From positions 1 through 34,307 of the forward strand of contig CBDUAL010000001.1 of NCBI GenBank assembly GCA_965365125.1: a stretch of 34,307 nt of DNA. Reading direction: 5' to 3'. The position numbers and the translations under genes were made by a program. Below, piece after piece: positions 1-34,307 of the stretch. The notes below the pieces were generated by a model. It made no database searches and had not been told where the DNA came from. It was given only the letters and a program-made list of their open reading frames with translations. How positions within the stretch are numbered: the stretch's first letter is position 1; each line of letters starts with the position of its first letter. This DNA is from an uncultured Lutibacter sp. (lineage in GTDB: Bacteria > Bacteroidota > Bacteroidia > Flavobacteriales > Flavobacteriaceae).

Positions 1-2
1 CC

Positions 3-332
3 TTTTTAAAAGAACAACATAAAAATGTTCAAATTATTGGAGCACAACCAACCGATAATTCCAAAATCCCTGGGATTAGAAAATGGTCTCCAGAATTTTT
101 ACCAAAAATATTTAACCCTTCAAAAGTAGATACGGTAATTGAAGTTAGCGAAACTGAAGCGCGCTTAATGACTAAAAGACTCGCTAAAGAAGAAGGAATT
201 TTTGCAGGAATGAGTAGTGGAGGCTCGGTAACAGCCGCTTTAAAAATTGCAGAAACAATAGATTCTGGGATTATTGTAGCCATTATTTGCGACCGTGGAG
301 ACCGCTATTTATCATCTGATTTATTTGAATAA
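3..332 (+). CDS. cysM: Cysteine synthase B, C-terminal part (5' truncated by window edge)
   Basis: Manual translation from nt 3: FLKEQHKNVQIIGAQP...IPGIRKW...LAKEEGIFAGMSSGG...AIICDRGDRYLSSDLFE*, stop TAA at 330-332. IPGIRKW and CDRGDRYLS are typical CysM motifs. Confidence 0.9.
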   Translation, partial: FLKEQHKNVQIIGAQPTDNSKIPGIRKWSPEFLPKIFNPSKVDTVIEVSETEARLMTKRLAKEEGIFAGMSSGGSVTAALKIAETIDSGIIVAIICDRGDRYLSSDLFE

Positions 333-384
333 AACGTTATAGCAGTATTCTGTATTTATCATTGTTTGTGAATTGCATTTATTG

Positions 385-392
385 TACTTTTG
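385..392 (+). promoter_or_regulatory. Bacteroidota sigma-A -7 element (TACTTTTG) for degT-galE
   Basis: Matches TAnnTTTG, 27 nt before ATG 420; a TTTG lies upstream at 365-368. Confidence 0.55.
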
Positions 393-419
393 TTAGCACG
401 AATTACATAATTTCTTACC

Positions 420-1571
420 ATGAATAAAATTCAAATGGTTGACCTACAAGGTCAATACCAAAAAATTAAAGATAAAGTAGACACCAAATTACAAGAAGTT
501 TTAAACTCATCAGCTTATATTAACGGACCTGAAGTGCAAGCATTTCAGAAAGATTTAGAAGCATATCTAAACGTAAAACACGTTATACCTTGTGCCAACG
601 GAACAGACGCGTTACAAATAGCAATGATGGGCTTAGGTTTAAAACCAGGAGATGAAGTAATCACAGCCGATTTTACATTTGCAGCTACTGTTGAAGTTAT
701 TGCTCTATTAAATTTAACGCCGGTATTAGTTGATGTTGAAAAAGACACTTTTAATATGGATATTGATGCTTTGAAAAAAGCAATTACTCCAAAAACAAAA
801 GCAATTGTTCCTGTTCATTTATTTGGACAATGTGCTAATATGGAAGCTGTTCTTGAAATCGCAAAAGAATATGATTTATTTGTAATTGAAGACACCGCCC
901 AAGCTATTGGAGCAAATTATACATTTAAAGATGGAAGTAAAAAGAAAGCGGGTACTATAGGTAACGTTGGAACTACTTCATTTTTCCCTTCTAAAAACCT
1001 AGGATGTTACGGTGATGGCGGTGCAATTTTCACCAATAATGATGATTTAGCACACACAATTAGAGGAATGGTAAATCACGGAATGTACAAACGTTATTAC
1101 CATGATGTTGTTGGTGTAAACTCTCGTTTAGACAGCTTACAAGCAGCTGTTTTAAGAGTTAAACTACCTTTATTAAATGATTATTGTGATGCACGAAGAA
1201 AAGCAGCCCGTTTTTACAACAATGCTTTTAAAAATGCACAAAATATTGTTACTCCAAAAATGGGCAATGGTTGTGAGTTTATTTGCGACAATTGTGATTG
1301 CCACGTTTTTCATCAATATACCTTACAAATATTAAACGGTCAACGTAATGAATTACACCAACATTTGTTAGACAATGGTATTCCAAATGCTATTTACTAC
1401 CCAGTTCCATTACACAGTCAAAAAGCGTATGCTGATGAACGCTACAATGAGGATGACTTTAAAGTTACCAATGAATTAATTGACACGGTTATTTCATTAC
1501 CAATGCATACCGAATTAGATGAAGAACAATTAGAGTTTATAACCACAACCATCATAAATTTCATCAATTAA
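420..1571 (+). CDS. DegT/DnrJ/EryC1/StrS-family PLP-dependent nucleotide-sugar aminotransferase
   Basis: Motifs CANGTDAL, IVPVHLFGQ, IEDTAQAIGA, SFFPSKNLGCYGDGG (PLP lysine), GVNSRLD, SLPMH. Confidence 0.93.
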   Translation: MNKIQMVDLQGQYQKIKDKVDTKLQEVLNSSAYINGPEVQAFQKDLEAYLNVKHVIPCANGTDALQIAMMGLGLKPGDEVITADFTFAATVEVIALLNLTPVLVDVEKDTFNMDIDALKKAITPKTKAIVPVHLFGQCANMEAVLEIAKEYDLFVIEDTAQAIGANYTFKDGSKKKAGTIGNVGTTSFFPSKNLGCYGDGGAIFTNNDDLAHTIRGMVNHGMYKRYYHDVVGVNSRLDSLQAAVLRVKLPLLNDYCDARRKAARFYNNAFKNAQNIVTPKMGNGCEFICDNCDCHVFHQYTLQILNGQRNELHQHLLDNGIPNAIYYPVPLHSQKAYADERYNEDDFKVTNELIDTVISLPMHTELDEEQLEFITTTIINFIN

Positions 1572-1573
1572 TT

Positions 1574-2581
1574 ATGAAAAAAGTATTAGTAACAGGAGGA
1601 TTAGGTTTTATTGGTTCTCACACCGTAGTTGAATTACAAAACGAAGGATTTGAAGTTTACATTATTGATAACTTATCAAACTCTAAAATTGAAGTACTAG
1701 ACAGAATTACTTCAATTACGGGAGTTAAACCAAATTTTTTTAATATTGATTTAAGAGATAAAGCTGCTGTAAAAGATTTTTTTGCAAACAATAAAGTTGA
1801 CGGAACCATACATTTTGCGGCTTATAAAGCGGTGGGTGAAAGTGTTCAAATACCTTTAGAATATTACGAAAACAACATTGGAAGTTTAGTGTACATTTTA
1901 CAAGAAATGAAAGCAAATAACTTAAATAATTTCATTTTCAGTTCTTCTTGTACGGTTTACGGCCAGGCTGATGAATTGCCTATTACTGAAAATGCGCCAA
2001 TTAAACCCGCAGAATCTCCTTATGGAAACACCAAACAAATTGGTGAAGAAATAATTAAAGATGCTACTAAAATTTCAGCATTAAAAGCAATTGCATTGCG
2101 TTATTTTAACCCAATTGGTTCACACGAATCTGCAAAAATTGGTGAATTACCAATTGGAGTTCCTCAAAACTTAATTCCGTATGTAGTTCAAACTGCAGCT
2201 GGTTTACGCGATGAGTTATCTGTATTTGGAAGCGATTACAATACGCCTGACGGAACTGCAGTTCGTGATTATATCCATGTAGTAGATATTGCAAAAGCAC
2301 ACATTGTAGCCTTAAAAAGATTGATTGAAGATAATAACAAAGCGCAATATGAAGTGTTTAATTTAGGAACTGGTCAAGGAAATTCAGTTTTAGAAGTTAT
2401 TAAATCTTTTGAAAAAGTTACCGGAAAAAAAGTAAACTACAAATTAGTTGCCCGTAGAGAAGGAGACGTTACTGCTGCCTACGCAGATACTAATTATGCT
2501 AATAATGAATTGGGTTGGAAAACCGAATTATCATTAGATGAAGCCTTACTTTCAGCTTGGAAATGGCAACAAACTTTATAA
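1574..2581 (+). CDS. galE: UDP-glucose 4-epimerase
   Basis: TGGLGFIGSHT, HFAAYKAVGES, FSSSCTVYG, YGNTK, LRYFNPIG, DGTAVRDYIHV. Confidence 0.95.
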   Translation: MKKVLVTGGLGFIGSHTVVELQNEGFEVYIIDNLSNSKIEVLDRITSITGVKPNFFNIDLRDKAAVKDFFANNKVDGTIHFAAYKAVGESVQIPLEYYENNIGSLVYILQEMKANNLNNFIFSSSCTVYGQADELPITENAPIKPAESPYGNTKQIGEEIIKDATKISALKAIALRYFNPIGSHESAKIGELPIGVPQNLIPYVVQTAAGLRDELSVFGSDYNTPDGTAVRDYIHVVDIAKAHIVALKRLIEDNNKAQYEVFNLGTGQGNSVLEVIKSFEKVTGKKVNYKLVARREGDVTAAYADTNYANNELGWKTELSLDEALLSAWKWQQTL

Positions 2582-2619
2582 CGTTTAATTGTTAACTAAG
2601 TTAACAGCAACTACATACT

Positions 2620-2659
2620 AAAAACCTAATAAGTAAATTCAACTTATTAGGTTTTTTTT
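2620..2659 (+). terminator. Intrinsic terminator after galE
   Basis: AAAAACCTAATAAGT / ACTTATTAGGTTTTT inverted repeat followed by a T-run. Confidence 0.8.
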
Positions 2660-2720
2660 ATGGAAAATGGTCAAAAACCAAAAAATTAGTTAAAAAATAT
2701 TTTCATACCTATAAATTTCC

Positions 2721-2728
2721 TAAGTTTG
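2721..2728 (+). promoter_or_regulatory. -7 promoter element (TAAGTTTG) for the metK leader
   Basis: TAnnTTTG located just upstream of the riboswitch-like motif. Confidence 0.65.
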
Positions 2729-2740
2729 CAGTCTAAAATT

Positions 2741-2792
2741 TAAGAGGAAGAATTTGACTGATTGCAACCTCATTAAAAAATGCTAAAGCAGT
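2741..2792 (+). ncRNA. SAM-II-class riboswitch aptamer in the metK 5' UTR
   Basis: P1 GAGG (2744-47) / CCTC (2768-71); conserved TTGCAA (2762-67) and GCTAAA (2782-87); pseudoknot ACTG (2757-60) / CAGT (2789-92); lies upstream of SAM synthetase. Confidence 0.8.
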
Positions 2793-2865
2793 ATTCATTA
2801 CTTCTTTTAGCGACCGCTGTAATCAACTTTTCTTTCAATTATTTATAATTAAAATATATAAAGAT

Positions 2866-4122
2866 ATGTCATATTTATTTACATCTGAATCAGTTTCAGA
2901 AGGACATCCAGACAAAGTAGCTGATCAAATTTCAGACGCCTTAGTTGATAATTTTTTAGCTTTTGACGAAAACTCAAAAGTAGCATGTGAAACTTTAGTA
3001 ACTACTGGGCAAGTTGTTTTAGCCGGTGAAGTAAAATCTAACACCTATTTAGACGTTCAAAAAATTGCAAGAGACGTTATTAATAAAATTGGTTATACAA
3101 AAGGTGAATATATGTTTGATGGAAACTCTTGTGGAGTTTTATCTGCCATTCACGAACAATCTCAAGATATTAACCAAGGTGTAGACCGAGAGTCTAAAGA
3201 GCAGCAAGGTGCTGGTGACCAAGGAATGATGTTTGGTTACGCAACTAATGAAACTGAAAACTTTATGCCTTTGGCTTTAGATTTAAGTCATTTAATTTTA
3301 GTTGAATTAGCTGAGTTACGTAGAGAAAACAAAGACATTACATATTTACGTCCAGATTCTAAAAGTCAGGTTACCATTGAATATACCGATGATAATGTTC
3401 CTTTCAGAATAAAAGATATTGTTGTTTCAACACAGCATGATGATTTTATGGAGAATGATGAAGAAATGTTAGCTAAAATAAAAAGCGACGTTATTTCAAT
3501 TTTAATTCCAAGAGTTATTGCAAAAGTTCCTGCAGAAATTAAAGCCTTGTTTAATGACAATATTGTGTATCACGTAAATCCAACTGGTAAATTTGTTATT
3601 GGTGGACCACACGGAGATACAGGTTTAACAGGAAGAAAAATTATAGTTGATACCTACGGTGGAAAAGGAGCGCACGGTGGGGGTGCTTTTTCAGGAAAAG
3701 ATCCAAGTAAGGTTGACAGAAGTGCAGCTTATGCCACACGTCATATTGCAAAAAACCTAGTAGCTGCTGGTGTTGCCGATGAAATTTTAATTCAGGTTTC
3801 TTACGCTATTGGTGTTGTTGAACCAATGGGAATTTACGTAAATACAAACGGATCGTCTAATGTTGATTTAGCCGATGGTGAAATTGCTGAAATTGTTTCA
3901 ACAATTTTTGATATGAGACCAGCATCTATTGAAAGTCGTTTAAAATTACGCCAACCAATGTATGCTGAAACGGCTGCATACGGACATATGGGGCGTAAAA
4001 ACGAAACTGTAAATAAATCATTTAAAAATGTTGATGGAACTGAAATTTCTGTTGATGTGGAATTATTTACTTGGGAAAAGTTAGATTACGTAAACAAGGT
4101 GAAAGAAGCTTTTAACTTGTAA
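2866..4122 (+). CDS. metK: S-adenosylmethionine synthetase
   Basis: [60 protein letters not shown]. Confidence 0.98.
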
Positions 4123-4141
4123 TTAGCTTTATATACGCTAT

Positions 4142-4278
4142 AAAAAGGCTGTGTAAAAAATATCAAAACCCGTCATTCTGAATTTATTTCAGAATCTCAT
4201 CATATTGATCGTTAATCTTTATGAGAACCTGAAATAAATTCAGAATGACGAAAAATTTACTTTTTACACAGCCTTTTT
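4142..4278. repeat. Nested palindromic element: perfect 18-bp outer inverted repeat enclosing an inverted pair of CGTC-tagged REP-like palindromes; probably also a bidirectional terminator
   Basis: AAAAAGGCTGTGTAAAAA (4142-59) / TTTTTACACAGCCTTTTT (4261-78); inner CGTCATTCTGAATTTATTTCAG (4171-92) / CTGAAATAAATTCAGAATGACG (4229-50); sits between convergent genes. Confidence 0.8.
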
Positions 4279-4298
4279 CAAATTCAATACACTTCAAC

Positions 4299-6971
4299 CT
4301 AAAGATTATATTTTACCGAAAACAACCATAACCTTGGTTGAATATAATACAACGAAGTTGAGTTACTATCTGAAAGTTCATTATAACTATCGGTATTTAT
4401 AGATTGATTATCTGTAATATTATTAGCTGATAATTTAAATTCCCACTTACTATTTTGCTTCTGAAAATACAAATTAGCATTTAAAAATGAATACTCATTT
4501 TTGTAGGTCTGCTCTTCATTTTTATAATTGTAATAACTATAGTCTGCAGTTAAAATAAAACTCTTTAAAAAGGCTATTTCCATATTAGCAAAAGGCCTAT
4601 TTGTGGTACTACCTGTTTCAGCATATTTTGCAAACGACAAATTATAACCTACTTCAAAATTAGGCGCATTCTTAAACTTTGTTGCCACACTTGCTTGGTA
4701 ACTGTGTGAGAAATTTTTAGATTTCACCCATTCATTATTAACAATATTATTGAATATTGAATTGTTAAAATTGGCTCTAAAATTGGTTTTTAACTTACTA
4801 TAGGTTTTCCCGTATCTAAAATTACCAGCGAAAGTTTCATCTGCAAAGGCAGAATTTATAGGAAATGAAACTCTATCAACACCTATTTGCTCAGTACTAT
4901 TTTTAATACCATTTACCTTTTTTGTATAGGTTAATGATGCATTTATATTGGTAAAAGAAAACATACTAAAACTAAAATAGCTTAATGAATATCTATGATT
5001 TAAAGAATTTTCTAAATCTCTATTACCTCTACTCATAGATCTATAATTACTATACACATACCCTTCAGCAGCTTTATTTATATCTGAAAATTGAGATGTA
5101 ATTGAATAATTAAATCGTAAACTTTCTGAAGATTTAAATTGTAAACGCGCATATACATCAGGCAATAGTAACGTTAAATTTTCTTTATCAACAGACCCTA
5201 ATTGATTGTCTTTAATAGAATACTGATGCAAAACAACACCCGGATCAAAGGTAAAAATACCCGTAATCATTCTGTAATGCGCTGCTAAAAACACATCGGT
5301 AAAATTAAACTTTACATCATTATTTAAATTCTCCTGATCGAACTCAATGCTAGAACCATCTGCTAAATTTTGAGTAATTTTTGATGTTAGTTTTTGAGAA
5401 CTAAGCGTTGAACCCAACGTAAAATTAATATTACTTTTAGCATTTAACAAATAGTAATAAGAAACTTGTCCGTCAAATTTACTTGTGCTTAATTTTTTAT
5501 TCTGAAGTAAATCATAAACATCTTCAGGTACCGTTGGCACAAATGAAAATGGTTGCGAATCGGCTACCGAATTAAATAAGGGCTTATCATTTTGGTATGC
5601 ATATTGCAATTCAGCTGAAAAAATATTTTTTTCATTTATATTATAATATACATTGAAATTTTGATTGATGGATGCAGGTTTTTCTTCCTTATATGTATCA
5701 GCACTTCTTTGGGTTGAAGTCACATCGTTCATTTCTGATTGTTCTGAAATCTTACCAAAAATATCATAATCTATATGCAAATTATCATTTGGTTTATAGG
5801 TTGTACTAAACTTTACCATGGCTAATTGACTTTCTTGTACAGATGATGATTCACTTTCATCAACCAAACCTGTTTCATTATAAACGGTTTGCGCTTCGGT
5901 AAACATTTGTGTTTCTGAATTGTTTGCAATAGCAAACCCATTTAAATCTAGACCTTGTTTAGGTGCAACACTAAAATTTAACGCCCCAAAATTAGACGTA
6001 ATTTCTACCGCTCTATTGTTTTGAGCTGTTAAAAACCCCAACCCATCAGATTGCACATTAAAACTAGTTCCGTTGCCACTTAAAGCACTACGTAAACCAC
6101 CTGTAAACCTAAAATAATCACGACGTGTAAAAGGTGCTTCACCAATATTATTAAAATCGGCCAATAGGTTTACACTTTTATCTGGACTGTAATAAAACAA
6201 CTTTGGTTTTGCTAAATATTTAGTATTTTCATCACTTGCTCCTGCTCCTGCGTTTACTTCTCCAAACCAAAATTTATCTTTTCCTTTTTTCAACTTTATA
6301 TTAATGGCAATATTATCTTCGTTATTGGTAACACCTCGCATTCCAGCAACTTCATTATAATTTCTTAAAACTTGCACTTTATCAACTGCATTTGCAGGAA
6401 TATTTTGTGTCGCCAATTTTGAATCTCCATCAAAAAATTCCTTTCCTTCCACTAAAACTTTGTTTACCTTTTTTCCTTCAACCTCTATTTCACCGTTATC
6501 ATCAATATCAACTCCAGGTAATTTTTCTAATACATCTTCTAACTTTTTTTCAGTTCCGTTAGTAAAGGAATCGGTATTGTATGAAATGGTGTCTCCTGAA
6601 ATTTTAACAGGCATTTCGTAAGTAATTTCAACCTCAGCTAAAGACTGGTTCGATTCCTTTAAAACAATATTTTTAATCATATCTTCGGAAGAATCCCTTA
6701 TTAAAATATCAATACTTTGTGCATCAAAACCTAAATAACTTGTTCTTAAAGTATATGCTTGCTCTTGTTCTAAACTTAACTTATAATGCCCTTTAGAATC
6801 GGTAATTGAGTACGACTGCAGAAATTTAGTTCCTTTTTTAAAGGCAATTACGTTGGCCATTTCTAACGGATTTCCAAGTGAATCCTTTACTGTTCCTTCA
6901 ACTTTTATATTTTGAGAAAACCCAAAAAACGGAAGTATAATTAAAAGAAAAAAACTGATACTATTTTTCAT
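4299..6971 (-). CDS. Outer-membrane beta-barrel / TonB-dependent-receptor-like protein with N-terminal carboxypeptidase-regulatory-like domain (GLPGLI-associated type)
   Basis: Signal peptide; VEGTVKDS...ANV...SYLGF domain; plug-like DTISYN...LEDVLEKLPGV...VEGKEFF; C-terminal beta strand FSVKYNL. Confidence 0.8.
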   Translation of the reverse strand: MKNSISFFLLIILPFFGFSQNIKVEGTVKDSLGNPLEMANVIAFKKGTKFLQSYSITDSKGHYKLSLEQEQAYTLRTSYLGFDAQSIDILIRDSSEDMIKNIVLKESNQSLAEVEITYEMPVKISGDTISYNTDSFTNGTEKKLEDVLEKLPGVDIDDNGEIEVEGKKVNKVLVEGKEFFDGDSKLATQNIPANAVDKVQVLRNYNEVAGMRGVTNNEDNIAINIKLKKGKDKFWFGEVNAGAGASDENTKYLAKPKLFYYSPDKSVNLLADFNNIGEAPFTRRDYFRFTGGLRSALSGNGTSFNVQSDGLGFLTAQNNRAVEITSNFGALNFSVAPKQGLDLNGFAIANNSETQMFTEAQTVYNETGLVDESESSSVQESQLAMVKFSTTYKPNDNLHIDYDIFGKISEQSEMNDVTSTQRSADTYKEEKPASINQNFNVYYNINEKNIFSAELQYAYQNDKPLFNSVADSQPFSFVPTVPEDVYDLLQNKKLSTSKFDGQVSYYYLLNAKSNINFTLGSTLSSQKLTSKITQNLADGSSIEFDQENLNNDVKFNFTDVFLAAHYRMITGIFTFDPGVVLHQYSIKDNQLGSVDKENLTLLLPDVYARLQFKSSESLRFNYSITSQFSDINKAAEGYVYSNYRSMSRGNRDLENSLNHRYSLSYFSFSMFSFTNINASLTYTKKVNGIKNSTEQIGVDRVSFPINSAFADETFAGNFRYGKTYSKLKTNFRANFNNSIFNNIVNNEWVKSKNFSHSYQASVATKFKNAPNFEVGYNLSFAKYAETGSTTNRPFANMEIAFLKSFILTADYSYYNYKNEEQTYKNEYSFLNANLYFQKQNSKWEFKLSANNITDNQSINTDSYNELSDSNSTSLYYIQPRLWLFSVKYNL

Positions 6972-7021
6972 TTTTAGATAATTATTGATGATTAAAATAA
7001 GTCGTTGAAAAAATAATATTA

Positions 7022-7894
7022 CTATCCTCTATGGCCACCTCTACCACTTTTTTGACGTTCATTTTGAAAGCGCTCTCTCATTTCTTCAGTTTTCTCCTTT
7101 ACAATTTTATCATATTCTTGTTGTGTTACTACTTTTCCTTTAGATGGTTCCGAAATAGCAGCTTTTTCTTTTGGGTTCAAGACTATTTTAGTACACAGTA
7201 TTTTTGTATCTCCTGCATCAATTTCTAAAATTAAACCTGGTAAGCCCCAATAATCAGCAGGGCCGTTGCTTACAGGAATATCCATTGTATACCAAGCAGT
7301 AACAATAATAACCTCCATTACATTTTCTAACTCTTTTGCTTTCTTTTCTTCTGCTTCTCTTTCCTCAGGAGATCTTCTTCCAAATTTCATTTCAGGTTTA
7401 GCTTGTCTTTCAATAGTAGTAGTTGCTTTAAAACATAAATAATTCCCAATCATTTTTGTTTCCTGCTCCATTTTCCAATCATAAGCAACCAAATCATCTT
7501 TCACTAAAAAGTTTTTCCCGCTAAACTCATTTTCTTTGGTAGATATTTTTGTTTGAATATTCTTATAATAATCTCCTGAAGCTCCACCTCCAAACATCAT
7601 CATTCGCATTCCTCCTCTTCCACCTCCAGAACCGCTTACTTGTGCTAATTGCTCCTCTTGTTTATAAATAGAAGCTGTTTTATCAAAGGTAAATTCATAA
7701 GTTCTTTCTAAATTATTTTTCATGCGTTCCTTAATCATTTTAATACGATCGCCCGGCATACCTGTACCAGAAAGATCAATATCCAAAGTAGTTTTAGAAA
7801 AATAGATTGCCTTTCCTTGAAAATCTTGGGCACTGAGTGTAACAGTACATAAGAGTAAAATAGCTGTAGTACTTTTTAAAAGATAATTTTTCAT
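7022..7894 (-). CDS. GLPGLI family protein (exported)
   Basis: Signal peptide; ETKMIGNYLCFKAT; AWYTMDIPVSNGPADYWGLPGLILE. Confidence 0.93.
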   Translation of the reverse strand: MKNYLLKSTTAILLLCTVTLSAQDFQGKAIYFSKTTLDIDLSGTGMPGDRIKMIKERMKNNLERTYEFTFDKTASIYKQEEQLAQVSGSGGGRGGMRMMMFGGGASGDYYKNIQTKISTKENEFSGKNFLVKDDLVAYDWKMEQETKMIGNYLCFKATTTIERQAKPEMKFGRRSPEEREAEEKKAKELENVMEVIIVTAWYTMDIPVSNGPADYWGLPGLILEIDAGDTKILCTKIVLNPKEKAAISEPSKGKVVTQQEYDKIVKEKTEEMRERFQNERQKSGRGGHRG

Positions 7895-7924
7895 TTTTAA
7901 GGTGTATTTTGTTTAATTGTTAAA

Positions 7925-7932
7925 CAAATATA
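7925..7932 (-). promoter_or_regulatory. -7 element (TATATTTG) for the GLPGLI-barrel operon
   Basis: Reverse complement of CAAATATA, 30 nt upstream of ATG 7894. Confidence 0.6.
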
Positions 7933-7954
7933 GAAAGTCTTTGTATAAATAGCC

Positions 7955-7979
7955 GTTAATAAGTGTTAACGACTGTTAA
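7955..7979. promoter_or_regulatory. Triple direct repeat GTTAA-N5-GTTAA-N5-GTTAA, candidate OmpR-family response-regulator site
   Basis: GTTAA at 7955, 7965 and 7975, exact 10-bp period, between two divergent promoters. Confidence 0.6.
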
Positions 7980-8007
7980 GCGTTTGGGATTATACAATTT
8001 ATGTACT

Positions 8008-8015
8008 TAACTTTG
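8008..8015 (+). promoter_or_regulatory. -7 element (TAACTTTG) for the two-component operon
   Basis: TAnnTTTG with TTTG at 7983-86; only 5 nt before ATG 8021. Confidence 0.6.
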
Positions 8016-8020
8016 AGCTT

Positions 8021-9481
8021 ATGAACAAGCAAAATTATAAATGGGTTGTTTATTTTATTGGAATAACCATTGCAACAACCATTGCTGTACAAGTATATTG
8101 GAACTTTAGAGAATACCAAATTAACAAGCAGCACCTTATAAGTAAAGTGCAATTGAGTTTAGATAACTCTGTGGAAGCCTATTTTGCAAATTTAACCAAG
8201 TCGGGTATAATTACATATAATTCAAAAAATGCTAAAAGTAAAACTGACACCATCATTGTAAGCACAACTTCTAGGCATCATTTTAGAAGAAAAATTGATA
8301 GTACTCTTCAAAATTTAGCAAAAAATGATAGCTTAGGAAAACCCATAATTATTAAAAATTTCAGAAATGAATCGTATCCTTTTTTTACACCCAATGAAGA
8401 TTTCCCAAAACATTTAGATAGTTTAATTTCAAAAGTAGTTGTTTCTATTTCTCGTGACACTTTAGATCTGGTAAAACTAAATTCGTATTTAGAAAAAGAA
8501 TTTGAACGAAACAATATTGAGGTAACTTATGGGTTGAAATTTAATTACGGCTACCGAACTATTAACGATAGTATTGTAAAAAAAACAAAAAAATTTAACC
8601 TAGCCAACATTCCAAAAAAGCACTTAACAGCAACCTCTAAATCTACTTTTTTACACAGAAACAAGTTAGAATTGTATTTTTCTAATGAAACAGCAACGCT
8701 ATTAAAAGCCTCACTTGTTAGCGTTTTATTATCATTACTACTTTCAATAAGTATTATTGCAAGTTTGGTTTATTTACTAAAAACAATTTATAAACAAAAA
8801 CAATTAGCTGAAGTTAAAAACGATTTAATAAATAATATTACCCACGAATTAAAAACACCAATTGCAACCATTTCAACAGTGCTAGAAGCGCTCAAAAGCT
8901 TTAATGCTTTAGATGATAAAGAAAAATCTGAAAAATACCTTTCAATGGCTAATTTACAGTTAATGAAATTGAATGAAATGGTAGAAAAAATACTAGAGAC
9001 TGCGACCATAAATCAAGAAAACTTAGCGATTACAAAGCTTCCTACAAATATTGGTGAATTACTGGAACAAGTTATTGATAAGTTTAAATTAATTGCAGCC
9101 GACAAAACCATTAGCTTTAAAAACAATGTTAAAAAAACAATACTTAACTTAGATAAATTTCATTTTGAAAATGCCATTGGAAATATTATTGATAATGCCA
9201 TTAAATATGGAGGTGGTGAAATCTCTGTTGAATTAACTTCAGAAAAAAATAAGCTACACATTTTAATTAAAGATAACGGAAAAGGGATTCCTAAGAACGA
9301 AAAAGAGACTATTTTTAAACAGTTTTACAGAATTCCAACAGGTAATACCCACAATGTAAAAGGCTTTGGAATTGGACTGTTTTATACCAAAAGCATTATT
9401 GAAAAACACGGTGGAACTATGCAAGTAGTTTACGATAAAAATAATAACACCATATTTAAAATTACCCTACCTAATGAATAA
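8021..9481 (+). CDS. Sensor histidine kinase (two TM segments, periplasmic sensor)
   Basis: H-box NNITHELKTPI, N-box NIIDNAIKY, G-boxes DNGKGI and GFGIGL. Confidence 0.95.
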   Translation: MNKQNYKWVVYFIGITIATTIAVQVYWNFREYQINKQHLISKVQLSLDNSVEAYFANLTKSGIITYNSKNAKSKTDTIIVSTTSRHHFRRKIDSTLQNLAKNDSLGKPIIIKNFRNESYPFFTPNEDFPKHLDSLISKVVVSISRDTLDLVKLNSYLEKEFERNNIEVTYGLKFNYGYRTINDSIVKKTKKFNLANIPKKHLTATSKSTFLHRNKLELYFSNETATLLKASLVSVLLSLLLSISIIASLVYLLKTIYKQKQLAEVKNDLINNITHELKTPIATISTVLEALKSFNALDDKEKSEKYLSMANLQLMKLNEMVEKILETATINQENLAITKLPTNIGELLEQVIDKFKLIAADKTISFKNNVKKTILNLDKFHFENAIGNIIDNAIKYGGGEISVELTSEKNKLHILIKDNGKGIPKNEKETIFKQFYRIPTGNTHNVKGFGIGLFYTKSIIEKHGGTMQVVYDKNNNTIFKITLPNE

Positions 9482-10151
9482 AACAATCAAAATATTATTA
9501 GCCGAAGACGAACCTTCATTAGGTCAAATTATCAAAGAAAGTTTAGAAACTCGAAATTTTGAAGTGCTGCTATGTGCCGATGGTGAAATAGCTTACAAAA
9601 CGTATAAAACTGAAGATCCTCTTTTACTGGTTTTAGATGTAATGATGCCAAAAAAAGATGGTTTTACATTGGCAAAAGAAATTAGAAAAGAAGATCCTGA
9701 AATTCCTATTATATTTTTAACTGCCAAATCTCAAACTGAAGATGTGGTTGAAGGTTTTAATTTAGGAGGAAACGATTACTTGAGAAAACCATTTAGTATG
9801 GAAGAATTAATAGTTCGTATAAACGCACTTTTAAATAGAAATAAAAAAAATATTGCCGAAAATATTCAATTAGGAAATTATACGTTTAACTTAAAAAAGC
9901 AAACTTTACTAATAAATAATATTTCTGAAAATTTAACACACAGAGAGGCAAACTTACTGTATTACTTAATTAAACATAACAATCAGGTTTTAGAAAGATC
10001 ATTCATTTTAAAAAAATTATGGGGCGATGATGATTTCTTTAATGCCAGAAGTATGGATGTATTTATTACAAAACTTCGAAAGAAATTAAAGGAAGACAGC
10101 TCCATACAAATCATCAACGTTCGTGGCTATGGTTATAAGCTCATTTATTAA
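9474..10151 (+). CDS. OmpR/PhoB-family response regulator (RprY-like)
   Basis: AEDE, LDVMMPKKDG, FLTAKS, DYLRKPF; winged helix RSMDVFITKLRKKL...VRGYGY; overlaps the kinase gene by 8 nt. Confidence 0.95.
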   Translation: MNKTIKILLAEDEPSLGQIIKESLETRNFEVLLCADGEIAYKTYKTEDPLLLVLDVMMPKKDGFTLAKEIRKEDPEIPIIFLTAKSQTEDVVEGFNLGGNDYLRKPFSMEELIVRINALLNRNKKNIAENIQLGNYTFNLKKQTLLINNISENLTHREANLLYYLIKHNNQVLERSFILKKLWGDDDFFNARSMDVFITKLRKKLKEDSSIQIINVRGYGYKLIY

Positions 10152-10226
10152 TGCGTTAATATTGTTCTGTTAAATCATAAAAAAATTAATTACATTAGCC
10201 TTTTAATTTTCACACAATAAAGAATT

Positions 10227-10841
10227 ATGCACGTAGCCATTGCTGGAAATATTGGAGCAGGAAAAACCACATTAACAAAACTTTTAGCGAAACATTTTAG
10301 ATGGGAACCACATTATGAATCTGTGGCAGAAAACCCCTATTTAGATGATTTTTATGGCGAAATGGAACGTTGGTCGTTTAATTTACAAGTGTACTTTTTA
10401 AATAGTCGTTTTCGTCAAATTTTGGAGATTAGGGAAAGTGGTAAAAACATTATTCAGGATAGAACTATTTATGAAGATGCCCGAATATTTGCACCTAACC
10501 TGCACGCAATGGGATTAATGACCAATAGAGATTATAACAATTACGACTCTTTATTTGATTTAATGGAACGCTTGGTTTCACCACCAGATTTACTCATTTA
10601 TTTACGCGCATCTATTCCAACTTTGGTAGGGCAAATTCATAAAAGAGGGCGCGATTACGAAAACTCAATCAGCATTGATTATTTAAGTCGTTTAAACGAA
10701 CGCTATGAGGCTTGGATTACAAAATATAACAAAGGAAAATTATTAATTATTGATGTTGATAATTTAGATTTTGTTGACAATCAAGAAGATTTAGGTAGTA
10801 TTATTGATAAAATTGATGCTCAAATAAACGGGTTATTTTAA
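10227..10841 (+). CDS. Deoxynucleoside kinase
   Basis: P-loop AGNIGAGKTT, QDRTIYED, PDLLIYL, lid IHKRGRDYE. Confidence 0.93.
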   Translation: MHVAIAGNIGAGKTTLTKLLAKHFRWEPHYESVAENPYLDDFYGEMERWSFNLQVYFLNSRFRQILEIRESGKNIIQDRTIYEDARIFAPNLHAMGLMTNRDYNNYDSLFDLMERLVSPPDLLIYLRASIPTLVGQIHKRGRDYENSISIDYLSRLNERYEAWITKYNKGKLLIIDVDNLDFVDNQEDLGSIIDKIDAQINGLF

Positions 10842-10857
10842 CTCAAATATAAATCAT

Positions 10858-10887
10858 AAAAAAAGCTCGCCATTGGCGAGCTTTTTT
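10858..10887. terminator. Bidirectional intrinsic terminator between the dNK gene and hppA
   Basis: AAAAAAGCTCGCCA-T-TGGCGAGCTTTTTT. Confidence 0.9.
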
Positions 10888-10904
10888 ATTGAATAAAAAA
10901 TAAT

Positions 10905-13322
10905 TTATTTTCTCTTTTCTACTTCTTTAATTATTTTTTCAACTTTCTTCACCTTAACATCTGCATCTTCTAAAGCATCTATTTTTGATTTCACCTCTTC
11001 TTCGGTACCTTCAAAAACTATTTCAACAACAACTTCTTCTTCATTTTCTATAGTAGTTGTAGTTACCGTAGCTTTTACAGTTCCGTCATCATTTTTTTCC
11101 ATTGTCACCAACACCTCTTTCTTAACTACTTTAACTACTACTTCCGTTTGAGCTTTATCATCTGCATATTTTGCTACATCAACAGCGTCTAAAGCAATAC
11201 TTGGCGCAATTACCAATGCAACAACAGACATTAATTTCAATAAAATATTTAAAGAAGGTCCTGAAGTATCTTTAAATGGATCTCCAACTGTATCACCAAC
11301 TACTGAAGCTTTATGCGCCTCAGATCCTTTTCTTCCGTGCTCTTCAATTGTTTTTTTAGCATTATCCCAGGCTCCACCAGCATTTGACTGAAAAATAGCC
11401 ATTAATACACCACAAGTTGTTACACCTGCCAACAAACCTCCAAGCATCTGTGGACCACCAATAAACCCAACCAAAACAGGAACTATTAAAGCTAATAAAC
11501 CAGGTAAAACCATTTCTCTAATAGAAGCCTCTGTAGAAATTTCTACACATTTTTCATATTCAACATATCCATCTGCACCATCAAAAATAGCGCGTTCTTC
11601 TTTTGAAAATTTTGTTGTATCTGAATCGTGTCTTCTCATTACCTCTAAAGCGGCATGTAATTGCGGTATTTCTCTAAATTGACGGCGAACCTCTTCAATC
11701 ATAGTCATTGCAGCACGTCCAACAGCTTTCATAGCCAAAGCTGAAAACACAAATGGCAACATTCCACCAACTAATAGACCCGCCATAATATCAGGCTTAG
11801 ACACATCAATTGATGTTACGTTTGCAGTTTCCATAAAGGCGGCAAATAAAGCCAATGCAGTTAATGCAGCAGAAGCAATTGCAAACCCTTTACCAATGGC
11901 AGCGGTTGTATTTCCAACAGCATCTAATTCATCAGTACGTTTACGTACTTCTTTTGGCAATTCAGCCATTTCAGCAATTCCACCTGCATTATCAGAAATT
12001 GGTCCATAAGCATCTACTGCTAATTGAATTCCTGTATTTGCTAACATTCCTACAGCTGCTATTGCAATACCGTATAAACCTGCAAAATAGTGAGAGAACA
12101 TGATTGCTCCAGCAATAAATAATATTGGAAACATTGTAGACATCATTCCTACACCTAAACCTGCAATAATATTAGTTGCAGCACCCGTTTCAGATTGCTT
12201 TACAATAGAAGCTACTGGAATGGTTCCAGTTCCTGTATAAAATTCTGTTACTTTACCAACACCAAAACCAGCAACTAAACCTGCCAGTGTAGCATAAAAC
12301 ACACCCATTGCATTATATTGCACTCCATTTATTACCCATTCAGCTGGTAATAAACCAGACTTTACAATAATGAAAAATGAAGCAATAACCATTAAGATTC
12401 CTGATCCAAATTCACCAAAATTCAAAGCCTTATGCGGGCTACCACCTTCTTTAACTCTTACAAAAAATGTACCAACAATTGACAATACAATTCCTACAGC
12501 TGCTAAAACCAACGGTAAATAAACCGCTCCTAAGCCTCCAAAATCAGGAGTTATAATTAGAGCTCCTAAAACCATTGTACCTATAATAGAACCTACATAC
12601 GATTCAAATAAATCGGCTCCCATACCTGCTACATCCCCTACATTATCACCTACATTATCTGCAATAGTTGCTGGGTTTAATGGGTGATCTTCAGGAATAC
12701 CTGCTTCAACCTTACCAACTAAATCAGCACCAACATCGGCTGCTTTGGTATAAATACCACCACCAACACGTGCAAATAAAGCTATTGATGAGGCTCCTAA
12801 TGAAAAACCTGAAAGTACATTTAATACCATTGGTATATTATCAGTTCCAGGCCACATCCATTGATATAAAATAAACAAAGAACTTAATCCTAGTACTCCA
12901 AGACCAACAACTCCTAACCCCATTACAGATCCACCTGCGAAAGCAACTTCTAAGGCTTTCCCTAAAGAAGTTCTTGCTGCTTGTGTAGTTCTAACATTTG
13001 CTTTGGTAGCTGCTTTCATTCCAATAAATCCAGCTAAAGCTGAACAAATTGCACCTACAATAAATGAAACTGCTATCATTCCGTTAGAATCAACATCATA
13101 AGTTCCTTTAAAGTATAATAAAATAGCAACTCCTAATACAAATATTAGTAATATTTTGTATTCAGCTTTTAAAAACGACATGGCGCCATCGGCAATGTGC
13201 TTGGCAATTTTAGTCATTTTTTCAGTTCCGCTATCTTGTTTTGACACCCAAGCGTTTTTTACAATTACAAACGCAAGTGCTAGTACCCCGAACAGGGGTA
13301 AATAATTTACAATAATCTCCAT
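10905..13322 (-). CDS. hppA: Membrane-bound ion-translocating pyrophosphatase, K+-dependent, probably Na+-translocating
   Basis: [35 protein letters not shown] (Ala form = K+-dependent), [21 protein letters not shown]. Confidence 0.95.
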
Positions 13323-13381
13323 TTTAAAATTTATTATTTAATTAATATTTGGTCTTGCGAATTTAGTAAAATAAGATAAAT

Positions 13382-13421
13382 AAAAAAGACCACTTTATAA
13401 ATTAATATAAGGTGGTCTTTT
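13382..13421 (-). terminator. Intrinsic terminator after ppa
   Basis: AAAAGACCACTTTATA / TATAAGGTGGTCTTTT hairpin; the plus-strand A-run is the U-tail on the minus strand. Confidence 0.75.
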
Positions 13422-13442
13422 ATTTGGAATCAATATAACTAA

Positions 13443-13976
13443 CTATATCGTAAAAGTTCTTTTCTTTTTGTGTTCACTATTTTCATAGCGCGCTACACAT
13501 TCATGGTATATTTTTATTGCAGCTTCAGCATTTCCCCAACCGCCAGTATCTACTTTTTTCTTCTCTAAATCTTTATAAACTTGAAAAAAGTGCTCTATTT
13601 CCATTAATCTATGTGGGTTTAAATCAGCAATATCAGCCCTTTGGCTCCAAATTGGATCTGAAACAGGAACACAAATAATTTTTTCATCAGGTCCTTTTTC
13701 ATCGGTCATATAAAAAACTCCGATAGGTCTAACTTCCATTACCACCATTGGGTAAGTAGGTTGATGACCTAGCACTAATACATCTAGTGGATCTTGATCT
13801 AAAGCCAATGTTTCAGGAATAAACCCATAATCTCCAGGATACATCATAGATGAAAACAGCATTCTATCGAATCTAATTTTATGTAAAGTAAAATCATATT
13901 CATATTTATTTCTACTACCTTTTGGTATCTCAATTAACACATCAAATGTTATAGGTTTCTTTGTTTTAGCGCTCAT
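13443..13976 (-). CDS. ppa: Soluble inorganic pyrophosphatase, family I
   Basis: IEIPKGSRNKYEYD, YPGDYGFIPETL, DQDPLDVL, DEKGPDEK, HFFQVYKDLE. Confidence 0.96.
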   Translation of the reverse strand: MSAKTKKPITFDVLIEIPKGSRNKYEYDFTLHKIRFDRMLFSSMMYPGDYGFIPETLALDQDPLDVLVLGHQPTYPMVVMEVRPIGVFYMTDEKGPDEKIICVPVSDPIWSQRADIADLNPHRLMEIEHFFQVYKDLEKKKVDTGGWGNAEAAIKIYHECVARYENSEHKKKRTFTI

Positions 13977-14046
13977 TTTTTAGTTTTTTTTAATTTTTTC
14001 AAAAATACAAAATTCAAAACGGAATAGCTAAAATGACATCTAAATT

Positions 14047-16533
14047 TTAGAAATGGATTCCTACAGCTGCTTTTATTACAAAATTATTTGTTTCAGGGAT
14101 ATTTCGGTAACTACCTCTCCAACTGAAATCTATACGAAGTACTTTAAAAATATTACCAACACCAACACTATATTCAAAATAACCCTTTTCTGGCGCAATG
14201 TATGCTATGTTTGAAGCATTTAAAGCAACGTTTTCATCTGATATTGAGCCCCAAACAGCTTTTACCCCAACTAATTCTCGCCAATTTAATTTTCTAAGAA
14301 AAGGAACTCTTGAAAAAAACCGTCCGTTAAAATTATGATCTATATGTATTGAGGCGTACGTATCTGTTATAAATTCATAATAATTTAATAATGAATAGGT
14401 GTTTTCAATGGTAAAATAAGATTGGTTACCAGGCACAACACTTAACAACCCTAACGGAACTTCACCAAAAGTTTTCCCAACTTCAAAAGTGGTAAACATT
14501 CTTCCAAATCCACCTATTAATATTGGTTGGCGGTAATATGCCTGAATTTTTTGATAATCAAAATCACTATCAAACACGCCTTTGATTCCTTGAGAAAAAC
14601 TAAAAAACAACGTTGTGTAGACACTTGAAACTTCATTTCGTTCAACACCCCAGCCTATTGTTTTTCTATTTGGGGTATACTTTACAGAGAAATCAACTTC
14701 TGATTGCACCGTTCTGTAGTTCTTTATCGCATTATCTTTATCAACCCACCAATCTAAATTAAAGGTTGAAGGTGAAGCAGATTTTAAGGTTCTATAAGAA
14801 GCTCCTACCTTAAACTCAAGATTTTTTTTAGGCTCAATAGACAGATATAAATTACTAAGATTTATAGATGTAAGTTTACTATTATCTCCACTTGAGAAAA
14901 ATGCCGAAGAAGCAAAACTTCTACCTAAAATATCATTAGTTGTTGTTAAACTAACTCCAATTTGTTCTACATCGCGCCTATTTCCACCGCCAATAGTAAA
15001 CCTGCTTTTAGGGTTTAACATCCATTTTCCTTGTGCGCCGTATTTAAACTGATTATCTCTAAAACCATACGCTAAATAGGTTTGCAATCTCCATTTATCA
15101 TTTGGTCCAAAATAGGTTCTTCCACCAACTCTTAAACGAATCCCTTCAACATCATTTGTTCCTATTGATGAAAAAATAGGTCCATAATCAAAATTATTTA
15201 ACTCTATATACCCTGACCCTAGAATAGACATTAAGTCGTACATTCGTTTAAATTTAGGAACCGTTTTTAGGGTATCAATCATTTTATAAATACCCAACTC
15301 ATTTTCACTTAGTTTTTCTTGCCTGCTTTTATTCCAAAAATCAGCCCCTTTATTGTATATTTCTTCATTATAGGCATCTATTTTTACACTGTAAAATTTA
15401 TCTGTTTTTTGTTCATCAAAAACATAATCTTTATACATTGTTGTTCGTTTCCCATAAATACCTTTGGCTTTGTCTTTTTTCTTTAAACTGAAGTCAGACA
15501 TCATATAATCCTTCTTCAATAAGAAGATAGAGTCATTCAACACATTAAACTCTTGCTCTATATAAATATCTTTTACCCAGTTAATATTGGCACTTTTAGT
15601 AGCCTGCATATTAATTTCTTTTACTGCAAAAGTGGTGTCATTTACCCAAAAATCACCTTTAAAAGTAAGTTCACTTTTTCGGCGCGGATAATACAATATA
15701 TTATAACACCATTTATTGTCAATATAAGCACTATCGGTTAACACATAATTGTATGATGACACTCCGGCTCTTGAAACAGGACTTACAAAACTTTTGTCGA
15801 AAATTTTAATGTAGTTACTATAAATATCATACTCTACGTATAAATCTTTTATAAAAGCTATTACGTTTTGATTGCTACTAAAACCTGAATTTTTGTTAGC
15901 TTCAATATCTTCTCTAACCTTATTTTTAGTGTTGTCTCCGTAGGTTTTATAAACTGATTCATTGATAAAAATTGGTAAAAAAGCTTTTCCGGTAACCCTT
16001 GAAGTATCAATTCCTTCAAAAATAAATTCAATATTATTGAACAGCTTACTTTCAATTAAAGTGCTATCAACATTATTGATATCAAACTCTAATTTTTCGT
16101 ATTTTTCATATTGATATTGATCAAATAAGTAAATACCATTCTGACGTTTTTTTTCCCAAACCTTTTTTAAAATTGCAATGGCCGGATTTCCTTTTTTCTT
16201 TACTTTTCCACTATAAATAAAAACTTCATTTAATTGTGAGGCAGCTTCTTTTAAGGTAATTACTATATTAAAATCACGACTTTTTATTGGGGTAATTTTG
16301 GTTTCATAACCTAAAAATGAAACCTCTATTTTTGAATATGTAGCATCTGATTCTAAATAAAATTTTCCATTTTCATCTGAAACAGTCCCAGTATTAGAGC
16401 CTACAAATAAAATATTTGCAAAAGGAATTGAGTTATTTTGTTCGTCTTTTACTGTTCCGCTAATTTTCACTTGCGAGAACGAAACTGAAAAAATCAGCAA
16501 AAACAATATGTTTAAAACAACATTTTTTTTCAT
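14047..16533 (-). CDS. DUF5686-type outer-membrane protein with carboxypeptidase-regulatory-like N-terminal domain
   Basis: Signal peptide; ISGTVKD...GTVSDENGKF...SFLGY; YEKLEFD, FVSPV, FKGDFWVNDTTFA; GVGNIFKVLRID; C-terminal Phe. Confidence 0.8.
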   Translation of the reverse strand: MKKNVVLNILFLLIFSVSFSQVKISGTVKDEQNNSIPFANILFVGSNTGTVSDENGKFYLESDATYSKIEVSFLGYETKITPIKSRDFNIVITLKEAASQLNEVFIYSGKVKKKGNPAIAILKKVWEKKRQNGIYLFDQYQYEKYEKLEFDINNVDSTLIESKLFNNIEFIFEGIDTSRVTGKAFLPIFINESVYKTYGDNTKNKVREDIEANKNSGFSSNQNVIAFIKDLYVEYDIYSNYIKIFDKSFVSPVSRAGVSSYNYVLTDSAYIDNKWCYNILYYPRRKSELTFKGDFWVNDTTFAVKEINMQATKSANINWVKDIYIEQEFNVLNDSIFLLKKDYMMSDFSLKKKDKAKGIYGKRTTMYKDYVFDEQKTDKFYSVKIDAYNEEIYNKGADFWNKSRQEKLSENELGIYKMIDTLKTVPKFKRMYDLMSILGSGYIELNNFDYGPIFSSIGTNDVEGIRLRVGGRTYFGPNDKWRLQTYLAYGFRDNQFKYGAQGKWMLNPKSRFTIGGGNRRDVEQIGVSLTTTNDILGRSFASSAFFSSGDNSKLTSINLSNLYLSIEPKKNLEFKVGASYRTLKSASPSTFNLDWWVDKDNAIKNYRTVQSEVDFSVKYTPNRKTIGWGVERNEVSSVYTTLFFSFSQGIKGVFDSDFDYQKIQAYYRQPILIGGFGRMFTTFEVGKTFGEVPLGLLSVVPGNQSYFTIENTYSLLNYYEFITDTYASIHIDHNFNGRFFSRVPFLRKLNWRELVGVKAVWGSISDENVALNASNIAYIAPEKGYFEYSVGVGNIFKVLRIDFSWRGSYRNIPETNNFVIKAAVGIHF

Positions 16534-16540
16534 AATATAG

Positions 16541-16575
16541 AAAAATTCCTTTCAAGTTAAACTCGAAAGGAATTT
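16541..16575 (-). terminator. Terminator-like hairpin after pdhB
   Basis: AAATTCCTTTC / GAAAGGAATTT inverted repeat with a minus-strand T-run. Confidence 0.6.
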
Positions 16576-16596
16576 ATAACGCAAATTTAGCGTAAA

Positions 16597-17577
16597 TTAT
16601 TTTATGTACATTACATCTTTTACCGCCTTAACAACATCGTTAAAGTTAGGTAACCATTCTTCAAGTAATACTGGAGAATATGGTGCTGGAGTATCAGCTG
16701 TAGTAATTCTTCTTATTGGAGCATCCAAATAATCAAATATATTTTCTTGAACTTGGAATGTAATTTCAGAAGAAATACTAGCAAATGGCCAAGCTTCTTC
16801 TAAAATAACCAACCTGTTTGTTTTTTTAACAGAAGTAAAAATAGCTTCCCAATCCATTGGTCTTACTGTTCTCATATCTAAAATTTCACAAGAGATCCCT
16901 TCTTTTTCTAAAACATCAGCAGCTTTATAAGCTTCTTTAATAATTTTACCAAAAGAAACTATGGTAACATCGGTACCTTCTCTTTTAATGTCAGCAACTC
17001 CAATAGGAATCAAATATTCCCCTTCTGGAACTTCCATTTTATCACCATACATTTGTTCAGATTCCATAAAAATTACGGGATCATCATCTCTAATTGCAGC
17101 TTTTAACAACCCTTTTGCATCATAAGGATTTGAAGGAATAACAACTTTTAATCCTGGAGTATTTGCAAACCAGTTTTCAAATGCTTGTGAATGCGTAGCT
17201 CCTAATTGCCCTGCAGATCCTGTTGGACCTCTAAAAACAATTGGGCAATTTAATTGTCCACCAGACATTTGTCTGATTTTTGCTGCATTATTTATAATTT
17301 GATCAATACCAACTAAAGCAAAATTAAATGTCATAAACTCAACAATTGGTCTATTACCATTCATAGCAGCCCCTACAGCAATACCTGTAAAACCTAATTC
17401 AGCAATAGGAGAATCAATAACTCTCTTTTCACCAAACTCATCTAACATTCCTTTTGAAGCTTTATAAGCACCATTATATTCAGCAACCTCTTCACCTATT
17501 AAGAAAATAGATTCATCACGGCGCATTTCTTCGCTCATTGCTTCGCAAATAGCTTCTCTAAATTGTATTGTCTTCAT
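16597..17577 (-). CDS. pdhB: Pyruvate dehydrogenase E1 beta subunit
   Basis: MKTIQFREAICEAMSEEMRRD, GEEVAEYNGAYK, DSPIAELGF, VFRGP, ATHSQ. Start set at 17577 rather than 17628 because a TATTTTTG promoter box lies at 17598-17605. Confidence 0.95.
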   Translation of the reverse strand: MKTIQFREAICEAMSEEMRRDESIFLIGEEVAEYNGAYKASKGMLDEFGEKRVIDSPIAELGFTGIAVGAAMNGNRPIVEFMTFNFALVGIDQIINNAAKIRQMSGGQLNCPIVFRGPTGSAGQLGATHSQAFENWFANTPGLKVVIPSNPYDAKGLLKAAIRDDDPVIFMESEQMYGDKMEVPEGEYLIPIGVADIKREGTDVTIVSFGKIIKEAYKAADVLEKEGISCEILDMRTVRPMDWEAIFTSVKKTNRLVILEEAWPFASISSEITFQVQENIFDYLDAPIRRITTADTPAPYSPVLLEEWLPNFNDVVKAVKDVMYIK

Positions 17578-17651
17578 TTTGTGTTTTTTTCGAATTGCAA
17601 AAATAAGCATTTCTATTTTTACTATCAAAAAAATTATGATTTATAAAATTT

Positions 17652-17669
17652 TACTATGCACGCATAGTA
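17652..17669. promoter_or_regulatory. Palindromic operator TACTATGC-AC-GCATAGTA between divergent pdhB and etfBA
   Basis: Perfect 8-bp arms, 2-bp spacer, no U-tail, in an otherwise very AT-rich spacer. Confidence 0.65.
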
Positions 17670-17751
17670 CTTTTAAAAAAAAGTAGTACATTCGTAAAAA
17701 TGTAATGGTTTTCCCATTAATTTTATAGTTTAATACTAAAAATCTATTAAA

Positions 17752-18498
17752 ATGAAAATATTGGTTTGTATAAGTCATGTACCTGACACAACTTCAAAAA
17801 TAAATTTTACAGAAAACGATACAAAATTCGATAATAATGGCGTACAATTTGTCATAAATCCGTACGATGAATTTGCCCTAACACGCGCCATGTGGTTTAA
17901 AGAAAAACAAGGCGCAACCATTACAGTTGTTACCGTTGGAAATGCCTCTACCGAACCAACTTTACGAAAAGCATTGGCGATAGGTGCTGATGCTGCAATT
18001 AGAGTAAATACTGAAGCTGTTGACGGGTTACAAGTTGCAAAAGAATTAGCCGAAATTGTTAAAAATGAAGGTTTTAATTTAGTGCTGGCAGGGAAAGAAT
18101 CTATTGATTACAATGGAGGAATGGTTCCTGGAATGCTTGCTACTTTAGTAGATTATAATTTTATTAATGCTTGTATTGGATTAGAAATTGAAGATGAAAA
18201 AGCAACTATTTCTCGTGAAATAGACGGCGGAAAAGAAATTTTATCGGCAAATTTACCTTTGGTTATTGCCGGACAAAAAGGACTCGTTGAAGAAAAAGAT
18301 TTACGCATTCCAAACATGCGTGGAATTATGATGGCACGTAAAAAACCATTAAGCATTTTAGAGCCAATTTCAACTGAAACTACTACAACAACAGCTTCTT
18401 TTGAAAAACCAACAGCCAAATCGGCTTGTAAAATAGTAAGTGCCGAAAATATAGGAGAACTTGTAGATTTATTACACAACGAAGCCAAAGTAATTTAA
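17752..18498 (+). CDS. etfB: Electron transfer flavoprotein beta subunit
   Basis: MKILVCISHVPDT, INPYDEFAL, ALAIGAD, AGKESIDY, REIDGG. Confidence 0.95.
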   Translation: MKILVCISHVPDTTSKINFTENDTKFDNNGVQFVINPYDEFALTRAMWFKEKQGATITVVTVGNASTEPTLRKALAIGADAAIRVNTEAVDGLQVAKELAEIVKNEGFNLVLAGKESIDYNGGMVPGMLATLVDYNFINACIGLEIEDEKATISREIDGGKEILSANLPLVIAGQKGLVEEKDLRIPNMRGIMMARKKPLSILEPISTETTTTTASFEKPTAKSACKIVSAENIGELVDLLHNEAKVI

Positions 18499-18561
18499 TA
18501 ATTTCTGTTGAATTGATAATGATTAAGATTTATCAGTTAAACGAATAAAAAAATAAAAAAT

Positions 18562-19524
18562 ATGTCAGTTTTAATTTTAGCAGAAACATTAGAAGGAAAA
18601 TTTAAAAAATCAACCTATGAAGCTACTTCCTACGGAAAAAAGGTTGCCGAATTATTAGGTACAACCACCGTAGTATTAGCCATAAACGCTACAAAACCAT
18701 CTGAATTATACACTTATGGTGCTGAAAAAGTATTAAATATTTCAAACGAAAGTTTAAACACATTTAATGCAAAAGTGTATGCTAACATTATTCAACAAGC
18801 AGTTGAAAAAGAAAGCGCACAAGTTGTAATTATAGACTCAAGTGCAAACGGCTTGTATGTTGCGCCAATGGTTGCAGTAAATTTAAATGCAGGTTATGCA
18901 AGTAATGTAGTTGCAATTCCTAGCAATACAACACCTTTTATTGTAAAAAGAAAGGCTTTTTCAAGTAAAGGATTTAACAATACTGAAATTAACACAACTG
19001 TTAAAGTGATTGGCCTGTCTAAAAACTCGTTTGGTATAATTGAAAACAAAGTTGCAGGTACTACCGAAGATTTTTCACCATCTGTAATTGAAACAACAAT
19101 CGTTTCAGAAAAAATAGAACAAACAACAGGTACGGTAACAATTGCTGATGCAGACATTGTTGTTTCAGGAGGAAGAGGCTTAAAAGGTCCTGAAAACTGG
19201 GGAATGGTAGAAGAGTTAGCTCAAATATTAGGTGCAGCAACTGCTTGCTCTAAACCAGTATCAGACTTAGGATGGAGACCTCACAGTGAGCACGTTGGAC
19301 AAACAGGAAAACCAGTAGCTTCTAATTTATATATTGCCATTGGAATTTCAGGAGCCATTCAACATTTGGCTGGAATTAACTCCTCAAAAGTGAAGGTAGT
19401 TATCAATACTGATGCGGAAGCTCCTTTCTTTAAAGCGGCTGATTATGGCATTGTTGGAGATGCTTTTGAAGTTGTTCCAAAATTAATTGAAAAGTTGAAA
19501 GAATTTAAAACAAATAACGTATAA
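18562..19524 (+). CDS. etfA: Electron transfer flavoprotein alpha subunit
   Basis: IVVSGGRG, HVGQTGK, LYIAIGISGAIQHLAG, INTDAEAPFFKAADYGIVGD. Confidence 0.96.
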   Translation: MSVLILAETLEGKFKKSTYEATSYGKKVAELLGTTTVVLAINATKPSELYTYGAEKVLNISNESLNTFNAKVYANIIQQAVEKESAQVVIIDSSANGLYVAPMVAVNLNAGYASNVVAIPSNTTPFIVKRKAFSSKGFNNTEINTTVKVIGLSKNSFGIIENKVAGTTEDFSPSVIETTIVSEKIEQTTGTVTIADADIVVSGGRGLKGPENWGMVEELAQILGAATACSKPVSDLGWRPHSEHVGQTGKPVASNLYIAIGISGAIQHLAGINSSKVKVVINTDAEAPFFKAADYGIVGDAFEVVPKLIEKLKEFKTNNV

Positions 19525-19545
19525 TTTTAGTAAATTGTGCCTCTT

Positions 19546-19604
19546 AAAAAAAGGCTATCTAATTAAATTGGATAATGGAATCCTTTGATTAGATAGCTTT
19601 TTTT
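19546..19604 (+). terminator. Long terminator hairpin after etfA
   Basis: AAGGCTATCTAATTAAA / TTTGATTAGATAGCTTT followed by a T-run. Confidence 0.75.
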
Positions 19605-19618
19605 ATTAAATTTAACTT

Positions 19619-20236
19619 ATGAGTTTAGTTCGCCTTAATATTAAAGGGATATCGTATAGTCAAACACAAAGTGGTGCTTATGCTTTAGTTTTGAATGAAG
19701 TTGATGGAAGTAGAACCTTACCAATTGTAATTGGTGCTTTTGAAGCACAATCTATTGCAATTGCGCTTGAAAAGGAAATAAAACCTCCACGTCCATTAAC
19801 GCATGATTTGTTTAAAACTTTTGCCGATAGGTTTCAAATAGTAATTAAACAAGTAATCATTCATAAACTGGTTGATGGTGTTTTTTATTCAAGTTTAATT
19901 TGTGAAAGAGACAATATTGAAGAAATTATAGATACCAGAACCTCTGACGCCATTGCATTAGCTACCCGTTTTGATGCTCCAATTTTTACTTATGAAAACA
20001 TTTTAGATAAAGCTGGTATTTATTTAAAGATGAAAGATGAATTTCTTCCTGAAAAAGAAAGTTTAGAACTGGAAGAATTAATACAAGAACCTACTCCCAA
20101 AGAAGACGCATCTTTTTCAAAAGACAGTTTAAAACAGTTAAACGAAAAGTTAAATAAAGCTGTTTTAGATGAAGATTACGAAATGGCTGCAAAAATTAGA
20201 GACGAGATAAATAAACGTTCCTCCAAACAATCTTAG
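19619..20236 (+). CDS. Bifunctional nuclease (DUF151) family protein with C-terminal UVR domain
   Basis: LPIVIGAFEAQSI, PPRPLTHDL, DTRTSDAIALA; UVR motif AVLDEDYEMAAKIRDEI. Confidence 0.9.
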   Translation: MSLVRLNIKGISYSQTQSGAYALVLNEVDGSRTLPIVIGAFEAQSIAIALEKEIKPPRPLTHDLFKTFADRFQIVIKQVIIHKLVDGVFYSSLICERDNIEEIIDTRTSDAIALATRFDAPIFTYENILDKAGIYLKMKDEFLPEKESLELEELIQEPTPKEDASFSKDSLKQLNEKLNKAVLDEDYEMAAKIRDEINKRSSKQS

Positions 20237-20237
20237 A

Positions 20238-21632
20238 ATGACAAAAAAAATAGGTTTATCTATACTACTCGTATGTAGTGTTTTATCAATAAACGCACAA
20301 GAAACATTACAAAATCAACTTATTGACAACCAAGGACTTTCATTAAACTCTATTTTGAGAGGTGTTTTAGGAATGGTATCGCTTTTAGTAATTGCCTATT
20401 TATTTAGCAGCAACAGAAAAGCCATAAATTGGAAAACGGTTGGAGCTGGTTTAAGCGCACAATTATTAATTGCCATTGGTGTATTAAAAATACCTTTTGT
20501 ACAAGCTATTTTTGAATTTGTTGGAGGTATTTTTACAAACATACTAGATTATACCGCTGCTGGTAGCGAGTTTTTGTTTGGCGGTTTAATGAATGCAGAA
20601 TCTTACGGATTTATATTTGTATTTCAAATTTTACCAACAATCATCTTTTTCTCAGCATTAACTTCCCTATTATTTTACTTAGGTATTATTCAAATTATTG
20701 TAAAAGCTTTGGCTTGGCTTTTAACTAAATTATTAAAAATTTCAGGTGCTGAAAGTTTATCGGTTGCAGGAAATATTTTCTTAGGTCAAACTGAAGCTCC
20801 TTTAATGATTAAAGCCTACTTAGAACGTATGAATCGTTCAGAGATTTTATTGGTTATGATTGGTGGAATGGCTACAGTTGCCGGTGGAGTTTTAGCTGCA
20901 TACATTGGGTTTTTAGGAGGCAGCGACCCTGTTTTACGTTTACATTTTGCAAAACATTTATTAGCCGCTTCTGTAATGGCTGCTCCCGGTGCAATTGTAA
21001 TTTCAAAAATGTTATACCCACAAACCGAAGAAATTAATACCGATGTGAATGTTTCACAAGACAAAATTGGTTCAAATATTTTAGATGCTATTGCCAATGG
21101 AACGACTGAAGGATTAAAATTAGCGGCAAACGTAGCGGCAATGTTATTAGTTTTTGTTGCAATTATAGCTATGTTAAATGGAATTTTAGGATGGATTGGA
21201 GACATTACAACGCTAAATGCTTGGATGGCAACAAACACACCGTACCAAAGCTTTTCTTTAGAAGCTATTTTAGGAACTATATTTTCGCCATTAATGTGGC
21301 TAATTGGTGTTGCTACTGAAGATATTATGCTAATGGGACAATTATTAGGGGTGAAATTAGCCGCTAGTGAATTTGTAGGATACATTCAACTAGCTGAGTT
21401 AAAAGACGTTACCAATTTAACACACTTCACTTATAATAAATCTGTGATTATGGCAACTTATATGCTTTGTGGTTTTGCAAACTTTGCTTCTATCGGAATT
21501 CAAATTGGAGGAATTGGATCTTTAGCTCCTGGTCAACGTAAAACCTTGTCTGAATTTGGACTAAAAGCATTAATTGGAGGCTCTATAGCTTCTTTACTTT
21601 CAGCTACAATTGCAGGTATGATTATCGGATAA
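20238..21632 (+). CDS. NupC/CNT-family concentrative nucleoside transporter
   Basis: LPTIIFFSAL, NIFLGQTEAPL, GGMATVAG, MAAPG, LCGFANFASIGI. Confidence 0.93.
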   Translation: MTKKIGLSILLVCSVLSINAQETLQNQLIDNQGLSLNSILRGVLGMVSLLVIAYLFSSNRKAINWKTVGAGLSAQLLIAIGVLKIPFVQAIFEFVGGIFTNILDYTAAGSEFLFGGLMNAESYGFIFVFQILPTIIFFSALTSLLFYLGIIQIIVKALAWLLTKLLKISGAESLSVAGNIFLGQTEAPLMIKAYLERMNRSEILLVMIGGMATVAGGVLAAYIGFLGGSDPVLRLHFAKHLLAASVMAAPGAIVISKMLYPQTEEINTDVNVSQDKIGSNILDAIANGTTEGLKLAANVAAMLLVFVAIIAMLNGILGWIGDITTLNAWMATNTPYQSFSLEAILGTIFSPLMWLIGVATEDIMLMGQLLGVKLAASEFVGYIQLAELKDVTNLTHFTYNKSVIMATYMLCGFANFASIGIQIGGIGSLAPGQRKTLSEFGLKALIGGSIASLLSATIAGMIIG

Positions 21633-21707
21633 TTTTTGTTTATTTGTTGAATTATAGATCAAATAGCAATTCAACACATAAATTTTACTACAACTAAAAA
21701 GTTATAA

Positions 21708-22532
21708 ATGAAACAATATTTAGATTTAATACAACACGTAAAAGATAACGGGATTTTAAAGGAAGATAGAACAGGCACAGGAACTAAAAGTGTTTTTGGG
21801 TATCAAATGCGTTTTGATTTAAATGAAGGTTTTCCAATGGTTACCACAAAAAAATTGCACCTAAAATCTATTATTTATGAATTACTTTGGTTTTTAAAAG
21901 GCGAAACAAATATTGAATATTTAAAAAAACATAATGTTAAAATTTGGGATGCTTGGACCGATGAAAATGGAGATTTAGGACCTGTTTACGGACATCAATG
22001 GCGTAATTGGAATAGTGAAGGAATAGACCAAATTACAGAAGTAATTGAAACCATAAAAAACAATCCAGACAGCAGACGTATGATTGTTACTGCTTGGAAT
22101 CCGAGTGTTTTACCTGATACTTCCATTTCATTTTCAGAAAATGTAGCCAACGGAAAAGCAGCATTGCCACCGTGTCATGCATTTTTTCAATTTTATGTTA
22201 CTGATGGAAAACTTTCTTGCCAATTATACCAACGAAGTGCCGATATATTTTTAGGAGTTCCTTTTAATATTGCTTCTTATGCATTATTAACGTTAATGAT
22301 GGCACAGGTTTGTAACTTAAAACCTGGAGATTTTATTCACACTTTTGGAGATGCTCATATTTATAGTAATCACAGCAATCAAATAGATTTACAACTCTCA
22401 AGAGTACCTAAAGAATTGCCCCAAATGGAAATCAACCCAAACATTAAAAATATTTTTGATTTCACTTATGAAGATTTTAAGTTAACCGGTTACAACCCAC
22501 ATCCGCATATAAAAGGAGTTGTAGCAGTATAA
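21708..22532 (+). CDS. thyA: Thymidylate synthase
   Basis: [53 protein letters not shown]. Confidence 0.98.
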
Positions 22533-22542
22533 AAAACATCAC

Positions 22543-22616
22543 TATTTTATATTTTTACTACTGAATTTAAAGGTTTACTAAAAAACACCTTTAAATACTT
22601 CACGTAGTATAAAATA
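22543..22616. other. Long imperfect hairpin downstream of thyA
   Basis: Nested pairs TATTTTATA/TATAAAATA, CTAC/GTAG, TGAA/TTCA, TTTAAAGG/CCTTTAAA. Confidence 0.5.
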
Positions 22617-22681
22617 TTATTATTTTATTAATACAGCATTCGCAAAAGATTTAATACCTTTAAAGTTAAAATCACAAAAAA

Positions 22682-22894
22682 ATGCAAGATCAAGTTTTAA
22701 AAGAAAAAATAATTGAACGAATTAACCAAATTGAAGATGTAAATATTTTAAAATCTATTGAAATTCTTTTTAATTCTTCCGAAGAAGAAATTGCGAAATT
22801 TTTAACTTTTGCAATTGAACAAAACAAAAATACTGATGTAAGTGAAACCAATGAATATACAAACTACATTAAGGAATGGGTTAAAAACATGTAA
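22682..22894 (+). CDS. Small acidic hypothetical protein (70 aa)
   Basis: A-rich start context, same strand as neighbours, amphipathic helical N-terminus LKEKIIERINQIEDVNILKSIE. Confidence 0.65.
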   Translation: MQDQVLKEKIIERINQIEDVNILKSIEILFNSSEEEIAKFLTFAIEQNKNTDVSETNEYTNYIKEWVKNM

Positions 22895-23046
22895 TTTCTA
22901 TATCAGTGAAATTTTCAAACTAATATTTATTAGGGAAAATATTGAAACCCAAATAAAACTACTGCATTAACTTTATTAAAAAAGCCAAAACAAAATATTT
23001 TTAACTTATTAAATTACACGCAAACTAACATTAAATTGAATTATAT

Positions 23047-23445
23047 ATGAAAGAACAATTTGAACTGTATGAAAATGCAAAAAAAAGAGTAAAACAAAAG
23101 AAACGCTTGTATTTTCATTTTATATTATTTTTAGTAGGTTCGGTTTTTTTTATTGTACTTAACAAACTATTAAAAGTTGGAGAACCTTACAACTGGTTTG
23201 TATGGGCAATTGTTGGCTGGTTTTTCCTATTTTTACTTCATTTTATAAATGTGTTTATTACTCACAAATTTATGGGTAAAGAATGGGTTGAAAAACAAAC
23301 TGAAAAGTTAATATTAAAGCAAGAAGCCAAAATAGAAAAACTTCAAAAAGAAATTGAAAAAGAGGCACGAATAAAATTAGAAAGTGAGCTACACGCAAGT
23401 GAGATAGAAAAGGAAAACCAACAAAATTCAACAACCAAAGAATGA
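23047..23445 (+). CDS. 2TM domain-containing protein
   Basis: YENAKKRVKQKKRLYFH, two hydrophobic segments, GKEWVEK, coiled-coil tail; ATGA overlap with folA. Confidence 0.85.
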   Translation: MKEQFELYENAKKRVKQKKRLYFHFILFLVGSVFFIVLNKLLKVGEPYNWFVWAIVGWFFLFLLHFINVFITHKFMGKEWVEKQTEKLILKQEAKIEKLQKEIEKEARIKLESELHASEIEKENQQNSTTKE

Positions 23446-23924
23446 TTACAATAATAGCCGCTGTTGCTGAAAATAGAGCCTTAGGAAAAGACAACCAATT
23501 AATTTGGCACTTACCTGCCGATTTAAAACGTTTTAAACAAGTTACACTTGGTCATCATATTATTATGGGACGAAAAACATTTGAATCTTTAGGTAAACCT
23601 TTACCTAATAGAACTACCATTATTATTACACGAAATAAAAATTACAAACAAGAAGGTTGCATCGTTGTAAACTCTCTTCCTGAAGCCATTGAAGCATCAA
23701 AAACCGATGAAAACCCTTATATTTTAGGAGGTGCTGAAATTTACAAACAAGCATTAGAAATTGCCGATAAACTAGATTTAACTTTTGTACATCACACTTT
23801 TGAAGCTGATGCATTTTTCCCTGAAATTAACAATGCTATTTGGGAAGAAACTGAGCGTACTAGTTTTAACGCTGATGAAAAAAACAAATACGATTATAGT
23901 TTTGTGTCTTATAAACGAACATAA
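23442..23924 (+). CDS. folA: Dihydrofolate reductase
   Basis: IAAVAENRALGKDNQLIWHLPADLKRFK, IMGRKTFES, PLPNR, GGAEIY, DAFFP. Confidence 0.97.
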   Translation: MITIIAAVAENRALGKDNQLIWHLPADLKRFKQVTLGHHIIMGRKTFESLGKPLPNRTTIIITRNKNYKQEGCIVVNSLPEAIEASKTDENPYILGGAEIYKQALEIADKLDLTFVHHTFEADAFFPEINNAIWEETERTSFNADEKNKYDYSFVSYKRT

Positions 23925-23954
23925 AAAAAGGAGACCTCCAAGAAGCCTCCTTTT
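23923..23954. terminator. Bidirectional terminator between folA and the 197-aa gene
   Basis: Minus strand reads AAAAGGAGGCTTC-TTG-GAGGTCTCCTTTTTTT. Confidence 0.8.
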
Positions 23955-23988
23955 ACCAAACTAAACATAAATAATATATGAGATATTA

Positions 23989-24582
23989 TTATTTTTTATA
24001 CACTTTTTGTTCAAATGATTTACCTCCACTTTTCATAACAATAGAATAGGTTCCTTTTTCAAGTTTCATTAAATTTAATGTTTTACCTAAATTTATTTCC
24101 CCACTTAACTCTTCTTTATACAACATATTTAAATGACCGTCGTATAAAGAAATTGTGAAATTTTCATTATTCAATGCTACTTTTGAAATAAAAACTAAAT
24201 CACCTTCTTGCCTAACAGTAGGCTTATAGTAAATACTTTCCACCTTGTTATCAAATTCAATTCCTTCAGAAGTTACTTTAAAAGGCATTAAGTTAATTTT
24301 TGTATACCCTTCAATCTCAAAATAATAATCACCCGTTGGTAATGTCTTTAAATCATATTTTTTTGAGAAAAAATCTCCTTCAAATTTTTCAGTATATAAA
24401 GCTTCACCGTAAGCATCTCTTACGCTTATTGTTAAATCTCCATCTGAATTTTTCAATTTTAAATCAATTAACTTTGAGTCAATCACATTTACTTCAACAT
24501 TGTTATTAATGTTGGCTCCACTCATTACTATTGTAGTTAATACGGCTACAACTAGTAAACTCTTTTTAATTAAATTTTTCAT
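23989..24582 (-). CDS. Exported hypothetical protein with two tandem Ig-like domains resembling T9SS C-terminal/DUF3244-type domains
   Basis: Signal peptide; internal duplication ISVRDAYGEALY...YDLKTLPTGDYYFEI vs ISLYDGHLNMLY...LNLMKLEKGTYSIVM; ends KVYKK. Confidence 0.75.
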   Translation of the reverse strand: MKNLIKKSLLVVAVLTTIVMSGANINNNVEVNVIDSKLIDLKLKNSDGDLTISVRDAYGEALYTEKFEGDFFSKKYDLKTLPTGDYYFEIEGYTKINLMPFKVTSEGIEFDNKVESIYYKPTVRQEGDLVFISKVALNNENFTISLYDGHLNMLYKEELSGEINLGKTLNLMKLEKGTYSIVMKSGGKSFEQKVYKK

Positions 24583-24611
24583 AATTCAATAATTTATCAA
24601 TTAGTATGGTA

Positions 24612-24676
24612 CAAATGTATGATGGAATTTCAGGGTAAAACACTTCAAATTTTTCAAATTTATATCTTATTTTAAC
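24612..24676 (-). promoter_or_regulatory. Promoter (TACATTTG) plus 41-bp conserved upstream box, copy 1, candidate AraC operator
   Basis: -7 box 24612-19, 16-nt spacer, box 24636-76 that aligns without gaps to 25892-25932 and 26082-26122. Confidence 0.7.
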
Positions 24677-24777
24677 TGTTAATTTAATGTTAATAGTGTT
24701 TAAAGTTAATTTAGAACATAAAGTTGTGAAATCTAAATAGAATCATTCTTTTATTTATTTTTACTTTTGTAATAACT

Positions 24778-25665
24778 ATGGCAAATATGAAAAATACAAA
24801 GCCCGCATTTGAGAAAATAAACTTAGAGTTCGGAAACTCTTTGCTTATTAAGCAACATACTGAGATTGTTGAAAATAACTTACCTTTTTGGCATTTTCAT
24901 CCTGAACTTGAATTAGTTTATGTAAATAAAGCGAAAGGAAAAAGACATATTGGTAGTCACTTATCCTATTTTAATAACAGTCAGTTAATATTAATAGGTG
25001 CTAGTTTACCACATAGCGGTTTTACTGATAGGTTTACTTCAAATGGAGCTGAAACAATTATTCAATTTAAAGAAGAATTTTTAGGAGAAACCTTTTTTGA
25101 TATTCCTGAGATGCAAACTATTAAAACGTTGTTTGCAAGAGCAAAAAAGGGATTGTTGTTTCATCAAGAAGCAAAAAAAGAAATTGGACCAAAAATTGAA
25201 GCATTATTAAACTATCAAGGAATTGATAGAATTATATACTTTTTAGAGATATTAAAGGATCTTTCTTTATCTAAAGATTACTCCTTGTTAAATGTAGACG
25301 GATTTGCTTTTGAAGTAGAACCTCAGGACAATAATAAAATTGAAATTATTTTTCATCACGTAAGAAACAACTTCACCCAACAAATTACTTTAGATGAAAT
25401 TTCAGAAAAAGTAAGTATGACTGTACCTGCTTTTTGTAGATATTTTAAGAAGGTAACTGGAAAAACATTCACCCAGTTTGTAAATGAATTTAGAATTGTA
25501 CACGCAACTAAATTACTTGCAGAAAAACCAACAAGTATTACAGATATTTGTTTTGAAAGTGGTTTTAACAATTTTTCTCATTTCAACAAGCTTTTCAAAA
25601 AATTCACAGGAAAAAGTCCGTTGAAATACAGAAATGAAATGAAACAACTTGTTGAACAAAAATAA
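24778..25665 (+). CDS. AraC-family transcriptional regulator with N-terminal cupin domain
   Basis: WHFHPELEL cupin motif; double HTH MTVPAFCRYFKK...ICFESGFNNFSHFNKLFKKFTGKSP. TACTTTTG promoter box at 24762-69; true start may be 24787. Confidence 0.95.
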   Translation: MANMKNTKPAFEKINLEFGNSLLIKQHTEIVENNLPFWHFHPELELVYVNKAKGKRHIGSHLSYFNNSQLILIGASLPHSGFTDRFTSNGAETIIQFKEEFLGETFFDIPEMQTIKTLFARAKKGLLFHQEAKKEIGPKIEALLNYQGIDRIIYFLEILKDLSLSKDYSLLNVDGFAFEVEPQDNNKIEIIFHHVRNNFTQQITLDEISEKVSMTVPAFCRYFKKVTGKTFTQFVNEFRIVHATKLLAEKPTSITDICFESGFNNFSHFNKLFKKFTGKSPLKYRNEMKQLVEQK

Positions 25666-25702
25666 CTTATTGTATTAAAAAACACTTATTGCTTTATCGT
25701 AT

Positions 25703-25748
25703 AAAGTCATTGCATTTATTTGCTAGTGGCTTTTTTTTAGCAAAAATT
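25703..25748 (+). terminator. Probable araC terminator
   Basis: AAAGTCATTGCA / TGCTAGTGGCTTT imperfect stem followed by a T-run. Confidence 0.5.
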
Positions 25749-25774
25749 TCAATAAAACTGAGGCAAATTAAGCA

Positions 25775-25863
25775 CAAAAAAAATCACCTTTTAAAAAAAG
25801 GTGATTTCAAACTTAATTGATATCTAATAAATCTTTATTATCTATCTCATGTAAACCAAACAT
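25775..25863 (-). ncRNA. Candidate small RNA, copy A (~89 nt), containing a possible 16-aa ORF at 25813-25863
   Basis: TATATTTG box at 25868-75, internal hairpin, terminator AAATCACCTTTT / AAAAGGTGATTT with U-tail. Confidence 0.7.
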
Positions 25864-25867
25864 ATTA

Positions 25868-25932
25868 CAAATATACGACTCATTTAAGGTTTAAATAACA
25901 CCAAATTTTCCCTATTTATATTATATTTTAAC
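25868..25932 (-). promoter_or_regulatory. Promoter plus conserved 41-bp box, copy 2
   Basis: TATATTTG, 16-nt spacer, box 25892-25932. Confidence 0.7.
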
Positions 25933-25964
25933 CCTGTTCTATTAAGGAGCGTATTATATATAAA

Positions 25965-26053
25965 CAAAAAAAATCACCTCTTTTCAAGAGGTGATTTTAA
26001 ACTTCATTAATATCTAATAACCGCTTATTATCTATTAAATGTAAACCAAACAT
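25965..26053 (-). ncRNA. Candidate small RNA, copy B (~89 nt), containing a possible 18-aa ORF at 25997-26053
   Basis: TATATTTG box at 26058-65, internal hairpin, terminator AAATCACCTCTT / AAGAGGTGATTT with U-tail. Confidence 0.7.
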
Positions 26054-26057
26054 AAGT

Positions 26058-26122
26058 CAAATATATAGCCAATAGAACATTTAAATAACTCCATATTTTT
26101 CTTATTTCTATTTTATTTTAAC
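26058..26122 (-). promoter_or_regulatory. Promoter plus conserved 41-bp box, copy 3
   Basis: TATATTTG, 16-nt spacer, box 26082-26122. Confidence 0.7.
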
Positions 26123-26261
26123 TATAGCACCACTTTCTTTAGTATTCTATATAAAAATAGCCTTTTTACACCCCTATAATTTCATAAATGTAAACTTACT
26201 TAAGCTTTAAACGAATACAATTAAAGAAAGCTAAAAAAATAAAAACAACACTAAAACATTT

Positions 26262-28016
26262 TTATTTAATATCTAGCACATAAGGTAAGCGCGCCTGAAT
26301 ACCACTCACTTTTGAAAACTGTTTTACTGTTTGGTATAATTTATAATTCTCTGCTCCAAATTCTTCAATTAACAATTCTTCTTTGGTTGAAGCAAATGGA
26401 AAACCGCTAAATCGTTCTTCAAAATCTACTTTGTAGCTTGGGTAATTTCGTATTCTATAATCTGTAATTCCTGCCAACCCAGCAGCCTCAATAACCGCAT
26501 CTTTTAAACTTCCAAGCTCGTCAACTAAGCCTTTTTCTTTAGCTTGCACACCCGACCAAACTCTACCTTGTGCAATTTCATTAACTTGTTCAATAGTCAT
26601 ATTTCTACCAGTCGCTACTCTACTTATAAAAGTAGTATAAACAAATTCAACACCTTCTTGAGTTACCGTTCTAAAAGCATCGGTCATAGGTTCAAAACCA
26701 CTGTAATCTGGTCCTTTGTTGGTTTTTACCTGTTCAGCATTTATTCCAATATTATCGGCCAATTTACTAAGGTTTGGAATTACTCCAAAAACACCTATAG
26801 AACCTGTAATTGTAGTTGGCTCAGCAATAATTTTATTAGCATTACACGCTATATAATAACCTCCAGAAGCGGCAACATTACCCATTGAAACTACTACGGG
26901 TAATTTTGCTTTCGTAAGTTCAATTTCTCTCCAAATTAATTCAGAAGTTAATGCACTACCGCCAGGAGAATTTACACGTAAAACAATGGCTTTTACACTG
27001 CTACTAGTTCTCGCTTTTCTTAGGGCATTAATTATTAAATCTTGACCAATTAAATTCTCATCACCTTTTCCGTAAATAATTTCACCTTGCGCATAAATAA
27101 CCGCAATTTTATCTGATGCTGTGTTTAATATTCTACCCTTTCCTGTGGCAATATAATCTTGAAGTTTAATGGTATTTAGTTTACTTTTTGTTGCAACGTT
27201 TGAAGCTATTTTTAACTTCTTTTCATATTCATCAAAATAAATAGCGGCATCAACCATATTATTTTCAATAGCTAATTTTGCATTTCTAGCTAACAAACCA
27301 TCAGCAATCGTATTTAACTCAATCACTGTTTTATTTCTACTTTCAGCAATATCATCTAACAGTTCACCCCAAATAGCATTTAAAAAGGACGCTATTTGCT
27401 CTCTATTATTAGCACTCATTTCATTTGCTAAAAACGGTTCTACGGCACTTTTATATTTTCCGTGACGAATTACTTCCATTTTAACACCCGTTTTTTCTTG
27501 CAAATTTTTATAAAACAATACTTCCGAAGAAAGACCTTTAAAACTAATTTCACCAACCGGATTCATAAAAACAGAATCGGCAACGGAAGCTAAATAATAA
27601 GCTTTTTGATTGTAAACATCGGCATAAGCTTTCACAAACTTTCCAGTTTCTTTAAATTCTTGAATTTTATTTCGAATGGCTTGCGTTTGCGCAACACCCG
27701 CATTTACACCTAATGTATGTATGCTAATTCCTTTTATTTTGGCATCGTACTTGGCATTTTCAATGGCATTTAATATGTCATTCAACCCCATTCTTTTATT
27801 GTTACCACCAAAAATCTCTTCAAAAGGATCCTCGCTCTTTGGTGCATAATCTTTTACCGTTTTATCTAATTTAATAACTAAAACTGAGTTCTCTTTTACG
27901 GCAATCTCTTTGTCTTCACTTAAGGCAACTACGACCAATAAAAACAAAACAAAAATTAAACCTAATGCTATAAAGCTACCAATAATTGATGCTAATAAAT
28001 TTCTTAAAAATTTCAT
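26262..28016 (-). CDS. sppA: Signal peptide peptidase SppA (67K type, protease IV)
   Basis: N-terminal TM; HGKYKSAVEP; LRVNSPGGS; SMGNVAASGGYYI; TGSIGV; AQGRVWSG. Confidence 0.96.
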   Translation of the reverse strand: MKFLRNLLASIIGSFIALGLIFVLFLLVVVALSEDKEIAVKENSVLVIKLDKTVKDYAPKSEDPFEEIFGGNNKRMGLNDILNAIENAKYDAKIKGISIHTLGVNAGVAQTQAIRNKIQEFKETGKFVKAYADVYNQKAYYLASVADSVFMNPVGEISFKGLSSEVLFYKNLQEKTGVKMEVIRHGKYKSAVEPFLANEMSANNREQIASFLNAIWGELLDDIAESRNKTVIELNTIADGLLARNAKLAIENNMVDAAIYFDEYEKKLKIASNVATKSKLNTIKLQDYIATGKGRILNTASDKIAVIYAQGEIIYGKGDENLIGQDLIINALRKARTSSSVKAIVLRVNSPGGSALTSELIWREIELTKAKLPVVVSMGNVAASGGYYIACNANKIIAEPTTITGSIGVFGVIPNLSKLADNIGINAEQVKTNKGPDYSGFEPMTDAFRTVTQEGVEFVYTTFISRVATGRNMTIEQVNEIAQGRVWSGVQAKEKGLVDELGSLKDAVIEAAGLAGITDYRIRNYPSYKVDFEERFSGFPFASTKEELLIEEFGAENYKLYQTVKQFSKVSGIQARLPYVLDIK

Positions 28017-28121
28017 GTAACCGTTGCTCTTTAAAATGCAAAAAAATATTGCAAATGTTTATAAGTTGAAACACAAAGATAAGTTTTTAAATGATACTTT
28101 TCTTTTCTTTGCAGTCACTTT

Positions 28122-29246
28122 ATGCAATTATTAAGAACCACATATTTATCCCTCGGAAGCAACCAAGGCAACAAACTTCAACATTTACAAAATGCTATTG
28201 ATTTAATTGCTGAAAACATAGGGAATGTTGTTAAAATAGCCTCCATTTATAAAACCGCTGCTTGGGGTTTTGAAAGTGATCATTTTTACAATACTTGCAT
28301 TCAAGTTGCAACAGGATTGAACCCTGAAAATTTATTGAAAAAAATTCATGAAATTGAATTTTCAATGGGAAGAATTCGTTCTTCGGAAGAAGGGTACAAA
28401 CCTAGAACTATTGACATTGATATATTACTTTTTGACAATGAAATTATTTTTTCGAAAGACTTAATTGTTCCGCATAAAGATATGTTGAACCGTAAATTTG
28501 TGATGGTTCCTTTGACTGAAATTGCTCCGAATTTAATACATCCTATTAACAAACAACGCATTGAGGTTTGTTTAATAAATTGCAATGACATTGGTGAAAT
28601 TGAGCTTACCAATTTACAACTAGTTAAACCTGTTAACCTTTCTGAAAAATACAATTACATTGCTATTGAAGGAAATATTGGCGCTGGCAAAACAACACTT
28701 TCTAAAATGCTTGCTGAAGATTTTAATGCTAAAGTTGTGTTGGAACGATTTGCCGACAACCCGTTTTTACCTAAATTTTACAAGGATAACGACCGGTATG
28801 CTTTTCCGTTAGAAATGAGCTTTTTAGCCGACAGGTATTCACAACTTACTGATGATTTAGCGCAATTTGATTTATTTAAAAACTTTATAATTTCAGATTA
28901 TTATATATTTAAATCGTTGATTTTTGCTCAAGTAACCTTACAAGAAGAAGAATATTTTTTATACCGAAAAATGTTTGACATTATGTATAAAGAAATTTCA
29001 AAGCCCGATTTATATATTTACTTGTACCAAAACACGCCCAGATTAATAGAAAATATTAAAAAACGAGGTAGAGAGTACGAACAAAATATTGAACCAGCTT
29101 ATTTAGATAAAATTCATCAAGGATATTCAACCTTTATTAAAACTGAAGAAAATTTAGACACACTCATAATTGACGTTTCAGACAAAGATTTTGTTCATAA
29201 TCCAGCAGATTATAAAGCTATTATTAAAGAAATTTTAGCCAAATAA
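28122..29246 (+). CDS. folK: HPPK (FolK) fused to a deoxynucleoside kinase domain
   Basis: YLSLGSN, PRTIDIDIL, LIVPH...RKFVMVPL; then IAIEGNIGAGKTT, PDLYIYL, IKKRGREYE. Confidence 0.93.
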   Translation: MQLLRTTYLSLGSNQGNKLQHLQNAIDLIAENIGNVVKIASIYKTAAWGFESDHFYNTCIQVATGLNPENLLKKIHEIEFSMGRIRSSEEGYKPRTIDIDILLFDNEIIFSKDLIVPHKDMLNRKFVMVPLTEIAPNLIHPINKQRIEVCLINCNDIGEIELTNLQLVKPVNLSEKYNYIAIEGNIGAGKTTLSKMLAEDFNAKVVLERFADNPFLPKFYKDNDRYAFPLEMSFLADRYSQLTDDLAQFDLFKNFIISDYYIFKSLIFAQVTLQEEEYFLYRKMFDIMYKEISKPDLYIYLYQNTPRLIENIKKRGREYEQNIEPAYLDKIHQGYSTFIKTEENLDTLIIDVSDKDFVHNPADYKAIIKEILAK

Positions 29247-29289
29247 TTTAGCTTTCTATCATAAAAAATTTCCTCCTCTGAAAGATTAT

Positions 29290-29416
29290 CGGGCTTTTAT
29301 AAGATTTGTGCGAATAGAAAATCGGAGATGTTTAAGACGCAGCAAATCATTACTTGAATGTTTGTTGATTCGTTATTTAGTTTAAATGTAAGCATAAATT
29401 TTATGAGGTGTTGTGA
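29290..29416 (-). mobile_element. attC-like recombination site downstream of the LRR gene
   Basis: Minus strand TCACAAC...G|ATAA. The plus strand folds with G-T wobbles: 29299-311/29392-404, 29328-36/29381-89, 29340-51/29357-67. Confidence 0.6.
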
Positions 29417-29502
29417 ACAGTTTTTATTCAATCATTCTCAAAACTTAAAGAACTTACAGATATTCTTTATATAGTATATAGACTGCATGTATTTTAGATT
29501 AT

Positions 29503-30474
29503 TTAATTACAATTTAAAGAATAGCTAGCCAAATTATCTTTATACCAATCAGCTTGTATGTTGTTAATATGAGATTCGTTAACCTTAATGCAGTTAATTA
29601 AATTATTTTGACATTTTAGCCAGTATAAACTTGATATATTTGGAATATACAAATTACTAACATCTAACGTTGTAAGTTGATTGTTAAAACATTCTAAAAG
29701 GTTTATAGTTTTAACATTAGCCATTTCTAAGTTTTGAAGTTGGTTCGAATCACAAACTAAATGAATTAAAGATGTATTACTATTTACATTCAAATTTGTA
29801 AGTTGGTTTAAACGACAGAATAATGAGAGCATATTTATATTATAGCTTACATCTAACGCTGTAAGCTTATTGGAATCACAAATCAAATCAATTAGATCTA
29901 CATTTTTAGTTACATCCAAATTTGTAAGTTGATTTGAACTACAATTTAAATGTGCTAAATTTAAGTTTTTGCTTAAATCTAAATCGGTAAGTTGATTGAT
30001 GTTACATTGAAAATCAAATAGATTTGGGTTATTACTTACATCTAGGTTAATAAGTAAATTATCTTCACAGAATATACTAGAAAGCTTAGAATTATTCCCT
30101 ATATTTAAATTAGTTAACAGATTTTGACTACAAACTATTTTGGTTAGAGATGTGTTATTACTTAAATCCAATTTTGATAATTCATTTCCTGAACAAAATA
30201 GTATTTGTAGTTTTGAAAAACCTTCTACACCTGTTAAATCCTTAATACCTAATCTGTTTAAATGTAATTCAAGTACTTGAGAAACATTCGATGTTAAAAC
30301 ATAATCATCTATGATATCATCAAATCCTAATTTTATTAATTCTTGCTCAAAATTATCGTCAGGAACATAAGTGTATTTTATATTATTGTCAGTATCTTCA
30401 GTGCATCCAATAAAAAAAGATAGCAGTATAACTAGAAAATGAGTTGATAAAATTTGAAGGTTGTTTTTCATCAA
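29503..30474 (-). CDS. Leucine-rich-repeat lipoprotein (21-aa bacterial LRRs)
   Basis: Lipobox FFIGC; cap YVPDDNFEQELIKLG; about nine repeats of LxCxxNQLTxLDVSxNxxL. Confidence 0.88.
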   Translation of the reverse strand: MMKNNLQILSTHFLVILLSFFIGCTEDTDNNIKYTYVPDDNFEQELIKLGFDDIIDDYVLTSNVSQVLELHLNRLGIKDLTGVEGFSKLQILFCSGNELSKLDLSNNTSLTKIVCSQNLLTNLNIGNNSKLSSIFCEDNLLINLDVSNNPNLFDFQCNINQLTDLDLSKNLNLAHLNCSSNQLTNLDVTKNVDLIDLICDSNKLTALDVSYNINMLSLFCRLNQLTNLNVNSNTSLIHLVCDSNQLQNLEMANVKTINLLECFNNQLTTLDVSNLYIPNISSLYWLKCQNNLINCIKVNESHINNIQADWYKDNLASYSLNCN

Positions 30475-30529
30475 ATTAGAGTTTTTTAATATTATTACTG
30501 TTTCTTTTTTAAATTATTTACAACAACTT

Positions 30530-30868
30530 TTATTTTTTATTCAGCTCTAACTTTTCAGCAAAATAATCACAAAAATCACGCATGGTAGCAGTCATTTTTT
30601 CATCATTTGTTGCGCGCTCAAAAGTACCAGCCATAGACACGAGTGTTTGATGAAAAAATTGCTTCATTTCATCAATAGGCATATCTTTTGTCCACAAATC
30701 CATACGTAACGTATCTTTTGCTTTTGAATCCCAAACTGAAATCATTAAAGCTTTAGCTTCTTCATTTGAAATACCTCCTTCTTCAGCAGTCCAGTTTAAT
30801 TTTTCTGGAACTTTATTTTCGTCTAAACCTACGTTAAATTCAATTTTTGATGTATGTTTTACTGCCAT
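30530..30868 (-). CDS. gldC: Gliding motility protein GldC
   Basis: LDENKVPEKLNWTAE, LRMDLWTKDMPIDEMKQFFHQTL; directly follows gldB. Confidence 0.93.
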   Translation of the reverse strand: MAVKHTSKIEFNVGLDENKVPEKLNWTAEEGGISNEEAKALMISVWDSKAKDTLRMDLWTKDMPIDEMKQFFHQTLVSMAGTFERATNDEKMTATMRDFCDYFAEKLELNKK

Positions 30869-31827
30869 TACTTTTTGGGTTTGTATTTAGATTTTTTAAA
30901 AATTTCTTCTGCGCTAGTTTGCAAAAGTTGTTGCAAAGTTACATTATTATTGTTCATATACGAACGTACTATTTGCCAACCTAACCAAACACCAATTTTA
31001 CCAGGTGATTGTTTATCAATATCAATATAAAATTTTGAAAATGGTGCATTTGCTACAAAGCGAGTATATAAATCAGCATCAGTACTATATAGTAATTTGT
31101 TTTCAATAAAATATTTCCAAATCTGTTGCTCATTGGTAGTTGCCCATTCTATTTGATCTGGAGAATATTCCATTTTTTCAGCATCGGTTCCCAACGGTAA
31201 ATAACAATCTAACAAGTACATTTTTTTTCCTTCATTAACAATCAAATCGATAAACTGACGGCTTTTTTCAGAAATCACATACTGTTCACTTATAGCTTTT
31301 GCTATGGCAACTGGCAATTGAGATTTCTCAAAATTTTGAGCCAAATAGAGCGGAAACCCTTCATACACTTCATCATCTTTTCCTAAAAATAGGTCTAATG
31401 AAATAAATAAATAATTCTTTGTATACATTACCTTATTTTGAAAATCTAAATTGGTAATCAATGTAATAATTTCTGGCGCTGTAAATGTTGGATGATAATA
31501 TTTTACATGCTTAAACAAATCGGCTATTTCCAATTTTTCAGATTCAAAATCACCAAAAACCAATTGCGTTTTTTTGTACAATTCAAGTTCTTTAGGATCT
31601 TGAATTCTATTTAACCAAACAGTATCAGGATTCTGTACAGGAAACAAAAAAGGATATTCAGCTTTTAATTGGGGTAAACTTTCTTTGGTAGCCGCATAAA
31701 ATTTTTCTTCAAACCTGTCAACTGAAACCGTTATATCAATTTCAGAAACATCAACTTGCCTTTTAATATCCGTTTTGCAAGAAACTACTGTCAATAAAAT
31801 AATTAGTACTCCTATAATTTTGTTCAT
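30868..31827 (-). CDS. gldB: Gliding motility lipoprotein GldB
   Basis: Lipobox VVSC; VDRFE; ISLDLFLG; APFSKFY...SPGKIGVWLGWQIVRSYM; SKYKP. Confidence 0.92.
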   Translation of the reverse strand: MNKIIGVLIILLTVVSCKTDIKRQVDVSEIDITVSVDRFEEKFYAATKESLPQLKAEYPFLFPVQNPDTVWLNRIQDPKELELYKKTQLVFGDFESEKLEIADLFKHVKYYHPTFTAPEIITLITNLDFQNKVMYTKNYLFISLDLFLGKDDEVYEGFPLYLAQNFEKSQLPVAIAKAISEQYVISEKSRQFIDLIVNEGKKMYLLDCYLPLGTDAEKMEYSPDQIEWATTNEQQIWKYFIENKLLYSTDADLYTRFVANAPFSKFYIDIDKQSPGKIGVWLGWQIVRSYMNNNNVTLQQLLQTSAEEIFKKSKYKPKK

Positions 31828-31887
31828 TAATTTCTATATTTACACTTCTATTTTTTAAAACGTCAAAATTACTAAAAAAGTTTAAGT

Positions 31888-32676
31888 ATGAATACCGAAA
31901 AAGTTGTTGATTATATTGTTGATTGGTTAAAAACGTATGCTACGAACGCAAACGTGAATGGTTTTGTAATTGGAATTTCAGGAGGAATTGATTCTGCGGT
32001 AACCTCAACATTGTGTGCAAAAACAGGTTTTCCTGTGTTGTGTGTTGAAATGCCAATTCATCAAGGTGAACATCAAGTTTCAAGAGCAAAAGAACACATT
32101 TCACAATTAAAAGCACAATTTCCGCAAGTTTCATCGGTTGAAGTAAACCTAACCCATACTTTTGAAGAATTTAAAAAGGTGGTTCCTGTTATTAATGATG
32201 AAGCCACGGTAAATATGTCTTTAGCAAATACTAGGGCACGTTTACGTATGAGTACACTTTATTATTTAGCAGGTTTGCACGGATATTTAGTAGCTGGAAC
32301 AGGTAATAAAGTAGAAGATTTTGGGGTTGGTTTTTACACAAAATATGGAGATGGCGGCGTAGATTTAAGTCCGATAGCTGATTTAATGAAATCTGAAGTG
32401 TATAAATTAGCCGCAGTTTTAGGAGTTCCAACAAGCATTCAAAAAGCACAACCAACCGATGGTTTATTTGGCGATAGTAGAACCGACGAAGATCAAATTG
32501 GTGCAAGTTATGATGAATTAGAATGGGCTATGAATCAAGCTGATTTAGGTAAAACCGCTAACGATTTTGAAGGAAGAGAAAAAGAAGCTTTCACAATTTA
32601 CGCACAAAGAAATAGGGCTAACAAACACAAAATGGACCCGATTCCTGTTTGTATGATTCCCGAAGATTTGAAGTAA
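31888..32676 (+). CDS. nadE: NH3-dependent NAD+ synthetase
   Basis: GISGGIDSAV, NTRARLRM, GTGNKVE, FYTKYGDG, PTDGL, TDEDQIG. Confidence 0.96.
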   Translation: MNTEKVVDYIVDWLKTYATNANVNGFVIGISGGIDSAVTSTLCAKTGFPVLCVEMPIHQGEHQVSRAKEHISQLKAQFPQVSSVEVNLTHTFEEFKKVVPVINDEATVNMSLANTRARLRMSTLYYLAGLHGYLVAGTGNKVEDFGVGFYTKYGDGGVDLSPIADLMKSEVYKLAAVLGVPTSIQKAQPTDGLFGDSRTDEDQIGASYDELEWAMNQADLGKTANDFEGREKEAFTIYAQRNRANKHKMDPIPVCMIPEDLK

Positions 32677-32715
32677 TTATTAAAAAAGTTCTAAAAAACA
32701 AGTAAACAAAAAACT

Positions 32716-34307
32716 ATGAATTGGATTTTAGGACTACTTTTTATTTTAACACTCATTTTTTTATACAGCAACTATTCTAGAAAAAAGAAAAAAGCTGCTT
32801 TAAAAAAATGGCTTACCGAGCGTTGGGGAAAACCAAGAAATAAGGAGTACTTCAATTTTTATGTTATTGAACGGTATTTTAAAAATAACGAACATAAAAA
32901 AGAGGCATTTCACATCATTTCAGATAAGTGTAAAAGCGATTTAGATATTAATGAAATTTTTAAGTTTATTGACAGAACTTCATCTAAAATTGGTCAGCAA
33001 TATTTATATTTTAAGTTAAGAACCATTGGTAGCCTTGAAAGTTTACTGCAATTCAGTAATTTAACACTCATTTTTCAGAAGAATAAACCGCTGAGCATTT
33101 ATTGTCAGCAACTACTATCAAAATTAAACTACAACGATTCTTATTACTTAGAAGAGTTATTCAATGGCAAACAAATTGAAAAACCAACATATATTTGGCT
33201 GGTTAAACTCTTATCATTATCATCACTTGTTTCCATTATTCTAACTTTCTTTTACCCAATTTTTTCACTACTAATTGTTGCCATTTTAGCCGTTAATTTA
33301 TTTTTTCATTATAAAAACAAGTCGAATATTAGTTATTATTTAGATGGCGTAAAACAACTTTCAAAAAGTTTGAATGTAGGACAAAAATTAGCTGAAATTC
33401 CAGAAATAAAAACCCATTTCAAGAATTTAGAATTTATAAAAAAGGTGAGTTCCGTTCAACTAAAAACAGAATTTATTGCCTTTGAAAAAAATGTAGACAA
33501 TGAATTTGCTTTTTTGTTTTGGTTTATTGCTGAGCTTTTAAAAATTTTATTCAATATTGAATTTTTGATCTTTTTTAGTTTTATAGATTCCATTTCAGAA
33601 GAAAAAGAAAGCATTGAACAACTATTTTTATTTATTGGCGAAATTGATGCCGCCATATCAACCGCTTCGCTGAAAGAGAGCAATACAACTATTTGCACTC
33701 CAACTTTCACAACTAAGAATGAATTAATTGCAACAGAAATTTACCACCCTTTAATTGAAGATTGCATTCCGAATAATATTGATCTTAACACCAAAAGTAT
33801 GTTGTTAACAGGCTCAAATATGTCTGGAAAAACCACATTTATAAGAACCGTAGCCGTTAACAGTATTTTAGCGCAAACTTTACATGTTTGCTTTGGAAAA
33901 ACATATACCGCTCCATTTTACAAAATTTATTCTTCCATTAGAATTACTGATGATTTATTAGACGATACAAGTTATTATTTAGAAGAAGTTTTAACCATTA
34001 AAGAATTAGTAGAAGCCGCCAAAAATAAACAACCAAGCCTATTTGTTTTAGATGAAATTTTTAAAGGCACCAATACTATTGAACGAATTTCTGGTGGAAA
34101 AGCTATTTTAACGTATTTAAATAAACCAAATCACATGGTTTTGGTTTCAACCCACGACATTGAATTGACAGATTTACTACAAAAAGAAAACTATGAATTA
34201 TTTCATTTTAGCGAGCAAATTGAAAATGACACCTTAATTTTTGATCATAAATTAAAGTCTGGAAAATTAAAAGCACGAAATGCTATTAAAATTTTAGAAC
34301 TCTATAA
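32716..34307 (+). CDS. MutS-related ATPase (domain V family) with membrane segments; 3' truncated by window edge
   Basis: Not in the ORF track. Open from ATG 32716 (MNWILGLLFILTLIFLY...) to the end, with LLTGSNMSGKTTFIRT, LDEIFKGTN and STHD motifs. Confidence 0.9.
   Translation, partial: MNWILGLLFILTLIFLYSNYSRKKKKAALKKWLTERWGKPRNKEYFNFYVIERYFKNNEHKKEAFHIISDKCKSDLDINEIFKFIDRTSSKIGQQYLYFKLRTIGSLESLLQFSNLTLIFQKNKPLSIYCQQLLSKLNYNDSYYLEELFNGKQIEKPTYIWLVKLLSLSSLVSIILTFFYPIFSLLIVAILAVNLFFHYKNKSNISYYLDGVKQLSKSLNVGQKLAEIPEIKTHFKNLEFIKKVSSVQLKTEFIAFEKNVDNEFAFLFWFIAELLKILFNIEFLIFFSFIDSISEEKESIEQLFLFIGEIDAAISTASLKESNTTICTPTFTTKNELIATEIYHPLIEDCIPNNIDLNTKSMLLTGSNMSGKTTFIRTVAVNSILAQTLHVCFGKTYTAPFYKIYSSIRITDDLLDDTSYYLEEVLTIKELVEAAKNKQPSLFVLDEIFKGTNTIERISGGKAILTYLNKPNHMVLVSTHDIELTDLLQKENYELFHFSEQIENDTLIFDHKLKSGKLKARNAIKILELY

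Follow-up and report, generated by a model that had tools for sequence, protein, structure and literature searches.

The window analysed here, a stretch of 34,307 nucleotides from an uncultured Lutibacter sp. (assembly size 2.5 Mb, completeness 89.7%), possesses a compact locus flanked by dfrA and sppA, which consists of a gene for a 197-aa protein, a divergent araC gene, and two 190-bp tandem units oriented back towards araC. The 197-aa secreted-protein gene (23989..24582, minus strand) was assigned a signal peptide by inspection and encodes two Ig-like sandwiches (DUF3244 and T9SS type A sorting domain). It is followed by a 3' UTR module (23955..23990, minus strand), in which a predicted hairpin folds over the stop codon and precedes a single-stranded AUGUUUAGUUUGGU of the same motif class as that of the small RNAs described below, and then by an intrinsic terminator (23926..23954, minus strand), which was found by terminator scan and predicted fold. 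The -7 promoter box of the gene lies at 24612..24619 on the minus strand, with a predicted start at 24607, and the predicted operator box 1 at 24636..24676 on the same strand.

The araC gene (24778..25665, plus strand) encodes a protein of 295 aa, which carries a C-terminal HTH_18 domain (79.5 bits, cut-off 33.6) and, by alignment, a His-containing cupin-like N-terminal region; a sequence search of solved structures with this protein matched HTH domains only. Lutibacter agarilyticus has an identical protein (100%), and the one of L. holmesii shares 94% identity with it. Upstream of araC lies its own candidate operator box, the proximal half of which is weak, together with a -7 box at 24762-24769 (24705..24769 in all, plus strand), and the spacing between the two is 16 nt as elsewhere. 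A hairpin with a U tail is found 3' of araC (25703..25738, plus strand) as a predicted fold which is absent from the terminator scan list.

Each tandem unit runs about 90 nt from a predicted start to an intrinsic terminator, and both are read on the minus strand. Predicted small RNA 1 (25774..25863) has an invariant 5' stretch of 15 nt, a middle hairpin, and a terminator at 25780-25808, and box alignment places its -7 box at 25868-25875 and operator box 2 at 25892-25932 (25868..25932 together). Predicted small RNA 2 (25964..26053), which is identical to RNA 1 at 75 of 90 nt, ends in a terminator at 25970-25998, and its -7 box (26058-26065) and operator box 3 (26082-26122) were placed in the same way (26058..26122 together). 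The remainder of the window carries ordinary housekeeping genes; 10227-10841 encodes a stand-alone deoxynucleoside kinase, while 28122-29246 encodes an HPPK-deoxynucleoside kinase fusion.

An earlier note on this DNA had described boxes 1 to 3 as gapless 41-bp matches, each at exactly the same distance from a promoter box and separated from it by divergent spacers, and all of these observations were confirmed. The three 41-mers are identical in 30 of 41 columns, with pairwise identities of 32, 33, and 35. TAnATTTG stands exactly 16 nt downstream of each of them on the minus strand, while the 16-nt spacers have 6, 2, and 7 bases in common and, of the 30 bases flanking the boxes upstream, 7, 13, and 2 are shared. 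Boxes 2 and 3 sit within one 190-bp tandem duplication and are therefore not independent of each other. In leave-one-out runs, a matrix built from two copies placed the third box 3rd of 4,994,230 genome positions in all three cases. Moreover, when the whole genome was scanned with the spacing fixed, five sites stood apart from all other TAnnTTTG promoters: among 4,748 TAnnTTTG sites scored, these five reached 41.6 to 19.2 bits with a matrix that had them in its training set, and the next site scored -3.1 bits. A 76-site homologue matrix, which was built without the two extra sites, separates them too, giving 58, 49.5, and 48.8 bits for the three boxes, 46.8 bits for a remote site on contig C26, 26.3 bits for the araC promoter, and 14.0 bits for the next best site. 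The three box-preceded promoters described earlier are thus all real, but the genome total is five, the additions being the araC promoter itself and a glycogen-module gene elsewhere in the genome.

The 20-bp repeat that had been seen inside the box was not upheld, and conserved columns recur at 21 bp instead (G at 0/21, AA at 3-4/24-25, and G at 9/30). The profile correlation is 0.17 at 20 bp versus 0.26 at 21 bp, and the 20-bp period was dropped; at 0.26 the 21-bp direct repeat is itself loose, and inverted fits reach up to 0.35 over few columns. Sites of AraC-type HTCS regulators in Bacteroides, which were derived from comparative genomics, are direct repeats about 21 bp apart (21 bp in the motifs given by PMC3878776). 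Compared with these, the AraC described here is a soluble cupin-type protein, the two halves of its box are loosely similar, the box keeps a fixed phase to the -7 box, and the targets are not sugar-utilisation loci.

In Flavobacterium, TAnnTTTG was reported to occupy positions -12 to -5 (PMC9723704), so the box would span about -69 to -29, with its proximal half over the place of the -33 element. A sigma-70 promoter scan of the sequence stayed at chance level (16 sites versus 16.0 expected), which is anticipated for this phylum. A fixed phase to the core promoter, with the proximal half over the upstream element, is the geometry of an activator. The phase is kept among relatives, since in 67 of 76 box-only matches, drawn from 80 araC-anchored loci, the distance to TAnnTTTG is exactly 16 nt. 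Judged from the position of the box, activation by AraC, not repression, is quite probable.

Comparison across the Flavobacteriaceae, which the earlier note had suggested as a check, recovered the box with its spacing in about half of the genera searched. The strict pattern was found in 57 of 120 genera with 1 control match, and the loose pattern in 62 of 120 with 2 control matches. Furthermore, the strict pattern is present in 55 of 75 genera that have an araC orthologue versus 2 of 45 that lack one, and of these two genera one has a frameshifted orthologue and the other carries the box of a paralogue. This co-occurrence is partly trivial, because kin genomes are non-independent and most boxes adjoin araC. 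Nevertheless, the box follows the araC orthologue and a paralogue has a related box at the same position, which makes an AraC operator likely, and we consider it highly probable from these comparisons that the box is the operator of the adjacent AraC. That the putative operator is shared by the exported-protein gene and both small units is well supported. The earlier note had proposed that this AraC co-activates the exported protein and two small transcripts, the latter possibly supplying a repressive arm; the shared operator is backed by the cross-genome comparison, while the repressive arm is without a target.

The box might instead be read by another factor, such as an alternative sigma factor, a global regulator, or a paralogous AraC, with araC being merely one of the targets. 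The box in araC's own promoter would suit such an arrangement, as would genome G014, which has the remote box and in which no araC was found, and the half-site of the paralogue is similar, so that cross-talk is possible. However, the housekeeping TAnnTTTG box is present at all sites, both exceptions among the 45 orthologue-negative genera are explained, and next to the operon of the paralogue there is a separate variant of the box. We therefore regard another reader as very improbable.

The remote site, on contig C26 (G000:C26:9800-10200, L111), is a 46.8-bit box before a gene of 103 aa encoding a glycogen-recognition module (PF16561). This gene adjoins two predicted glycoside hydrolase genes, which were named by inspection. 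Counted over the 30 of 34 matches that were examined, the box precedes 14 of 15 close orthologues of the remote gene and 0 of 15 distant ones. Another set of close orthologues all had it (5 of 5). The distant glycogen-module genes perhaps form a different subgroup. Two genomes are exceptions, namely G014, with the box and no araC found, and G038, with araC and no box at the remote gene.

The related box of the paralogue was found at the same position in 11 of 21 off-type loci, where it precedes a DHDPS-family operon and lies divergent from another AraC. The remaining off-type loci include 2 orthologue loci, 4 remote members, and 4 unexplained ones. This paralogous AraC is 30-36% identical to that of the window and has a similar first recognition helix. 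Its box was observed at L081, L093, L103, L159, L166, L173, L291-L294, L296, and L310, and the operon of this cupin-AraC comprises DHDPS-family and aldehyde dehydrogenase-like genes, which we take to be a pathway of hydroxyproline catabolism, probably. The box of the paralogous AraC thus offers a second predictable regulon. As well, a weak box with the same geometry (6.8 bits) is present at G000:C5:23849 on the plus strand, divergent from a third AraC paralogue and near a predicted glycoside phosphorylase gene, which was named by inspection.

Several other genes were also seen behind a box. In two genera (L183, L309), it precedes a conserved 36-aa basic peptide beside a feoB-like gene, and short upstream frames like that of the peptide precede the secreted gene at L203 and L055. 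Additional remote genes with a box encode an MFS transporter in three genera (L199, L211, L300) and a protein of roughly 185 aa without a Pfam match in two genera (L307, L308). Box-driven genes for hydrophobic peptides of roughly 40-45 aa occur at L149, L176, L181, L184, and L189, and at L012 and L021, being located 3' of araC or replacing the secreted gene.

The family of the 197-aa protein is present in 57 of 80 araC loci, and the box lies within the locus in 52 of these 57. In some genomes the secreted gene forms a tandem array of three to five copies, and a separate box belongs to every one of them. The structure model (pLDDT 95) consists of two Ig-like sandwiches. The sorting-domain profile PF18962 matches at 33.6 bits, above the cut-off of 27, while TIGR04183 scores 20.6, below its cut-off of 23. 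SprA was also detected in the genome, and according to these profile matches the 197-aa protein is likely exported by type IX secretion. DUF3244 proteins and T9SS type A C-terminal domains (PDB 3sd2, 3d33, 5ag9, 8qb1, and 8glk) align to the second domain of the model, with Z scores of 11.3 (rmsd 4.3, 85 residues), 10.7 (2.1, 79), 10.0 (1.7, 65), 9.8, and 9.6; unrelated Ig folds also align to it, at Z 10.4 and about 9. Unlike those proteins, the 197-aa protein is made of two such domains alone, without a catalytic part. A Foldseek search with the model returned generic Ig pairs only, and a sequence search of solved structures with the secreted family returned nothing useful. In PMC10434189, DUF3244 genes appear in tables only.

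Both 90-nt units resemble conserved non-coding RNAs. Seven aligned copies, which come from five genomes, have a mean column identity of 87%, and their first 15 nt are invariant, while the four-fold sites of araC are 51-56% identical in three of the five genomes, a comparison which omits the pairs of L019 because they are out of register. The predicted RNA structure is kept in 98.9% of alignment cells. Compensatory changes on both sides of a pair were found in 4 terminator pairs and 1 middle-hairpin pair, so the covariation support of the middle hairpin is a single change. From this pattern of conservation, we consider that the units probably function as RNA.

Both twins have an AUG at the predicted +1, followed by open frames of 16 and 18 codons, and about 5.5% of Flavobacterium mRNAs were reported to be leaderless (PMC9723704), which raises the question of whether they are leaderless mRNAs for peptides of 16 and 18 residues. 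However, a 1-nt indel reduces the frame to 8 codons in 3 of 7 copies, which makes a peptide unlikely; the first 15 nt show no synonymous change, and a sister RNA type has no AUG start. This possibility is barely credible.

The twins are accessory to the locus, since a unit is present in 15 of 33 genus-level loci: 4 carry the RNA type of the window, 10 a second type, 1 a third type, and 18 no unit. An RNA model search found the type of the window in 5 of 61 genomes, all in one clade, and Rfam gave nothing near the gathering score in the region of the window or in 5 related loci. The second type, which is about 100 nt long and occupies the place of the twins, has a 5' hairpin, a conserved AUUUGGUUAAC, and a terminator; it was observed 3' of araC at L006-L009, L013-L015, L017, L022, and L024.

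The small RNAs resemble the end of the secreted gene. They start with AUGUUUGGUUU, and this 11-mer recurs in the 3' UTR of the secreted gene in L001, L026, and L091. More generally, a U/G-rich motif stands at the 3' end of 65 of 135 secreted genes, compared with 50 of 637 other ORFs. A second clade has a 22-nt element, which occurs in 20 of 120 genera; 31 of its 32 matches are exact, the control gave none, and it is always located beside a copy of the secreted gene or a box-driven unit. Among 13 genomes, the proteins of the host genes are 51% identical and their synonymous sites 48%, while the last 12 coding bases are 89% identical. This excess of 3'-end conservation over the coding region is strong in the second clade and weaker in the genus of the window. 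Descent of the RNAs from the 3' UTR therefore appears plain, by sequence comparison, in the second clade only; for the twins of the window, the shared 11-nt motif and the similar layout suggest the same origin.

The element stands solely at the end of the intact gene in 5 of 20 genomes, at the gene end plus an ORF-less unit in 8 of 20 (6 of them with their own box), and solely in an ORF-less or pseudogene unit with a box of 49-59 bits in 7 of 20, where the intact secreted genes of the fetched locus are without it. The putative stages of attached element, both forms together, pseudogene, and compact RNA are all visible in living genomes. Boxes of the ORF-less units score 48-59 bits. Retention of promoter and tail with loss of the protein is what selection on a trans-acting RNA would produce.

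The short units could also be inert relics of duplicated secreted-protein genes, which are alike because they were duplicated recently or underwent gene conversion. The secreted gene is indeed often found in tandem, with a box for each copy, stand-alone units of the second clade keep the last codons of the gene and some are plain pseudogenes, 18 of 33 loci have no unit at all, and the terminator loop is nearly invariant as well. Against inert remnants, the ORF-less units have retained boxes of the strength given above, and conservation lies far above that of synonymous sites, with compensatory changes present. Moreover, where the intact genes of the fetched locus are without the element (7 of 20 genomes), there is no local donor for conversion. 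We consider relics improbable and retain functional RNAs as the preferred reading.

What these RNAs may act on was approached through target searches. GibS and FopS were reported to repress by pairing near start codons (PMC7366714, PMC11697453), and the start regions of the present genome are A/C-rich, which fits U/G-rich seeds. The 5' seed of the RNAs matched 279 start regions, compared with a mean of 202 and a maximum of 356 over 12 shuffles, while the seed of the 3' UTR matched 499, compared with a maximum of 380 over 12 shuffles. A cross-genome pattern search for targets gave 27 matches versus 27 in the control; another gave 33 non-self matches versus 15 in the control, with no common gene in the 30 of 40 loci inspected. 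Likewise, no target gene common across genera emerged from duplex energy, k-mer enrichment, or cross-genome patterns. The repressive arm that had been proposed for the small transcripts is therefore unproven, because none of several searches brought out a shared target that exceeded the control. Targets of short, AU-rich seeds are difficult to predict, and we give repression by base pairing slightly less than an even chance.

Individual candidates were rejected. An envelope-stress reading, in which messages for outer-membrane proteins would be repressed, found no enrichment among exported-protein genes as defined by a crude signal-peptide rule. Feedback on the secreted gene or araC was rejected as well, their start regions ranking 1655 and 861 of 1973 for the RNA seed. 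In the glycogen-module gene, which ranks 59 of 1973, 4 of the 5 genomes that carry this RNA type show a seed complement; it was demoted to a weak lead, because the prospective case G163 failed and the RNA type is confined to one clade.

Another possibility is that the operator is real and that the RNAs, rather than pairing to mRNAs, offer decoy or landing sites to an RNA-binding protein which reads short U/G repeats. Relatives carry tandem arrays of 2 to 4 copies of the 5-nt unit, which would suit multivalent protein binding, and no conserved complementary target appeared in the searches. In addition, a few unrelated genes have a like motif ahead of their terminator (5 of 262 with the secreted gene counted; shuffle mean 0.86). 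However, a PF00076 RRM protein was not found in this 89.7% complete genome, while the B. thetaiotaomicron control was positive; the sRNAs of Bacteroidota characterised in PMC11697453 and PMC7366714 pair near start codons; and the seed of the 3' UTR exceeds all 12 shuffles. Decoys without mRNA pairing are therefore unlikely. The unrelated genes with the similar U/G motif before their terminators lie on contigs C23, C128, C19, and C193 of G000 and include fasciclin-like, Spy/CpxP-like, and two other genes, which were named by inspection.

The literature search, like the earlier note, which recognised no described system, found no description of the locus in open-access literature outside supplementary tables. 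Its layout is similar to CpxR/cpxP/CpxQ of Enterobacteriales as presented in PMC9438474, where a regulator drives an exported-protein gene, the 3' UTR of which is more conserved than the coding region and supplies a non-coding arm. In contrast to the CpxQ system, the regulator here is of the AraC type, the protein is of the DUF3244/T9SS-sorting type, and the predicted RNA also exists as a stand-alone gene that carries the operator a second time. Similar to FopS and GibS of Bacteroides (PMC11697453, PMC7366714), the predicted RNAs are short paralogues in Bacteroidota with a single-stranded seed and a terminator, and one member is 3' UTR-derived, a comparison that rests on features other than the R1 seed sequence. 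Compared with the FopS and GibS families as those papers describe them, the RNAs of the locus have no Rfam match and are gathered at one locus in 1 to 4 copies, whereas those families have 12-15 dispersed ones, an upstream operator is evident, and an RbpB-type RRM partner was not found in the 89.7% complete genome. The combination of a regulator, an exported protein, and a non-coding arm is thus known, while the freed, operator-bearing RNA copies are new.

According to the proposed mechanism, the cupin domain of AraC would sense a ligand, and the dimer would then bind two half-sites 21 bp apart, replace the -33 element, and activate sigma-A polymerase. A small regulon would be switched on, including the exported protein, RNA 1, RNA 2, araC, and the remote glycogen-module gene. 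The 197-aa protein would exit via type IX secretion, and the RNAs, related to the 3' UTR of the secreted gene, would form the non-coding arm, in which the exposed U/G-rich stretch would most likely base-pair with A/C-rich regions around translation starts and thereby reduce translation, in the manner of GibS and FopS. This explanation as a whole, which covers the sites, their family-wide conservation, the co-occurrence with araC, and a regulon with an exported protein and two putative non-coding RNAs, is the one that we moderately favour.

A further idea is advanced tentatively, namely that RNA, not protein, is the conserved core output of the regulon. On more than one occasion, duplication and ORF loss would have turned a regulatory element that arose in the 3' UTR of a type IX secreted protein into a gene of its own, with the AraC operator kept, and the element would act in trans without the classical sRNA chaperones, which PMC11697453 gives as absent from Bacteroidota, possibly by trapping a U/G-repeat-binding protein.

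By cross-genome comparison, the predicted operator is real and family-wide, and its reader is very likely the AraC of the window. The finding ties the uncharacterised DUF3244/T9SS protein family to a regulator, and it offers a natural series for the study of 3' UTRs as a source of small RNAs, in which one element is found both attached to the mRNA and independent under the same operator. Because cultured species carry the locus, tests of these predictions would be ordinary. Flavobacteriaceae are major degraders of marine polymers, and their transcription-factor sites and small RNAs are little charted; for an AraC that 75 of the 120 genera searched in this family possess, the locus provides a sharply defined operator and a regulon, both open to testing.

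Follow-up and report, generated by a model that had tools for sequence, protein, structure and literature searches.

Tandem small-RNA genes beside an AraC-family regulator in Lutibacter, with predicted complementarity to susC leaders

The 34,307-nucleotide stretch of uncultured Lutibacter sp. DNA analyzed here (the window) carries a tandem pair of genes belonging to a small-RNA (sRNA) family that is real and undescribed, whose operator can be identified and for whose target class there is support. Our reading, to which we give a probability of roughly 0.64, is that both units are trans-acting sRNA genes activated by the adjacent AraC-family regulator, and that their RNAs pair with susC leaders and block translation. 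The units are intergenic, each with its own promoter and intrinsic terminator, they contain no conserved frame, and they present a conserved, accessible seed with predicted targets elsewhere, as expected of trans-acting sRNAs. The literature, searched mostly outside subscription journals, yielded no description of such a family, and the Rfam search that an earlier sequence-only reading had called for matched neither unit at the gathering score, with only noise at E-values up to 10.

That reading had described two sibling genes, each with a promoter, 5' segment, hairpin and terminator, and all of these features are present on the minus strand (Table 1). The two 159-nt copies (25774-25932 and 25964-26122) are 79% identical at a spacing of 190 nt. 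In each, a TATATTTG box is followed at a distance of 4 nt by the invariant AUGUUUGGUUUACAU; then come a hairpin of 4+6 bp, interrupted by a 2x2 GA/GA interior loop, and a terminator, in which copies A and B differ by a compensated U-A/C-G change. The described anatomy was complete except that the ~57 bp above the -7 box, part of a common operator, had been overlooked. Folding z-scores of the units were -3.5 and -3.7, with 0/200 and 1/200 shuffles folding equally well. Since the -7 box lies at -12 to -5 in Flavobacterium, as given in the accessible portion of PMC9723704, and the start offset of the Bacteroides sRNA FopS is the same, we placed the unit starts at 25863 and 26053. Seed 1 is predicted to be mostly unpaired in B and displayed in a loop in A, where a potential 4-bp stem would present UUGGUUU. 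In unit B the linker is altered to AAUGAAGUUUAA and the seed-2 match is gone; A thus keeps two seeds and B one, so that the duplicate probably raises dose while covering a narrower set of targets. Neither BLAST nor profile searches turned up a third copy of the RNA body in the 2.5-Mb genome.

Table 1. Features of the window around the tandem units (positions from the first letter of the window).
Feature	Position	Strand	Remarks
DUF3244-like gene 3' end with UAUGUUUAGUUUGG ahead of terminator	23917..24013	-	30.7 bits, E 0.009, type-2 model
DUF3244 / T9SS-tail-like secreted protein gene	23989..24582	-	divergent from araC
Operator/promoter block of DUF3244-like gene	24612..24676	-	46.6 bits, held-out profile
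Operator copy before araC	24705..24769	+	39.1 bits, in-sample profile; outside the top sites of the held-out profile
AraC-family regulator gene (araC)	24787..25665	+	convergent on unit A; Pfam HTH_18 and HTH_AraC; synteny
RNA unit A, ~88 nt	25774..25863	-	predicted start 25863
Intrinsic terminator of A	25774..25807	-	
Seed 2 of A, 3' linker AAUUAAGUUUG	25807..25818	-	complementary to AACUUAA in susC leaders
Central hairpin of A (nt 18-45)	25819..25846	-	
Seed 1 of A, invariant 5' segment (nt 1-15)	25849..25863	-	invariant in 8/8; peak of susC-leader complementarity
Operator/promoter block of A	25868..25932	-	40.2 bits, held-out profile; -7 box TATATTTG at 25868-25875
RNA unit B, ~88 nt	25964..26053	-	predicted start 26053
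Terminator of B	25964-25998	-	
Hairpin of B	26009-26036	-	
Seed 1 of B	26039-26053	-	
Operator/promoter block of B	26058..26122	-	32.1 bits, held-out profile; -7 box 26058-26065
sppA	26262-28016		neighbor; tandem pair lies between sppA and araC

Comparison with homologues (type 1) locates the conservation. The type-1 set holds 8 sequences: two each from two genomes, one each from three more, and one from a metagenome contig. The records closest by AraC are, where named, Lutibacter; L. agarilyticus (L077) has an identical AraC and keeps the same tandem pair. Nucleotides 1-15 are unchanged in all eight sequences, beside variable spacers. Two-sided pair changes occur at 5 of the 25 pairs of the alignment, four of them in the terminator and one in the hairpin; the covarying structure proposed from the two copies is therefore borne out as compensated stems, but mostly in the terminator. 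The GA/GA mismatch, which had been taken as kept by selection, was rejected as a conserved motif, being present in 2/8 sequences, both from the window; the remaining ones display GA/UA, CA/UA, CA/UU or GA/AA, or a different stem. Hairpin position 25823/26013 is G in both window copies and T in both L077 copies, pointing to gene conversion or parallel change. A pattern scan of metagenomes returned 13 matches, of which one was a true homologue (L130) and the other 12, having neither operator nor terminator, were dropped. Across 120 further genomes of the family, the type-1 model gave two weak matches, both gene ends with terminators, and no convincing member.

Each unit opens with AUG, the paired copies have frames of 16 or 18 codons (16 and 18 from +1 in the window), and small membrane peptides are encoded behind this promoter block in other genomes, all of which would suit leaderless mini-genes for a short peptide (MFGLH...). 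We consider this highly improbable, since the frame stops at 8, 8, 8 and 9 codons in the other type-1 sequences, interrupted by a 1-nt indel, there is no synonymous change in the first five codons of the 8 sequences, and the type-2 RNAs found at the same site are without a 5' AUG. A conserved peptide was rejected on these frames of 8-18 codons.

In other genomes, different RNA bodies follow the same promoter at the same position. Type 2 (11 sequences) has an invariant UAUUUGGUUAAC ahead of the terminator, and its model aligns collinearly with type 1 (A 33.6 bits, B 24.9 bits), reaching E ~0.002 in two genomes; type 3 comprises three Urechidicola-group loci. Type-4 units carry a near-identical UUUAG-rich 3' block that is common to the 3' ends of neighboring DUF3244-like genes, which suggests that the RNAs derive from duplicated units minus the coding frame. 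The 3' end of the DUF3244-like gene in the window could possibly be a 3'-derived sibling, weakly related to the RNA family. The ~45-nt near-invariant UUUAG-rich block with its terminator was seen both in operator-driven non-coding units and at DUF3244-like gene 3' ends (L213, L216, L217, L219, L222, L228, L230; also L218, L220, L226, L229, L232, L236), and may represent a family of 3'-derived sRNAs; its match to susC leaders is the strongest that we observed. At L086, about 2090 from the araC end, a short non-coding operator-driven unit has UUAAUAGAUAAUAA in common with copy B.

The AraC (E up to 1e-90) was found in 32 of the 63 genomes of the genus, and a stand-alone RNA lies beside araC in 16 of these 32 (5 type 1, 11 type 2) versus 0 of the other 31, the type-1 and type-2 matches being training loci, so that the genome searches contributed absences and no new members. 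RNA copy number is 1-2 per genome, exclusively beside araC. On an AraC tree of 41 rows the RNA types cluster and losses are implied. Such losses, the absence from half of the AraC genomes, and the promoter and weak 3' likeness shared with the DUF3244-like unit would also be seen if the units were the functionless remains of DUF3244-like units that had been duplicated, or did no more than terminate transcription between the convergent sppA and araC. That is very unlikely in view of 15 invariant nucleotides beside variable spacers, compensated stems, an operator held at exact spacing, and the second genome, L077, that keeps both copies.

The regulatory half of our reading is based on the operator. 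The block, GTTAA...ATAAA...AAAT...TGT at a fixed 65-bp spacing, ends in the -7 box, and the repeat that reaches ~57 bp above this box recurs before the DUF3244-like gene; it overlaps the -33 region, where the canonical TTTG is absent at the usual spacing. A held-out profile of 65 columns, trained solely on 61 sites of non-Lutibacter loci (L080-L127), was run on the genome of the window (G000, 4.98 million positions) and returned four sites at 46.6, 40.2, 32.1 and 29.0 bits, with the next at 9.5. These precede the DUF3244-like gene, unit A, unit B and, on contig C26, a glycogen/starch-binding-module gene. The fourth site (G000:C26:10136-10200, minus strand; L204) stands before a 103-aa AMPK1_CBM/CBM20-like gene, the leader of which contains AAACCAAA. 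The block travels with the adjacent araC, and the shared block and synteny suggest that AraC would activate both units; the copy before araC itself makes autoregulation probable. For AraC itself, neither family nor structure-sequence searches pointed to a named orthologue or to an effector.

The operator block is present in 67 of the 111 family genomes sampled. The sequence downstream of 101 sites was read: 61 of them stand before genes of 150-260 aa, the DUF3244-like length class (by eye mostly DUF3244-like, with four or five of another family), and 12 before araC, as assigned by motif. Behind the other sites are, among others, small membrane peptides, SemiSWEET-type genes (three, one of them Pfam-checked) and seven non-coding units, the type-4 RNAs. 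Hydrophobic peptides of 34-45 aa directly follow the operator at L052, L055, L107, L111, L113, L088, L114, L122, L243 and L263, and an unannotated protein family of ~185 aa at L244, L262, L265 and L280, with a Pfam match in 0/3 members checked. Some type-2 promoters (L050, L053, L056, L060, L061, L067, L070) also carry a palindrome, AAAACGTTTT, ~25 nt above the operator, which is absent in the window and which we take to resemble a LacI operator.

The other half of the reading is the target class. The choice of susC genes was guided by FopS, and the set consisted of TIGR04056 genes of the type-1 genomes G061, G036 and G070 (49 of 53 matches, two of the other four being below cut-off and two not fetched), scored with the 5' 15-mer against a background of 500 random G000 leaders, with start codons from our own gene caller and duplex energies that exclude accessibility. 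With this query 24 of the 49 susC leaders fell in the top 5% of the background, versus 5/98 neighboring genes. The first set gave 19/29 versus 3/73 other genes of the same loci (16/29 with a wider leader window), and the later-fetched, held-out set was weaker (5/20 versus 2/25); with one susC per protein cluster the count was 15/33. None of 200 shuffled 15-mers reached the observed shift of -2.66 kcal/mol, and sliding 12-mers peaked only at nt 1-12 of both copies and nt 46-57 of A. All six susC leaders of G000 rank within the top 0.6-6.2%. Among 12 chosen loci of G061, 10 central susC leaders scored -9.0 or better and most downstream genes were weak, with a few internal genes also at -9 to -12. 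The strong loci (-9.0 to -11.7) were GH16/GH30/GH3, GH2/UxuA, sulfatase, GH92, GH26/GH130 and GH5; a GH20 locus scored -6.7 and the GH13/GH65/SusE maltose-starch locus -4.7. The starch/maltose susC is a poor match; the apparent sparing of its locus concerns one susC clade, with other clades also scoring low.

The proposal that the U/G-rich 5' end pairs with A/C-rich initiation regions thereby gains support, as a prediction, from the enrichment of its complement in susC leaders. The exact target suggested for it, GUAAACCAAACAU, did not hold, occurring in 0/49 susC leaders and 0/2009 leaders of the genome itself; AACCAAA(C/U)AU occurs in 5/49 and 1/2009, respectively. A ranking of all 2009 called G000 leaders gave no coherent top list, and 363 signal-peptide and 12 plug-domain genes of G000 showed no enrichment, five of the six susC starts being absent from that gene set. 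Seed 2 also matches susC leaders of genomes without the RNA (6/29).

Predicted pairing falls mostly at -33 to -1, overlapping the A-rich initiation region, and because FopS pairs likewise we infer repression. The RNAs might instead activate or stabilize susC mRNAs, or act on other targets such as sugar permeases or the glycogen-binding-module gene of their own regulon. The accessible portion of PMC9723704 reports that Rfp18 of F. psychrophilum is required for normal levels of its target mRNAs. Sugar_tr (4/10) and MFS_2 (4/8) leaders are also found in the top 5%, and the CBM gene leader contains AAACCAAA. We regard these alternatives as unlikely, since the pairing sites overlap the initiation region, the CBM gene ranks 342/2009, and the strongest enrichment is that of susC.

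Comparison between lineages adds to the case for pairing with susC leaders. In each lineage, the 7-mers most enriched among leaders are complementary to the conserved segments of its own RNA: AACUUAA ranks first and AACCAAA fourth in type 1, AACCAAA first in type 2, and AACUAAA first in type 4. In genera with a UUUAGUU seed (type 4, five other genera; 30 of 37 matches) AACUAAA is found in 24/30 and AACCAAA in 0/30 leaders, whereas with the GG seeds of types 1 and 2 AACCAAA is found in 23/79 and AACUAAA in 8/79. At the level of sequence, this G/A change in the seed mirrored by C/U in the leaders is RNA-target covariation. However, the results should be read with some caution since the contrasts represent three or four clades, so that p-values overstate them, and since susC orthologues shared between genomes keep identical leaders with or without the RNA, the contrast being one of PUL and gene content and not of leader change within orthologues. 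In the type-3 group (30 of 31 matches) AACCAAA occurs in none and UUAACUAA in 9 leaders, and the type-3 seed matches susC leaders of RNA-less genomes too (z -1.26); the type-1 seed scores equally on type-4 leaders through G-U pairs. Per-genome means were -8.0 to -8.1 for type 1 (3 genomes), -7.0 to -8.7 for type 2 (5 genomes; 30 of 63 matches), -5.8 to -7.7 for genomes with AraC and no stand-alone RNA (5 genomes; 30 of 84 matches; G079 at -7.7) and -4.8 to -6.0 for genomes without this AraC (5 genomes; 29 of 56 matches), with susC sets taken at differing score cut-offs and the no-AraC set richer in low-scoring members.

The covariation also bears on the idea that the RNAs titrate an RNA-binding protein recognizing U/G-rich (R)GUU(W)A repeats, the susC match being lineage mirror motifs of other origin. 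RNAs of every type do contain two or three GGUU/AGUU words, and like words stand ahead of DUF3244-like gene terminators. Nevertheless we find titration improbable: a search of G000 (89.7% complete) and of five relatives with near-complete genomes revealed no RRM protein (PF00076), a sponge would not require that the leaders mirror the seed, and GGUU/AGUU-type words were not enriched upstream of 462 terminator-like G000 sites relative to reverse complements. On the latter result a general pre-terminator motif in G000 was also rejected.

Among known systems the units are best read as FopS-like repressors of polysaccharide importers that form a separate family. As far as the accessible portion of PMC11697453 describes FopS (Bacteroides thetaiotaomicron; RF04319), both are short and multicopy, with a single-stranded seed, an intrinsic terminator, a TAnnTTTG promoter whose box lies 5 nt ahead of the start, and complementarity of the seed, predicted in our case, to the initiation regions of susC genes heading PUL operons. 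By the same source, the FopS seed covers the start codon, whereas the 5' seed of the units differs; FopS has 12-15 dispersed paralogues, as opposed to 1-2 copies beside araC; and FopS is associated with RbpB, an RRM protein of the kind not found above. Moreover, the RF04319 model misses the units at E up to 10 (control loci matched 10/10), FopS-like loci begin GUGUUUUUCAUAG and the units AUGUUUGGUUUAC, and the units, unlike FopS, have a central hairpin and a dedicated operator. FopS membership was rejected on model, seed, copy pattern and RbpB. The window copies match the FopS core at 12/19, which is chance; type-2 relatives match at 15-16/19 in 10 of 11 (at most 5/2000 shuffles, the stretch compared having been picked after inspection), a likeness that may reflect remote kinship or convergence on similar leaders. 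On 20 FopS-like loci the type-2 model scored 13-26 bits, a range that includes an unrelated window terminator (23.6).

GibS, another Bacteroides sRNA, is 145 nt long. Spot 42 of enterobacteria follows the same logic, being controlled by a transcription factor that senses sugar and repressing the uptake of carbon sources lower in preference; it is Hfq-dependent and CRP-repressed, whereas the probable regulator of the units is an AraC activator; no sequence relation is expected. A cis-antisense PUL RNA (DonS type) was rejected because the units lie between sppA and araC with no adjoining susC. From what is accessible of PMC11697453, GibS resembles unit A in its two separate seeds and has, as we propose for the units, a promoter that responds to carbon and bears an additional motif for some further factor; it differs in acting on a GH13 gene and on a hypothetical one. 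The units are without an Rfam match. Rfp18 of Flavobacterium psychrophilum, a trans-acting sRNA of the same bacterial family as the host of the units, acts on metalloprotease mRNAs via a stem-loop in the accessible portion of PMC9723704, and is set apart here by this description.

According to our reading, the adjacent AraC would activate both RNA genes along with those for the DUF3244-like and CBM proteins. The invariant 5' end with its UUUGGUU would then pair with susC initiation regions, and with those of some sugar permeases, and this pairing would block translation and damp the operons headed by susC. A supply of glucose or alpha-glucan might turn the RNAs on and so damp other polysaccharide loci. 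The inducing signal is the least certain step, a guess that we hold at somewhat below even odds; it is suggested by the CBM protein and, in other genera, the SemiSWEET-type transporter in the regulon, together with the poor match of the starch susC.

Marine Flavobacteriaceae are major degraders of algal polysaccharides, and damping of polysaccharide uptake may go some way to explaining the food preferences of such bacteria. In the accessible portion of PMC8319329, field proteomics detected importers of glucans first and those of other polymers at a later stage, and an unexplained catabolite-repression-like prioritization was proposed. A candidate regulator, operator, RNAs and target sites for such control are now named, in culturable species; strains with type-1 RNAs that are in culture include L. 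agarilyticus DSM 29150 and L. holmesii. If our predictions hold, susC-directed sRNA control would be carried beyond gut Bacteroides, without an RbpB homologue, and the natural RNA-target compensatory change between genera is directly testable. More tentatively still, and with distinctly less confidence than in the mechanism itself, the units may belong to a family-wide, RRM-independent RNA arm of carbon prioritization in marine Flavobacteriaceae, in which one AraC regulon has repeatedly spawned sRNAs from duplicates of the DUF3244-like unit without its frame, with each seed co-evolving with a word that is particular to its lineage and present in all polysaccharide susC leaders there. If true, the seed-leader code would also decide host control of horizontally acquired PULs.

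Elsewhere in the window, an ordinary SAM-II long-loop riboswitch (RF01726, 72 bits; 2738-2796, plus strand) lies upstream of metK (2866-4122).
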